Source: Pristiophorus japonicus (lineage: Eukaryota). Taken from it: a stretch of 64,000 nt of DNA. The position numbers were made by a program, and so were the translations under genes. Within the stretch, counting starts at the first letter, position 1. Each line of letters begins with the position of its first letter. The stretch lies in contig NC_091997.1 of NCBI RefSeq assembly GCF_044704955.1, positions 78,678,001 to 78,742,000 on the forward strand. Direction: 5' to 3'. Positions 1-64,000 of the stretch are shown piece after piece. The notes under the pieces were generated by a model that searched no databases, was not told the DNA's origin, and was given only the letters and a program-made list of their open reading frames with translations.

Positions 1-166
1 GCTGCTTTCAAGTTGGAGCTTCACGCAGTGTGATGTGCATAACCGTTACAGTCATTGTGACCTGCGATATAAGATCTTCCTCCCTCCATTTAAATATGCT
101 GCCAATACCGCCTGCTGCACCCTGGGAACACTTGATTTTTCAGACCTTTCCTGGGGCGGGTGTTTA

Positions 167-320
167 ATAATAATCATTTTTATTTATATAGCGTCTTCAA
201 TGTAGTAAAACATCTGAAGGTGCTTCACAACACATTAGATATTGACAAGGGAGGGAAAGAGAGAAAAAGCGGGAGAATGAGTGTAAAAGAGGTTAGAGGC
301 TCAGGTCCGAAGCAGCTGCC
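167..320 (-). mobile_element. Degenerate L2 LINE 3' end
   Basis: Reverse complement of the L2 tail (tttatatagcgtcttcaatgtagtaaaacatc), matching the tails at 16866 and 38630. Confidence 0.55.
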
Positions 321-1100
321 AAAATGCACATGCAGATAGACACAGGCAACAAAACTAAAGAAAAATAAATTCAAATTACATTGTAAATAAGATAATAAGG
401 AATATGCAATAGTAAAATCAGTGTAATAAAGATTAATTATAATTAAACAAAATTAAATAATATATTCAATATTTATACATTAAGTTAAAATTAGAAAATC
501 AGCAATTGAAGCAAATTAAATGTTTTTAATTTTCTTTAAAATTCATTCCCTGTCCATTGAGTCAATTAATATGGAAACTCAATCACCGCCCTTCATCCTT
601 GTGATGTCATTAATGAGGCGTTGGGGACGAATTTTGCATCCGGGGCGCAAGCAGAGCATTGCACGATGATTGACGTCATGACCTCAGTGAAGCTAGAGGG
701 TGGGGCGGTAAGCTTTTGCACCGCCGCAAACTATGAGCCGAATTTGCCAGCCGGGCGGTAAAAGCTGGACGCCTATCGTAACGCCGAGAAACACCCTTTA
801 CTGCCTTTCTGGGGCAGTGTCCAGGAGATTAATCTTTAATTCCTGGAGACTGCAGGAGAATCGTGAAGGGTTGGTAACCCTATCCTAAGATACACTATTT
901 CCAAATACTCACATCCACAACAGTATCATTCCCAGAAGCAGCTATTGCATGCAGCTTTCACCTGGTACAAGATTAAAGTCCTCCAGTAGCCAGACCTCTA
1001 ACTCCGGCCACTTTTGCATACAGCCCACAACCTTTCTGCCATTCTTCCCAACATTTGCCCCAGTTACTCAGCTTTCTTGCTTGCAGATTGGAGTCTGAGA

Positions 1101-4100
1101 AATGTCCAAGGGGGAGTGTTTGCCAGTGCTGTTGGGGAGGAGTTAAACTAATATGGCAGGGGGATGGGAACCAATGCAGGGAGACAGAGGGAAACAAAAT
1201 GGAGACACAAGCAAAAGACAGAAAGGAGATGAGTAAAAGTGGAGGGCAGAGAAACCCAAGGCAAAAAACAAAAAGGGCCACTATACAGCAAAATTCTAAA
1301 GGGTCAAAGTGTAATAAAAAGGCAAGCCTGAAAGCTCGGTGCCTCAATGCGAGGCGTATTCGGAACCCAGGAGAGGGCTCTGAGCTAGTTAGAGTGAGTG
1401 AGAGCTCAGATGAACAGGACCCCAAGAAAAAATGCAAAAGGCAGGAGGCAACAGAGCAGAGTAGCACTGGGGTAAGTGTAAACCACAAGGTGATAGGAAG
1501 GGACAATATGTATGAATATAAAGGGCTGCAGGAGGGCTCAAAACTAAAAATCATGGTTTCAACACTAGTATTAAAACACTCTACCTAAACGCACGCAGCA
1601 TTTGAAATAAATTAAATGAGTTGATGGCACAAATCATTACAAATGGGTATGATTTGGTGGCCATTACAGAAATGTGGTTTCAGGGTGGCCAAGACTGGGA
1701 ATTAAACATACACGGGTATCTGACAATTCGGAAAGATAGACAAGAAGGGAAAGGAGGTGGGGTAGCTCTGTTAATAAAGGATGATATCAGGGCAGTTGTG
1801 AAAGACGATATTGGCTCTAATGAACAAAATGTTGAATTATTGTGGGTGGAGATTAGAGATAGTAAGGGGAAAAAGTCACTGGTGGGCGTAGTTTATAGGC
1901 CCCCAAATAATAACTTCACGGTGGGGCGGACAATAATCAAGGGAATAATGGAGGCATGTGAAAAAGGAACGGCAGTAATCATGGGGGATTTTAACCTACA
2001 TATCGATTGGTCAAATCAAATTGCACGGGGTAGCCTGGAGGAGGAATTCACAGAATGCATACGGAATTGTTTCTTAGAACAGTATGTTATAGAACCTACA
2101 AGGGAGCAAGCTATCTTAGATCTGGTCCTGTGTAATGAGACAGGAATAATAAACGATCTCCTAGTAAAAGATCCTCTTGGAATGAGTGATCACAGTATGG
2201 TTGAATTTAAAATACAGATTAAGGGTGAGGAAGTAGTGTCTCAAACGAGCGTACTATGCTTAAACAAAGGGGACTACAGTGGGATGAGGGACGAGTTGGC
2301 TAAAGTAGACTGGGAACACAGACTAAGCGGTGGCACAATTGAGGAACAGTGGAGGACTTTTAAGGAGCTCTTTCATAGTGCTCAACAAAAATATATTCCA
2401 GTGAAAAAGAAGGGCAGTAAGAGAAGGGATAACCAGCCGTGAATAACCAAGGAAATAAAGGAGAGTATCAAATTAAAAACCAATGCGTATAAGGTGGCCA
2501 AGGTTAGTGGGAAACTAGAAGATTGGGAACATTTTAAACAACAGCAAAGAATGACTAAGAAAGCAATAAAGAAAGGAAAGATAGATTACGAAAGTAAACT
2601 TACACAAAACATAAAAACAGATAATAAAAGCTTTTACCAATATATAAAACTGAAAAGAGTGACTAAAGTAAATGTTGGTCCCTTAGAAGATGAGAAGGGG
2701 GATTTAATAATGGGAAATGTGGAAATGGCTGAGACCTTAAACAATTATTTTGCTTCCGTCTTCACAGTGGAAGACACAAAAACCATGCCAAAAATTGCTG
2801 GTCACGGGAATGTGGGAAGAGAGGACCTTGAGATAATCAATATCACTAGGGGGGTAGTGCTGGACAGGCTAATGGGACTCAAGGTAGACAAGTCCCCTGG
2901 TCCTGATGAAATGCATCCCAGGGTATTAAAAGAGATGGCGGAAGTTATAACAGATGCATTCGTTATAATCTACCAAAATTCTCTGGACTCTGGGGAGGTA
3001 CCAGCGGATTGGAAAGCAGCTAATGTAACGCCTCTGTTTAAAAAAGGGGGCAGACAAAAGGCAGGTAACTATAGGCCGGTTAGTTTAACATCTGTAGTGG
3101 GGAAAATGCTTGAAGCTATCATTAAGGAAGAAATAGCGGGACATCTAGATAGAAATAGTGCAATCAAGCAGATGCAACATGGAATCATGAAGGGGAAATC
3201 ATGTTTAACTAATTTACTGGAATTCTTTGAGGATATAACTAGCATGGTGGATAGAGGTGTACCGATGGATGTGGTGTATTTAGATTTCCAAAAGGCATTC
3301 GATAAGGTGCCACACAAAAGGTTACTGCAGAAAATAAAGATACACGGAGTCAGAGGAAATGTATTAGCATGGATAGAGAATTGGCTGGCTAAATGAAAGC
3401 AGAGAGTCGAGATAAATGGGTCCTTTTTGGGTTGGAAATCGGTGGTTAGTGGTGTGCCACAGGGATCGGTGCTGGGACCACAACTGTTTACAATATACAT
3501 AAATGAGCTGGAAGAGGGGACAGAGTGTTGTGTAACAAAATTTGCAGATGACACAAAGATTAGTAGGAAAGCGGGTTGTGTAGAGGACACAGAGAGGCTG
3601 CAAAGAGATTTAGATAGGTTAAGCGAATGGGCTAAGGTTTGGCAGATGGAATACAATGTCGGAAAATGTGAGGTCATCTACCTTGGAAAAAAAAACAGTA
3701 AAAGGGAATATTATTTGAATGGGGAGAAATTACAACATGCTGCGGTGCAGAGGGACCTGGGGTCCTTGTGCATGAAACTCTTTTTGGAGTTTATCTGCAA
3801 AACAAAAAAACATTAAACCGTGCCACCCGACCTGGATGACACACCAGACATTTACAAGGCCCTCTTTTTTTCCTTTTTTTGTTTTTTTTTTGTGTTTTCT
3901 TTTTTTGGTTTTTTTTTGGGCACTAAAATCACATTTTTCCCCCAGTGCCCCCTATAAAAGGGAAGGGGGACACTAAAAGCACCGGCAATTAAAACAAATT
4001 AAACTTTAAAACGTAAAATCAAATTAAAATTTGGTTGCCGGGCGTGATGATGCACTCCAGTCCCTCCGGTGCCCACCTCTCGCGGAAGGCCGCGAGCGTA

Positions 4101-4977
4101 CCGGTGGACACCGCGTGCTCCATCTCCAAGGACACCCTGGACCGGATGTAAGAGCGGAAGAGAGGCAGGTAGTCAGGTTGAACGACCCCCTCGACCGCCC
4201 GCTGCCTGGACCGGCTGATGGCACCCTTGGCCGTGCCCAGGAGCAGTCCTACGAGGAGGCCCTCGGACCTACCCGCTCCCCTTCCTTGTGCATGAATCCC
4301 AAAAAAAGTTAGTTTGCAGGTGCAGCAGGTAATCAGGAAGGCGAATGGAATGTTGGCCTTCATTGCGAGAGGGATGGAGTACAAAAGCAGGGAGGTCCTG
4401 CTGCAACTGTACAGGGTATTGGTGAGGCCGCACCTGGAGTACTGCGTGCAGTTTTGGTCACCTTACTTAAGGAAGGATATACTAGCTTTGGAGGGGGTAC
4501 AGAGACGATTCACTAGGCTGATTCCGGAGATGAGGGGGTTACCTTATGATGATAGATTGAGTAGACTGGGTCTTTACTCGTTGGAGTTCAGAAGGATGAG
4601 GGGTGATCATATAGAAACATTTAAAATAATGAAAGGGATAGACAAGATAGAGGCAGAGAGGTTGTTTCCACTGGTCGGGGAGACTAGAACTAGGGGGCAC
4701 AGCCTCAAAATACGGGGGAGCCAAATTAAATCCGAGTTGAGAAGTAATTTCTTCTCCCAGAGGGTTGTGAATCTGTGGAATTCTCTGCCCAAGGGAGCAG
4801 TTGAGGCTAGCTCATTGAATGTATTCAAATCACAGATAGATAGATTTTTAACCAATAAGGGAGTTAAGGGTTATGGGGAGCGGGCGGGTAAGTGGAGCTG
4901 AGTCCATCTTGTTGAATGGCGGAGCAGGCTCGAGGGGCTGGATGGCCTACTCCTGTTCCTAATTCTTATGTTCTTAT
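1101..4977 (+). mobile_element. CR1 (HER1-like) LINE, 5'-truncated: end of ORF1 plus ORF2 (APE endonuclease + RT), decayed
   Basis: ORF1 C-terminus NVQGGVFASAVGEELN*. APE motifs VAITEMW, GVVYRPP, MGDFN, SDH. RT motifs [37 protein letters not shown]. 3' tail ttcttatgttcttat. Premature stops at about 1603, 2440 and 3394. Confidence 0.95.
3777..4282 (-). mobile_element. Tx1/L1-clade non-LTR retrotransposon 3' fragment inserted in the CR1 ORF2
   Basis: 14-bp TSD tccttgtgcatgaa at 3763-3776 and 4283-4296. Minus-strand peptide LLVGLLLGTAKGAISRSR...LFRSYIRSRVSLE...FRERW resembles the Tx1 ORF2 C-terminus and is followed by an A-rich 3' UTR. Confidence 0.75.
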
Positions 4978-5736
4978 ATCACTGTGCTGCCATTGACCCC
5001 AGGCTTTGCACAGTTGACTACATTCCCCAGTGCAGATGACCCAATCTCCCATGTTCGCGCATCATTGTGGGCCTACAGTTTTACGGGTCTGTGGTCTGCC
5101 AAAAGAATGACCTCCTCCATGCCCTCTCCTGCAGGGGACTGGCATCGATTGTCAAATATCAAAATGGCACATCTATACAAGATACCATTTACCTTCACAC
5201 GGGACTGGACTGAGCCACAGTGTAAATGTGTTGGTAAGTGAAAAATGCAAGTAACTTTCTGCTTCTAAAGCTCCTGGTTCACCCCCTTACACACCGCAAT
5301 CTCTCCATCAATCTCGCATATCTCTCTCACAGATTACAATCTCTGTTTAAACCATTTCCCTCTCTTTCTCATAGATCTTGTTTTCCCCATAGAGTGCAAT
5401 CACTGCCTGAGCCATTTGCTGTTCTCCTTCATTGATCGCACTCTCCGTTACAGTCCTTGGCTGCTTTCCTTACCATCATCTTCATACCCCTCATAAATTG
5501 CAAACTCCTCTTCCATCCCCGATTATCCCTCATTCATATTCATTTCCTAATCTCCAGTTTGCTTTTTTTAATTTGTCTACGCTGATTATTGGCCTTATTG
5601 TCTCAGTGCATCATATCTCAATGCAGCTTCTTTTTTTCTCAGTCTCCTTTATTTCCTCCTGCCTGTTCAATAACTTCAGGAATTGAAGTTTGCAGTTTGG
5701 ATTGACATTCTGACCTGTTTTATATCTGCATTACTA

Positions 5737-6370
5737 TCAGCTGTGGCTCAGTGGGCAGCACCCTTGCCTTTGAGTCGGAAGGTTGTGGGTTCAAGTCCCA
5801 CTCCAGGAGTTTGAGCATAAAGGTCTAGGTTGACACTCCAGTGCAGAGGTGGAGACATTAAACCGAGGCCCCGTCTGCCCTAAAAGATCCCCTTATACTA
5901 TTTTGAAGACGAGCAGGGGAGTTCTCCCTGGTGTTCTGGCCAATATCTCATCATCATCATAGGCAGTCCCTCGGAATCGAGGAGGACCTGCTTCCACTCC
6001 CAAAGTGAGTTCTTTGATGGCTGAACAATCCGATACACGGGCCAAAGACGCTGTTACAGGTGGAACAGACATTCGTCAGGGGAAGGGGTCAGTGGGGCTG
6101 GTTTGCCGCGCGCTCCTTCCGCTGCCTGCGCCTGGCCTCTTCATGCTCCTTGCGTCGAGACTCAAAGAGCTCAACGCCCTCATTCAACATAACAAAATCA
6201 GATTATCTGGTCATTATCACATTGCTGTTTGTGGGAGCTTTCTGTGCGCAAATTGGCTGCAGCATTTCCCACATTACAACAGTGACTACGCTTCACAAAG
6301 TATTTCATTGGCTGCCCATTGGGACCTCCGGTGATTGTGAAAGTTGCTATATAAATACAAGTCTTGCTTC
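5737..6370 (+). mobile_element. SacSINE1-like DeuSINE interrupted by an RTE 3' fragment (5948-6180, minus strand)
   Basis: tRNA-derived head (A box tggctcagtgg, B box ggttcaagtcc), Deu core, L2-like tail. The insert ends in an RTE (cat)n tail. Confidence 0.85.
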
Positions 6371-7172
6371 TTTATCATTCCCTACTAATACAAGGAGTAA
6401 CGGACTCCTCTTTTGGAAAGCATTTGGCAACAGATGATACCATTCCCTGAGAACTTTGTTTCTACATTTTATTTACAAGGTTGCAGAGATAAAGAAATAC
6501 CAACTACACTCTCCACAAAGTGAGGGGACAGTGAGTTTTTAGTGGTGTGGCAGTTCAGATTCCACCCGTTCCACAGTTTGTATCTCTCAGTTTGACCTCC
6601 ACTGAGAAAGTCATTCACCACAATGATTAAAAGACAGCTACGGGAAGTGAGTTAAGTGAGAAAACTTTATCTAAATACTTCATCTGTGGCAATGTTGCAA
6701 TTCCTAGAACAAAAGTCATAGAATTCATGGTATTCTGCAGTGTAACCATTATCAATCTACAGTGATAGCCTTTGCACCTCTAATTTCAAAATACTGCCAA
6801 TCTAAATGCAAATGCCTTGTCTTTGTAGAGTTGTTATAACTAATGCAAAATATTCCAATGAGGACAAAGAAACTAAACAAAAATAAACCGGATAGATATT
6901 AAAGGAATATTAACACTGTTGGAAAGTTATTGGCTTGCCCAGCGTGCTTCAGTTTGTGAAACGCATTGAGAAGTCTACGTCGTCACGGTTTTATGTCCGT
7001 ATGCCTCGTACAGAACGCACACTCTCTCCCCATATCATACACTGCCCTTACCGGTGCCCAGGGAACTGTGGGACTGATTGCCAAGGATCTTACCATTGCC
7101 CGTCCAGCTGGATTGACCCAATCTATTAGGGATATTTGAAGCATAATTGGTAGAATCCTAGCAGCTAGTGTT

Positions 7173-7843
7173 CTCAAATCTGTCATCAAGTTCATGTTCT
7201 ACAGGGCTGCAGTGATAGCCGCCCTCGTGTATGGCTCCGAGACATGGACCATGTACAGTAGACACCTAAAGTCGCTGGAGAAATACCACCAACGATGTCT
7301 CCACAAGATCCTGCAAATCCCCTGGGAGGACAGACGCACCAACCTTTGTGTTCCCGCTCAGGCCAACATCCCCAGCATCGAAGCACTGACCACACCCGGC
7401 CAGCTCCACTGGGCGGGCCACATTATTCACATGTCCGACACAAGACTCCCAAAGCAAGCACTCTATTCAGAACTCCTATATGGCAAGCGAGCCCCAGGTG
7501 GGCAGAGGAAACGTTTCAAGGACACCCTCAAGGCCTCCTTGATAAAGTGCAACATCCCCACTGACACCTGGGAATCCCTGGCTAAAGACCGCCCTAAATG
7601 GAGGAAGAGCATCCGGGAGGGCGCTGAGTACCTCGAGTCTCGTCGCCGAGAGCATGCAGAAATCAAGCACAGGCAGCGGAAGGAGCGAGTTGCAAACCAG
7701 ACTCCCCGCCCATCCTTTCCCTCAACCACTGTCTGTCCCACCCGAGACTGTAATTCCCGTATTGGACTCTACAGCCATCTGAGAACTCATTTTTGGAGTG
7801 GAAGCAAGTCTTCCTCGATTTAGAGGGACTGCCTATGATGATG
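7173..7843 (+). mobile_element. RTE LINE 3' fragment
   Basis: YGSETW...LEKYHQRCL...RLPKQ...C2H2-like end (LYSHLRTH); (tga)n tail. Confidence 0.9.
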
Positions 7844-7964
7844 AATGCCAAGTCTATCCCTCAAAGCCACATTAATGAGCTAGGTGCTGGTCGCTGGGTT
7901 TGAGCATCGCAGTCTTCAGGTACTTGATGGTTCCAATTTCACATCTTGGACAGGAGGTGCTGGT

Positions 7965-8183
7965 AATATTTCTGCTGTAACCATTTATGCCTCCTCTGGA
8001 CCCATCTTTTGTTTCTTTACTTGTTCCATTTTGATTTGCAGCATCGTCCCTTTTGTCATATAATCATTCCTGCCTTCCACTTTATCACAGACCTTCACTT
8101 TGTTCTTTGCAAACCTCCTGCCCCCACCCCTACATCTGGACTTTGAACTCGATCTTCTAGCCCTGATGATAGGTCATCGACCT
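7965..8183 (+). mobile_element. Penelope-like element 3' fragment ending in a truncated hammerhead core
   Basis: Similar to the reverse complement of 25200-25420; ends ctgatga-t-aggtc-atc-gacct where the L2 fragment begins. Confidence 0.65.
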
Positions 8184-8545
8184 CGCCCCTCCTTAGTCTC
8201 TGCAATCTCCTCCAGCCCCACAACCTCCCGCGATTATCTGTGCTCCTCTAATTCTGCCCTCCTGAGCATCCCTGATTACAATCGCTCAACTATTGGTGGC
8301 CCTGCCTTCTGTTGCCTGGGCCCCAAGCTCAGGAACTCCCTGCCTAAACCTCTCCACCTCTCTACCTCTCTTTCCTCCTTCAAGCCGCTCCTTAAAACCT
8401 ATCTCATTGGCCAAGCTTTTGGTCACCTGCACTAATTTCTACTTATGTGGTTCGGTGTCAAATTTTTTACCTCAATACTCCTGTGATGTACTTTGGGACG
8501 TTTCACTACATCAAAGGCGCTATATAAATACAAGTTGTTGTTGCT
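8184..8545 (+). mobile_element. L2 LINE 3' fragment
   Basis: TIGGPAF...NSLP...SLSSFK.LLKTYL peptide; tail ggcgctatataaatacaagttgttgttg. Confidence 0.85.
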
Positions 8546-8555
8546 GTTTAGTATA

Positions 8556-8560
8556 TCAGC

Positions 8561-8591
<31 letters not shown>

Positions 8592-9007
8592 CGTCAGAAA
8601 ATTGTGGGTTCAAGTCCCACTCCAGGGATTGGAGCACAATAATCTAGGCTGATGCACCCAGTGCAGTGCTGAGGGAGTACTGCACTGTCGGAGGTGCCGT
8701 CTTTCAGATATGATGTTAAGCTGACGGCCCGTCTGTTCTCTCAGGTGGATGTAAAATATGCCATGGTACTATTTTGAAGAAAAGCAGGGGATTTTTCCCT
8801 GGTGTCCTGGCCAGTATTTATCCCTCCAGCAGTATCGCTAAAAACAGATTATCTAGTCAGTATAAAATTGCTTTTTGTGGGAGCTTGCTGTGCGCAAATT
8901 ATCTGCCTCGTTTCCTACATTACAACAGTGACTGTACTTCATTGGTTGTAAAGCGCTTTGCAACGTCCTGAGATTAAATAAATGCGCTATATAAATGCAA
9001 GTCTTTT
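8556..9007 (+). mobile_element. SacSINE1-like DeuSINE, near full length
   Basis: A/B boxes, Deu core (gtcggaggtgccgtctttc...), tail gcgctatataaatgcaagtc. Confidence 0.88.
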
Positions 9008-9612
9008 ATGGGTTCCTCCATACCTCAAATAAATTAGAATTTTATGTTTGCAATGTATGAGAGTCAGCTGCTGTATTTTTACATCATAAACCATTTTGCT
9101 AATTATTGTAAATAACTTCTACCAATTTTGATGTATCCCTGTGTTTCTGTTTCTCTCCTGCAGTCACGTATCTTTATTGATTTCTCTCTGTCTTGGGTCT
9201 GTCCCCTCTCGCCACCACCCGCCCACACCCAACTCCCCCGCCCACTCTAGCCTCCTTAATGTACTATCAGCAAAGGAGGAGCAGATTACAATAATAATGC
9301 CAAGAATTACCTAGATATGACTGTGGAATAATCATAAATTTTCACCCTGGAAAATTTGAATGCTGTTTCTGTTTTACAGTTGCCTGAGAGATAAGGTAAG
9401 TGAAGTCTTGGCAGTTAGTCTCAAAAATGTGATGAATACACAATAACAAAGTGTTATACCTAAAACAGATTGGTGAACTGGCTGGGTTTACTTTGCAACA
9501 ATTTCTAGGTTTTATTTTAAAACATTCAAACTATTTATCCTCTCCCCCCCCCCCCTCCCCCAACCCCCCACCCTGCCACGCACCCCCGCCCCGCCTTGCT
9601 GTCCAATTTACA

Positions 9613-10674
9613 CTCCCCACTGGAGTGGAATTAAACTACAGAACCAGCTGTTCAACCTTCACCGTCTCCAGGCTAGGTCCAAGACCACCCCAACCTCTGT
9701 CGTCGAGCTACAGAACGCGGACGACGCCTGCGTCTGCGCACACTCAGAGGCTGAACTCCAGGACATAGTCGGCGTATTTACCGAGGCGTACAGAAGTATG
9801 GGCCTTACGCTAAACATCCGGAAGACAAAGGTGCTCCACCAGCCTGCCCTCACAGCACAGCACTGCCCCCCAGTCATCAAGATCCACGGCGCGGCCCTCG
9901 ACAACGTGGACCATTTCCCATACCTCGGGAGCCTCTTATCAACAAAAACAGACATTGATGAGGAGATTCAACACCAGCTCCAGCGCGCCTTCGGCCGCCT
10001 GAGGAAAAGAGTGTTCAAAGACCAGGCCCTCAAATTTACCACCAAGCTCATACCCGCCCTCCTGTATGGCTCAGAGACATGGACCATGTACAGTAGACAC
10101 CTCAAGTCGCTGGAGAAATACCACCAATGATGTCTCCGCCAGATCCTACAAATTCCCTGGCAGAACAAACGCACTAACATTTGCGTCTTCGACCAGGCCA
10201 ACATCCCCAGCATTGAAGCACTGACCACACTTGATCAGCTCCGCTGGGCGAGCCACGTCATCCGCATGCCAGACACGAGCCTCCCAAAGCAAGCGCTCCA
10301 CTCTTTATGGCAAACGAGCCAAAGGTGGACAGAGGAAACGTTACAAGGACACCCTCAAAGCCTCCCTGGTAAATTGCAGCATCCTCTCCGACTCCTGGGA
10401 GTCCCTGGCCAAAGACCGCCCTGGGTGGAGGAGGCGGATCCGGGAGGGTGCTAAGCGCCTCGAGACTCGTCAGCGAGTGCATGCGGAAAACAAGCGCAGG
10501 CTGCGGAAGGAACCTGCGGCAAACCTGTCCCACCCTCTCTTACCCTCAACGACTATCTGTCCCACCTGTGACAGCGACTGTGGTTCTCGTATTGGACAGT
10601 TCAATCACCTAAGGACTCATTCTAAGAGTGGAAGCAAGTCTTCCTCGATTCCGAGGGACTGCCTATGATGATGA
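9613..10674 (+). mobile_element. RTE LINE 3' part flanked by a very long target duplication
   Basis: RT ADD motif, GLTLNIRKTKV, F.YLGS, YGSETW and (tga)n tail. Flanks 9374-9614 and 10675-10854 are direct repeats. Confidence 0.9.
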
Positions 10675-10929
10675 TTACAGTTGCCTGAGAGATAAGGTAA
10701 GTGAAGTCTTGCAGTTAGTCTCAAAAATGTGATGGATACACAGATTGTGGAGTAGGGTGGTGAACTGGCTGGGTTTACTTTGCAACAATTTCTCGGTTTT
10801 ATTTTAAAACATTCAAACTATTTATTCACCCCCGCCTTGCTGCCAATTTACACTTCTCCTTACCTGCTCTCTTGAATATAGGAACAGGAGTAGGCCGTTC
10901 AGCTCTTCTGCCGGTCAATGAGATCATTG

Positions 10930-11665
10930 GGGCGGGCTAACAAGGCAAGGGAATACACATTAAATGGTAGGACACTGAGAAGTGTAGAGGAGCAAAGGGA
11001 CCTTGGAGTGCAGGCCCACAGATCCCTGAAGGTAGCGGGCCAGGTTGATAAGGTGATTAGGAAGGCATACATACTTGCCTTTAGTAGCTGAGGCATAGAA
11101 TACAAGAGCAGGGAGGTTGTGCTTGAACTGTATAAAACACTAGTTAGGCCACAGTTGGAGTACTGCGTGCAGTTCTGGTCACCATATTACAGGAAAGATG
11201 TGATTGCACTGGAGAGGGTCCAGAGGAGATTTATGAGGATGTTGCCTGGACTGGAGAATTTTAGCTATGATGAAAGATGTTTTCTTTGGAACAGAGGAGG
11301 CTGAGGTGAGACCCAATTGAGGTGTATAAAATTATGAGGGGCCTAGATAGAGTGGATATGAAGGACCTATTGCCCTTAGCAGAGGGCTTAACAACCAGGG
11401 GACATAGATTTAAAGTAATTGGTAGGAGGTTTAAAGGGGAATTGAGGAGAAATATTTTTACCCAGAGGGTTGTGAGGGTCTGGAAGGCTGGAAGAGGCAG
11501 AAACCCTCACCATATTTAAAAAGTACTTGGATGTGCACCTGAAGTGGTAACCTGCAGGGCTACGGACCGAGAGCTGGAAAGTAGGATTCAGCTGGATAGC
11601 TCTTTTGTCGGCTGGCACGGACACAATGGCCTCCTTCTGTGCTGTAAACTTCTATGATTCTACGA
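10930..11665 (+). mobile_element. CR1 LINE 3' fragment (different subfamily)
   Basis: LYKTLVRPQLEYCVQFWSP; tail ttctatgattcta. Confidence 0.85.
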
Positions 11666-12201
11666 TCATGGCTGGTCTATGACCAAGCTCTGTGAGGGCA
11701 TTGACTCACCGCTGTGTGCTGTATATCAGTTGAGATGTTAAACTTAATGCTCTTCTGTCTGTTCGGGTGGGTGTATAAAGAGAAGTAGGAGAGTTCTCCC
11801 AGCTTTGGCTAGCGTTCAACTCTCAATCAAACACCACCAAAACAGATTCACTGGTCACTTATCTTATTTTTTGTTCGTGGCAACTTGCTGTGTGTTGTTA
11901 CATTTCCCAACGTCGTTATTATGCCTGAGGACATGAAAGATACCGTGGCTGAGTGGGTAGCAGCTTTTCCTCTGAGTCAGAAGGTTGTGGGTTCAATCCG
12001 ACTCCAGGAACTTGAGCACCAAAATCTAGGCTGATACTCCCAGTGCATTACTGAGGGAGTGCTGCACTGTCGGAGGTGCAGTCTTTCGGATGAGATGTTA
12101 AACCGAGGCTCTCTCTGCCCTCTCAGGCGGTCTTAAAAGATCCCATGGCACTGTTTCAAAGAAGAGCAGGGGGGTTATCCCTGGTGTCCTGTCCAATATT
12201 T

Positions 12202-15200
12202 CATCATCATAGGCAGTCCCTCAAAATCGAGGAAGACTTGCTTCCACTCCAAAAGTGAGTTCTCAGGTGACTGTACAGTCCAATACAGGAATTACAGTCT
12301 GTCACAGGTGGGACAGACAGTGGTTGAATGAAAGGGTGGGTGGGGAGTCTGTTTTGCCACAAGCTCCTTCCGATGCTTGCGCTTGTTTTCTGCATACTCT
12401 CAGCGACAAGACTCGAGGTGCTCAGCGCTCTCCCGGATGCACTTCCTCCACTTAGGGCGTTTTTTGGCCAGGGACTCTCAGGTGTCAGTGGGGATGTCGC
12501 ACTTTATCAGGGAGGCTTTGAGGGTGTCCTTGAAATGTTTCCTCTGACCACCTAGGGCTCGCTTGCTGTGTAGGGGTTCTGAGTAGAACGCTTGCTTTGG
12601 GAGTCTTGTGTCCGGCATGCGGACAATGTGGCCCACCCAATGGAACATAGAAACATAGAAACATAGAAAATAGGTGCAGGAGTAGGTCAATCGGCCCTTC
12701 TAGCCTGCACCGCCATTCAATGAGTTCATGGCTGAACATGCAACTTCAGTACCCCATTTCTGCTTTGTCGCCATACCCCTTGATACCCCTAGTAGTAAGG
12801 ACTTCATCTAACTCCTTTTTGAATATATTTAGTGAATTTGCCTCAACAACTTTCTGTGGTAGAGAATTCCACAGGTTCACCACTCTCTGGGTGAAGCAGT
12901 TTCTCCTCATCTCGGTCCTAAATGGCTTCCCCCTTATCCTTAGACTCTGACCCCTGGTTCTGGACTTCCCCAACATTGGGAACATTCTTCCTGCATCTAA
13001 CCTGTCTAAACCCGTCAGAATTTTAAATGTTTCTATGAGGTCCCCTCTCATTCTTCTGAACTCCAGTGAATACAAGCCCAGTTGATCCAGTCTTTCTTGA
13101 TAGGTCAGTCCCGCCATCCTGGGAATCAGTCTGGTGAACCTTCGCTGCACTCCCTCAATAGCAAGAATGTCCTTCCTCAGGTTAGGAGACCAAAACTGTA
13201 CACAATACTCCAGGTGTGGCCTCACCAAGGCCCTGTACAACTGTAGCAACACCTCCCTGCCCCTGTACTCAAATCCCCTCGCTATGAAGGCCAACATGCC
13301 ATTTGCTTTCTTAACCGCCTGCTGTACCTGCATGCCAACCTTCAATGACTGATGTACCATGACACCCAGGTCTCTTTGCACCTCCCCTTTTCCTAATCTG
13401 TCACCATTCAGATAATAGTCTGTCTCTCTGTTTTTACCACCAAAGTGGATAACCTCACATTTATCCACATTATACTTATCTTCCATGCATTTGCCCACTC
13501 ACCTAACCTATCCAAGTCGCTGTGCAGCCTCATAGCATCCTCCTCGCAGCTCACACTGCCACCCAACTTAGTGTCATCCGCAAATTTGGAGATACTACAT
13601 TTAATCCCCTCGTCTAAATCATTAATGTACAGTGTAAACAGCTGGGGCCCCAGCACAGAACCTTGCGGTACCCCACTAGTCACTGCCTGCCATTCTGAAA
13701 AGTACCCATTTACTCCTACTCTTTGCTTCCTGTCTGACAACCAGTTCTCAATCCATGTCAGCACACTACTCCCAATCCCATGTGCTTTAACTTTGCACAT
13801 TAATCTCTTGTGTGGGACCTTGTCGAAAGCCTTCTGAAAGTCCAAATATACCACATCAACTGGTTCTTCCTTGTCCACTCTACTGGAAACATCCTCAAAA
13901 AATTCCAGAAGATTTGTCAAGCATGATTTCCCTTTCACAAATCCATGCTGACTTGGACCTATCATATCACCTCTTTCCAAATGCACTGCTATGACATCCT
14001 TAATAATTGATTCCATCATTTTACCCACTACCGATGTCAGACTGACCGGTCTATAATTCTTTGTTATCTCTCTCCCTCTTTTTTTAAAAAGTGGGGTTAC
14101 ATTGGCTACCCTCCACTCCATAGAACTGATCCCGAGTCAATGGATTGTTGGAAAATGACTGTCAATGCATCCACTATTTCCAAGGCCACCTCCTTAAGTA
14201 CTCTGGGATGCAGTCCATCAGGCCCTGGGGATTTATCGGCCTTCAATCCCATCAATTTCCCCAACACAATTTCCCGACTAATAAGGATTTCCCTCAGTTC
14301 CTCCTCCTTACTAGACCCTCCGACCCCTTTTATATCCGGAAGGTTGTTTGTGTCCTCCTTAGTGAATACCGAACCAAAGTACTTGTTCAATTGGTCCGCC
14401 ATTTCTTTGTTCCCAGTTATGACTTCCCCTGATTCTGACTGCAGGGTACCTACGTTTGTCTTTACTAACCTTTTTCTCGTTACATATCTATAGAAACTTT
14501 TGCAATCCGTCTTAATGTTCCCTGCAAGCTTCTTCTCGTACTTCATTTTCCCTGCCCTAATCAAACCCTTTGTCCTCCTCTGCTGAGTTCTAAATTTCTC
14601 ACAGTCCCCGGGTTCGCTGCTATTTCTGGCCAATTTGTATGCCACTTCCTTGGCTTTAATACTATCCCTGATTTCCCTTGATAGCCATGGTTGAGCCACC
14701 TTCCCTTTTTTATTTTTACGCCAGACAGGAATGTACAATTGTTGTAGTTCATCCATGCGGTCTCTAAATGTCTGCCATTGCCCATCCACAGTCAACCCCT
14801 TCAGTATCATTCGCCAATCTATCCTAGCCAATTCACGCCTCATACCTTCAAAGTTACCCTTCTTTAAGTTCTGGACCATGGTCTCTGAATTAACTGTTTC
14901 ATTCTCCATCCTAATGCAGAATTCCACCATATTATGGTCATTCTTCCCCAAGGGGCCTCGCACAATGAGATTGCTAATTAATCCTCTCTCATTATACAAC
15001 ACCCAATCTAAGATGGCCTCCCCCCTAGTTGGTTCCTCGACATATTGGTCTAAAAAACCATCCCTTATGCACTCCAGGAAATCCTCCTCCACCGTATTGC
15101 TTCCAGTTTGGTTAGCCCAATCTATGTGCATATTAAAGTCACCCATTATAACTGCTGCACCTTTATTGCACGCACCCCTAATTTCATGTTTGATGCCCTC

Positions 15201-15670
15201 CCCAACATCACTACTACTGTTTGGAGGTCTGTACACAACTCCCACTTACGTTTTTTCCCCTTTGGTGTTCTGCAGCTCTACCCATATAGATTCCACATCA
15301 TCCAAGCTAATGTCCTTCCGAACTATTGCCTTAATTTCCTCCTTAACCAGCAATGCTACCCCACCTCCTTTTCCTTTTATTCTATCTTTCCTGAATGTTG
15401 AATACCCCTGGATGTTGAGTTCCCAGCCCTGATCATCCTGGAGCCACGTCTCCGTAATCCCAATCACATCATATTTGTTAACATCTAGTTGCACAGTTAA
15501 TTCATCCACCTTATTGCGGATACTCCTTGCATTAAGACACAAAGCCTTCAGGCTTGTTTTTTTAACACCGAGTGTGGTCAGTGCTTCGATGCTGGAGATG
15601 TTGGCCTGATCGAGAACACTGAAGATGGTTTGTCTGTCCTCCAAGGGGATTTGCAGGATTTTGCAGAGGC
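12202..15670 (-). mobile_element. RTE 3' fragment (12202-12644 plus 15569-15670) split by a CR1
   Basis: (cat)n tail at 12202; the peptide VLDQANISSIEALTTL continues as WVGHIVRMPDTRLPKQ across the CR1. Confidence 0.85.
12645..15568 (-). mobile_element. CR1 (HER1-like) LINE with near-complete ORF2 and frameshifts
   Basis: Starts at LKALCLNARSIRNK and runs through APE and RT (FADDTK) to a (ttctatgt)n tail; frameshifts at about 15245, 14110 and 13480. Confidence 0.95.
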
Positions 15671-16224
15671 CACTATTTACCCTTCAATCAACATAACATT
15701 ATCACTTTGCCGTTTGTGGGAGCTTGCTGTGTGCAAATTGGCTGCCGCGTTCCCACATTACAATAGTGACTACACTCCAAAAGTACTTAATTGGCTGTAA
15801 AGCGCTTTGAGACGTCCGGTGGTCGTGAAAGGCGCTATATAAATGCAAGTCTTTCTTTCTAAATGCAAGTTCTCGCTGGTCACTTTTAGCCCATATCACC
15901 ATTGGCTACCTTCCCCATGTTGCCATCATTTTTTGAGTTCAAGTTTTTTGGCAATGTGTGTTGGCAGGCCATTAAATATTGGGGGGCATCACAGTCACGA
16001 TTGACCTTGTCCTCATCACTTCGTACACTTTTGAGGTTGGGTGGTGGAACAGCTGTCAGGAGTGAGATCCTCGGCCTTGAGTTCGAATGTTGGCCCACTA
16101 CCTGTGTCCTGATTGAGATCAACTAACTCAGTAGACAGGGGATTAAAGTTCCTAGTCAGTACAACTCAGCTACTCCCTGCCTTAACTGACTGACAATGGG
16201 TGATTTTATATTGTACATGGGGTC

Positions 16225-16487
16225 GCCCGTTTAAAACAGAGATGAGGAGGAATTTCTCGTGAATCTGTGGAATTCTCTACCTGAGAGTGTTTTGGAAGCT
16301 GGGTCATTGAATATATTTAAGGTGAAGATAGACAGATTTCTGAATGATAAGGGAGTGAAGTGTTTTGGGAGCGGGCGGGGAAGTGGAGTTGAGGCCAAGA
16401 TCAGATCAGCCATGATCTTATTGAATGGCAGAGCAGGCTCGAGGGCCCAAATGGCCTACTCCTGCTCCTATTTCTTACGTTCTTATT
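16225..16487 (+). mobile_element. CR1 3' end
   Basis: NLWNSLP...FKVKIDRFL plus the conserved 3' UTR and tail. Confidence 0.8.
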
Positions 16488-16865
16488 TCGGTTGGCAAAA
16501 AGAAGTTCGTACCGTTGTATAAAGAGAGCGAGAGAGATAAAAACACAAGTAAAGAAAGAAAGTGGACAAAATTCCCTAGCGCCCTGTTTGAGGGTGGTAA
16601 TCAAGTCGAGGCAGCCGCGAAATTGGGGTTACCGCCCCTCACAGGAAATGGAGCGCAATGTCACGCACTCCACTTCCTGTTGGGGCGGATTCGGGGGGGG
16701 CACTCCTCGAGCGCGTTTGGCAATGCCCCTCCCCATCTGTTAAAGGGGAGGGCCACTACACACTCTGCCAGGCCCACTACACACTCTGCCAGGCCCATGA
16801 TGGTCTCCATTTGACCACCAGGGCGGCGTGGTGCCACACAGCCCAGAGGCACGAATGGGAGGTGT

Positions 16866-17585
16866 ACAACAACAACAACAACTTGCATTTATATAGCGTC
16901 TTTAACGTGGTGAAATGTCCGAAGGCGCCTCACAGCTGTATTATGAGATAAAAATTTGACACTGAGCCGCATAAGTAGAAATTAGCGCAGGTGAACAAAA
17001 GCTTGGTCAAAGAGGTAGGTTTTAAGGAGCGTCTTGAAGGAGGAAAGAGAGCTAGAGAGGCGGAGAGGTTTAGGCAGGGAGTTCCAGAGCTTGGGGCCCA
17101 GGTAACATAAGGTACGGCCACCGATGGTGAAGCGATGGAAATCGGGGATGCTCGAGAGGGCAGAATTAGAAGAACACAGACATCTCGGCGGGGGTTGTGG
17201 GGCTGGAGGATATTACAGAGATAGGGAGGGGCGAAGCCATGGAGAGATTTGAAAACAAAGATGAGAACTTTGAAATTGAGGCATTGCTTAACCGGATGGG
17301 TGATGGGTGAGCAGAACTTGGTGCAAGTTAAGACATGGGCAGGCGAGTTTTGGATCACCTGTGGTTTCTGTAGGGTGGACTATGGGAGGCCAGCCAGGAG
17401 TGCATTGGAATAGTCAAGTCTAGAGGTAACAAAGGCATGGATGAGGGTTTCAGCAGCGGATGAGCTGAGGCAAGAGTGGAGACGGGCGATGTTACAGAGG
17501 TGGAAATAGGTGGTCTTAGTTCTGCTGTGGACATGTGGTTGAAAGCTTATTTCAGGGTCAAATATGACACTAAGGTTGCGAACCT
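16866..17585 (-). mobile_element. L2 LINE 3' fragment
   Basis: IQN...K...I...FKVLIFVFKSLHGFAPPYL peptide; (gtt)n tail. Confidence 0.85.
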
Positions 17586-17619
17586 TGTGAAACAGTGGAA
17601 TTTCAGCCCCAAAGACTTC

Positions 17620-17920
17620 AGGTAGTGCCTTTCATGATCTTGGGACATCTCAACCCACTTTACAGCCAATGAAATATATTTAACATGTAGTCAGTGCTGT
17701 GATGTAGGAAAGGCGGCAGCCCATTTGTGCACAGCAAGCTCGCACAAACAGCAATATGACAATGGCCAGATAATCTCTTGCAGTCATATTGATTGAGGGA
17801 TAAATATTGGCCAGGACGCCGGGGAGAACCCCTCCGGCTCTTCTTCGAAATAGTGCCGCGGGATCTCTAACATCCACCTGAGAGAGCAGACGAGGCCTCC
17901 GTTTAACATCTCATTTGAAA
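17620..17920 (-). mobile_element. DeuSINE, partial
   Basis: Deu core and tail on the minus strand. Confidence 0.75.
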
Positions 17921-18412
17921 CTAGCAAAGGCATTCCCTACATTTTGCATGCTTTGGCTACACATTAGCATACAAACAACATTTTGTAACCTGTGAACAAT
18001 GCATCCCAGAAGGTTGTTTGCTTTCAATTAATTAATCATTAAATAATCCTCATAAAACTCCATTGTGGTACTTTGTTTAATTGTAAATTTATGTTTGATT
18101 ATTGGATTACTTATCCAAAGTTTATCACAGGAGGTATGTCTGTTCATGCCTTTCATAAACATGGGCCAAAAGTAGAGTTCCCAAGCACAAAAGGTTTGTG
18201 TTGGATCAGGCTGTAGAATGATGACAAAGTGATTTATGGCCAGATGTACAACTGCCTGTGTGTGCCTTCATTGCTAAATCACCAAGCTTGCATGGACAAA
18301 AGTTGGAAGATTTAGAACTTGGCTGTGTTCCGTGCTAGCAGATCTGTCACGGCGCGCAATACCCCGGGGCTACAGTTACACGAGTGCAACTGGAGGCACA
18401 GTGCTGTGGTGT

Positions 18413-18808
18413 GGCGAGATGCGGTGAATGTTTATGGCAGAGGAGCAGTGAGAGATCCTGGCGGAGGTGCGACAGATGAGGGTACGGGGCCCAGAAGAGC
18501 CGAGGGCCAGGGGCAGCACGGGCCCAGCCCACACTGCGATATGTGCGCGCACTGGGTCCGTGCAGCAGAGCAGGTCTCCAGTCATCCTGGTTAACCCTTG
18601 CCACTGGACCAAGACCTAGCTCTGTCAAGCCCATTTGATGTCTGATGTGCAACGGTCACCACACGTTTAAAAAAATCCACGCACAGGCATCTTCCACCCC
18701 TTCAATTGGAGTTCAGGACTGAAACATCGGGTTCTTCATCGAAACATCTGTGAACTCGTGGAATCAAGTCATCCTCGTTCGAGGGACCACCTATGATGAT
18801 GATGATGT
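18413..18808 (+). mobile_element. Non-autonomous retroposon with an RTE tail (SINE-like)
   Basis: Non-coding body ending in the RTE 3' terminus (caagtcatcctcgttcgagggaccacctatgatgatg); 11-bp TSD tgctgtggtgt; second copy at 40836-41055. Confidence 0.75.
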
Positions 18809-18819
18809 TGCTGTGGTGT

Positions 18820-19818
18820 AGAAGTGGGTGCGGGAGTGGGAAAATGGGGGGTGGGTGGGGAGAGGAGAGGAGGGGTGGGTAGGGGGAGGGATGTGAGTGG
18901 AGGAGGGGTGGTGGTGTGGGGGAGGAGGTGAGGTGGAAGGAGAGGTGGGGGGAGGGATTTGTGTGGAGGAGGGGTGGGGGTATGGGGGAAGAGGAGGGGC
19001 GAAGGAGGAGAGGTGGGGTAGGGGGAGGAGAAGGGTAGGCTGGGGAGGGGCGAGGGGAGGAGAGGTGGCAGGAGGGGTGTGTGTGGAGGAGGCGTGAGGG
19101 GTGTAGGTAGTGGGGTGTGGAGAAGGATGGATGGGGTTGCGGGGGGTGCGAGTGTATTAGGGGAGGGGAGGGGGAGTGGTTGGGAGAGGAGGGTTGTGCG
19201 GGAGGAAGGGTGGGGATATGGGGGAGGAGGGATGGGAGAGTGGGGGAGGAGGAATGGTGGGGAGGGGTTTGGGGTGGAGGGGTAAAGGGTGTGGGGGGTG
19301 GGGAGGAGAAGTGGGGGGTATGGAGATGGCGAGATGGGGAGGGGATGGGTAGCAGGAGGAGGGGTGGAGGGAGAAGGGATGTGAGTGAAGGAGGGGTGTG
19401 TTGGGGGGACGAGAGGTGGGGTTGTGGAGAAGGAGGAGGGGTGAGGGAGGGTTTGGAGAGGAGGGGTTTGGAGAGGAGGGGTGTGGGTTCTGGGGCAGAG
19501 CGGGGAGATGTGGGGAGGAGGGGAGTGGAGGGGTTGTGGAGGAGCAGTATGGGATGTGAGGGAGGAGGTGTGGGGGAGGGTTTGGGGAGGAGGGGTTTGG
19601 AGAGGAGGGGTGTGGGGTCTGGGGCAGAGGGGTGGGATGTGGGGAGGAGGGGAGTGGAGGGGTTGTGGAGGAGCAGTATGGGATGTGAGGGATGAGGGGT
19701 GGGGGAGGGTTTGGGGAGGAGGGGTGGGGTGGGGGTAGAAGGGATCCGAGTGGAGGAGGGGGTGTGTGGGGGAGGAGTGAGGGAAGAGAATGGTGGGGGG
19801 AGGGTGGGGCCGGGGGAG
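18820..19818. repeat. G-rich purine low-complexity tract with an internal ~129-bp tandem duplication
   Basis: Dense GGG runs; tctggggcagag recurs at 19489 and 19618. Confidence 0.9.
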
Positions 19819-20223
19819 TTTCAATTTTCCAATAACATATTTGGAAAGATCTTTGTAAAAATCCACTTCTGAGGCAGTGAAGTGTTTTTTAGTTCCTGCA
19901 AAATAAATCGATGAATAGATAGAGAAACAGACTTTGCTCCCTCTCATGCTACACTTACACAAATAAGTAAATATATCTTCGCATTTAATTTGCGGAGAGC
20001 ATATTTACCCTTACGGTCCCTCTGTTTATTATAGAAAAGGCCAAGAAATCTTTTCGTATCTGCAGGTTTCCTTTTAATGTACTTAAAGAAAACTTTTGGT
20101 AAAACATTTTAGGTTCAGGGATTTTATTCAGAAGGTCTGTCTAAATTTGAGAAATGCTGTAGTCCTGCTAGAATTTGCAACGAGTTTATATGGACGATAA
20201 ACAAATAGAAGGAGTGTGAATTT

Positions 20224-20875
20224 GTCAGCTGGGGATCAGTGGGCAGCACTCTCGCCTCCGCATCCAAAGGTTGTGGGTTCAAGACTCACTCCAGAGACTT
20301 GAGCATAAAAATCTAGGCTGACACTCCAGTGCAGTGCTGAGGGAGTGCTACACTGTCGGAGGTGCCGTCTTTCAGATGACGTTGAACCGAGTCCCTGTCT
20401 GCTCTCTCAAGCGGATGTAAAAAAAAATCCCATGGCACTATTTCAAAGAAGAGCAGGGGAGTTATCCCCGGTGTCCTGGGTCAATATTTATCCCTCAATC
20501 AACATAACTGTTATGTATGTAAACATTACCAATGTGTAAGACTTGCCACCAGGGAGCGCACCTGTGGGAGACCCAAGGGTTACCTGCACACCCTGGGCAA
20601 GCAGGTATAAAAGGCAGTCTACCATGCTGCTTCCTCACTCTGGAGTTACAATAAAGAGACCAAGGTCACAACAGTTTGAGCTTAAGAGATACAGTCTTGT
20701 GGAGTTATTCTAAATGTAACAATAACAAAAACAGATTATCTGGTCATTATCATATTGCTATTTGCTGTGCGCAAATCGGCTGCTGCCTTTCCTACATTAC
20801 AACTCCAAAAGTACCGCATTGGCTGTAAACTCTTTGGGATATTGTGAAAGGCGCTATATAAATGTAATTTTTTTT
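20224..20875 (+). mobile_element. DeuSINE interrupted by a solo LTR
   Basis: A/B boxes, Deu core and tail. Confidence 0.85.
20509..20721 (+). mobile_element. Solo LTR (Gypsy-type), 213 bp
   Basis: TGTTA...TAACA termini, 5-bp TSD ataac, internal TATAAAA and AATAAA. Confidence 0.88.
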
Positions 20876-20989
20876 TGCGGAGAGTGAAATCGAGCAGGGT
20901 GTAAAACTAGCGTGCACCTGATCCCGTCAGTTTCCCGACGGATGGATTGGGTTGAAATTGCTCCCTTTATAACTGTGTACGTTTCCTGT

Positions 20990-21583
20990 CAATGCTACCT
21001 TTAGCGCCGGGCGATGTCTACCGCCTCAAAGTGGGATATTCAGATGTAGCGCCCCAAGTGGAGAGTGGATCGCTAAGGTAAGCTTTCCACACTGCTCCTC
21101 GGGTGCTAACGGAGCCAGAGCGCAGGAGGCCCACTCAATTTTTGCCGCGAGGTTGCCGGCATCCCTGCGGCTGAAGATGGGAAAAAAAAATCCCGCTGCA
21201 AATTTAAATAAACTTCACCCACCACTGCAACAAATAAATCGAAGTTGAAACAGTGAAATTTCGGCCCTTACCTTGCACGGCGGATGATATCGCCCCGGGA
21301 CCATCGCCGCACCGGCTGCTTTCCCCGCCGGTCTCAGCGCCGGGTGCTGCCGCAGGCGGAAGAATCAATTTTGCAAACGCGGTGCTACGGGGATGTTGCG
21401 CACCCGGTGATGTCACCCAGTGGGCGGGGCTAGCGAGCGCAAACTGTCAGCGCCGCCGCTGAACCTTCACTGGAGTTTGCGGCAGGCGCTGACAGCGCAG
21501 CGCTCGGGCAGGAGGTGTTTAACGGCCCCTTAGCGCCCCTCTCTGGCGCTGACGGCGGCGCTAAACAACCGAATTTCTCCCCC
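20990..21583. mobile_element. GC-rich MITE-like element(s), probably Harbinger-derived
   Basis: Ends in gaatttctccccc, similar to the TIR of the MITE at 28438; left boundary uncertain. Confidence 0.45.
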
Positions 21584-22403
21584 CAAAGTTTTCCATATTC
21601 CCATCTGCAATTAAGAATGTGCACCATTGTTTCGAAGGCGCTTGTTTGCCAGGACCCTTTTATTGAGGCTGCAGTGCCAGCCGTGACTCAGTGGGTACCA
21701 GTCTTGCTGTGCATCCTGAAGGTTGTGGGTTCAAGTCCCACTCCAGCGGCTTGAGCGCAGAAATCTAGGCTGACGCTCCCAGTGCAGTATCTCAGGGTAT
21801 CCCCCAAAGCGCTTTACAGCCAACGAGTACTTTTTGGAGCGTAGTCACTGTTGTAATGTAGGAACCGCGGCAGTGAAATTGCGCACAGCAAGCTCCCACA
21901 AACAGCCACTACTGCTGAAAGGTATATGCGAGTGAGCTGAGGTTTGGGATTGGGTTTGCACATACATCTGGAGGATAGCCAATGCCCTTGGAATTGTACC
22001 TCAGTTCAAGTCAGTTCCGTTATGAGGAGGGAGGAAGAGAAGGGAGGAAATAGGAAGATAGTCTCAAAAATAAAAATAAATTCTGGCAAATAGGGCTTTC
22101 ATTTACAAATTAATGTATTTTTTTTGGCCCTGCTCTACCTAGTGTTCTAGTAAGAATGGTAAAACTCTGAATTCTAGCAGAAACGCATGGCTGGCAGATT
22201 CAGCGTAACTTGCCCATTATTATCCAAATAACTGTGCCAGTGGCAATGCTCCTAGCAGGGGAGGCTGAAGGTGACTAAGCTCATTTCTACTTGTACAATG
22301 AAAGCGATGCTCAACGTGTCATTTCTTGTTCAACCGGTGCGGGTTCTGTGTGCTGCCAAACATAATTCGATCTTTCGGCTCAAAAAATAAAATTGCTAGA
22401 AAT

Positions 22404-23581
22404 AAGAAAAGAAAGACTTGCATTTATATAGCGCCTTTTAGGACCATCAAATGTCTCCAAGCGCTCTGTGGCCAATGAAGTACTTTTGGAGTGTAGTCAC
22501 TGTTGTAATGTGGGAAATGCAGCAGCCAATCAAGTTCCCACAAGCAGCAATGTGAAAATGACCAGATAATCTGTTTTTTGTTATGTTAATTGAGGTGTAA
22601 ATATCGGCTAGGACACCAGGGATAACTAACTCCGCTGCTAATCTTCGAGCTAACGCCCTGGGATCTTTTACGCACCTGGAATGGCAGGCACAACAACACC
22701 AGTCCAGGCTAACATCCCCAGCATTGAAGCACTGACCACACTCGATCTGCTTCGCTGGGCAGGCCACATAGTTCGCATGCCAGATTCGAGACTCCTTAAG
22801 CAATTTTTTTTTTTTAATTCGTAGCCAATCTTTCCAATTCTTTGTCAAATCACAAACGCCAGAGGTCACCTTGCACACATCAAGGATCACTCTGCGCCAA
22901 TGCTCTTAGCCAAAAGGCCTAGAGCCACTGCACCGTTCCTGGAAGTACTGCAATACCAGGTTCGTGCCATGGAGGTGGATGGGTCAGGCCCCCCACACAC
23001 CTCCGTGGAGGTGGATGGGTCAAGCCTTAAGCAAATGCTTTATGCGGAGCTCCTTCATGGTAAATGAGCCAAAGGTGGGCAGCAGAAGCGTTACAAGGAC
23101 ACCCTCAAAGCCTCCCTGGTAAAGTGCGACATCCCCACTGACACCTTGGGAGACCCTGGCCGAAGACCGCCCGAGGTGGAGAAAGTGCATCCGGGAGGGG
23201 CGTTGAGCTCTTCGAATCTCAACGCAAAGAGCGTGACGAGGTCAGGCGCAGGCAGCGGAAGGTGTGCGCGGAAAACCAGCCCCACCCATCCCTTCCCTCG
23301 ACGAATGTCTGTCCCACCCGTGACAGAGTCTGTGGCTCTCGTGGCGGACTGTTCAGCCAACAGAGAACTAATTTTGGGAGTGGAAGCAAGTCTTCCTCGA
23401 TTCCGAGGGATTGCGTATGATGATTAACATCTCATCCGAAAGACAGCGCCTCCGACAGTGCAGCACTCCCTCAGCACTGCACTGGGAGTGTCAGCCTAGA
23501 TTTATGTGCTCAAGTTTCTGCAGTAGAACTTGAACCCACAACTTTCTGACTCAGAGGTGAGTGTGCTGCCCACTGAGCCAC
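22404..23581 (-). mobile_element. DeuSINE split by an RTE 3' fragment (~22700-23424, plus strand)
   Basis: Tail at 22404-22677 and head at 23425-23581; the RTE has the QANIPSIEALTTL peptide and a (tga)n tail. Confidence 0.82.
22804..23024 (-). mobile_element. Poly(A) retroposon containing U2 snRNA-derived segments
   Basis: 10-bp TSD ccttaagcaa and A12 tail. Contains cctggtattgcagtacttccaggaacggtgca (U2 3' stem-loop IV) followed by ggccttttggctaaga (U2 5' stem-loop I). Confidence 0.85.
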
Positions 23582-25094
23582 ATTAATGCGCATGTCCAGA
23601 AAGGTAAGAGAGCTTTTACGTTGGGTCTCTGCTTGTGATGAACTAACAAGACTAGATGCTACTTCGCCCTGTAGTTGATCAATGTGTGTGTATCACACTG
23701 GATAATGACTTTGCTAATTAACTTGCTTTCTGGTGCCACCCCATTTGCAGTCACATTCTTTTGAATCACCGTGCAATGATCCTGAGATATGCCAGGGGAT
23801 ATTTTAGCTTGCCGCACAGCCTTTATCCCCCTGTCAGTCATTCTTGCAGGTTTGATCCTGTTTTGTTTAACTTGGCAGTCTACCCAGATGTGGTGACATC
23901 ACCTGCGATTTCATCATTTCAGATATGTATGTTAGCAGAAAATGCAACAGAGAAGGGAGGGTGAATCAGATTTGCAAGGAAAATAAGGGCTGCTGACTTG
24001 CATTTGAATGAACGGTTACTATAACCCAAAGCGTTATCGTCAGGCAGGGAGGGACTTCTCTTGGACTGCTAGCTGAACATATCCCTTCTCTCCCACAGTA
24101 AGGGATTGGCACTGTCTTCGCTTAATGCTCAGGCTGTTCAGATGCACCATGTTTGCTTAAGAGGTGCTTGACTTTTGCCTTCGAGTTTTATGTATGATCA
24201 CAACTGGCTTTTTGCCTCTTTTGCTTTTCTGTTCCAGCTCCCTGGTCTGCAGTGCGAGCTGCTCTTCCCTGTGGACCCCCAAAAGCTGAACTTTGTCTCG
24301 GCAGGGTGCAAGACCTGTCCTGCTACAGAAGGCTCTTGTTTGCTTTGGCTGAGGATCCGAGCCAGCAGCGATGCACCATTGCCTGGCACACAAAACAAAA
24401 ATGAATCGCTTAATTTGTTTTTCAGGATTGCCTGTGGAAAGGTAGGTACGATCTCTAGTGTGCTTATAGTGATCACTTCTCCCCCTTTTCTCGTCTTCAA
24501 AGTGCATTTGGGATTAGTAAAGTTGCTTTTGAATGCCTTTTACAGTAGAGCAATATGATAGACTGGAGTAAAATAACAAAAGATGCCAGTCTGCAACTAT
24601 TGGGGGACAAGTTCACTACATTAAGGTTATTGTTCAAATATTTTCCTGCCAATCCCAGATTTGACTGAAAATGACTTGTTTTCACCTGCTAAAATATGGA
24701 AAATAATATCTGTACAATTGTTACTTACTGCAATTGAATGGACAGAATAGAACTAAATAAGGGCTTTCATAACTCAAGATCACTGTGTAAATTATATGAG
24801 AACCTTGAAAGATGGTAATATGATCGCGAGATGGTCCAATTTGTTTATCTTGGGCTATCATTTAGAGTTTATGTTCAGGACCTCTGTAAACTATTAACAA
24901 ATGTCGTGTCTTTGCCAAGCCCACATTCTGATACTCCCTGTTGCACCACGATTCAGTCCATTTCCTTTTTGCAAGTTGAACCAAGTCTATATTCGCTCTG
25001 CTTAGTTGAATCTATTCCACAAGTGAATCATCGTACAACATGAAGCAGTTACCCGCTCCAGTTGCTCCTGATGGTAAGCGAAGAGTGTGCGTAA

Positions 25095-25610
25095 CAATAA
25101 AAACAGGAAATGCTGGAAATACCCAGCGGGTAAGGCAGCATCCGTGGAGAGAGTTAACGTTTCAGGTCGACGGCCTTTCGTCAGAACTGGAACAAGTTAG
25201 ACGTGCGACGGGTGTAGGGGCAGGGAACGGAGGGAGGGGAGGAAAGAACAAAAGGGAAGGGTCTGTGATAGGGTGGAAGGCAGGAGCGATTATATGGCAA
25301 AAAGGGTGATGGTGCAAAGCAAAAGGAGATGGTAACGGCACAAGTTAAGAAACAAAAGATGAGTCTAGATAGGGTGTAAATGGAGATGGCAGAATCATCG
25401 ACAGCTGCCGTGAGAGAGAGGGAAAAAAACAGAAAAAAATGGGGGTAGCGGTTATGGTCTGAAATTGTTGAACTCTATGTTGAGTCCAGAAGGCTGTAAA
25501 GCGCCTAAACGAAGATGGAGTGTTGTTCCTCGAGCTTGCGTTGAGCTTCATTGGAACAGTGTCGGAGTCGAGGACGGAGAGATCAGAGTGGTAGTGGAGC
25601 GGGGAAATAA
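25095..25610 (-). mobile_element. Penelope-like element 3' end: GIY-YIG C-terminus, UTR and hammerhead
   Basis: Minus strand encodes HCSNEAQRKLEEQH...LNIEFNNFR (frameshifted), typical of the Penelope endonuclease C-terminus. Confidence 0.8.
25152..25188 (-). ncRNA. Minimal type I hammerhead ribozyme motif
   Basis: AGUU-CUGACGA-A-AGGCC-GUC-GACCU-GAAA-CGUU-AACU; stem I AGUU/AACU, palindromic AACGUU for stem III. Confidence 0.7.
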
Positions 25611-26909
25611 CGTGAGAATTTGTACATACCGCAGCATAATTATCTTCAAGATTTCAAAAGCTTGGATAACATCACCCCAATACCCTATACCATATACCAA
25701 TGGCCGCCCACAATGAAATGCATATACTATAATGAGATCACACGCGCGTTATGTAATTGGAAGTAATTTTAGTATCACAATTCCCGGAGTTGAGAAACCG
25801 CAAGGGATTTTAATACGCATAACTTCTCTGACGGGAATAATGCCCCAGATTTTCCTGTCCATATAACAGCTAATGGCGCTCACCATTATTTAAGCATAAA
25901 CCGTACAGCAACTTCAGGCAAGGGACAAATGCCACGACCCAAATGTTGCTGTCCGAGTTGCACCACTCGGCGTGAGCTTCGCAAAAACTGCCTTTTCTTG
26001 TCTGCCTCACCGTTGAACTGCATTGAATGTCGTGAAGTTGATGTATTTGGGTGGTTGTTACGAATTAAATTTGCCATGGAAGGTTACGTCTTGTCATTAC
26101 AAGCGCAAGTACCCTTTTAACAACGTGATAACTGTTAATTACTGCCAACCTCTCTGGCACTGAAAATTAACTAACAAAAGTGCAGAGTCTCATTCCTTCA
26201 GGTATTAATTGTTGTTGGAGATTTTAAATATTGAATGTTACTTTTTTTCTTTGTCTCTTTTCACTCTTTCTCAATCTTTCCTCTCTCTTTATGTCTCTTT
26301 CTGTAACTAACTTGGCATTGAATTCACCCGCTCCAATTTACACTTCCTTCTCACTCCTTTCTCTGCTTATTTCTCAATCCTCCAGTCTGATTGATGGAGG
26401 AGATACACTGTCAACCCAGCTCCCAGACGCCCCCATTCCCTCGCAACATCGCTATCATCTCACAATTTCAGCAACTTGACACGCAGAAAATCTATAAACC
26501 TAAACATGCAAGGGCAAGTCGAACTAACGGCAGATGCAATTGGAGGCCCTGCTACAGCAAGTTCTAGGCCATTCATTTCGGAAAGTGATCTCAATCATTT
26601 AAATCAAAACTTATTATAAGCATGATATACATGTAACTTACCTTCCAAATTAAGTTTGTGACGAATTTAGGATAAAGGCACTAAGGGCAATTAAAACCAT
26701 GTCACAGTCACCAGAAGATTTCACACATTCTCTCTCTTCACCCAAAGGCTTTTCTAAGGTACAATTCCACAGGGACGGAAAACCCAGTGGTATCTCACCA
26801 CGGGCCCATTACTCATGTGGAACCTTATTTTCTAAATTTTCTACGGACAGATTTGCAACTTTAGTTCTTGCAAGAGATTTTTAACTTTAGCTTGCAAAAC
26901 AAGCAACAT

Positions 26910-27760
26910 ATTGAAAAAAAACAGAAAAACAGAAATGGTCAGCGGGTCAGGCAGCAGCTGTGGAGAGAGAAACAGAGTTAACCTTTCGTCAGAATTGGAA
27001 CAAGTTAGACATGCAACGGGTGTAGGGACAGGGAAAGGGGGGAGGGGAGGAAAGAACAAAAGGGAAGGTCTGTGATAGGGTGGAGAGATTAAATGATAAA
27101 AGGGGTGCTAGGCAAAAGGAGATTGTAGTAGGACAAGTAAAGAAACAAAAGATAAAAGAAAGAAAGACTTGCATTTATGTAGCGCCTTTCACGACCACTG
27201 GACGTCTCAAAGCACTTTACAGTACTTTTGAAGTGCAGTCATTGTTGTAATGTGGAAAACGCGGCAGCCAATTTGTGCACAGCAAGCTGCCACAAACAGC
27301 AATGTGATAATGACCAGATAGTCTGTTTTTGTGATGTTGATTTTGGGATAAATATTGGCCAGGACACCGGGGATAATTTGCTCTTCTTCAAAATAGTGCC
27401 CTGGGATCTTTTACATCCACCTGAGAGAGCAAACGGGGCCTCGGGTTAACGTCTCATCTAAAAGACAGCACCTCCGACAGTGCAGCGCATGCAGCGCTCT
27501 CTCAGCACTGCACTGGAGTGTCAGTCTAACCCACAACCTTGTGACTCAGAGGCAAGTGTGCTACCCACTGAGCCACAGCTGACAATGGGTAGAGAAGTGG
27601 TCTAAATGGGAATAGCAGAGTCATCAACAGCTACCATCCGAAAAAAATTGGGGGCAGAGGTCCTGGTCTGAAATTGTTGAACTCGACGTTGAGTCCGGAA
27701 GGCTGTGAAATGCATCATCGAAAGATGAGGTGTTGTTCCCTGAGCTTACGTTGAGCTTCA
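26910..27760 (-). mobile_element. Second Penelope-like 3' fragment, interrupted by a DeuSINE (27155-27583)
   Basis: Paralogous to 25095-25560; the hammerhead has lost GAAA and stem II. Confidence 0.75.
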
Positions 27761-28437
27761 TATACATATTTTTAATGTTTAGATGATGTGTGCGATCATC
27801 CCCTGAGGAAATAGCGCAACGTTTTCATTATTTTTCTGATTGCCCAGAGATCTGAAAAACATGCTGATTAAGCAATGAATTTGAATGCTGTTGGTGAAGT
27901 TAAATATATGCAAATGCTGAATATGAAAAGACACAAAAGAGGAAATATTGCTGAAGAGATCATTGTTCCTACTAAGTGGTGTTGCTTTCTCCCCAGACTC
28001 TGAGTCAAGCAAGAACTAGCGGAGCACAACATCTAAAAGCTGTGGTAAGTTTATTTTTTGTCCCTCTAGTTATGGAAAAACACAAATTTTATTGTATTCT
28101 AGCCAAGATGCCTAAGAAAATAATTGGCAGCGGTTTACTTATAAATGCATTAAAAGCAATGGAACGATCATAGGTTGAATGTGAAACTACCCAGAAAAAT
28201 AAGACAGCAAAGCTATCACAAGCTTAGGGGTGTAGTACACTATCCCTACAGCCAGGTGGCACTAACCCAACTTTACGCAAAAGTACAATAGTGACACCTA
28301 AAGGCTGAACGTAACTGAACAAACCTCTCCGGAGCTCCACCTGTTTATCCAGAGAGCAACTCGGTCGTGTAAGCTAGGTTTGTTAACTATCTGAGGCCTT
28401 GTCTATGAAAAGAATGAAAGACTTCCATTTATACAAT

Positions 28438-31400
28438 GGGCTAGAAATTGGCCGGCCCTGCGTCCGTTTTTTTCGGCGATATTTCGTCTTTTTTGATGAG
28501 AAAAGGTGCTTACCTAAATCAGCTAAAGTTGTGCGCCGGCGGTTTTGAAATACCGCTGAAAAACAGACCGCCGCCGCCGTGCAACGTAAAAAAAAAGCGA
28601 TACCGCTTTAAATTAGCCATTCGACGCACCCGTATTCTGCGTGAAAAAAAAACGCCCGAGAAAAGCCTGCATTGTAGGCCCAGAAACAGCGGTAAGTATG
28701 AAGACCTGCAAAAAAAGGCAAGTTAAATTTTTTATTTGTTAATTCTTTTGCATCGATTACTTAGTTAAGGGTCTTGTAAATGTTTTGTGATTTCTTTTTT
28801 GCAATTTCTTTGTGTGTGTTTTCCCCTGTAATGTCTGTAAGCTTGTAATGTCTGTAGCTCCACACTATGGATGTGGACGTATTGTGTACTGCAATTGCAC
28901 AGTTAATAATAAACAGAACCAGGCAGATTTCCAGAGGCTTCCGATAGAGCTGCCTGCCATGTAGGAAGCTGTGTGTGCTTGTGCTCTGTGAAGATATTAC
29001 ATTTGGCGATTGAGATGGGATGTTTTGGCTGATTTACAGCTTAAATTTTGTTGGTGAAGGATTCAGCCAGCCGACAGAGAGACTTTGGAAGTTTCTGTCT
29101 TTGGAAAAAAAGCTACAAAATCCGAGGTAAAATACAGCACACAGTGCGAACAGCTAGAGATTAAAATGGTAGGTGCAATCGGACATTTTGGGGAATATAG
29201 ACACGACCGGGAACGTTTTAAAGCGTACGTGGATCGGCTAGAAATGTATTTCACTGCAAATAACATAATCGAAGTTCCAGACAATGCAGTCCAGAATCGG
29301 GCTGTGTTGGAACGTAAGAAAACGATCTTCTTTTCTGAGGTGGGTCCGGCATTAAACGAAATCTTTGTAAATCTCCTTGTGCCTGATTAGCCAAAGGACA
29401 CAATGCTTAAAGAGATTTTAACGAAGCTGGAGCAGCACTATAATCCCATACCGTTAGAAATTGCTGAAAGCTATCGTTTCGAGATTCGGAATCAAAAGGC
29501 TAATGAAAGTATCAGTGATTACATCGTAGCATTAAAAAAGCTATCGATGCACTGTACATTTGGAAACTTTCAAAACCGAGCATTATGGGATCATTTTGTT
29601 TGTGGGGTGAAAAATGATGTGATCAGAAGGAAGTTATTGACGATGGATGACTTGACTTTTGAGATTGCTTGTCAGACAGCGAGGTCGATGGGCATGGCCG
29701 AACAATATTCCCGCGAATTAAATAATGATTACGGTCATCAGTCAACTGAGGTAAATCACCTGTAGGTTCAAAGTAAAAGATGGTGGGGGCCCAAAGTCTC
29801 AGAAACTCGAAATTCTAATAGAGTGTCGAAGTCGTGCTATAGGTGCCTGGGACAACACATTGCTCAAAGTTGTCCATACATGAAGGCAGAGTGTTTCTTC
29901 TGTAGGAAGACTGGGCATCTTGCGAAGGCATGCCGACTGAACAGTAAACCAGTTTTAAAGCTATGAGTCCAGCTTTCAAAGCTTTGAGTAGAAATCCCAA
30001 GAGACTACATAGCATGGAAGAACAACAACAGGATGAGGAGATGTTAGAGTTACACGTCATCAGGAGCACGAGGTTAACGGACAGCGATTCAGAAAGCATC
30101 AAAATGCACGTAGATGTTGCGGGATTCAAGATACCAATGGAAATTGACACGGGTGCATCGTGAGTGCAGTACCGGAGTCACTATATCGTGACAAATTGCG
30201 TGATTTCCAACTGGAGATATCCAAGATAGAGCTGCGAGGCTACTCGGGAGAAAATATTCCTGTGGTAGGTCGTATCACTCTACCGGTGAAATATAAAGAT
30301 CAATTTCAGAACTAATAGTAGTGAAAGGAGACAAGTCTGCCTTACTAGGAAGAAATTGGTTGAGCTCACCGAAGATGGATTGGAGTAAGATTTTCGTGTG
30401 GAAGCGAGATTTTCATCAACGGATGAGGTTATCAAGAAGTATCCGAAGGTGTTCTGTGAAACGGGCAGTCCGATCCAAGGCTTCAAGGCGAGTGTCAGGG
30501 TACAGAAGGACGCTAGATCGGTTTACTACAAGCCACATTCTGTACAATAAGCACTCAAGGAGAAAGTTGAGCAAGTACTCAAAAGACTAGAGACTGAGAA
30601 CATTATTTGTAAGATAGATCGATGTAATTGGGCTACACACATTGTTGTTGTACCTAAGTCCGATGGTAAGGTAAGATTGTGTGGTGCTTATAAAGTAACC
30701 GTAAACCAGGTTCTAGAGGGTAATGTCCCCAATACATTGCCGAATATAGGAGATTTGTTCACAACACTGACAGGTGGTCAGATCTTCTCAAAACTGGATC
30801 TTACGAATGCCTACTTACAGCTTGAACGAGATGAGGAGTCCAAGTCATGTTTGACTATAAATACTCATCTAGGCCTATATCAATTTAATAGGCTACCGTT
30901 TGGAGTGTCTTCCACCCCTGCCATATTCCAAGAGGTGATGAACCAGATTTTGCAAGGTATTGAAGGGGTAGTAGGTTATTTGGATGAGATACTAACTTCA
31001 GCACCAAATAGGCAAATTCATAATAACATCTTGAATGAAGTCCTCAAACGGCTAGAGAAGCACAGAGTACGAGTGTCTGCTCTTACGTGTGAGTTATTTA
31101 AAAACTCAGTGGAGTACTTAGGGTACAGAGTAGACAAAGATGGTTTACATCCAACCATGGAAAAATTGGATGCAATTAGAAATGCACCCACTCCCAGGAA
31201 TGTCACTGAACTTTGTTCATTCTTGGGTCTTTTGAACTATTATGGGAAGTTCCTACCAAATTTGGCTACAGTATTACATCCACTGAATGAACTATTGAAA
31301 AAACAGGTCCATTGGAAGTGGTCAAAAGAATGCGATACAGCATTCAAGGAGAGTAAAAGCAAATTGGTAGAGAGCACCATGTTAGTTCACTATGAAGATT

Positions 31401-33782
31401 AAGCTAGCATGTGATGCCTCTCCGTATGGAGTTGGGGCAGTGATCTCTCATGTATTAAGTAGTGGGGAGGAGAGACCAATTGCTTTTGCTTCACGCAATC
31501 TCAGTGCCAGTGAGAGTAATTATGCGCAAATTGAAAGGGAAGCTTTGGCATTAATTTTTGGGGTCAAGAAGTTTCACAAATATTTGTATGGTCGTAAGTT
31601 TACCATCATTACAGATCATAAGCCCCTAACAGCAATCCTCCATCCAAGGTCCCTAGTTACATTAGCTGCAGCCCGAATGCAGAGATGGGCTTTGATTTTG
31701 TCAGCATATACATATGATATTGAATACAGATGATCAGCTGATCACAGTAATGCTGATGCAATGTCTAGATTGCCTTCCCCATCACAAGTTACACCCGATA
31801 GGGAAGAAGTGTTTTATTTTTCATACATTGATGAACTGCCAGTCACAGCTGAAGAGATTGGTAGAGCAACAAACGTGACCCAGTGATGTCAAAGGTGTAT
31901 GAGTATATTGCAAATGGATGGCCAAACAGGTAACAGACAAAGATACACATCCATTCTTCATTCGTAGGAATGAATTATCAATCAATAAAGATTGTATCAT
32001 GTGGGTGCAAGAATGGTTATACCAAATAAATTCAGGACCAAATTATTAGGAGACCTCCATGACCAGCAACTGGGAATGTGCTTGACCAAGAGTTTTGCAC
32101 GCAATTATTTATGGTGGCCAGGTGTTGATAAAGATATAGAGTACATCGTGAGTCAGTGTACAACATGTCAATCGGTAAGCAAGCAACCACCACCAGTACC
32201 ATTACAATCATGGAAATGGCTTCCCAGGGTGTGGCAAAAGCTACATATTGATTTTGCTGAGTTAGAAGGACAATAATTGTTCATTGTGATTGATAGCCAT
32301 TCGAAGTGGGTTGAGGTGTTCCAAATGTGGAAAATAACAACAAGCAAAACATTGGACATTTTACAGAAATTATTTTCTTCGTTTGGCCTCCCTGAAGAAA
32401 TTGTTTCGGAAAATGGACCACAATTTTGTTCAGAGGAATTTACACAATTCACGAGCAAAAATGGTGTGAAACATACCAAGGTTCCACCATATCAACCTGC
32501 TTCGAATGGTGCAGCAGAGCGCACTGTATAAATTGTGAAACGTGCCCTCATAAAACAAATGTTAGATCCAAATCCAAAGAAACGACAGTTGTCATTGGAT
32601 CACAAATTGGCTAATTTTTTGATTACATATCAAAATACTCCTCATACAACTACTGGGAGAACACCAGCAGAGTTGTTTCTCAAACGACAGCCACGAACCA
32701 GATTCTCATTGTTAAAGTCAAATTTGGCACAGTCCGTAGAAGAGACACAATTAAGACAGAAAGAGAATCATGATAGAGGTAGAGTAAAAGAGAGAAGTGT
32801 GAAATTAAACCAGAAGGTGAGAGTGAAGAACCATCACCATAAATGGTTAAAGTGGTTACCAGGAAGAGTGGTGAAGATATGTGGTCCTCGCACATATTTG
32901 GTAAAGATGTTTGATAATGGACAGGTTAGGTTTGTTCATATTGATCATATTTTACCTACAGACATGGAAGGAGTTGAAGGTGGGAATGATTCAATTATTT
33001 CTGACTCATCAGATAGTTTTGATACACCAGTAGCAAATCCTAAATCCAATGTACTGGAAACAAATCCAGGAGAGAATCAGAATGAAAGTCTGAGTCCGAG
33101 TCAGGAAAACAAAGAGCCTGAAGTTAGAGTGAGTTCAAATGAAAATCAAGGAAATTCCATGGAGTAAAACGTTCCTCAGGATGAGCCTTGAATGAGTTTA
33201 GATTCGACACCATGTTTGGAAAATTCTGTTCGAGAGCGAAGGTATCCTCTTCGAAACAGAAAACAAGCGGTAAAGTTAAATTTGTAAATATGGAAAAAAA
33301 ATACATTTATATCCTGTGTTATGAATAAACATGAAAGTTATGTATGATATTTGTTATAATAACTTCTTCATTAAGGAGGGAAAAGTGTAATATCTGTAAG
33401 TTTGTAATGTTTGTAGCTCCACACTATGGATGTGGACGTATTCTGTACTGCAATTGCACAGTTAATAATAAACAGAACCAGGCAGATTTCCGGAGGCTTC
33501 CGAGAGAGCTGCCTGCCATGTAGGAAGCTGTGTGTGCTTGACCTCTGTGAAGATATTACATCCCCACTCCCAGGGACTGTCTTTTTAGCAATAATCGGCC
33601 TCGGACTAAAGTTGGTGAAGACCGCAGTTTCCACAGTAAATCCTCGTGCAATGCCACTTTTTATCATTGGCCACATTTTGTTGCCAATTTTATACCTTTA
33701 AAAAATAGTGGTATTTGTAACGGTATTCATGGCAAAAAATGCTGTAAAAATTCCGCTATCACCAAACGACCAATTTCAACCC
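28438..33782. mobile_element. Harbinger-type MITE (28438-28826 plus 33561-33782)
   Basis: Imperfect TIRs gggctagaaattgg and ccaatttcaaccc; 3-bp TSD aat. Confidence 0.7.
28827..33560 (+). mobile_element. Full-length decayed Ty3/Gypsy LTR retrotransposon (Mag/K02A2.6-like)
   Basis: 175-bp LTRs at 28827-29001 and 33386-33560 (8 mismatches), TSD tcccc, PBS 29004-29021 resembling tRNA-Ser(GCT), PPT 33373-33385. Gag has two CCHC knuckles; PR DTGAS; RT YLDE; RNase H CDAS; integrase HHCC and catalytic core. Many stops and frameshifts. Confidence 0.95.
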
Positions 33783-34409
33783 AATGCTTTTCATGAACGC
33801 AGGATGATGAAAGCACTTTACAGCCAATGAAGTGCTTTTTTGAAGTGTTGGAAAGCAGGAAATGTGGTAGTCAATTTGCGCACAGCAAGCTCCCACAAGC
33901 AGCAATGGGATAAAGGCAAGATAATCTCTTGATTGAGGGAAAAATATCGGCCAGGACACTGGGGATAACTCCCCCTGCTCTTCTTCAAAATAATGCCGTG
34001 AGATCTTTTACCCGAGACAGCAGAAAAGACCTCGGTTTAGTGTCTCATCTGAAAGATGGCACCTCCAACAGTGCAGCATCCCTCGGAGTGTCCGCCTAGA
34101 TTTTTGTGCTCAAGTCCCTGGAGTAGGTCTTGAACCGACAACCTTCTGACTGAGAAGAAAGAGTGCTACCCACTGATCCATGGCTGAACTCTGAGTTAGT
34201 TGCTCTCAACCCAGGCAACGGTGGAGGTGCTAGAAATGGCCACGGTTCCCCCTGGTTAGGAAGGGTACAATGCGCCAATAAACTAACTACGATTCAGTCG
34301 GTTCTTGTGCGGTGATGCGATAATGCTACCAAAATGTCGGTGTTAAGGATGGCCAAGGACATTGGGCCAATTTGTGACCACCCTACCCATGGCTGACGTC
34401 ATCCCTGTG

Positions 34410-34561
34410 ATATCTTTCCGGAGACCACTAGCATAAGTACATGCTACAAGATGGCTCCTTAACAGAAACTGTTATCATGTGACCTTGCCACATGACCATT
34501 TATTTTTATGACATCAGTAGTTGCATTACATCAGTAGTCCACTAGGTGGCAGTCTATCACA
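34410..34561 (-). mobile_element. Possible LTR fragment carrying a CTCF motif
   Basis: Minus strand starts TGTGATAG with ctgccacctagtgg near that end; the other boundary and a TSD were not found. Confidence 0.35.
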
Positions 34562-35121
34562 ATCCCTATATGCCAACCCCCCACCCCACTCTTTGCCCAT
34601 CTTAGCAGAGACATAATGGCAGCCGGCAGCCAATTCAAGGGTGCTCTGTCAAGAATTCCTCTCTTGCCCCTTCAGAGATGGCCTGAAAAATATAATGAGG
34701 TCCAACTTCACTTGTGAATTGAGTGTGCAGTTTGGAGGAGGGAGATTCTCACCGTGGATGAGTGTCAGGATCGGCAACACTGGAGGAACATGTATAAATG
34801 GAGAACATGCATCAGAACGCTGTGGTTGGTGAATTTGACCACTTATGAAACTGACCAAATTTCAGCAATCTCCCGCCTGCCGCTTATCGGTTATGTACTT
34901 GTGATACAGAAATTGCACAAACACAACTGTCTTGGTTAGTTCACAAGTTGTTTTGAGGATATACGACGAGCATGAATGGCTGTGGCCAAGCCTGCCCTGC
35001 ACATCATCAGAGCCTCTGAGGCCGAGTCTTTGCATCTCCAGCTCCACCTCCCCCTTTAAGATCCTCTTTAGAAGCTCACCCCTTTGACCGATCGTTTGGT
35101 CATCCTTCCTAATCTTGGGTT

Positions 35122-35305
35122 CATAAGAAACAGGAGCAGGTGTAGGCCATATGGCCCCTCGAGCCTGCTCCGCCATCCAATACGACCATGGCTGATCTGA
35201 TCTTGGCCTCAATTCCACTTCCCTGCCCACTCCCCATGACCCTTGGGTCTCCCTTATCGTTGAAAGATCTGTCTATCTCCACCTTAAATATATTCAATGG
35301 CCACC
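35122..35305 (-). mobile_element. CR1 3' end
   Basis: cataagaaacaggagcagg tail plus 3' UTR. Confidence 0.75.
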
Positions 35306-35844
35306 CATTTCTCCATCCATCTCTGAAGCACCGTGGAAGGCTTTTCTGCGTCACATGCACCATATATGTTGTTGTCAGCATTGGCAGACTGGCGAGTTTG
35401 AAACACAAAATGAAGGGAACGCAGTGATGCAAATATATTACGTAAGAATGCGCATGGCTTCACCTCTGCACCTTCTGCTTTAGGTACAAGTGCAGTGTGG
35501 TTGCACAAGCGACTATTTCGGGAGACTGCCTACGTCAATTGGCAGTGTTTCACTTCTCTTGCTGCTGTTTCAGGTTTGCAGTATAAATTTACATTTATGA
35601 CTGTCACCCAGTCATTAGACACGAGTCACAATGCAATCAGAACTGCTTATTTGAATATTTCAACATTGACATATGCTTGCAGACCAACACTGGGATTGTC
35701 TCTCTGTGGTGTGGAGGTATGATTGATTACGTGTCATAAATATCCACAAATGCTGATGCTGTTAAAGTCAAACCACAAGTTCATAGTCAAGTCCAAAGCA
35801 AACAGGTATCTCACACAATTCAATAACTTTCATTAAACTGCTGA

Positions 35845-36105
35845 ATCTTCTTCTTCTTCAGCAGTCCCTCGGAGTCGAGGATGACTTGCTTCCACTCTAA
35901 TATGAGTTCTAAGGTGATTGAAGAGTCCAATGCGGGACCCACAGTCTCTGTCACAGGCGGGCAGGTGGTGGTTGAAAGGACGGGTGGGTGGGGTGCTTGG
36001 TTTGTCGTGCCCTCCTTCCGCTGTTTGCGCTTGGCTTCCGCGTGCTCCCGACGAAGAGACTCGAGGTGGTCGGGGCCTTCCCGGATGCTGCTACTCCGCT
36101 TTGAG
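35845..36105 (-). mobile_element. RTE 3' end with a (gaa)n tail
   Basis: cagtccctcggagtcgaggatgacttgcttcc terminus. Confidence 0.75.
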
Positions 36106-36508
36106 CAGTCTGAATAGCCTGTGGCTTTCGGCTGTGGTGAGTCACATTATCAAAGGCTGATGCCACCTGATCAACATAGGAGACCTTGGAGGATCAGAAG
36201 ATGCAGAAGAGGCTAGAGGGGTCACATTAAGGGGACGAAAATAATCTTCTAAATTCAAACGATAAAAATATTTTATGTAAACTAGAAAACATATTTTAGC
36301 ACTATCTAGGCAGAGAGAAAGAAGTGAGACCAGTGAGTGTAACAAGGAAGCAAATACAGAAACAGATAGACAGGAAAGTAGAGACGATAAAATAGATCAG
36401 GATGTGGTCTGAAATGAGAGGTCACGACATAGCACGTCAGTTTCGCAACGAGGGTCCGACTGATTGGAATCTCAAAATGAGATTGAGCTTCACAGGAAAC
36501 TCAAGTTA

Positions 36509-36700
36509 AAGCAGAAAATAGAAATACACAGCAGGTCTGTGGAGAGAGAAACCGAGTTAACGTTTTGGGTTGATGAAAGGTCACGGACCTGAAACCTTAA
36601 CTCTGTTTCTCTCTCCGCAGATGCTGCCTGACCTGCTGAGTGTTTCCAGCATTTTCTGTTTTTAGTTCAGATTTCCAGCGTCCACTGTATTTTCCTTTTG
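36509..36700 (+). mobile_element. Penelope terminal palindrome with a degenerate hammerhead
   Basis: 36509-36566 is an inverted repeat of 36591-36663; core tgatga-a-aggtc-acg-gacct-gaaa at 36571-36594. Confidence 0.65.
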
Positions 36701-36719
36701 TATCCGAAGTAAAGGTATA

Positions 36720-38085
36720 TGAACATAAGAAATAGGAGCAGGAGTAGGCCATTTGGCCCCTCGACCCTGCTCCGCCATTTAATAAGATCATGGCTGATCT
36801 GCTCTTGGCCTCAATTCCACTTCCCTGCCCGCTCCCCATAACCCTTGACTCCCCTATTGTTCAAAAATCTATCTATCGCCACCTTAAATACATTCAATGA
36901 CCCAGCCTCCACAGTTCTCTGGGGAAGAGAATTCCAAAAATTCACAGACCTCTGAGAGAAGGTATTTGGTTAGGTTAGATAATTAAGCATGATTAACTGA
37001 TAAAGTAGATAGTTTGTAGGTAACTCACACTGGTTAGCAAGTAGGCAATTTCTTGTCATAACTAACGTGATAATTATTTTGGAAATGCAAACAGGTTTAA
37101 CCAGTAGATAAAGGTGATCAATTGAACATAAGAACAATTATATGTAGAAATATGTTTCAATAAGATCACCTCTTATTCTTCTGAACTCTAATGAGTATCG
37201 GCCCAACCTACTCACCCTATCTTCATAAGTCAACCCCCTCATCTCCGGAATCAACCTAGTGAACCTTCGCTGAACTGTCTCCAATGCAATTGTATTCACT
37301 TAGTGAGTTTGGGGGCAATGGGTGTGGCTGTGGCCATAGCTATCCCATAATGTCATGATTACATGAACATTTGGTTAAGTTATTAAAACGCTCCACCTCG
37401 TCACTAGTCAGCGATGATCCTGAGACAAGTTCTGATTCATCGCTGGCCTCAGGAAAACTTCTCCAATTGGATAGCGGCTAAAGGCACACAGACATTCAGA
37501 CCCGGAAGGCCCATGAAATGATTCCGGTCTGTGCTGAGTTAAATGATAAGAAAGAATTAAGAGCAGGATTAGGCCGTATGGCCCCTCGAGCCTGCTTCGC
37601 CGTTCAATATCATGGCTGATCATCGACCTCAACTCCACTTTCCCGCCCGAACTCCATACTTCCTGATTCCCCAAGAGTCCAAAAATCTGTCGATCTTAGC
37701 CTTGAATATATTCAGAGAAACAGCATCCACAGCCCTCTGGAGCACAGAATTCCAAACATTCACAACCCTCTGAGTAAAGAAATTCCTCTTCATCTTGGTC
37801 TTAAACCCCTTATCCTGAGACTGTGCTCCTAGTTCTAGACACTCCAGCCAGGGGGGAAACAACCTCTCAGCATCTACCCTGTCAATCCCCTTCAGAATCT
37901 TGTATTTACAATGAGGTCACCTCTCATTCTTCTAAACTCCAGAGAGTACAGGCTCATTCTACACAATCTTTCATTATAAAACAGCCCCCTCATTACAGGG
38001 ATCAGTCTCGTGAACTTTCATTGCACCGCCTCCAAGGCAAGTGTCTCCTTCCTTAGATAAGGAGACCAAAACTGTGCACAGTACA
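36720..38085 (-). mobile_element. Cluster of CR1 3' fragments (36720-36960, 37150-37290, 37545-38085)
   Basis: CR1 tails and RNFFTQRVVNVWNS peptides. Confidence 0.75.
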
Positions 38086-38238
38086 TCTTGCCTCCACTTC
38101 CTGATCATCCTTCCCGAGCCTTGGAGTTCTGCATGAGGCGGCAGGCACAGCTTGTCTGCCAAGGCAATGAGTTCTCAGTAGTTGCCAGTGTGCTGCCTGC
38201 ATCTTGTATTATCCAAGAACAGCCAGCTATGGGAAATT

Positions 38239-38488
38239 CTGAGGGTTGTGAATCTGTGGAATTCTCTGCCCAAGGAAGCAGTTGAGGCTAGCTCATTGAA
38301 TAGCTCAAGTCACAAATAGATAGATTTTTAACCAATAAGGGAATTAAGGGTTACGGGGAGCGGGCGGGTAAATGGAGCTGAGTCCACGGCCAGATCAGCC
38401 ATGATCTTGTTAAATGGCGGAGCAGGCTCGAGGGGCTAGATGGCCTACTCCTGTTCCTAATTCTTATGTTCTTATGTTCTTATGTTCT
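38239..38488 (+). mobile_element. CR1 3' end, same subfamily as 1101-4977
   Basis: Near-identical to 4760-4977; (ttcttatg)n tail. Confidence 0.85.
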
Positions 38489-38629
38489 AAGTGGAATGGC
38501 CCACCACCGAGCGCTGGAGGGCAACGCAAGATCGAGTGAACACAAAGCACAATGGTAAATGCAACAGAAATCATTGAAAGCGGTTGATGAGCCGTCATCA
38601 GCTCAGGATTAATGAGAGCCCAGTGGGGA

Positions 38630-39027
38630 CAACAACAACAATTTGTCATTCATTTAGCGCCTTCAACGTAGTGAAATGTCCCAATGCACTTCGCAGGAGT
38701 ATTATGAGATTTTAAAACATTGACACCGAGCTGCATAAGGAGAAATTAGGGCAGGGGAAGAGGTAGGTTTTAAGGAGCATCTTGAAAGAGGAAAGAGAGC
38801 TAGAGAGGCGGAGAGGTTTAGGCAGGGAGTTCCAGAGCTAGGCAACTGAATGCACGGCCACCAATGGTTGAGTGATTATAATCAGGGATGATGAAGAGGG
38901 TAGAATTAGAGGAGTGCAGACATCTCGGGGGTGGGGCAGGGGGGGGTGCTGGAGGAGATTACAAAGGTAGGAAGGGGCAAGGCTGTGGAGGGATTTGAAA
39001 ACAAGGATGAGAATTTTGAAATCGAGC
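38630..39027 (-). mobile_element. L2 3' fragment
   Basis: Paralogous to 16866-17280. Confidence 0.8.
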
Positions 39028-39362
39028 TATTAGGCCAACGAAAGTAAGCTATGCAATGGGGAAGGAAGTCTGTACATCAGGCAATTGCTGATTGCAGTAA
39101 TACCTCGGGGCAACATTCCAAAGCTGAAACTTGAACCTATACCTGAGGCAGAGGAAGGCCTCATGTGGCACTGAAAGTTACTTGATCTACTGCTGGCTAT
39201 TTTGGTGTACAATGATTATATCATATCACAGTTTTGAACACTTTAGCTGTATAACAAATGGATCACCTTGAGTTCAAATTGCAGGCAATGGAGAGTTGTA
39301 TTTAAGGCTCACGTTTCCAGTGCTCCAGCAGCCAATTTAGACATGTCTCAGATGTATGTTTA

Positions 39363-39845
39363 AAGAAAGAAAAGAAAGACTTGCATTTATATAGCGCCTT
39401 TCACACCACCGGACGTCTCAAAGCACTTTACAGCCAATGAAGTACTTTTGGAGTGTAGTCGCTGTTGTAATGTAGAAAACGCAGCAGCCAATTTGCACAC
39501 AGCAAGCTCCCACAAACAGTAATGTGATAATGACCAGATAATCTGGCATTTTTTAATGTTAATTGAGGGATAATATTGGCCAGGACGCCGGGGATAACTC
39601 CCCTGCTCTTCTTCAAACTAGCACCACTGGGTCTTTTACATCCACCTGAGAGAGCAGACGGAGCCTCAGTTAACGTCTCACCTAAAAGGCGGCACCTCCA
39701 ACAGAGCAGCACTCCCTCAGCACTGCACTGGGAGTGTCAGCCTAGATTTTTTATCTTCTCAAATTCCAGGAGTGGGAACCTTCTGACTCCGAAGCTACAA
39801 CCTTCTGACTCAGAAGCAAGTGTGCTACCAACTGAGTCACAGCTG
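39363..39845 (-). mobile_element. DeuSINE, full length
   Basis: Head, Deu core and tail present. Confidence 0.88.
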
Positions 39846-39895
39846 AAACATTTAGTCTACAATGACCACAATGCGTCTACTGCACGTGAAAGATG

Positions 39896-41776
39896 TGTGG
39901 AATGCCCCCTCGCCCCATCCGACAGTTTATAGAGTTCAGACTTGTAGAACAGACAACTCAAAACAAAGATTTCTGGAATAAGTTCTCTTTACTTCAAATC
40001 AACAAAAGATTACAAGTAAGAATCTAACATGTACCGTTGCACACAGTAATCCCGGATTACGAATAAGCATACACAGATCTATTCCTTCAATTAAAATTCA
40101 AGCGATCATATGCAAAAACTCACACGCATTAACACCAGTGAGTGGTCGGTTCGGCAGTGACTAGATGTGGCTCTTTAACTGGCAACTCACCAAATTGCCC
40201 CCCGAGTGTCTTTTCGCTACATTTTTTATACCCCCCCAAACTGGGCAGTCCCTTAATGCCCAGGGACTGGGCCCCATTCAGTAGTAGTTATTCTTTGCTT
40301 CCCCTTATCAATCAACTAGTCAGTTTCCACATGTATGCTGATGACACCCAGCTATACCACAATACCACTTCTCTTGACCCCGCCACGGTCTCTAACTTGT
40401 CAGGCTGCTTGTCCGACATCTAGTTCTGGATGAGCAGAAATTTCCTCCAAATGAATATTGACAAGCCATTGTTTTCGGTCCCCGCCATGAACTTCATTCC
40501 CTAGCCACTGACTCCATCCCTCTCCCCAACTTCTGTCTGAGGTTGGACCAGGCTCTTCAACATTGTTGTCATACTTAACCCTGAAATAAATTTACGCCTA
40601 CATATCCGCAGCTTAACTAAGACCGCCTATTTCCACCTCCATAATATCGCCTGGCTCCGCCTTTGCTTCAGCTCATCGGCTGCTGAAACCCTCATCCATG
40701 CCTTTGTTTCTCTAGACGTGACTCTTCCAATGCACTCCTGGCTGGCCTCCCACATTCTACCCTACATAAACTAGAGATGATCCAAAACTCAGCTGCCCGT
40801 GTCCTAACTTGCAACAAATCCCGCTCACCCATCATCATCATCATAGGCGGTCCCTCAAACGAGGATGACTTGCTTCCACATGAGTTCACAGATGTTTCAA
40901 TGAAGGACCCGATGTTCCAGTTCTGAACTCCAGTTGAGGGGGTGGAAGATGCCTGTGCGTGAATTTTTTTTAACGTGTGGTGACCGTTGTGACAGAGCTA
41001 GGCCTTTATCCAGTGGCAAGGATTAACCAGGACGACGGACCTCGTGCACACACATATCACCCATCATCCCTGTGCTCACTGACCTACATTGGCTTCCGGT
41101 TAAGCAATGCCTCAATTTCAAAATTCTCATCCTTATTTTCAAATCCCTCCATGGTCTCGCCCCTCCCTATCTCTGTAATCTCCTCCACCCCCACAATCCC
41201 CGAGATCTCTGTGTTCCTCTAATTCTGCCCTCTGATTATAATCGCTCAACCATTGGTGGCCGTGTTTTCTGTTGCCTAGGCCCCAAACTCTGGAACTCCC
41301 TGCCTAAATCTCTCTGCCTCTCAACCTCTCTTTCCTCCTTTAAGACGCTCCTTAAAACCTACCTCTTTGACCAAGCTTTTGGTCACCCTGCACTAATTTC
41401 TACTTATGCGGCTTGGTGTCAAATTGTTTTATCTCATAATACTCCTGTGAAGCGCCTTGGGACATTTCACTACGTTAAAGATACTATATAAATACAAGTT
41501 GTTTTTGTTTGTAGTTGTCAGTGGGGCCCCAAAATTGGAGACTCCATGTCTGCAATGCTCTTAAGATCTGAAGGCCTGCTATCTCCCTTATCTGTGCTTA
41601 GCACCTGCAGCCACAGCCATTTGTTCTGCCTTGCTTATCTGTGAGAAACAGCTCACAGTGGTCAGCAGTTTTATTTCACATTTGTTCAGCAGAAAGTTCT
41701 GTTGGCCTTGCAAGGCATGCTGGTGCATAAAATTTAGTCAACTTTAAGGTTGGTCAAGTTACAGCATACGTTCACA
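39896..41776 (-). mobile_element. Possible ERV-like solo LTR split by an L2
   Basis: TGTG...CACA ends; minus-strand TATAAAA at ~40225 and AGTAAA at ~39988; no clean TSD. Confidence 0.4.
40318..41510 (+). mobile_element. L2 3' part containing an RTE-tailed SINE copy (40836-41055, minus strand)
   Basis: FHMYADDTQLY and LHWLPV...FKIL peptides; TSD tcacccatcat around the SINE. Confidence 0.88.
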
Positions 41777-42022
41777 AAAACCTTACACGTGTCGGACAAT
41801 GAGCACACATCGATTGCAACAAAATACTGCACCAATACATAGTTAACTAAGAGGACAAACTTGCATTTGTACAGTATATTTCATGATTATGAGAATGTTC
41901 CAAAGCAATTCAGTCAATGTATTACTTCTGAAGTGCAGTCACGTAATTTGCCCGGAGCAAGGTCCCACAGAACCTGGTAACACTCTGCAACTCAAGCAAT
42001 ATCTGTGGACAGAGGAAAGCAG

Positions 42023-42059
42023 GGTTAACATTTCAGGTCGATGAACTTTCGTCAGAACC
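42023..42059 (-). ncRNA. Minimal hammerhead ribozyme motif in a Penelope terminal fragment (~41970-42095)
   Basis: GGUU-CUGACGA-A-AGUUC-AUC-GACCU-GAAA-UGUU-AACC. Confidence 0.6.
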
Positions 42060-44497
42060 TGATGTCTAGCATCGGCAGCATTTTGCATTTTTGTTGTAAT
42101 GATTTCAATCCACCTGGGCAGGTGGACGAGTCCTCGGTTTAACATCTTGTCTAAAAATACAGAACTCCTTTGGCACTTCACTGAGGTGTCAGCCTAAATT
42201 ATATGCTTAAGTCCTGACATGGGGCTTGTATCTAATTAGTCACATTGGATTCCCAATGAGCCACATGTTCGTGTAGCATAGCATAGTAATGGTACCATAG
42301 TGGAAATGTTACAGGACTAGTGATCCAGAGACGTGAATTCAAATCCCACCAGCTGGGGAATTTGAAATTCAGTTAATTAAATAAATCTGGAATAAAAAGC
42401 TGGTATCAGTAATGGTGACCGTGAAATGATCTGATTGTCGTTAAAACCCATCAGTTCACTAATGTCCTTTAGGGAAGGAAATCTGCCGCCCTTACCAGGT
42501 CCGGCCTATATGTGACTCCAGACCCACAGCAATGTGGTTGACTTTGAACTGTCCTCTGAAATGGCCCAGCGAGCCCCTCAGTTGTAACAAAAACTGCTAC
42601 GAGAAACAATAAGAAAAAAAAAACGGACGGACCACCCGGCATCGACCTCATCACTGGCTACGGACACGACAATGGCACACCCTGCAAAGTCCTCCTCACC
42701 AACATCTGGGGACTTGTGCCAAAATTGGGAGAGATGTCCCACAGATTAGTCAAGCAAGAGCCTGACATATTCATACTCATAGAATCATACCTTTCAGCCA
42801 CTATCCCAGACTCCTCCATCACTATCCCTGGGTGTGTCCTGTCCCACCGGCAGGACAGACCCACCAGGGGTGGTGGCACTGTGGTACACAGTCCGGGAAG
42901 GAGTGTCCCTGGGAGTCCTCAATGTGTCATGGCTTCAGGTCAAGCATGGGCAAGGAAACCTCCTACTGATTACCACCGACCGCCCTCCCGCAGCTGATGA
43001 ATCAGTGCTCCTCCATATTGACCACTTGGAAGAAGCACTGAGAGTAGCAAGGGCACAGAACGTACTCTGGGGGACTTCAATGTCCATCACCAAGAGTGGC
43101 TCGCTAGCACCACTACTGACCGAGCTGGCCGAGTCCTGAAGGACATAGCTGCCAGACTGGGCCTGCGGCAGGTGGTGAGAGAACCAACACGAGGGAAAAA
43201 CCTACTTGACCTCATCCTCACCAGTTTACCTGTCGCAGACGCATCTGTCCATGACAGCATTGGTAGCAGTGACCATCGCATGGTCAGTGTGGAGACAAAG
43301 TTCCATCTTCACACTGAGGACACCATCCATCGTGTTGTGTGGCACTACCACCGTGCTGAATGGGGTAGCTTCAGAACAGACCTAGCAGCTCAAAATTGGG
43401 CATCCGTGAGGCGCTGTGAGCCATCAGCAGCAGCAGAATTGTATTCCACCACAATCTGTAACCTCATGGCTCAGTATATCCCTCACTCTACCATTATCAT
43501 CAAGCCAGGGGACCAACCCTGGTTCAATGAGGAGTGTAGAAGAGCATGCCAGGTGCAGCACCAGGCGTACCTAAAAATGAGGTGCCAACCTGGGGAAGCT
43601 ACAACACAGGACTACATGTATACTAAACAGCGGAAGCAGCATGCTATAGACAGGGCTAAGCGATCCCACAATCAATGGATCAGATCAAAGCTCTGCAGTC
43701 CTGCCACATCCAGTCGTGAACGATGGTGGACCATTAAACAACTAACAGGAGAAGGAGGCTCCAAGAATATTCCCATTCTCAATGATGGCAGAGCCCAGCA
43801 CGTGAGTGCAAAAGAGTGTAGATTTGCAACAATCTTCAGCCAGAAGTGCCGAGTGGATGATCCATATCAGCCTCTTCCTGAGGTCCCCACCATCACAGAA
43901 GCCAATCTTCAGTCAATTTGATTCACTCCACGTGATATCAAGAAATGGCTGAGTGCACTGGATACAGCAAAGGTTATGGGCCCCGACAATATCCCGGCTG
44001 TCGTGCTGAAGGCTGGTGATCCAGAACTAGCCGTGCCTTTAGCCAAGCTGTTCCAGTACAGCTACAACACCGGCATCTACCCGTCAATGTGGAAAACTGC
44101 CCAGGTATGTCCTGTCCACAAAAGGCAGGACAAATCCAATCCGGCCAATTACCGCCCCATCAGTCTACTCTCAATCATCGCAAAGTGATGGAAGGTGTCG
44201 TCGACAGTGCTAGCAAGTGTCACTTACTCACCAATAACCTGCTCACCGATGCCCAGTTTGGGTTCCGCCAGGACCACTCGGCTCCATACCTCAGTACAGC
44301 CTTGGGCCAAACATGAACAAAAGAGCTGAATTCCAGAGGTGAGGTGAGAGTGACTGCCCTTGACATCAAGGCAGCATTTGACCGTGGCACCAAGGAGCCC
44401 TAGCAAAACTGGTCAATGGGAATTAGGGGGAAAACTCTCCACAGGCTGGAGTCATAGCTAACACAAAGCTAGTGGTTAGAGATCAATCATCTCAGAT

Positions 44498-45138
44498 TGT
44501 TGTAGGGCGCTTCCGAAAGCAAAGGCACCTGCAGGGTATATGTATGTATGTATGTATAAAATGGCTGCTAGATATAAAATGGCTGCCAGAGATTCTGCAA
44601 AGTATCAGGGGGGCACAACTGGCTGATTTGACCACATTCCTAGGTAACTGATAGAACTGTGTTTCTCACACAGGCACACACAATTAAATCCAAATCAGCA
44701 CATTCTGAAGCCCAGACCAGATGTCTCTGCCCAATGATACAGAATGGGATTCTGTAATTGTATTAAGATAAGAAAGCTAGGCTCAGGCAGAACCCAAGGA
44801 CAGTAGAGATAAGGGGGTGTCTGGAGAACATCACGAGGGCATGAGATGATCATGCCGTCCCCTGGTGCCTGGCGAGGGGGGCCAACTCCATTGGCCCAGA
44901 GGAATCGATTTGTAATCTATACTTGTTATGATTGGATTGTGTCCAGCCAAAGTAGGCCGTGTAGCTGTAGCAAACTGTTGTAAAACATATACGTATCAAT
45001 GAATTCCTTTGTTCAGTGGAGAGAAATGCCTGGAGTAACCCAGAGGCTTCCTCCCCGTCGGCATAATAAAGATCATTTTGATGTTGGAACCGACCCAGAG
45101 TGACGAGTGATTCTTCCAGGAAAACATTTGAGCTAACA
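44498..45138 (+). mobile_element. Solo LTR (641 bp, ERV-like) inserted in the LINE RT
   Basis: TGTT...TAACA termini, AATAAA at 45066, imperfect TSD cagat/cagcc; the host LINE resumes afterwards. Confidence 0.75.
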
Positions 45139-45471
45139 CAGCCCCAGGACTTCACTGCAGGAGTTCCTCAGAGCAGTGTCCTAGGCCCAATCATCTTCAG
45201 CTGCTTCATCAATGACCTTCCCTCCATCATCAGGTCAGAAGTGGGGATGTTCGCTGATGACTGCACAGTGTTCAGTGCCATTCGCAACTCCCCAGATAAT
45301 GAAGCAGTCCGTGCCCGCATGCACCAAGACCTGCACAACATTCAGGCTTGGGCTGGTAAGTGGCAAATAACATTCGCGCTACACAAGTGTCAGGCAATGA
45401 CTATCTCCAACAAGCAAGAGTCTAATCACCTCCCCTTAACATTCAACGGCCTTAACATCATCGAATCATCG

Positions 45472-45878
45472 AAACATAGAAAATAGGTGCAGGAGTAGGC
45501 CATTCGGCCCTTCTAGCCTGCACCGCCATTCAATGAGTTCATGGCTGAACATGCAACTTCAGTACCCCATTCTTGCTTTCTCACCATACCCCTTGATTCC
45601 CCTAGTAGTAAGGACTTCATCTAACTCCTTTTTGAATATATTTAGTGAATTGGCCTCAACAACTTTCTGTGGTAGAGAATTCCACAGGTTCACCACTCTC
45701 TGGGTGAAGAAATTCCTCCTCATCTCGGTCCTAAATGGCTTCCCCCTTATCCTTAGACTGTGTCCCCTGGTTCTGGACTTCCCCAACATTGGGAACATTC
45801 TTCCTGCATCTAACCTGTCTAACCCCGTCAGAATTTTAAACGTTTCTATGAGGTCTCCTTTCATTCTTCTGAACTCCA
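45472..45878 (-). mobile_element. CR1 3' fragment nested in the LINE
   Basis: Near-identical to 12660-13065. Confidence 0.9.
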
Positions 45879-46931
45879 TCAACATCCTGGGGATCATCAT
45901 TGACCAGAAACTTAACTGGACCAGCCACATAAATACTGTGGCAACAAGAGCAGTCAGAGGCTGGGTATTCTGCGGTGAGTGTCTCACCTCCTGACTCCCC
46001 AAAGCCTTTCCACCATCTACAAGGCACAAGTCAGGAGTGTGATGGAATACTCTCCACTTGCCTGGATGAGTGCAGCTCCAACAACACTTAAGAAGCTCGA
46101 CACCATCCAAGACAAAGTAGTCTGCTTGATTGGCACTCCATCCACCACTTTAAACATTCACTCCCTCCACCACTGGTGCACCGTGGCTACACTGTGTACC
46201 ATCTACAAGATGCACTGCAGCAACTCGCCAAGGCTTCTTCGGCAGCACCTCCCAAACCTGCGTTCTCCCCCAAGTCACACACCATCCTGACTTGGAAATA
46301 TATTGTCCGTTCCTTCATCGTCACTGGATCAAAATACTGGAACTCCCTCCCTAACAGCACTGTGGGAGCACCTTCACTACACGGACTGCAGCGGTTCAAG
46401 AAGGTGACTCACCACCACCTTTTCAAGGGGCAATTAGGGATGGGCAATAAATGCCGGCCTTGCCAGCGACACCCACATCCCATGAATGAATAAATAAAAA
46501 ATGGTATACTTCTCCTGTCAATATAAAACAGCACATCTTCTAACTTACTGTGAACAACACAAGCAATCCAACAAACTTTAGAAATTTGTGTTACTTTTCA
46601 GCTTAAAGCCAGGGCTGCAGTTTTCCCCTCAGCATGCTCAGTTTTTTTAGTTGGCTCTACTGGTCTTACACACATTCAGTGGGGTCAGCTTTTCAAGTCA
46701 CCGCTTGCAGCGGGTAGGAGCTGGGTGGAGCAAGCATGCCGGAAATATTTTAATGATCAGGCCTCATTTGAGGCCTATCAGGCAATTCACCAAATCAGAA
46801 GCCATGGGGAATCCGGGCAGCTCCATCGCAGGTAAGTCAAAGGAAAAGAGGCGATCCCGGGGGAGTGTATAACTTAAAATACTTATCTGATAATCTATAA
46901 AGTATTGTCCGAGATAAACCGATCCAAGAAA

Positions 46932-47381
46932 GGAAAATGAAAGACTTGTATTTATATAGCACGTTTCATGACCACCGGATGTCTCAAAGCGCTTTACAGC
47001 CAATGAAGTACTTTTGGAGCGTAGTCACTGTTGTAATGTAGGAAACGCAGCAGCCAATTCGCATACAAGCAAGCTCTCACAAACAGCAATGTGATAATGA
47101 CCAGATAATCTGTTTTTGTTATGCTGATTGAGGGATAAATATTGGCCAGCACACCGGGGATAACTCCCACTGCTCTTCTTCAAAATAGTGCCATGGGGTC
47201 TTTTACGCCCACCTGAAGAGCAGACAGGGCCTCAGTTTAACATCTCATCCAAAAGACAGCACAGTGCAGCACTGGGAGTGTCAGCCTAGAATTTTGTGCT
47301 CAAGTCTCTGGAGTGGGACTCAAACCCCACAACCTTCTGACTCAGAGACAGGAGTGTTACCCACTGGGCCACTAGCTGACA
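46932..47381 (-). mobile_element. DeuSINE
   Basis: Head, Deu core and tail present. Confidence 0.88.
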
Positions 47382-47719
47382 CTGGAATCTAGCCAAAGTT
47401 CTGGGCATTTCCCAACTGTAGTATATTTTCAGACAGTGGATTCAGCAGAATTGGCAATGGACAATTTTCCCTGTGTTTTACATGCTTCTATAAAAATGTT
47501 ATTTGGCAATTTCAAAGTTGTGACACCAGGCAACACAACCAAGCACAGGGAGCTGAAGTAGCACCATCCGAAATCAAGGAGAAATGCTGAGAAAATAATG
47601 CTTAACTCAAGACTTCCTGGGCTGTGAAGAGTTGTGGTCCCAGGCAGAGGTCTCTGACGTATACTACAATGATACTTGAAACCTTAGCTGAGCTATGTTG
47701 GTGAATGCCTCAAATCATG

Positions 47720-48300
47720 CAGGCACTGAATGTATTGCTTCGACATATTAATGGCACTTGATTATTTTGTGAACTGCTGCACTTCATTACTCCTGTGCTC
47801 ACGTTTAGTCCTGGGACACCTAAACAGTGTTACAATCCATAGCTCCAGAGGATAGCCTTGATCATGCGGGAACAATTCTAAGACTTGCTTAATATCGGTG
47901 GCATAAAAAGGTATCCCGACAGCTGCCTGGGAAACAGGTGTTAACTTGCATCATCCAGTTCTGAAGATCAGAAATTGCTGGATGTTCAGGGAATGGAATC
48001 CTTTCCGATTGGTACATAGGTCATGACATTGTGCAAGGAAGTGCATGAGGCCACATTGGTGCAACCAGCAACTCTCTGGACTTTCAGAAAACTTGCCATT
48101 CTACAATTGCAGAGCCATCTGATCCTGATTTCAGTTGTCCACTGTGTGACTGTGTATGAACTGTGTGACTCGAGGAAGCAATGCATCTGGTGACTTCCTT
48201 CACATATTTTATGCACAGCTCACGATGCTTTATATTTGCAAATTCTTCTGCAGGCTTTTATAACCCACCTGATTACGAGCAGTACCTGGGCCATAATGTC
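47720..48300 (-). pseudogene. Fossil PIF/Harbinger (HARBI1-like) transposase
   Basis: Frameshifted blocks in the correct order: AVHK/YVKEVT, FLKVQRVAGCTNVA, NRKGFHSLNIQ, FPGSCRDTF, DQGYPLELWIVT...EHRSNE. Confidence 0.75.
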
Positions 48301-48806
48301 GGACATGGCGTCTGTAATTCTTCCTTATCTTGTTTAAACCATCCTCAAGGTCGCCTTGATTTTTAGCAGTCTATTGTTTTCAAGAGCTTATCACGCGCTT
48401 TGTGATGTAGATGTCTGTCTGCCTGCAATCCTCTTCACACAATGTCCTTCCTTGTTCTTTGGTACTTTGCCATATCAGCCCAAGGTTTTGCATTCGTGCC
48501 GTATAGACATCTTTATATAAACGACAATTCACTCTCTATATAGCAGAATTTCAAACATTTTGTCTTTGCCAGAGATGTCCTTGTTACAATCTCTTTGGAG
48601 CCAGTACAATCGCAACCCACATTTTTCTTTCACAGGCACATGTATTTCAATTTCCATGAGAATTTAACCTTTGCCCATATAAACTTAATTTTATTAATTT
48701 TAGTTAGCATAATACAATGATTCATAATAAATGTGTTTATATATAATATATTGCATATATGTGTGTATACAACACCATCAAGTGAACGACAATGCTTCCT
48801 TGCAGT

Positions 48807-51800
48807 CGTCATCATCATAGGCAGTCCCTCAAAATCGAGGAAGACTTGCTTCCACTCTGAAAGTGAGTTCTCAGGTGACTGAACAGTCCAATACAGGAAT
48901 TACAGTCTCTGTCACAGGTGGGACTGACAGTCGTTGAAGGAAAGGCTGGGTGGGGAGTCTGGTTTGACGCATGCTCCTTCCGCTGCCTGCGCTTGCTTTC
49001 TGCATGCTCTCGGTGATGAGACTCGAGGTGCTCAGCGTCCTCCCGGATGCTCTTCCTCCACTTAGGGTGGTCTTGGGCCAGGAATCCCAGGTGTCAGTGG
49101 GGATGTTGCACTTTATCAAGGAGGCTTTGAGGGTGTCCTTGAAACGTTTCCTCTGCCCACCAGGGGCTCGTTTGCCGTGTAGGAGTTCCAAGTAGAGCGC
49201 TTGCTTTTGGGGTCTTATGTCGGACATTTGAACAATGTGGCCCGCCCAACGGAGCTGGTTGAGTGTGGTCAGTGCTTCGATGCTGGGGATGTTGGCCTGA
49301 TCGAGTACACTAACGTTGGTGTGTCTATCCGCCCAGAGGATTTGCAGGATCTTGCGGAGACATCGCTGGTGGTATTTTTCCAGCAATTTGAGGGGTCTAC
49401 TGTATATGGTCCACGTGTCTGAGCCATACAGGAAGGTGGGTATCACTACAGCCCTGTAGACCATAAGCTTGGTGCCAGATTTGAGGGCCTGATCTTCGAA
49501 AACTCTCTTCCTCAGGCGACCGAAGGCTACGCTGGTGCACTGGAGGCGGTGTCGATAGTAGGCTCCCGAGGTATGGAAAGTGGTCCAAGGCCGTGCCGTG
49601 GAATTTGATGATTGCGGGGCAGTGCTGTGTGGCGGGATCAGGTTGGTGGAGAACCTTTGCCTTATGGATGTTTAGTGTTATGCCCATACTTTTGTATGCC
49701 TCGGTGAAGATATTGACGATGCTTTGGAGTTCAGCCTCTGAAAGTGTGCATACACAAGCGTCATCCACATACTGTAGTTCGACGACAGACGATAGGATGG
49801 TCTTGGATCTAGCCTGGAGGCGACAAAGGTTGAACAGGTTCTATAGTTTAGCTCCATTCCAGCGGGGAGCTTGTTGAGCATGAGATGGAGCATTGCAGCG
49901 AGGAAGATCGGGAAGAGGATTGGCGTGATGACACAGCCCTGTTTGACCCCAGTCCAGACATGGATTGGTCAGGATCACGGCTTGCATGTCATAGAAACAT
50001 AGAAACATAGAAAATAGGTGCAGGAGTAGGCCATTCGGCCCTTCTAGCCTGCACCGCCATTCAATGAGTTCATGGCTGAACATGCAACTTCAGTACCCCA
50101 TTCCTGCTTTCTCACCATATCCCTTGATTCCCCTAGTAGTAAGGACTTCATCTAACTCCTTTTTGAATATATTTAGTGAATTGGCCTCAACTTTCTGTGG
50201 TAGAGAATTCCACAGGTTCACCACTCTCTGGGTGAAGAAATTCCTCCTCATCTCGGTCCTAAATGGCTTCCCCCTTATCCTTAGACTGTGTCCCCTGGTT
50301 CTAGACTTCCCCAACATTGGGAACATTCTTCCTGCATCTAACCTGTCTAACCCTGTCAGAATTTTAAACGTTTCTATGAGGTCCCCTCTCATTCTTCTGA
50401 ACTCCAGTGAATACAAGCCCAGTTGATCCAGTCTTTCTTGATAGGTCAGTCCCGCCATCCCGGGAATCAGTCTGGTGAACCTTCGCTGCACTCCCTCAAT
50501 AGCAAGAATGTCCTTCCTCAGGTTAGGAGACCAAAACTGTACACAATACTCCAGGTGTGGCCTCACCAAGGCCCTGTACAATTGTAGCAACACCTCCTGC
50601 CCCTGTACTCAAATCCCCTCGCTATGAAGGCCAACATGCCATTTGCTTTCCTAACCGCCTGCTGTACCTGCATGCCAACCTTCAATGACTGATGTACCAT
50701 GACACCCAGGTCTCTTTGCACCTCCCCTTTTCCTAATCTGTCACCATTCAGACAATAGTCTGTCTCTCTGTTTTTACCACCAAAGTGGATAACCTCACAT
50801 TTATCCACATTATACTTCATCTGCCATGCATTTGCCCACTCATCTTACCTATCCAAGTCGCTCTGCAGCCTCATAGCATCCTCCTCGCAGCTCACACTGC
50901 CACCCAACTTAGTGTCATCCGCAAATTTGGAGATACTACATTTAATCCCCTCATCTAAATCATTAATGTACAGTATCGTGGAGCAGGCGGAGGATGGTGA
51001 CAAACATTTGGGGGCAGCCAAAATGGAAGAGGATGCTCCATAGTCCCTCGCGGTTGACAGTGTCAAAGGCCTTTGTGAGGTCAAAGAAGGCCACATATAA
51101 GGGTTGGTACTGTTCCCTGCATTTCTCTTGCAGTTGTCGCACCGTGAAGATCATGTCTGTTATACCCCTTAGTGGACAGAATCCACACTGTGACTCCAGG
51201 AGGAGCTCCTCAGCCACAGAGAGAAGACGGTTGAGGAGGATTCTAGCAATGACCAACAACAGGGAGATTCCTCTTCAGTTGCAGCTGTCGGACTTGTCCC
51301 TTTTTTAAAGATGGTCATGATTATGGCATCTCTGAGATTTCCAGATATGCACTCCGCCTTCCAGATGAGAGATGAGGTCATGCATTTGCGCCAATAGTGC
51401 CTCTCCGCCATACTTTAGTCCCTCGGCGTAGATTCCATCTGCTCTTGATGCCATGTTGTTCTTGAGCTGGCGGATGGCCTTTTCTACTCATGCAGGGCTG
51501 GGGTTTTGCTGAGATGGTGGCGGGTAGCATGCTGTGGGATGGAGTCGAGGACACTCATGTCAAAGGCAGATTCTCGGTTGAGGAGATCTTCGAAGTGTTC
51601 CTTCCAGCGGGCCCTGACTGCCTCGGTGTCCTTGATGAGTGTCTCCCCGTTCTTGGCTAGCAGTGGGGTGGGGCCTTGGGTGTTTGGACCGTAGGTGGCC
51701 TTGACTGCGATGAGAAATCCTCGCACATCATGGCTGTTGGCCAGCTGCTGTATCTCCTGTGTTTTCTCTATCCACCACCTGTTCTTTTTGTTGGACCCCG

Positions 51801-52470
51801 GCCTTCAGCTATCTGTAGGGCTGCTTTGCTGCTCGCGAGTTGGGTTGTTGCTTTAGGATTAGAAATGCCCTGCGCTTGCAGTTCATTAGCTCCTGGATTT
51901 CCTGGTCATTCTCATCAAACCAGTCCTGGTGTTTCCTGGTTGAGTGACCGAGCATCTCTTCGCAGGAACTGGTTGTGGTGGCCTGGAGGGCAGACCAAGC
52001 ACTGTGGGCACTCTGCGCCTCGGAGTCATCGAGGGTCGCTAGGTTGTCAGTCAGGCATTGGCTGTATAGGGCTCCCTTAGCTGGGTCTTTGAATGCACGG
52101 CATTGATTTTTCTGCGGCATTGCTTCTGTTACTTTCGTCGCTTTGGGGCTATATTAATGTTGATGATGGAACGGATTAGGCAGTGGTCCATCCAGCAGCC
52201 GTCGGCTCCTGTCATGGCATGGGTGATGCGCACATTCCTGTGATCCCTCGCTCGAACGATGACGTAGTCGAGCATGTGCCAGTGCTTGGAGCGAGGGTGT
52301 TGTCACAATGCCTTCTACTTGTCCCTCTGGCGGAACAAGGTGTTGTTGATGACAAGTTGTGCTCGGTATTTTGTCAGGAGCAGGGCACCGCTGGAGTTGG
52401 TTTTCCCTACCCCCTCTCTGCCGATCACGCCTCCCCAGAGGTCTGTGTCCTAACCGACTCTGGCGTTGAA
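48807..52470 (-). mobile_element. Long RTE LINE (part of APE plus RT), decayed
   Basis: FNARVG, LDYVI, DWFDEND, RWKEHFEDLLN, ESQCGF, FFDLTKAFDTV, YGSDTW; (tga)n tail. Confidence 0.92.
49991..50973 (-). mobile_element. CR1 3' 1-kb fragment nested in the RTE
   Basis: Near-identical to 12645-13632. Confidence 0.92.
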
Positions 52471-52777
52471 GATCCAAGATGGCGGATGGGATAGCAGCTC
52501 CCTAAGGAGCTCTCGCTCCTTCAATCGCACCCCCCACCACCCCCGTTCCTGGCCCTAACAGTGGGTGGAGTTCAACCCCCCGAAAGTATTTTCCTACCCC
52601 TAAAAACCGTGCTGCAAGGGCCCACTGCCCATCCCCCACCCATGACTTACCTTCCAGATCGACCTCCCTGCTGCCAAGTCCCTCCAACTGGACTCCCCAC
52701 TGACCGACTCAGCTGCTCCAACCGATCCCCGGCGATCGTGACATTCCTCTGCCTCGCTAAGAGATGTTGAGACATTA

Positions 52778-53159
52778 TACACTGGAGTTTAGAAGGATGA
52801 GAGGGGATCTCATAAAAACATATAAGATTCTAATGGGACTGGACAGGTTGTTCCCGATGTTGGTACACAGTCTTAGGATAAGGGGTAGGCCATTTAGGAC
52901 TGAGATGAGGAGAAACTTCTTCACTCAGAGAGTTGTTAACCTGTGGCATTCCCTGCCGCAGAGAGTTGTTGATGCCAGCTCATTGGATATATTCAAGAGA
53001 GAGTTAGATATGGCCCTTACGGCTAAAGGGATCAAGGGATATGGAGAGAAAGCAAGAAAGGGGTACTGAGGGAATGATCAGCCATGATCTTATTGAATGG
53101 TGGTGCAGGCTCGAAGGTCCGAATGGCCTACTCCTGCACCTATTTTCTATGTTTCTATG
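52778..53159 (+). mobile_element. CR1 3' fragment
   Basis: LEFRRMRGDL...RNFFTQRVVNLW; ttctatgtttctatg tail. Confidence 0.88.
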
Positions 53160-54017
53160 AGACCTCGATTGCAATTAGTTAACTCAGCAGAGATCAGACT
53201 GCCAATTTCCTGATGTGTCCCACATCATGTGTGTATTTACCCAATGGCCTTGAGGGGCTCTTTGTCTACTCAGTATTCAGACTGGAAAAAGTCATTGTTC
53301 ACTGCCCGGGAGAGGGTATTTCCTGTGTTTCTTAACATCTATGAGAGGTGTGAAGTCTGAAGCCTTTGTAAACGGTCAACAAGGGGAAGTAGTCCATAAG
53401 GTGTTGTAAATGGCTTTTATGTTAGACGTCATGTTATCTGCAAAAATAACCTTATTGTTAAAAGGGCTTTCCACCAGTACATTAGAATTTGTGTGCAATT
53501 TGTCTTCTTCTTATCACAGGCTGCTGGCACTCAATTACATGACTAAATGTTTTGGAGGGAGGAAAGATATTGACTTTGATCGACAGGTAATTTAAGTAAC
53601 CATAAGATGGTAACATTTGTTGGTAGTTTTCAATTCATTTGTGCAAACCAATCTATTGAATCACTTTGCGACGTCACCTCCAATTCCACGTGCTCTAATT
53701 TTTGTTAATTGTGCGGAACCTAATCAAATGTCTTCTTGAAGTCCATGTAAACAACATCTATATAGGATTTCTGCCCATCTATCATTATATTTCTACATTT
53801 GATGACATACTAGCATATCATTTATTTTGCTGTAAACCAAAAATGTTTTCTGCTGCAATAACTATTTTCCTTTGAGCAGCTGATATCGTTCAGAAAGTGG
53901 GATATGTGGTCCCCAGGAACATGTTAATATTTGCAGGGGATTCCCAGGAATGTGCAGGGGAAGTTCCAGGGGAGCCTTGGCACAGAGAAATTGAAAACCT
54001 CTTCCATTGTCTACAAT

Positions 54018-55162
54018 CATCATCATCATCATAGGCAGTCCCTCAAAATCGAGGAAGACTTGCTTCCACTCTAAAAGTGAGTTCTCAGGTGATTGTACAT
54101 GTCCAATACGGGAATTACAGTCTCTATCACAGGTGGGGCAGACAGTGGTTGAAGGAAAGGGTGGGTGGGGAGTCTGGTTTGCCGCACGCTCCTTCCGCTG
54201 CCTGTGCTTGCTTACTGCATGCTCTCGGCGACGAGACTCGAGGTGCTCAGCACCCTCGCGGATGCTCTTCCTCCACTTAGGGCGGTCTTGGGCCAGGGAT
54301 TCCCAGGTGTCAGTGGGGATGTTGCACTTTATCAAGGAGTCTTTGAGGGTATCCTTGAAACGTTTCCTCTGCCCACCTTGCCGTGTAGGAGTTCCAAGTA
54401 GAGTGTTTGCTTTGGGAGTCTCGTGTCGGGCATGCAGACGATGTGGCCCGCCCAAAGGAGCTGGTCGAGCGTGGTCAGTGCTGGGGATGTTGGCCTGATC
54501 GAGAACATTGATGTTCGTGTGTCTATTCTCCCAGTGGATTTGCAGAATCTTGCGGAGGCAGCGCTGGTGGTACTTCTCCAGTGCTTTGAGGTGTCTACTG
54601 TATATGATCCATGTCTCTGAGCCATATAGAGGGCTCTTATCTGGAAGGAGGAAAGCATGCAAATGCTGTAATTGTGACCATCTTCAAAAAGGGGAACAAG
54701 TCCGACTGCGGTAACTACAGAGGAATCTCCCTGCTGTCGGCCACTGGGAAAATCATCACTAGAATCCTCCTCAACTGGCTTCTCCCTGTGGCTGAAGTTC
54801 TCCTCCGAGTCACTCAGGGGTACAACGGATGTGAGCTTCACCGCGCAAAAACTACAAGAGAAATGCAGGGAACAGCACCGACCCTTGTACATGGCCTTCT
54901 TTGACCTCAAACGTTTGTCACCATCCTTCGCCTGCTCCACGATGACATGCAAGCTGTGATCCTGACCAACGGATCCACCACAGACCCAATCCACGTCCGG
55001 ACCAGGGTCAAGCAGGGCCAACGCTCTTCTCGATTTTCCTCGCTGCAATGCTCCATCTCGCTCTCAACAAGCTCCCTGCTGGAGTGGAAACTATAGAACC
55101 AATGGGAACCCGTTCAACCTTCGTCGTATCCAGGCTAGATCCAAGGTCGTCCCATCCTCTGT
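54018..55162 (-). mobile_element. RTE insertion with an inverted 5' segment
   Basis: Minus segment 54018-~54633 and plus segment ~54634-55162; TSD tgtctacaat at 54008 and 55160. Confidence 0.85.
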
Positions 55163-55309
55163 CTACAATATAAAGAGGGTGATTTCCATGGCACAGGACA
55201 CAGGTTCCATAGCACCAAGGACTACTAATTACCTGTCACAATCTTCCTATTGTGTCGGTTCAAAGACACCCACAATATCACTTAAAATACCTATTTCAGA
55301 AACTGGTTG

Positions 55310-55510
55310 AGAAATGCAGCAGCCAATTTGCGCACAGTAACGTTCCACAAACAGCAATATAATTACCAGATAATCTGTTTTGTTATGCTGATTGAAGAAT
55401 AAATATTGGCCAGGGCACCAGGGATAACTCCCCTGCTCTTCTTCGAAATAGTGCCATGGGATCTTTTCCGTGCACCTGAGAGAGCAGACGGGAGCTCGGT
55501 TTATCGTCTT
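55310..55510 (-). mobile_element. DeuSINE fragment
   Basis: Deu core only. Confidence 0.7.
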
Positions 55511-56705
55511 CGCAATATATTCAAAAGAAATCAAGGATTTTACTTCACAAATCACCCAATTAAGTATCAAAGAACTGGTTTTAGTAGATAGCGACTACAT
55601 TTTAGTGTGTAGGTGAAGGAGACATCAGAATGTGCTTCGCCTTGGCCAATAATCTCACTGAAACTTGCGTTTGCAAAACAATATAGTTACGTGATTTCCT
55701 TTTAGCTTCTCTGTCAGCAACTTTTTGCTAAGTTTCTTTTTATGAATAATGAAAAGCAGTAAAGTTTGTGTCTGCAAAATTTCACACCAGCAGATTCAAG
55801 GTTAGCATTCCATGAGAATCCGATCCCCATTTGCAGTTAACGGGCATATTACAAAACAGAAAAAGTTTGCTTCTTTTCCTTATACTCTGGATGCGAGAGT
55901 GAAGCTCAAATAAACACCCCACCCATATCTGGTTCAAGACTTCTAATTGTTCCTACGATATACGCAATCAATACAACATGCAACTCTATATAATTTCAAA
56001 TATGCAAAAGGCTTGGCTCCAAAGAATTTTACAAGGACTACTAGTTGTCTGTCTCATTCTTCCTATTGTGTCTGTTCAAAGACATCCATGATGTCACTTT
56101 AATTACCTATTTAAGAAACTGGTCGAGAGAGACAGGAACTGGAGGCTTATATTCTTGTCACAGGAAATTGCATACCAAAAGCAGACCTGTTTTTGAAGTA
56201 CAATATAGTGGATTCCTATATATATTTAGTGTCGTACAACTTTGACTGAAAGGCAAAAGACAATTTAACATGTTAAAAAGAAACAGAAATGGGGCACCAC
56301 AGGAACTGGAGTACAGTCGACAGTGTAAGTAACATTCTCATTTCATTTGGTAAGTTTTCTTTATGATGTGAGTGTTGATTATTTTAAAAGAAAAATAATA
56401 AAACACCATTTTTCTTTAGCTTCACTTACATTTTGGTTGTGAAGTACTTGGAATAATGAGTTAATGTACGCATCAAATGCCCAATATCTAAAATGGCAGC
56501 CAGCACGAGGACAGTTCCTTGAACTGTTTCGATAAGGTCAGAGGTTCGAAGCGGTTGTTTATGCATTTTATGCAAAAAGGTGGGTCAAGGACTTGGAAAG
56601 AATGATTCACTAACCATTGCATTCCTCTCGTCACATTGTCTGGCAGTTGTAAGTTAGCAATAGTTGTGCAATCCAAGAATTGTAAAAAAAAATCTCTTTA
56701 AAAAA

Positions 56706-57149
56706 CTTACATTTATATAGCGCCTTTCACGGTCACTGAACGTCTCAAAGCGCTTTACAGCCAATGAAGTACTTTTGGAGTGTAGTCAGTTATAATGTTG
56801 TAATGTGGCAGCCAATTTGTGCACAGCAAACTCCCACAAACAGCACTGTGATAATGACCAGATAACCTGTTTTATTATGTTGATTGAGGAATAAATATTG
56901 ACCAGGACACCCGGGATAACTCCCCTGCTCTTCTTCAAAATAGTGCCCTGGGATCTTTTACGTCCACCTGAGGGGGCAGGTGGGGCCTCGGTTTAACATC
57001 TCATCTGAAAGATGGCACTTCCGACAGTGCAACGCTCCCTCAGCACTGCACTGGAGTGTCAGCCTAGATTTATGTGCTCAAGTCCCTGGAGTGGGACTTG
57101 AATCCACAACCTTCTGACTCAGAGGCGAGTGTGCTACTCACTGAGCCGC
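56706..57149 (-). mobile_element. DeuSINE, full length
   Basis: Head, Deu core and tail present. Confidence 0.88.
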
Positions 57150-57394
57150 AATTATTCCTGCAGGCATTGATTTCCTGCTGGAGTTCAATTCTTCAGCGGT
57201 CAGGTCATCCTCCAGTACCCTGTCCAAGCAGCCAGTCTTCATATGAGGTTACTAGTGAGTGTTGACAAGTTATGGTTAGGACACACACATACACCAATGG
57301 CTCACAGACAGGAGCTGAAACTTGTCACTTTTGCACTCAAGCCCAGGGTTGATAAAGTCAATTGTAGCGGTCATTGCAGTCTTGCTAACCGCCA

Positions 57395-57680
57395 CAGACA
57401 CCTGGGAGTCCCTGGCCAAAGACCGCCCTAAGTGGAGGAAGTGCATCCGGGAGGGGGCTGAGCACCTCGAGTCTCGTCGCCGAGAGCATGCAGAAATCAA
57501 GCGCGAGCAGCGGAAAGAGCGTGCGGCAAATCTACCCACCCTCCCTTCCCTCAACGACTATCTGTCTAACCTGCGACAGGTACTGTGGCTCTCGTATTGG
57601 ACTGTTCAGCCACTAAAGGACTCATTTTGAGAGTGGAAGCAAGTCTTCCTCGGTTCCAAGGGATTGCCTATGATGTTGAT
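57395..57680 (+). mobile_element. RTE 3' fragment
   Basis: TDTWESLAKDRPKWRK peptide; RTE terminus. Confidence 0.85.
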
Positions 57681-58834
57681 AGCTGACATCAGCCATCTCC
57701 TAGACCTTGATGGTCTGTGTAGCACAGATAATTATTGAATACACTTAGTAAGTCATTGGTGAGAACTAATATTTGGAATGCACTGCCTGAAAGGGCGGTG
57801 GAAGCATATTCAATAGTAACTTTCAAAAGGAAACTGGAATAAATACTTGAAGGGGAACATTTTGCAGGGCTATGGAGAAAGAGCGAGAGGAGTGGGACTA
57901 ATTGGGTAGCTGTTTCAACCACCTGCCACCTCCTGTGCTGTATCATTCTATGTCTAAGTTGTTTGTATGTTAATATATTTACGTGCTGCCTAATGTGCTT
58001 TAGGATTTGTGTTGGAACCTTTCTGTCTGATCACCCAACTCAAGTATGAATTATAATGAGTGCTGATCTTAACGAGCTTAATTTGATGAGCCATTTTCAA
58101 AGTGTTCACTGAAAAGGCTGCAATTCATTCTGCATAATCATCCTGCGCATCATATCGATTCCAAACATCCAGAGATCTGTTCAGCCTAGAAGCAAAACGG
58201 TTGTTGTATATTTACAAGAACTTTAATCAAATGGTCAATTTATTTCCAACGAAGTCGAATGAAAGACTAATTACTCCTACAGGACATTGCTGATCAGATG
58301 TGTGTTGCATGGAATCCTTAGTAACTGGCAACTCTGGTTCATTTTTATTCTGTGTGCTTGTCAATAAATACTTTAGTTACTTTAACTATGTCAACATTTT
58401 GAACAGAGTTTGATAGTGTGCCAGACAGGTAACAGAGCACATGACTGCAAGTAGGTAATTGCTAATCGTACAGGTCACCTGCTATCAGCAAGGACATACA
58501 ATGAAAAAGCTACAACACAAGGGACAAGGTCCAATGCACGAAGTGTTGTTGAGAGAATGGTAATATTAAAACCCCCAGATTTTACAAGTGCCCAACAGTG
58601 CTCATCGTTGCTGTTGCTTCATTGAGTTTCATTAACCTAGACAATCAAAGTAAACAAGATAAGTAGCAATTAAATTCAGAATGTAGGCAAAAGTATTTAT
58701 TTCAATTACATTACATTTTGTAATGTTCGATTTTTTTCCTCAACCATAAAGCAAATTTGTTGTTGTATCCCACTGTCTTAACTGGTTATATTCTCTCATG
58801 ACACTGCTTGGTTTGATTGCTGCATTACATTAGA

Positions 58835-59088
58835 TAAGAAATAAGAGCAGTAGGCCATTTGGCCCCTCGAGCCTGCTCCACCATTCAATAAGATCATAGA
58901 TCTGATCTTCGCTTCAGCTCCACTTACCTGCCTGCTCCCCATAACCTTTGACTCTCTTATCGTTCAAAAACCTGTCTATCCCCACCTTAAATATATTCAA
59001 CGACCCAGCCTCCACAGCTCTCTGGGATAGAGAATTCCAAAGATTCACGACCCTCAATGAAGAAATTCCTCATCTCCGTTTTCAATGC
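58835..59088 (-). mobile_element. CR1 3' end
   Basis: Conserved CR1 3' UTR. Confidence 0.8.
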
Positions 59089-59339
59089 CGTACAAGAGTT
59101 CTTTACAGATGTCAGAAATCGGTTTGAAACAGGCAGGTGGAGACCTCCCTGCTTCCAAATACTACCACTGACTCATGTCCATCTCAACAGGGGTGCTTGT
59201 TAACGCCGCCCCCAACAGCACAGCACTCAGTACTGCAATGTTCAGCCTTGAAGTGTGAGCCCACATTCCGATTGAGGCGTTACCAATCGAACCAAACTGG
59301 AGCACTTCAACCAACTATGGGATTAGCTTCAATTTTAAC

Positions 59340-61131
59340 AGTATCAGACCCAGGAACAAGGTGGAAGTTGGAGAGAGAATGTGAAGTGAGAATGAGGAAC
59401 TGAAAAAAATTAGTCTTGGTAAAATAGTCCTGGAGAAAGTAATGGGACTTAAAGCGGATAAATCCCCTGGACCCGATGGCCTACATCCTAGGGTTTTGAA
59501 AGAGGTGGCTATAGAAAGTGAATGTATTGGTTGTCATCTTCTAAAATTCCTTAGATTCTAGAAAGGTTCCCGCAGATTGGAAGGTAGCTCATGTAACCCC
59601 GCAATTTAAGGAGGGAGAGAAAATGGGGAACTACAGACCAGTTAGCCTGACATCAGTAGTAGGGAAAATGCTAGAATCTTAAGGTCGTGGTAACAGGGTA
59701 CTTAGAATAGGATTGGGCAGAGTCAACACGGATTTATCAAAGGGAAATCACATTTGACAAAACTGTTGAGTTTTTTTTGAGGTTGTAACTAGCAGAATAG
59801 ATAAAGGGGAACCAGTGGATATGGTGTATTTGGATTTTCAGAAGGCATTTGATAAGGTGCCACACAAGAGGTTATTAACAAAATTAGGGATTGGGGTAAT
59901 ATACTAGCATGGATTGAGGATTGGCTAACGGATAGAAAATAGAGCAGGATTTCAATGCCGTACAACAGTTCTTTACAGATGTCAGAAATCAGTTTGAAAC
60001 AGGCACGTGGAGACCTCCCTGCTTGCCAAATACTACCACTGACTCATGTCCATCTCAACAGGGGTGCTTGTTAACACCTCCCCCAACAGCGCAGCACTCA
60101 GTACTGCAATGCTCAGCCTTGAAGTGTGAGCCCACATTCCAATTGAGGCGTTACCAATCGAACCGGGCCATTTCAGGTTGGCAGACTAACTAGTGGGGTA
60201 CCGCAAGGATCGGTGCTTGGGCCTCAGCTAGTCATAATCTATATCAATGTAATATATCCAAGTTTGCTGATATAAAGCTAGGTGGGAATGCAAGTTGTGA
60301 GGAGGATGCAAAGCGATTTCCAAGGGGATATAGACAGGTTAAGTGAGTGGGCAAGAACATGGCAAATGGAATATAATGTGCAGAGATGTGAAGTTATCCA
60401 CTTTTGGTATGAAAAATAGAAAAACAGTATTTTTTTAAAAAATGTTGAGAGATTGGGAAATGTTGGTGTTCAGAGGGACCCGGGTACACAAATCACTGAA
60501 AATTAACATGCAGGCACAGCAAGCAATTATAAAAGAAAATGGTATGTTGGCCTTTATTACAAGAGGATTTGAGTATAAGAGTAAAGACGTCTTACTGCAA
60601 TTATATAGGACCCTAGTGAGACCACACCTGGAGTATTGTGTACAGTTTTGGTCTCCTTACCCCAGGAAGGATATACTTACCATAGAGGGAGTGCAACGAA
60701 GGTTCACCAGACTGATTCCTGGGATGGGGGCAGGGAGGGATTGTCCCATGAGGAGAGATTGAGTAGACTAGGCCCATATTCTCTATTTAGGAGAATGAGG
60801 GGATCTCATTGAAACATACAAAATTCTTACAGGGCTTGACAGGGTAGATGGAGGGAGGATGATTCCCCTGGCTGGGGAGTTTAGAACCAGGGGTCACAGT
60901 CTTAGATTTCCAGAGAAGGTGGTGAATCTTTGAAATGCTCTACCACAGAGAGCTGTAGAGGCTCAGTCATTGCAATATATTCAAGACAGAGATCAATAGA
61001 TTTTTGAATATTGAGGGAATCAAAGGATATTGGAATAGGGCAGGAATGTGGAGGTAGATCAGCCATGATCTTAGTGAATTGCAGAGCAGGCTCAAGGGGC
61101 CGGATGGCCTACACCTGCTCCTAATTCTTAT
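59340..61131 (+). mobile_element. Older CR1 (RT half), heavily decayed
   Basis: [41 protein letters not shown]; CR1 3' UTR. Confidence 0.88.
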
Positions 61132-61280
61132 ATTGGACTCAAATTTACATTCTATGTCATGCAGAAGGCATCTCAAATCACAAAGTGGTACGACCCTTCA
61201 ATCATGGCAAATAGCATTGGTAGCCAATGATATACTCCTGTTCACAGGCATCGTTCTTTCCTATTAAAGCAACAACAAAA

Positions 61281-61810
61281 GGAAGCAGAGCGATAAGAAA
61301 GGAAGGAAGGAAGGAAAGCGATAAGAAAGGAAGGAAGGAAGCAGAGCGATAAGAAAGGAAGGAAGGAAGCAGAGCGATAAGAAAGGAAGGAAGCAGAGCG
61401 ATAAGAAAGGAAGGAAGCAGAGCGATAAGGAAGGAAGGAAGCAGAGCGATAAGAAAGGAAGGAAGGAAAGCGATAAGAAAGGAAGGAAGGAAGCAGAGCG
61501 ACAAGAAAGGAAGGAAGCAGAGCGATAAGGAAGGAAGGAAGGAAGCAGAGCGATAAGGAAGGAAGGAAGGAAGCAGAGCGATAAGGAAGGAAGGAAGGAA
61601 GCAGAGCGATAAGGAAGGAAGGAAGCAGAGCCAAAAAGGAAGGAAGGAAGCAGAGCCAAAAAGGAAGGAAGGAAGCAGAGCAGAGCGATAAGGAAGGAAG
61701 GAAGCAGAGCAATAAGAAAGGAATGAAGGAAGCAGAGCGCTAGGAAAGGAAGGAAGGAAGCAGAGATAAAGAAGGAAGGAGAGAAGGAAGGGGAAGGAAG
61801 GAAGGGAGGG
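61281..61810. repeat. Compound tandem repeat GCAGAGCGATAA(G/GA)-(AAGG)n
   Basis: Units visible directly, with variable AAGG number. Confidence 0.95.
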
Positions 61811-62810
61811 ATGTACTCGGTGGCTCAGCCCAGCCCTCGGTGCACAGTGCGAGCCCGGATGCGGGCTCCGGGCAGCAGTGAGGTGGCTTCCCGCGGGAGC
61901 GGGGAACAGGCGCTGTCTGAGCACACGGGGACTAGGCGCAGGGTGTGGAAACACAGGCCGCTTGTCGCTCGGTGACCCCCCAGGGGCCGGAGGGCCGCTC
62001 ACGGGCGGCTCCAGCGTTTCCCGCCGCTCTGCTCAAAGTGTGACGGCAGCCCGCTCCTGTTTGAGGGGCGGCGGGGGTGGTATTGTTTCTCATTTTCTGA
62101 AACATTGTTCTCTTTCTGTAACCTAGCTCCTTTTCATTGTTACTATTTAAAGCAAGTGTCCCGCCGCTATGAGCTAACACACTTGCAGTTTCAAGCTCTG
62201 CTCTCCGAAACTTCCGCCATCAACTGAAGCGCGGGCTCCGACCGTTGGCGCTTTTATAGCGGGGCCGCCGCCCACCTGACCGCCGGCGCGAGCAACGCCC
62301 TGGCAACGCCCAGGTAGGCCCCGCCCACCGAGCCGGCGCGCGCCCGGACTCTCCTCCTGCCCGCCAACGCTTAGCCCCGCCTCCTTTCTTTCTCACCCAC
62401 TCCGACACCGCGCACTGCGGCTCCTCCCCGCCCCCGCGCGCCCGCTCTCACTCTCTCTCTCTCTCTCTCAGCCCCGCCCCCCCCTTCCCCTTTCCCTCGC
62501 ACCGCCCCTCCTCCTTCCCGCCTCGCGCGCACAAGCGAACGAAAGAGAAAAGAGCCGCACTTGCGATTGGCCGATCGCCCGGCTGGCGTCATTTGGCACG
62601 CACGTGACCGCTCCTGGCTGCACTCGCTCGAGCGGCGGGGAAGGAGGAGGGAGGCGGTGGTGGCGGTTTGCCGGACAATTCAAAAAAACAAAATGGAGCG
62701 TGGCAGAGCGGCCAATTTCTGAGGTGCGTGCGTGTGTGTGTGTGTGGTGGTGGTGGTGGAAGAAAGGTCAGCGGCTCACAACCGTTTTGAAAGGAGGCGC
62801 CGGGGGGGGA
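61810..62810. promoter_or_regulatory. CpG island, probable bidirectional promoter
   Basis: CpG-dense unique sequence. Minus-strand TATAAAAG (62251-62258) with Inr-like TCAGTT (+1 ~62225). GC boxes, CCAAT (minus, ~62566), E-box CACGTGAC at 62601, YY1-like CAAAATGG at 62689. Plus-strand donor GAG|gtgcgt at 62723/62724. Confidence 0.75.
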
Positions 62811-62914
62811 CTGACTTTGGAAATAGTTATATGTCAAAAATTGTGATTGTTATGGGTGGATTTATGTGGAGGTTTTTTTTGGGGGGTGAAAGAGAAGGAC
62901 ATCGAGGAGCGGTG

Positions 62915-63410
62915 AGGGGGGGAAGGAAGGCTGCCCACCCCACACTGAGGAGGGGGGGGAAGGCTGCCCACCCCACACTGAGGAGGGGGGGAAGGAAGGC
63001 TGCCCACCCCACACTGAGGAGGGGGGGAAGGAAGGCTGCCCACCCCACACTGAGGAGGGGGGGAAGGCTGCCTACCCACACTGAGGAGGGGGGGAAGGAA
63101 GGCTGCCCACCCCACACTGAGGAGGGGGGGAAGGCTGCCTACCCACACTGAGGAGGGGGGGAAGGAAGGCTGCCCACCCCACACTGAGGAGGGGGGGAAG
63201 GCTGCCTACCCACACTGAGGAGGGGGGGAAGGAAGGCTGCCCACCCCACACTGAGGAGGGGGGGAAGGAAGGCTGCCCACCCCACACTGAGGAGGGGGGG
63301 AAGGCTGCCTACCCACACTGAGGAGGGGGGGAAGGAAGGCTGCCCACCCCACACTGAGGAGGGGGGGAAGGCTGCCCACCCCACACTGAGGAGGAGGGGG
63401 GGGGGGAGGG
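62915..63410. repeat. G-rich minisatellite, ~30-35-bp unit CCACACTGAGGAGGGGGG(GAAG)GAAGGCTGCC(C/T)ACC
   Basis: About 14 near-identical tandem units. Confidence 0.95.
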
Positions 63411-64000
63411 CGACAGCCCGGCGAGGAAGGGGTTACACGGGTCCCGGGGATTGCGGGCACCTCGCGCCCCAGGCCGTTGCCATGGTATCCAAAGTGACTG
63501 ACTGCAAGTTTGCAGCAACTTTTTTTGCGCAGACTTTTTTATTATTTTGTCTCTTTTTAAAAAAAAACTTGGATGCGGAGCAGTGCAGGTCGCCCCCCCC
63601 CCCCCTTCCCTCTTATTAATTGTTACAGGGTCCCTCTTCTGTTTGCGGGATTTCTGATTGCAGTTTGCCTTAATAATTGCAGGATTTCTAATGTCTGGGG
63701 TTTCTCACCTGTCTGTGGGGTGTGCGTCTCTCTTATTGCAGTGTCTCCTTGAAGGAAGTCTTGAATTCTTGTGCACTTTTTAAGATCATGTTGCAGCGCA
63801 GAATAGTGTTTATGGATGTAATTCAAGTGGAATTTACTGAGTGTGATTCTCTTTCTCTCCCCCCCCCCCCCCCCCCCCCTCACAAATGTATTGACATTCA
63901 CAGCATTAGCAAGAGTGCTTACAATTCGTGCTGCTTCTTCTTCAGCATAACCAACTCTGCAGAGCAACGTGTCAGTTAGCAGCGTGAATTGTCCCATTGG

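Follow-up and report, generated by a model that had tools for sequence, protein, structure and literature searches.

A Retroposon Insert with U2 snRNA Modules, Probably SINEU-like in Design, within a LINE Fragment of a Likely Shark Sequence

The 221-bp insert at positions 22804-23024 of the window, namely the whole stretch of 64,000 nucleotides that was analyzed, is probably one copy, likely truncated at its 5' end, of a multi-copy, non-coding retroposon that combines pieces of U2 snRNA with a tail of its own and a poly(A) end, and that is likely copied by a LINE of the L1/Tx1 type. The element is probably SINEU-like by design and carried by a shark. SINEU elements are known from crocodilians and none was found outside them according to Kojima (2015, PMC4494074). 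They are mentioned as crocodilian in PMC5381603 and are also mentioned in PMC5786205. No snRNA-derived SINE of sharks was found in searches of the open-access literature, and the terms snRNA and SINEU have no occurrence in the available part of PMC5499810, a study of chondrichthyan SINEs.

Insertion Scar and Host LINE

The insert lies on the minus strand, reads from 23024 to 22804 and ends in a poly(A) of 12 nt (22804-22815, read directly). It is bordered by two copies of the 10-bp target-site duplication ccttaagcaa, hereafter abbreviated as TSD, which exact repeat comparison places on the minus strand at the 5' side of the insert (23025-23034) and behind the poly(A) (22794-22803). These copies are flush with both insert ends and constitute the sole exact repeat of 7 bp or longer between the two boundary regions scanned, and the 10-mer occurs in none of about 20,000 random 300-bp stretches taken elsewhere in the 64-kb window. 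Together with the poly(A), the duplication forms an insertion scar of the endonuclease type. The coordinates, strand, A12 and exact 10-bp TSD of the preliminary description are all borne out by direct reading. The GG closing the 5'-side TSD also agrees with what should stand just ahead of the first arm of stem III described below, and a 2-nt microhomology between this TSD end and the stem-III arm is possible.

The insert interrupts the frame of a single plus-strand LINE ORF2 fragment, to which both of its flanks belong. Frame reading delimits a part of this C-terminal fragment before the insert (22705-22803) and a part after it (23025-23424), the latter being 70-85% identical to eight other copies in the window. 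The frame closes with LLKQ before the insert and takes up again with LKQ after it, the duplicated bases encoding LKQ, whereas this motif is single in the four other copies of the host LINE that were inspected in the window. The host repeat also continues past this position without the insert in 92 and 18 contigs of sequencing run X3, which represent paralogous empty sites. A sister copy shows a weak RVT_1 match. The two best identities of a sister LINE frame, 72% and 77%, are with gene models of Pristiophorus japonicus, a sawshark, the remaining 52 of 54 matches reaching at most 64%; these identities give modest support for a shark host, as they concern a transposon and most of the matches bear no species label. 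The earlier placement of the insert inside an RTE fragment holds for the LINE frame, given the LKQ repeated across the insert; the RTE label is a presumption from motifs.

An abundant short repeat (23424-23582) adjoins the host LINE fragment and recurs near 5.7k, 8.6k, 12k, 20.3k, 27.5k, 34k, 39.7k, 47.3k and 57k, its copies being 73-90% identical. Its head is presumably tRNA-like; ARAGORN called no tRNA in it. Elsewhere, strongly skewed simple-repeat tracts occupy 18000-20000 and 61200-62000, and the segment 62000-64000 is GC-rich (0.59) and possibly a CpG island.

Neither flank of the insert is U2, unlike the site of Keno, which inserts into the U2 gene after nt 38. A Keno-like target was considered for the insertion site and dismissed, the likeness amounting to a few bases only (PMC6136364).

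U2 Modules of the Insert

Read along the minus strand, the insert presents a spare arm of stem III, a full stem-III-like hairpin, stem-loop IV, stem I, the tail and the poly(A), in this order; its visible 5' sequence (22902-23024) is wholly U2-derived. Stem-loop I (22902-22925) is defined by its fold together with positions 7-26 of the Rfam U2 model RF00004, which align at 22904-22923 with 17.8 bits (E 0.98 over 4,227 families) and with 19 of 20 bases identical to the printed consensus. The consensus 20-mer has a single match in the 64 kb at up to three mismatches versus none in 100 shuffles, and the binomial probability of such a match anywhere in the 64 kb is about 7e-6, so that the match of stem I is far beyond chance. 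The U2 5' segment that had been reported within a hairpin is thereby sustained. The fold of this module (-14.8 kcal/mol, z -3.50) has an outer stem of five pairs, where the aligned portion of the model has three, and nowhere but in its UUUU loop does the insert contain a T4 run.

The 3' domain of U2 is represented by a module of about 75 nt, in which a narrower scan with RF00004 gave an alignment spanning both stem III and stem-loop IV at 15.7 bits (E 0.36). The complete stem-III-like hairpin (22971-23004, from the Rfam U2 alignment and fold) has 12 pairs and an 8-nt loop, and its fold of -22.8 kcal/mol (z -2.74) is equaled in 1 of 200 shuffles. Stem-loop IV (22930-22967, also from the Rfam alignment and fold) ends at about the 3' end of U2 and lies where the preliminary description had recognized it. 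Its loop shares 10 of 11 bases with the vertebrate loop as defined in PMC4114683, G7 included, and the U.U closing pair is present. An 11-mer from this loop recurs twice elsewhere in the window; the significance of the U2 assignment therefore rests on the stems and their context, since the loop 11-mer by itself is not rare. Binding of U2B''/U2A' to an RNA of the insert would be plausible from these residues, and any recent copy of U2 would show the same loop.

Both U2 matches lie far below 46, the gathering score of RF00004, and the Rfam scan of the whole window at E<=1 does not report U2. Such sub-threshold scores are expected because the modules are fragments, and ordinary annotation would therefore miss the insert. 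The search with the U2 model that had been proposed aligned both modules, which retain the base pairing of U2 itself. The insert folded as a whole only modestly beats its shuffles (z -2.01, 9 of 200). Matches to Prion_pknot, PVT1_4, mir-1003 and KCNQ1OT1_1 remain below the respective gathering scores and were taken as chance products of the duplicated arm or of composition. At a distant position of the window (36537-36620), 84 bp give sub-threshold matches to the precursor model of mir-14 on either strand, as a near-perfect inverted repeat does; this segment may be a hairpin or a small DNA transposon.

The spare arm at the 5' end of the copy (23005-23024, minus strand) was delimited by self-alignment as a 3' arm of the U2 stem III type that stands by itself. 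It repeats the 3' arm of the complete hairpin at a period of 36 nt, with 20 of 21 aligned bases identical when two TSD bases are counted. The duplicated 17-mer noticed earlier is thus real, and its second copy is the 3' arm of the complete hairpin at 22971-23004. The duplication of the arm and the continuation of the match into TSD bases fit a truncation inside a doubled stem III; the copy was likely truncated within such a tandem.

At the join between the two U2 modules, the similarity to the 3' part of U2 stops about six positions or less short of the model's end and stem I starts three bases later, about six 5' bases of U2 being missing. A motif search found neither an Sm site nor a branch-point motif in the insert. 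The insert is not collinear with U2 and answers neither to a U2 gene nor to a plain processed pseudogene, in agreement with the preliminary description, which had already set it apart from ordinary processed U2 pseudogenes: the order is reversed, both motifs are absent and the scores are 15.7-17.8 bits against 46. A single U2 that was circularly permuted, either as a circularized RNA that reopened or as a rearranged gene, and then retroposed would also bring the 3' end of U2 next to sequence from near its 5' end. We regard this origin as very improbable and it is already disfavoured, since stem I is followed by an unrelated, multi-copy tail of 86 nt instead of U2 positions 27 onward, the 5' bases are absent at the join, the Sm and branch-point motifs are lacking and stem III is doubled. 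The earlier description of a permuted order therefore stands insofar as the U2 3' module precedes the 5' module; permutation as such is not needed, a head-to-tail fusion fitting the join best.

Tail, Coding Capacity, and Promoter Content

The tail (22816-22901, minus strand) has 86 nt, close to the roughly 85 nt of unrelated sequence first reported, and has no convincing Rfam match; it contains a small 5-bp hairpin at 22869-22885 and is found at many loci. Its fold is no better than that of shuffles (z -0.45). A presumed resemblance to U6 is unsupported: at E<=10, Rfam gave nothing for 22814-22903 but a bacterial RNA (E 3.5). The ATTAAA at 22818 was discounted as a signal because it overlaps the poly(A). 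There are no open frames longer than 45 codons in the insert, nor any ORF2 with APE endonuclease and RT in its 221 bp, which are themselves apparently truncated. Exact matching of consensus patterns found no A box or B box in the visible insert.

These features bear on whether the insert could be the 3' UTR of an autonomous Tx1 or L1 LINE that captured pieces of U2 and was truncated before ORF2. The insert is likely 5'-truncated, and poly(A)-tailed with a 10-bp TSD, only 209 nt of it are visible before the poly(A), and a LINE upstream is conceivable since full-length members presumably extend beyond this copy on the 5' side. Moreover, Tx1 elements are tied to U2, the target of Keno lying after nt 38 (PMC4640811; PMC6136364), and snRNA heads are described on Tx1-Mar (PMC4494074). 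We nevertheless consider such an origin quite unlikely: snRNA pieces are described at the 5' end of Tx1 elements rather than in their 3' UTR (PMC4494074), the tail is shared with no LINE in the window, and stem I stops at model position 26 and not at the Keno site, 38.

Copies in Sequencing Runs

No second copy of the insert was found in the 64-kb window. Nine public runs from four studies contain sequence words of the region, and the seven that contain half or more are all from organism A, the best of them perhaps stemming from the sample of the window itself; none of the nine is listed as RNA. Contigs of four runs were aligned to 22760-22925, a segment comprising the 3' junction, the tail and stem I. 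In run X3 (72% of the run) 4,308 contigs aligned, those of the 44-bp host flank counted in, of which 756 show at least 99% identity, 1,326 show 95-99%, 1,628 show 90-95% and 598 lie below. Hence 2,082 of the 4,308 contigs, host-flank contigs included, are at least 95% alike, versus 70-85% for the copies of the host LINE, a rough sign that the family is young.

At least 90 contigs of run X3 (38+14+18+20) exit the poly(A) into other sequence, and their flanks past the poly(A), with median lengths of 35-255, agree with the consensus at 0.41-0.47. This low agreement means that no flank is shared, the loci being numerous and independent of one another, and no target prevails among the flanks listed. 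The tail and stem I are thus multi-copy and lie at many unrelated loci, which disposes, for these two parts, of the notion that the insert might be single-copy, a circumstance that the preliminary description had held to be fatal to its proposal. In run X8 of organism B and run X9 of organism C, contigs cover the host flank only and the tail not at all at 80% likeness; contigs inform on presence, not on absence.

One contig of run X3 leaves a poly(A) end, crosses 25 other bases and enters a further copy, the first base of which falls within stem I, at 22920. This head-to-tail pair resembles the tandem insertions described for SINEU-3 (PMC4494074). It could also be taken to mean that the family consists of stem I, tail and poly(A) only, stem III and stem-loop IV having been added once, in the present copy, when the reverse transcriptase switched template to the U2 RNA of the cell. 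Chimeras of snRNA and retroelements formed by template switching, triple ones among them, are described (PMC4476161), as are repeated independent 5' additions in SINEU-2 (PMC4494074). Yet the switches recorded in mammals mostly involve U6 and U6atac (PMC4476161) and the doubled stem III would require a second event, so that a one-off addition appears unlikely to us. The evidence for the join comes from the present copy, the contig alignment having covered the tail and stem I.

A distinct situation is presented by X5, a small run from another sample of organism A for which the kind of library is not on record. The ratio of summed depth between the tail and the host LINE is 27.9 in X5 versus 0.68 in X3, that is 41-fold higher. 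Between 84 and 95% of the tail depth in X5 is due to one variant, which combines four substitutions at 22871-22879 with a 7-nt deletion at 22846; in X3 the same changes account for 0.05-6.6% of the depth, with 38% at one site and 0.05% for the diagnostic deletion. The change at 22871 converts a U-A pair of the tail hairpin to U.G, and the remaining substitutions fall in the hairpin loop. The depth of X5 falls about ninefold from the bin 22832-22837 to the bin 22826-22831. Run X5 represents a selected library or a different individual, and is no evidence of expression.

Proposed Origin of the Element

The features of the insert would be accounted for by a core unit composed of U2 stem I, the tail and poly(A). 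Having finished this core unit, the reverse transcriptase may have jumped onto the 3' end of U2 or of a U2-like RNA, a template jump that would have put stem III and stem-loop IV ahead of stem I, and slippage would then have doubled stem III. The composite presumably served as a source element thereafter, and the present copy would result from reverse transcription that set out from the poly(A) and broke off within the first of the two stem III units. The 3' module ending near the end of the model, with stem I following so closely, has the shape of an end-to-end template jump. The reversed order needs no permutation because the join is head-to-tail, and serial 5' addition is known for SINEU-1. 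The broad interpretation offered at the outset, a U2-derived retroposon family, is upheld by the TSD, the poly(A), the U2 modules and the multi-locus tail; the reversed order in it is real, the permutation being dispensable.

The source was likely transcribed by pol II, given the lack of pol III boxes and the T4 run in stem I; it would have used a borrowed upstream promoter, possibly that of the U2 genes. A partner of the L1/Tx1 type is likely because of the poly(A), the 10-bp TSD and the crocodilian precedent, the assignment to this clade being a guess by analogy with the crocodilian case. The window yielded no L1/Tx1 frame, and the long RT frames inspected there look CR1/L2-, RTE- or Gypsy-like by their motifs. 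Long and fairly intact LINE frames of CR1/L2 type with endonuclease and RT lie at 1606-4901, 12746-15432 and 50090-50608, and a broken LTR element with an RVT_1 frame, presumably Gypsy-like by its motifs, lies at 30551-33167. Mammalian L1 target sites begin with an A-run. The target of the insert does not open with one, and no target is common to the other loci among the X3 flanks listed.

Comparison with Known Systems

The closest systems are the SINEU-1 elements (J, F, E, C/H), which are likewise short and non-coding, with U2 5' modules stacked before an unrelated shared tail, and also have poly(A), a TSD of about 10 bp, partial duplication of snRNA modules, an internal T run and no pol III boxes (PMC4494074). 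In SINEU-1J a short head from U2 precedes a tail of unrelated sequence, while SINEU-1F and 1C/H arose by further 5' additions of U2 that left heads with partial duplications, template switching being the proposed cause of this growth (PMC4494074). SINEU are multi-copy units of common structure, as distinct from sets of independent chimeras, and are mobilized by a Tx1 LINE of the same target preference; of the present element, the tail and stem I are multi-copy. Several other features that characterize SINEU are found in the insert, namely a U2-derived visible 5' part, a 3' poly(A), an altered target site and, in the visible part, no internal pol III promoter (no boxes, and a T4 run); SINEU are non-coding and below 500 bp, and the present copy has 221 bp, itself apparently truncated. 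Unlike SINEU-1, the host is probably a shark and not a crocodilian; copies of SINEU-1 are 83-92% identical to their consensus whereas the shark family is apparently young, and SINEU-1 prefers Mariner-N4_AMi whereas no common target is seen for the shark copies (PMC4494074). SINEU-1 was compared here through its description in the text; the U2 segments of its individual subfamilies may bear on the novelty of the module order.

With SINEU-2 and SINEU-3 the insert shares snRNA fragments, frequent 5' truncation and tandem insertions; however, SINEU-3 contains U2 in normal order with an internal deletion and SINEU-2 contains U1 followed by U2, whereas the insert has the U2 3' module followed by the 5' module (PMC4494074). 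Keno, of the Tx1 clade, and Utopia offer another case of LINE machinery linked with U2 genes and thus a candidate partner clade, but these elements are autonomous, their insertion point in U2 following nt 38 (PMC4640811; PMC6136364), while the insert lacks an ORF, lies within a LINE fragment and carries a stem I piece ending at model position 26. The insert is neither a Keno insertion nor a plain U2 pseudogene. The chimeric retrocopies of snRNA and LINE also place an snRNA piece ahead of a retroposed unit within one TSD; they are one-off products, mostly with U6, the 3' part of which comes from a LINE or an mRNA (PMC4476161), whereas the 3' part of the insert is itself U2-headed and multi-copy.

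Implications

A bolder reading, which we hold to be rather doubtful, is that sharks independently evolved a young and abundant SINE that mimics the U2 snRNP, with a few master copies transcribed by pol II from captured U2 promoters and with the U2B''/U2A' platform and the reinforced stem I having been kept. By this snRNP-mimic reading, stem III with stem-loop IV and stem I would be retained for stability or for delivery to a Tx1 protein; Alu, which uses SRP9/14, provides the analogy for a delivery role. If it were true, the tail variant dominant in X5 would mark a master copy, and the way in which snRNA-derived SINEs are transcribed would become directly testable in a living family. The transcription of snRNA-headed SINEs that have no internal promoter is left open in PMC4494074.

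A single copy adds little beyond the family, and the value of the present one lies in its clean scar, its map of modules and the direct evidence for many loci. A second and apparently young family, in a cartilaginous fish and with U2 pieces stacked in the same manner, would mean that such a design emerges time and again wherever LINEs associated with U2 occur, and living copies would let the capture of promoters, the LINE partner and the binding of snRNP proteins be tested.
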